From Naegleria gruberi (taxonomy: Eukaryota): 1,678 nt of DNA. A program made the position numbers and the translations under genes. The notes below the pieces were generated by a model. That model did not search any database. It was given only the letters and a program-made list of their open reading frames with translations, and had not been told where the DNA came from. The number at the start of each line of letters is the position of its first letter. Positions within the stretch are counted from its first letter, which is position 1. Below, one piece after another: positions 1 through 1,678 of the stretch. Where the stretch lies: NCBI GenBank assembly GCA_000004985.1, contig GG739349.1; one strand, given 5' to 3'.

Positions 1-139
1 TCCCTGACTTTGATGTTATAGCCATGACCTTCCTGCCTTTACAAACTCTGACAGCCTTCATAGATTTTGTTGCTGAAACAGATTGTTACATCTTTAACTA
101 ACCATCAACCCATGTTTAACTGTCATTTGCTATTATCAA

Positions 140-170
140 GGCTTTTTGTTTTTTTGTTTTTGTATAAGAA
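140..170 (+). promoter_or_regulatory. Poly(dT)/T-rich tract (ctttttgtttttttgtttttg) followed by a TATA-like box (TATAAGAA, 163-170). It lies about 135 bp upstream of the 302 ATG.
   Basis: T-rich nucleosome-excluding tracts and TATA elements 40-150 bp upstream of start codons are typical of yeast promoters. The call rests on sequence motifs only. Confidence 0.3.
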
Positions 171-280
171 ATAATTGAAAACTGTAGACAGACTATTAGG
201 GGTTTACATCCATCACAATGTCAGATTACAAGCAACTTGTCAGCTGATGATGGGTTTGCTTTTTTCAATCTACAAGCCAC

Positions 281-301
281 AAATAAATCAAAATAAAAAA
301 A
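281..301 (+). promoter_or_regulatory. A-rich 5' leader / translation-initiation context (aaataaatcaaaataaaaaaa) immediately upstream of ATG 302.
   Basis: An A-rich, G-poor leader with A at -3 is the classic yeast start context. It supports 302 as a genuine initiation codon. Confidence 0.45.
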
Positions 302-790
302 ATGTCTGCTAAACTTGAATTAAACTCTGGAAACAAATGGCTTGTTGAATATCAAAAAGGACAACAAGATCTAACCATTAACTCCACAGCCATTCAACAA
401 TCAGTAGTTGTTTACAAATGTGAAAATTCCACATTAGTTGTACGTGGTAAGGTAAATGGTATCACTATTGATAGCTGTTCCAACTTTAACATTATCTTCG
501 AAAGCTCGATCTCCCCTCTTGACGTCATTAACTGCAAGAGAGTTCAAGTGCAAGTAGAAAAGACAACCCCTGCTGTCATCATCAACAAAACTGCTAATAT
601 CAAAGTTTTCTTGAGCAAAGAAAGTTTGCATACTGAGTTTGTTTCATCTCTTTCAAACGAGATGAATGTTTACATCCCTACTCAAGATGGTGAAGACACC
701 ATTGAGTTGCCAATTCCAGAAACACTTACCACCAGAGTTGTAAAAGGAAAGCTTGAAACAGAAGTTGGCAGCAAGGCTGTTGGTGTTTAA
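302..790 (+). CDS. Stand-alone C-CAP (CARP / beta-helix) domain protein. It is homologous to the C-terminal actin-monomer-binding domain of cyclase-associated protein CAP/Srv2. The 162-aa ORF is complete.
   Basis: The product aligns along its full length with my recollection of the Srv2/CAP C-terminal domain. Matches include GNKWLVEYQ vs GNKWFIENYE, the VxGKVNxIxxDxC and SSISxxDVI repeats, and FLSKESLHTEF...NVYIPTQDGEDTIELPIPE vs YLSKESLNTEI...NVNLPIGEDDDYVEFPIPE. The start is ATG-TCT with A at -3 and a 20-nt A-rich leader. In-frame stops at TAA 284-286 and TGA 248-250 preclude an N-terminal extension. Codon usage is yeast-like and no in-frame CTG is present. Confidence 0.85.
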   Translation: MSAKLELNSGNKWLVEYQKGQQDLTINSTAIQQSVVVYKCENSTLVVRGKVNGITIDSCSNFNIIFESSISPLDVINCKRVQVQVEKTTPAVIINKTANIKVFLSKESLHTEFVSSLSNEMNVYIPTQDGEDTIELPIPETLTTRVVKGKLETEVGSKAVGV

Positions 791-809
791 AAAACAGATC
801 CTTACTTCA

Positions 810-830
810 AATAAATTGTAAACAATTGTT
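810..830 (+). promoter_or_regulatory. Intergenic signal cluster. AATAAA (810-815) and TGTA (817-820) form a 3'-end positioning/efficiency-like element. A perfect 10-bp palindrome AACAATTGTT (821-830) overlaps a forkhead-type GTAAACAA (818-825).
   Basis: These motifs are read directly from the sequence. They sit in the 84-bp spacer between the 790 stop and the 875 start. The A-rich stretch at 844-852 could be a poly(A) site or a leader. Confidence 0.3.
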
Positions 831-874
831 CCACCGAATCGACCAAAAAAAATCTCCAAACACTCTCGCCGCGA

Positions 875-1606
875 ATGTCTCAACAACTTGTTCAAATCGA
901 TAGAGAACATCTCAAGAAGCTCTATGCTGAAGAAGAAGCTTTGTTCTTGAAGAATCACCCAAAGTGTCGTGACGCCTTTGAAAGAGCTAAGAACTCTCTT
1001 CTTGATGGTGTACCAATGCACTGGATGAAGAAGTGGACTGGTGGTCATCCATTGTTTGTTAAACAAGCTAAAGGAGGTCACTTTACCGACTTGGATGATG
1101 TTAAATTTATCGATTTTTGCCTTGGTGATACTGGTTCCATGACTGGCCACTCTCCTGATGTTGTCGTTGATTTTGTTTCAAAACAATTAAATAATGGTAT
1201 TACTTATATGTTACCAAACGAAAATGCAATTTGGGTTGGTGATGATTTAAAGAAGCGTTTTGGTCTTCCATACTGGCAAGTTGCTGTTTCTGCAACTGAT
1301 GCCAACAGATTCACTTTACGTATTGCTAGACATATTACCAAACGTCCAAAGATCCTTGTTTTCAACTATTGCTATCACGGAACTGTTGATGAAGCTTTTG
1401 TCACCCTTGCTGATGATGGTGTTACTGCTGAATGTCGTGCTACAAATATTGGTCCACAAACCAATCCAACAAATACCACAAAGGTTGTTGAATTTAATGA
1501 TGTTGAAGCTTTGGAAAGAGCTTTGGCTCCTGGTGATGTTGCTGCTGTTTTGTGTGAACCAGCCATGACAAACATTGGTATTGTTCTCCCACACCAGGAT
1601 TTTTAG
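875..1606 (+). CDS. Aminotransferase segment A. This is the track ORF, which ends at a premature TAG created by the frameshift.
   Basis: The ORF ends ...GIVLPHQDF*. Family consensus predicts V-P-x-x-G-[FY]-L here. The in-frame stop therefore lies exactly where conserved sequence should continue. Confidence 0.8.
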   Translation: MSQQLVQIDREHLKKLYAEEEALFLKNHPKCRDAFERAKNSLLDGVPMHWMKKWTGGHPLFVKQAKGGHFTDLDDVKFIDFCLGDTGSMTGHSPDVVVDFVSKQLNNGITYMLPNENAIWVGDDLKKRFGLPYWQVAVSATDANRFTLRIARHITKRPKILVFNYCYHGTVDEAFVTLADDGVTAECRATNIGPQTNPTNTTKVVEFNDVEALERALAPGDVAAVLCEPAMTNIGIVLPHQDF

Positions 1607-1678
1607 ATAAGCTCCGTGAACTCACTACTAAATATGGTACTCTTTTGATTATCGACGAAACTCATACCATCTCTGCTG
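875..1678 (+). CDS. Class-III PLP-dependent aminotransferase, glutamate-1-semialdehyde 2,1-aminomutase (HemL)-like subfamily. It is 3'-partial and continues beyond the window. The reading frame is interrupted by an apparent 1-nt frameshift near 1590-1597.
   Basis: The translation contains PLFVKQAKGGHFTDLDDVKFIDFCLGDTGSMTGHSPD, which follows the HemL-like pattern P-[IL]-F-x-x-x-[AG]-K-G-x-x-x-x-D-x-D-G-x-x-[YF]-ID and GH. It also contains KILVFNYCYHGTVDE, which matches the IIKFEGCYHG motif, and LCEPAMTNIGIVLP, which matches the EPxxGNxGxIxP motif. After the shift, frame 1 (1597..1678) reads GFLDKLRELTTKYGTLLIIDETHTISA. This matches the conserved PGFLxxLRExxxxxGxLLIxDEV segment that precedes the PLP-lysine region. 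The first ATG after the in-frame stop TAA 812-814 is at 875 (ATG-TCT). Confidence 0.85.
1597..1678 (+). CDS. Aminotransferase segment B. This is the -1 frame continuation and is 3'-partial at the window end.
   Basis: Codons gga ttt tta gat aag ctc cgt gaa ... give GFLDKLRELTTKYGTLLIIDETHTISA, which is strongly family-like. Frame 1 is already open from 1585 and reads S-P-T-P-G-F-L. The lesion therefore lies at about 1589-1596. Confidence 0.75.

Follow-up and report, generated by a model that had tools for sequence, protein, structure and literature searches.

A one-base frameshift near the end of an orphan Naegleria gruberi scaffold, probably a base-calling or assembly error, interrupts a predicted PRK07046-type transaminase gene

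Gene models split by an indel on small scaffolds of draft assemblies have a recognisable appearance: the scaffold is tiny, a single-base indel lies close to its end, an intact duplicate exists and the coding sequence is free of decay. Scaffolds below 2 kb in such assemblies usually have very few reads behind them. The locus described here resembles these cases in each respect, and differs from them in that its scaffold also carries a CAP_C gene that is unannotated elsewhere in the assembly. The interrupted gene itself can be compared to the bacterial PRK07046 subfamily of transaminases, which has E-P-x-M-T-N-x-G-I-x-x-P-x-P-G-[YF] in common with the Naegleria copies. Most of the bacterial members, however, read [DE]-P-G-Y-H where the Naegleria copies read Q-P-G-F-L, and the Naegleria host is eukaryotic. 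The true HemL proteins (glutamate-1-semialdehyde 2,1-aminomutase, TIGR00713) are of the same fold class, Pfam PF00202.

The window, i.e. the whole stretch of DNA analysed (1678 bp), is a complete orphan scaffold of the Naegleria gruberi NEG-M draft assembly. This assembly is a fragmented draft, reported in two papers to comprise 40.9 Mb in 1977 contigs and 784 scaffolds with an N50 of 160 kb. Two ORFs are found on the + strand, at positions 302-790 (162 aa) and 875-1606 (243 aa), and both correspond exactly to NCBI proteins: EFC35336.1 (162 aa) and EFC35337.1 / XP_002668081.1 (243 aa, 'predicted protein'), respectively. The stretch upstream of the first ORF (positions 1-301) is AT-rich (33% GC), with T-rich runs at about 145-165 and no convincing ORF, and presumably represents an intergenic region or the promoter of the CAP_C gene. 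When scanned, the window gave no Rfam match and no tRNA. A literature search on the accession numbers of the window proteins found no mention of them, and one on NEG-M haplotypes found nothing relevant.

The lesion lies towards the end of the second ORF, 85 nt from the scaffold end. Transaminase codons 1-239 occupy positions 875-1591 of the + strand in the original frame, from MSQQ... to ...GIVLP, and are identical to residues 1-239 of a full-length N. gruberi protein, EFC46639.1. The following CA (1592-1593, + strand) represents the first two bases of Gln codon 240, the third base of which is missing. Codons 241-268 (PGFLDKLRELTTKYGTLLIIDETHTISA) continue at 1594-1677 of the same strand, one base out of frame and again identical to EFC46639.1 (residues 241-268), and base 1678, a G, is the first base of Gly269 and the last of the scaffold. 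Read from the ATG at 875 (frame A), the product is 243 aa long and ends with ...EPAMTNIGIVLPHQDF (GIVLPHQDF), followed by a premature TAG at 1604-1606 (+ strand) that terminates EFC35337.1 / XP_002668081.1. The frame starting one base earlier reads PTPGFLDKLRELTTKYGTLLIIDETHTISA over positions 1588-1677. As the last stop codon in this second frame is a TGA at 1555 and frame A closes at the TAG, the switch between frames is confined to 49 nt (1558-1606). The deposited sequence therefore carries a disabling lesion, namely a frameshift followed four codons later by a stop codon.

Given that both sides of the break match EFC46639.1 exactly (239 residues before, 28 after), the continuation in the second frame is not a product of chance. 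When repaired, the 268-aa fragment scores 96.7 bits against Pfam Aminotran_3 (PF00202; cut-off 30.5, E = 1.6e-27) and is predicted to be a class-III aminotransferase. Signs of relaxed constraint were absent: there is no second lesion, the other 267 of 267 residues are those of the intact copy, and GC3 is 0.27 before and 0.29 after the break. Several statements of an earlier note on this DNA thus hold. Frame A stops at the TAG and the -1 frame carries the family sequence, at the coordinates that the note had given; codon bias is intact on both sides and no other degeneration is visible; and the lesion is a deficit of a single base just before the conserved P-G-[FY], since the 23 columns from E-P to R-E-L are free of gaps in an alignment of the 120 best homologs and leave room for exactly one missing base.

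The intact copy resides in the same N. gruberi NEG-M assembly. EFC46639.1 / XP_002679383.1 is a full-length protein of 458 aa encoded on a contig of 782,252 bp, and falls into the same 90%-identity cluster as EFC35337.1. Around the position of the break it reads GIVLPQPGFLDKL (LPQPGFL), with Gln240 in one continuous frame. At the protein level, all 267 comparable residues of the two window frames are identical to this protein. The window overlaps the first 804 nt of the transaminase gene and stops at residue 268, whereas EFC46639.1 continues for another 190 residues past the window end. Because splicing can only remove bases, the presence of Gln in a full-length protein with consensus spacing means that the main scaffold has one base more than the window.

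The identity of the lost base can be narrowed down further. The earlier note had proposed a C lost from the CC doublet at 1594-1595, and His as the restored residue. Insertion of A or G after 1593 yields 268 of 268 residues identical to EFC46639.1, while C or T would encode His and reduce the match to 267 of 268. The comparison with orthologs at the nucleotide level that the note had called for points in the same direction: four orthologous DNAs, from N. fowleri, N. lovaniensis and two Naegleria-like metagenomic contigs, all run through the site in a single frame with CAA (Gln) at the break (4/4). They read CC[A/T]-CAA-CC[A/T], and alignment places the single gap of the window inside CAA. All 15 Gln codons of the window are likewise CAA, and CAG is never used. 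Taken together, the Gln of EFC46639.1, the CAA of the orthologs and the exclusive use of CAA in the window indicate that one A of the AA doublet was lost; judged from these sequences, the missing base is almost certainly the A at the third position of the Gln codon, between 1593 and 1594. The location proposed in the earlier note was accordingly correct to within at most one base, but neither the base nor the residue was: a lost C is not borne out, and His, which EFC46639.1 does not have at this position, occurs in 0 of the 120 homologs in this column. Among the metagenome contigs scanned, neither the lesion site as it stands nor a version lengthened by one base had a match (0 matches).

The same 120 best homologs define how far the motif around the break is conserved. 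Pro265 is found in all 120 sequences, Pro267 in 110 and Gly268 in 119, while column 266, which corresponds to the lesion codon, is occupied by D, E, Q, A, N or K. Column 269 contains Tyr in 96 and Phe in 24 sequences, and column 270 contains His in 95 and Leu in 20. The consensus given previously, G-[IV]-x-[VL]-P-x-x-G-[FY]-L, is therefore approximately correct, although strong conservation is limited to P-x-P-G-[YF] and the last position of the consensus is mostly His (95/120) rather than Leu (20/120). P-G-F-L is the Naegleria form of this more general motif. The N. lovaniensis ortholog deviates once more in reading MPQPRFL (within 6676-6741 of its locus), with AGA where 119 of the 120 homologs have Gly (GGA); this Gly-to-Arg change is a true substitution of an almost invariant residue or else stems from an error in the N. 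lovaniensis assembly.

The gene is deposited under the name 'glutamate-1-semialdehyde aminotransferase', which is not supported by the profile searches, as EFC46639.1 reaches only 230.5 bits against the HemL equivalog TIGR00713 (cut-off 527.3). Scored as a whole protein against PRK07046 / NF005453 (NCBIfam), it obtains 644.2 bits at a cut-off of 425, and the gene is hence predicted to encode a PRK07046-type transaminase, not a true HemL. Structural matches follow the same order: the best PDB match is the 'probable aminotransferase' 5ykr/5ykt (6e-130 over the full length for 5ykr), and the PDB entries for GSAM score between 1e-46 and 1e-49. Beyond Naegleria and two metagenomic sequences, the closest named proteins belong to Bacillales and Chloroflexi (61-68% identity), which suggests an old transfer of the gene from bacteria to Naegleria that would be common to N. 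gruberi, N. fowleri and N. lovaniensis. The putative catalytic Lys is located at about residue 288 of EFC46639.1, in TIGKAIGSG. The 243-aa stump lacks both this Lys and the Asp of IIDETH, and even a repaired window would stop short of the Lys because the scaffold ends.

The CAP_C gene, a neighbour that lies outside the lesion, is complete and encodes the 162 aa of EFC35336.1 / NAEGRDRAFT_82381 (302-790, + strand; Pfam CAP_C). An in-frame TAA is present at 284-286, 5' of its ATG. The product consists of the C-terminal (CARP) domain of cyclase-associated protein alone, without the N-terminal CAP domains; it matches Pfam CAP_C at 5.2e-54 over profile positions 3-154 of 157, and its best PDB matches are the CAP C-terminal domains 1k8f and 6fm2. 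An ortholog from a Naegleria-like metagenomic organism has exactly the same length (162 aa), at 75% identity; a scan of the metagenome contig collection with the CAP_C protein returned no relative. In the protein collection, we found no second annotated CAP_C copy of N. gruberi; the only one found is that on the 1.7-kb orphan scaffold.

The adjacency of CAP_C and transaminase is specific to this scaffold and absent from N. fowleri, N. lovaniensis and the metagenomic relative. In the first two species, the transaminase gene is located 3' of a gene for a Ser-rich protein of 305-318 aa, which has no Pfam hit, and 5' of a glutaredoxin/GST-like gene. The metagenomic relative has a PARG-like gene directly after CAP_C, and its transaminase gene is located on a different contig. 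A search for orthologs of the gene that precedes the transaminase in N. lovaniensis and N. fowleri returned sequences from these two species only, and none from N. gruberi.

How, then, did the base disappear? We consider it probable that the frameshift is a base-calling error or an error of assembly or consensus building, the possibility that the earlier note had listed first and that is favoured by the orphan status of the scaffold, the closeness of the lesion to its end and the intact copy in the same assembly. When bases were called or the consensus was built, CCA-CAA-CCA would have lost an A from its AA doublet and become CCA-CA-CCA, after which the annotation pipeline would have entered the shortened ORF of 243 aa as a 'predicted protein' of its own. 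Loss of one base from a two-base run, as seen here, is a typical undercall. Moreover, indel errors at low-coverage contig ends generally far outnumber frameshifting polymorphisms in conserved coding sequence, which counts against a real deletion, as does the identity at the amino-acid level of all 267 other codons, which would require any real event to be extremely recent. The scaffold itself may belong in or beside a gap just upstream of the transaminase on the 782-kb scaffold, a placement that would fit everything. A real deletion is a rather unlikely alternative: the window would then represent either a second haplotype, on which a heterozygous null allele has arisen very recently, or a partial duplication of very young age that brought the 5' part of the gene to a site beside CAP_C. 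Either way, the window copy would be non-functional and the enzyme would be supplied by the intact copy. In its favour, the scaffold failed to merge with the main scaffold, which hints at a larger difference, since a fragment differing by one base would normally merge. Given that CAP_C is single-copy in the annotation and its adjacency to the transaminase was seen in none of the three relatives, the scaffold could also be a distinct locus or haplotype; the different neighbours in the relatives are weak evidence, however, as N. gruberi and N. fowleri reportedly have little synteny in common. The reported heterozygosity of NEG-M and the nature of the truncated product, a clean null without the IIDETH Asp and the putative catalytic Lys, are both compatible with a deletion. 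The lesion, its position, the intact copy and the unshifted relatives can all be read directly from the sequences; that the missing base is an artefact rather than a real mutation is our inference.

Explanations that would leave the gene functional as deposited fare considerably worse. Programmed -1 frameshifting at CAC-C, or slippage of tRNA-Phe on T-TTT-TAG, could in principle produce the full-length enzyme: the frame overlap does contain a U-rich run that leads into a stop codon, and a -1 shift after CAC would restore the spacing of the family. Yet the shift window (1558-1606) contains no slippery heptamer of the type X-XXY-YYZ in the zero frame, and a stimulatory structure was not detected in the 84 nt that remain between the break and the end of the scaffold, where the predicted fold (MFE -9.5 kcal/mol, z = +0.32) is no better than that of shuffled sequences, 116 of 200 of which were at least as stable; only 72 nt separate the TAG from the scaffold end. 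In addition, the in-genome copy EFC46639.1 and the orthologs from N. fowleri, N. lovaniensis and the metagenomes are read in a single frame with the extra base, and neither route yields the Gln found in all Naegleria copies. The UUU-UAG route would also replace the near-invariant Pro267 (110/120) and Gly268 (119/120); the note had already remarked that this product lacks the conserved Gly and had judged slippage on T-TTT-TAG much less likely than the other readings, a judgement that the heptamer, folding and conservation tests turn into an effective refutation. With no heptamer, no stable structure and no shift conserved in the in-genome copy or the four orthologous loci, we reject recoding as highly improbable. 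Even less credible is a 20-nt micro-intron from the GT at 1578-1579 to the AG at 1596-1597, which would join the flanks as ...TNIG|FLDKL.... The two dinucleotides have this spacing and their removal would shift the frame by the required amount, but splicing would cost the protein six residues (IVLPQP) that EFC46639.1 and every homolog retain, and there is no gap in this region across the 120-sequence alignment. At 20 nt, the intron would also be far from the median of 80 bp reported for the sister species N. lovaniensis, and we reject it on the basis of the gap-free alignment and its length. Reading the TAG as a sense codon was likewise dismissed: frame A continues as the unconserved ISSVNSLLNMVLF up to a TGA, whereas the other frame matches the family perfectly.

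With an error as the preferred reading, the finding matters mainly for database quality and has no bearing on translational recoding. EFC35337.1 / XP_002668081.1 / UniProt D2W6G6 most likely duplicates EFC46639.1 in truncated form and should not be regarded as a gene, paralog or pseudogene in its own right; as a spurious paralog, it probably makes the gene count of N. gruberi too high. A true deletion would instead amount to a heterozygous loss of function or a nascent pseudogene of a bacterial-type gene, and would have little biological consequence, given an intact copy beside one recent null allele or partial duplicate. The truncated 243-aa ORF is currently carried as an independent 'predicted protein' in RefSeq (XP_002668081.1), UniProt (D2W6G6) and EukProt.

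Follow-up and report, generated by a model that had tools for sequence, protein, structure and literature searches.

The closest characterised relatives of the protein described here are the glutamate-1-semialdehyde aminomutases (HemL, or GSAM; TIGR00713; PDB 2GSA, 3BS8 and 2E7U), with which it has the class-III fold in common. In GSAM, the substrate-binding loop is composed of the residues Ser28-Ser29-Pro30-Val31-Arg32, and Glu406 is located in the active site (PMC7338781). The best solved structure is found outside this family. It is represented by the "probable aminotransferase" 5YKR/5YKT, which matched residues 9-456 with an E-value of 6e-130, compared with about 1e-48 for the HemL proteins. 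We take the protein of 5YKR to be PA5523 from Pseudomonas aeruginosa. The role of PA5523 "remains to be determined" (PMC7857532), and a literature search on 5YKR gave only an irrelevant match. Spermine-NONOate induces PA5522 together with PA5523. An identification of PA5522 with pauA7 was rejected because pauA7 is listed as PA5508 (PMC6235884), and the argument based on gamma-glutamyl-polyamines was dropped with it.

Concerning the host, Naegleria gruberi was scored positive for GSA-AT in Table 1 of PMC4870792, where ALAS, GTR, ALAD, PBGD, UROS and UROD are all absent. This species has been reported to be without nearly the whole haem pathway; a literature search on haem auxotrophy in Naegleria found nothing relevant. 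No paper naming the accessions of the window or of the full-length protein was recovered by literature search, and the aminotransferase listed by Maruyama 2009 is a different one.

We propose that the contig is a redundant fragment bearing the 5' part of a transaminase of the PRK07046 subfamily, acquired by horizontal transfer, related to HemL without being a HemL, and interrupted by an artefactual break. We assign to this full account a probability of roughly 0.78.

Layout of the contig and the missing base at 1593/1594

The window analysed (1678 bp) is an entire unplaced contig of the N. gruberi NEG-M assembly, and both of its ORFs were annotated previously (XP_002668080.1 and XP_002668081.1). 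The initial annotation had placed the sequence in a yeast-like genome; the host is a heterolobosean amoeba, and the premise based on fungi falls with this correction. The following features were recognized:

302..790, plus strand: stand-alone CAP C-terminal (CARP) domain protein (CAP_C) of 162 amino acids, XP_002668080.1 (Pfam PF08603, E-value 5.2e-54)
791..874, plus strand: intergenic spacer of 84 nt, with an A-run shortly 5' of the aminotransferase ATG (sequence inspection)
875..1591, plus strand: aminotransferase CDS in frame 0, codons 1-239 (MSQQ...GIVLP), identical to residues 1-239 of XP_002679383.1 (Pfam PF00202)
1592..1593, plus strand: "CA" remnant of the Gln240 codon, which is CAA in the aligned DNA of the orthologs from N. 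fowleri and metagenomes
1594..1677, plus strand: aminotransferase CDS in the -1 frame, codons 241-268 (PGFLDKLRELTTKYGTLLIIDETHTISA), ended by the contig edge and identical to residues 241-268 of XP_002679383.1
1604..1606, plus strand: TAG stop in frame 0, arising from the absent base; end of the annotated 243-aa protein XP_002668081.1

The ATG-initiated ORF beginning at position 875 on the plus strand matches the Pfam family Aminotran_3 (PF00202, E-value 5.8e-18), in agreement with the class-III aminotransferase first proposed for it, and the core motifs quoted in that proposal were all located (KGGHFTDLDDVKFIDF at 1070-1117, GSMTGH at 1133-1150 and NYCYHG at 1364-1381). The frame is not continuous from 875 to 1678 as had been assumed: frame 0 stops at the TAG codon 1604-1606, and from position 1594 the homology lies in the -1 frame. 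An intact full-length copy of 458 amino acids (XP_002679383.1, here P0001; D2V933) is located on a 782,252-bp scaffold of N. gruberi, under the GenBank name "glutamate-1-semialdehyde aminotransferase".

The Gln240 codon lacks its third base, which should stand between 1593 and 1594; the contig ends 85 nt further on. At this junction the window reads CCA CA- CCA GGA, and the orthologous DNA of N. fowleri and of the metagenomes reads CC(A/T) CAA CC(A/T) GGA. The reference protein across the junction is IVLPQPGFLD, and the orthologs and the intact copy are all read in a single frame. When the two frames were joined, the score against PF00202 rose from 65.2 bits (frame-0 ORF) to 96.4 bits (cutoff 30.5). 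All 267 readable codons (239 + 28) equal those of XP_002679383.1, with no further decay. The junction was also sought in metagenomes, both as it stands and with the base restored, and 0 matches were obtained. Because the 267 readable codons are those of the intact copy, the break is probably due to a read-end error or to the redundancy of the contig. An error of this kind, at a read end or in the assembly of a redundant contig, is most likely the origin of the break, rather than a real mutation, and the 243-aa protein XP_002668081.1 (D2W6G6) is most likely an artefactual truncation product of the one-base gap.

A real second locus is an unlikely but serious alternative. The contig would then be a divergent allele, or a recent segmental duplicate in which CAP_C is accompanied by the 5' portion of the aminotransferase; in both cases the aminotransferase would be a newly frameshifted pseudogene. 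The records for N. gruberi contain no further CAP_C protein of at least 90% identity, and in neither N. fowleri nor a related Naegleria-like metagenome organism does CAP_C adjoin the aminotransferase. Both observations would be compatible with a second locus or with a chimeric contig. Against this stand the complete agreement of the readable codons with the intact copy, free of other decay, and the nature of the lesion itself: a lone missing base so close to the end of a 1.7-kb contig would be typical of a low-quality read end.

We give next to no credence to a biological bypass of the frame change, even if two mechanisms would put the frame right on paper, namely a -1 slip of the ribosome after Pro239 or the excision of the 20-nt GT..AG stretch 1578-1597 (sequence inspection). 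The single-frame reading of the orthologs and of the intact copy argues against both. Programmed -1 frameshifting was rejected since no slippery heptamer of the form X XXY YYZ occurs at 1586-1594, and since the slip yields His where the reference has Gln. The putative intron was rejected because its excision deletes the conserved segment IVLPQP. A length of 20 nt is also far below the normal size of spliceosomal introns.

Family membership and relation to HemL

From position 875, the contig bears the initial 268 codons of a PLP-dependent transaminase of fold type I, class III, belonging to the bacterial PRK07046 (NF005453) subfamily. The full-length N. gruberi copy scored 644.2 bits against NF005453 ("transaminase"; cutoff 425), over positions 5-452 of the 453 in the profile, and the N. 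fowleri ortholog scored 653.5 bits. The fragment of 268 amino acids from the window obtained 396.9 bits over profile positions 5-265 and lies under the cutoff only because it is cut off. The motifs DGVPM[HN]WM, DFCLGDTG, SATDANRF and DETHT of the subfamily are all present in the window and are invariant or nearly so in the 9-12 members aligned. The gathering score of PF00202, the family of class-III (fold-type I) PLP aminotransferases, was also passed, with the pyridine-nitrogen Asp261 in the window and the Schiff-base Lys288 in the full-length copy only. The Naegleria copy has DGVPM[HN]WM, DFCLGDTG, DETHT, GKxIxxG and FHNMAL in common with NF005453 and 5YKR; it differs from them by its eukaryotic host and, in the window, by the restriction to residues 1-268 with a frame break of one base.

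The N-terminal region had been interpreted as an extension of about 45 amino acids. This region is not an addition, as position 5 of the NF005453 profile aligns at residue 6 of the protein and 5YKR aligns from residue 9; it is conserved in the bacterial homologs and in the crystal structure. Relative to HemL, the Naegleria protein is longer by about 28 conserved residues at the N-terminus and contains an insertion of about 10 residues (EGIDVGGIG). A cytosolic localization is a reasonable prediction, since the N-terminus is acidic and carries no additional residues when compared with the bacterial homologs.

The term "HemL-like" is a fair description, as the HemL models are the next-best matches after NF005453 itself. 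All of them are nevertheless missed by the full-length copy: 230.5 bits against a cutoff of 527.3 for TIGR00713, 229 against 398 for PRK00062 and 200.5 against 637 for PRK12389. The fragment from the window reached 151.9 bits on HemL. The alignment with the HemL structures and with 5YKR locates the following motifs in the window:

1007..1030, plus strand: DGVPMHWM, residues 44-51, in place of the GSAM loop GGV(N/S)SPVRAF (alignment with two HemL structures and 5YKR)
1289..1300, plus strand: S139-A-T-D, equivalent to the cofactor-contact motif S122-G-T-E of GSAM, where the interface helix begins (alignment; roles from PMC7338781)
1373..1378, plus strand: Y167-H168, equivalent to Tyr150-His151 of GSAM, a conserved active-site pair where the gating loop begins (alignment; roles from PMC7338781)
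1654..1656, plus strand: Asp261 of DETHT, equivalent to Asp245 of GSAM, which contacts the pyridine nitrogen; in the -1 frame segment (alignment; roles from PMC7338781)

The residues kept in common with HemL are the Asp contacting the pyridine nitrogen, the Schiff-base Lys, the Tyr-His pair and the phosphate motif GTLxGN. The Schiff-base Lys288 lies past the contig end; its aligned counterpart is the Lys that was mutated to Ala in 5YKT. In contrast, the two positions corresponding to Ser28 and Ser29 of GSAM are deleted, and Arg32 is replaced by His49 (window 1019-1021). The same holds for all family members including 5YKR, where Arg32 corresponds to His or Asn. Glu406 of GSAM aligns to Asn427 or Met428 of FHNMAL according to gap placement, in the part of the full-length copy that lies beyond the window. 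The protein has retained the PLP machinery (Asp261, Tyr167-His168 and, in the full-length copy, Lys288) and has lost the residues that bind glutamate-1-semialdehyde (Ser28/Ser29, Arg32 and Glu406).

It is very improbable that this protein is a genuine glutamate-1-semialdehyde 2,1-aminomutase acting in the C5 route to 5-aminolevulinate. The name given in GenBank to the full-length copy implies such a function, as does the positive score for GSA-AT in PMC4870792, and the second rank of the HemL models among the family matches points in the same direction. These indications are opposed by the failure at every HemL cutoff and by the non-conservation of the four GSAM residues. Moreover, the table of PMC4870792 contains for N. 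gruberi neither GTR to make glutamate-1-semialdehyde nor ALAD to use 5-aminolevulinate. The earlier view that the protein is not an aminomutase of the haem pathway is upheld by the HemL scores, by the substrate residues and by the haem genes that the published table shows as absent from the host (PMC4870792), and the transaminase of the PRK07046 subfamily would take no part in 5-aminolevulinate synthesis.

Bacterial affinity of the Naegleria gene

The family is overwhelmingly bacterial, and relatives are encoded by at least 597 GTDB species genomes. Among the best 120 matches, identities above 70% were obtained only with N. fowleri and two metagenome sequences; the next 116 are bacterial or unnamed, with identities of 59-68%, and no EukProt entries other than those of the Naegleria type occur among these 120. 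A protein from N. lovaniensis is included in the same 90% cluster as the N. gruberi copy.

In the NJ tree, the Naegleria-type sequences form a clade with a bootstrap value of 96. This clade is grouped at 93 with the sister sequence P0008, a bacterial-looking sequence whose contig was judged bacterial by gene content only; 5YKR and the HemL proteins are localized outside. The deep nodes are weak (bootstrap values of 2-33) and the loose grouping with Bacillales and Clostridiales is found at 23, so that no donor is claimed. The bacterial origin suggested in the initial annotation agrees with the composition of the family and with the grouping with P0008, and the Naegleria-type clade falls within an otherwise bacterial family, in an NJ tree with weak deeper nodes. 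In the comparison of composition with the neighbouring gene, which the initial annotation recommended, the gene is host-like, with a GC content of 0.395 against 0.374 for CAP_C and an RSCU correlation of 0.70.

The N. fowleri ortholog, FDP41_000502, is devoid of introns and is located amid eukaryotic genes on a 1.2-Mb contig; the N. lovaniensis copy is likewise surrounded by eukaryotic genes on a contig of 716 kb. The CAP_C protein of the window matches a predicted protein of N. gruberi at 100% identity, and its presence on the same contig links the aminotransferase to a eukaryotic gene. The single Naegleria clade inside an otherwise bacterial family, at 57-68% identity, together with the long nuclear contigs, supports horizontal acquisition. 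The gene would have entered the Naegleria lineage from bacteria, and its composition would since have become that of the host.

Bacterial contamination of the assembly could also account for an intronless gene whose product is 59-68% identical to proteins of Bacillota, Chloroflexota and Acidobacteriota. We regard this explanation as virtually excluded. On the contig analysed, the gene begins 84 nt downstream of CAP_C, which is specific to eukaryotes, and the presence of the aminotransferase gene on long contigs in three Naegleria species (782 kb, 1.2 Mb and 716 kb) refutes contamination by physical linkage. The host-like GC content and codon usage speak against it as well, as does the start context: no Shine-Dalgarno-like sequence was seen on inspection of the 84-nt spacer 791..874, which has the A-run upstream of the start.

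Neighbourhoods of the bacterial homologs and putative function

The acquired gene has many bacterial homologs, and their neighbourhoods provide an indication of function. An aldehyde:ferredoxin oxidoreductase (AOR) or an aldehyde dehydrogenase (Aldedh) was found within 4 kb in 35 of the 85 bacterial loci listed as matches, and none in the other 50; these loci include mutually related MAGs and are not independent. AOR is situated directly downstream on the same strand in 14 of the 85 listed loci, and Aldedh is so placed in three. An aminobutyraldehyde dehydrogenase adjoins P0008, and glutamate-semialdehyde dehydrogenases are found near other bacterial homologs. The homologs from Bacillales are placed behind sigma-54 PAS activators, which presumably resemble RocR in domain composition. 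The linkage with aldehyde-oxidising genes is absent in Naegleria.

The recurrence of aldehyde-oxidising enzymes beside the bacterial homologs suggests an aldehyde-forming omega-transaminase. These neighbours make the omega-amine or omega-amino-acid transaminase put forward in the initial annotation the most plausible function. In its probable working, the protein may be likened to the transaminases of the aldehyde-forming pairs of an omega-transaminase and an aldehyde dehydrogenase, namely putrescine aminotransferase PatA with PatD, ornithine aminotransferase RocD with RocA, and GabT with GabD. It is not a member of the corresponding sequence families, as shown by its scores of 81 bits against the ornithine aminotransferase model (cutoff 378) and 81 bits against the GABA transaminase model (cutoff 507). 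The enzyme would catalyse a ping-pong transamination in which a terminal (omega) amine, for example that of a diamine, a polyamine or a basic amino acid, is converted to an aldehyde.

For specialists this is an ordinary case and holds no surprise; its chief value is a correction of annotation. The entry D2W6G6 (XP_002668081.1) is to be read as a truncation artefact. D2V933, which is probably what the haem-pathway table counted as HemL, is a member of PRK07046 and not evidence for a C5 pathway. The gene adds a further transfer from bacteria to Naegleria. The neighbourhoods offer a testable hint of function for a family that has a crystal structure and a wide distribution in bacterial species. 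Beyond this, we advance only tentatively that the genus (N. gruberi, N. fowleri and N. lovaniensis) gained a bacterial omega-amine transaminase of the diamine or polyamine type, which belongs to an uncharacterised family and has been miscounted as "HemL", and, as a separate matter, that the contig may be a real and very recent pseudogenised duplicate. If such a gain took place, Naegleria may possess a specific step of amine catabolism with no obvious counterpart from other eukaryotes among the closest matches, and the enzyme might be of interest for selective targeting of the pathogen N. fowleri.

The aminotransferase fragment and its CAP_C neighbour

The window represents an entire unplaced contig of the NEG-M assembly: both of its annotated proteins, identified by exact sequence, are assigned to a contig of exactly 1678 bp. 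Two open reading frames, separated by 84 nt, are present on one strand:

302-790, + strand: CAP_C protein, 162 aa (PF08603, E 5.2e-54; XP_002668080.1 / D2W6G5)
875-1606, + strand: aminotransferase ORF, 243 aa (Pfam Aminotran_3 PF00202, E 5.8e-18; XP_002668081.1 / D2W6G6, NAEGRDRAFT_54968)

The spacer (791-874) is very short. A-runs are found directly 5' of the CAP_C ATG (280-301) and, in the spacer, about 25 nt 5' of the aminotransferase start codon. CAP_C is preceded by a T-rich tract (~144-163) and by an in-frame TAA, 18 nt 5' of its ATG. The 302-790 protein consists throughout of the CAP C-terminal (CARP) domain, without N-terminal CAP or WH2 region. A homolog of equal length (P0122, 75% identity) is encoded at 6572-7060 of L012, a locus from a Naegleria-like metagenome organism, where the next gene is PARG_cat_microb and not the aminotransferase.

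The three aminotransferase motifs quoted by the initial annotation are located at 1070-1117, 1133-1150 and 1364-1381, in a genome that is not yeast-like but that of the heterolobosean amoeboflagellate N. gruberi. The gene proposed at 875-1678 is real, but its frame is not continuous: frame 0 terminates at the TAG 1604-1606 and the class-III aminotransferase homology PGFLDKLRELTTKYGTLLIIDETHTISA runs on in the -1 frame up to the window end. The Pfam score, 65.2 bits for the ORF alone, reaches 96.4 bits once the two frames are joined, and a database search gives the joined protein ~100% identity with a 458-aa N. gruberi protein. This intact copy (XP_002679383.1 / D2V933), recorded as "glutamate-1-semialdehyde aminotransferase", is carried by a 782,252-bp scaffold; the N. 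lovaniensis ortholog also has 458 aa and lies on a 716-kb contig. The window ORF is therefore a fragment of an already annotated gene, on a leftover contig. The entry D2W6G6 duplicates the N-terminal half of D2V933, and its C-terminus reads ...IVLPHQDF, where the final four residues (HQDF) are the out-of-frame translation from a one-base gap.

In the DNA alignment, the orthologs display CC(A/T) CAA CC(A/T) GGA where the window has CCA CA- CCA GGA. Over codons 1-239 (875-1591) and 241-268 (1594-1677), the window encodes the same residues as the intact reference; the sole loss is a base from the Gln240 codon, 85 nt before the 1.7-kb contig ends. This is most simply explained by a sequencing error at a low-quality read end, the contig being redundant, in which case D2W6G6 would be an artefactual truncation. 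Less probably, the window is a chimeric contig or derives from a genuine second locus: no second N. gruberi CAP_C protein at ≥90% identity is on record (cluster look-up), and neither in N. fowleri nor in the Naegleria-like metagenome organism is CAP_C seen beside the aminotransferase, but the lone missing base so near the contig end, with the other 267 codons intact, argues for the read-end error. Programmed -1 frameshifting was rejected, as there is no slippery site and a slip would yield His where the reference has Gln. Removal of a 20-nt GT..AG "intron" (1578-1597, gtattgttctcccacaccag) would mend the frame but delete the conserved IVLPQP segment, and this stretch was thus judged a coincidence.

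Family membership and active site

The full-length copy matches NF005453 (PRK07046, "transaminase"; NCBIfam) with 644.2 bits (cutoff 425) over positions 5-452 of the 453 in the profile; the window fragment alone reaches 396.9 bits. In contrast, the full-length copy falls below the cutoffs of all HemL (glutamate-1-semialdehyde, GSA, aminomutase) models: TIGR00713 (230.5 vs 527.3), PRK00062 (229 vs 398) and PRK12389 (200.5 vs 637). The closest solved structure is the "probable aminotransferase" 5YKR/5YKT (presumably P. aeruginosa PA5523; E 6e-130, residues 9-456), followed by HemL structures at about 1e-48. As the profile aligns from residue 6 and 5YKR from residue 9, the acidic stretch supposed to extend the N-terminus belongs to the conserved sequence of the family and is not a eukaryotic addition.

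In GSAM, the substrate is contacted by the loop Ser28-Gly39 (including Ser29 and Arg32) and by Glu406, and the active site also comprises Asp245, Lys273, Tyr150 and the Tyr301-Thr305 phosphate loop (PMC7338781). Naegleria, bacterial and 5YKR sequences were aligned with two HemL sequences. Asp261 (= Asp245), Lys288 (= Lys273, aligned with the Lys changed to Ala in 5YKT), Tyr167-His168 and GTLAGN are common to HemL and the Naegleria protein. However, the HemL loop GGV(N/S)SPVRAF is replaced by DGV--PMHWM, with two residues deleted and His49 (Asn in several bacteria) in place of Arg32, and Glu406 aligns with Asn or Met. From this alignment, the PLP chemistry is predicted to be intact and the GSA-specific substrate contacts to be missing.

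For N. gruberi, Table 1 of PMC4870792 is positive only for GltX, GSA-AT, HemN and FeCH, and blank for ALAS, GTR, ALAD, PBGD, UROS and UROD. The protein behind its GSA-AT entry is most likely the present PRK07046 aminotransferase, scored as HemL. With GTR and ALAD missing, there is no C5 pathway for the aminotransferase to serve. Failure of the HemL models, loss of the GSA contacts and this table all support the non-haem role initially proposed, albeit on a fungal argument that does not apply to an organism that is not a yeast. The core of the initial annotation, a HemL-like non-haem transaminase, is thus retained without its organism, ORF continuity and N-terminal extension. The aminotransferase, misnamed as HemL, belongs to a known transaminase subfamily of bacteria, which it represents in a eukaryotic genus, Naegleria.

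Origin of the Naegleria gene

Among the best 120 database matches, identity is above 70% only for N. fowleri (89%) and two sequences from metagenomes (90% and 76%). The other 116 are bacterial or unnamed (59-68% identity), the named ones belonging to Bacillales, Clostridiales, Chloroflexota and Acidobacteriota, and relatives at 57-66% identity occur in at least 597 bacterial GTDB species genomes. In a neighbour-joining tree (115 sequences, 448 columns, 200 bootstrap replicates), the Naegleria-type clade (bootstrap 96) has as sister (bootstrap 93) P0008, the closest relative of bacterial appearance; 5YKR and the HemL sequences branch outside this group. P0008 derives from a 5.2-kb contig (L011) where its gene is followed by an aminobutyraldehyde dehydrogenase gene; CATTCCCT-type tandem repeats (2660-2709) lie directly 5' of the latter. 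Since bootstrap values at the deeper nodes are low (2-33), the tree is not taken to indicate a donor phylum.

The composition, compared with the flanking gene as the initial annotation had suggested, is host-like: GC is 0.395 vs 0.374 for CAP_C, and the RSCU values correlate at 0.70 with those of CAP_C but at -0.40 with those of a Chloroflexi homolog. Copies in three Naegleria species lie on 0.7-1.2-Mb contigs among eukaryotic genes. CAP_C linkage, these large contigs and the composition exclude bacterial contamination. The nesting in the tree and the bacterial matches support the suggested bacterial origin, and the gene was probably acquired horizontally by Naegleria.

Bacterial gene neighbourhoods and putative function

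Flanking ORFs were clustered, and representatives annotated, at 85 bacterial loci among the matches listed, which are phylogenetically non-independent. Among these listed matches, an aldehyde:ferredoxin oxidoreductase (AOR; AFOR_N + AFOR_C) lies within 4 kb at 24 of the 85 loci (directly 3' on the same strand at 14 of the 24), a NAD(P) aldehyde dehydrogenase is found at 12, and either or both at 35, the majority being without such a neighbour. The dehydrogenases include the aminobutyraldehyde (NF010000, 668 vs 615 bits) and L-glutamate gamma-semialdehyde (NF002852, 793 vs 648 bits) dehydrogenase subfamilies. Tandem amine-oxidase/CrtI-like flavoproteins are upstream at 13 of the 85 listed loci; in Acidobacteriota and Dormibacterota (L049, L050, L055, L057, L060, L061, L062 and L090, ~700-4000), two of ~530 aa each (Amino_oxidase / CrtI-like) directly precede the aminotransferase gene on its own strand. 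In six Chloroflexota loci (L016, L021, L028, L034, L042 and L075, ~2400-7100), two AORs flank the aminotransferase in a conserved one-strand order: AOR of ~635 aa, 1.3-1.6-kb interval, PRK07046 aminotransferase, AOR of ~575 aa. This array resembles an as yet uncharacterised operon for amine/aldehyde catabolism. A sigma-54 PAS-domain activator precedes the aminotransferase gene in two Bacillales genomes, and PA5523 and PA5522 are co-induced by spermine-NONOate (PMC13024080).

These neighbour-gene associations fit an omega-transaminase forming an aldehyde that is then oxidised. With a probability that we place slightly above one half, the aminotransferase is a putative omega-transaminase that would turn a terminal amine into an aldehyde for subsequent oxidation.
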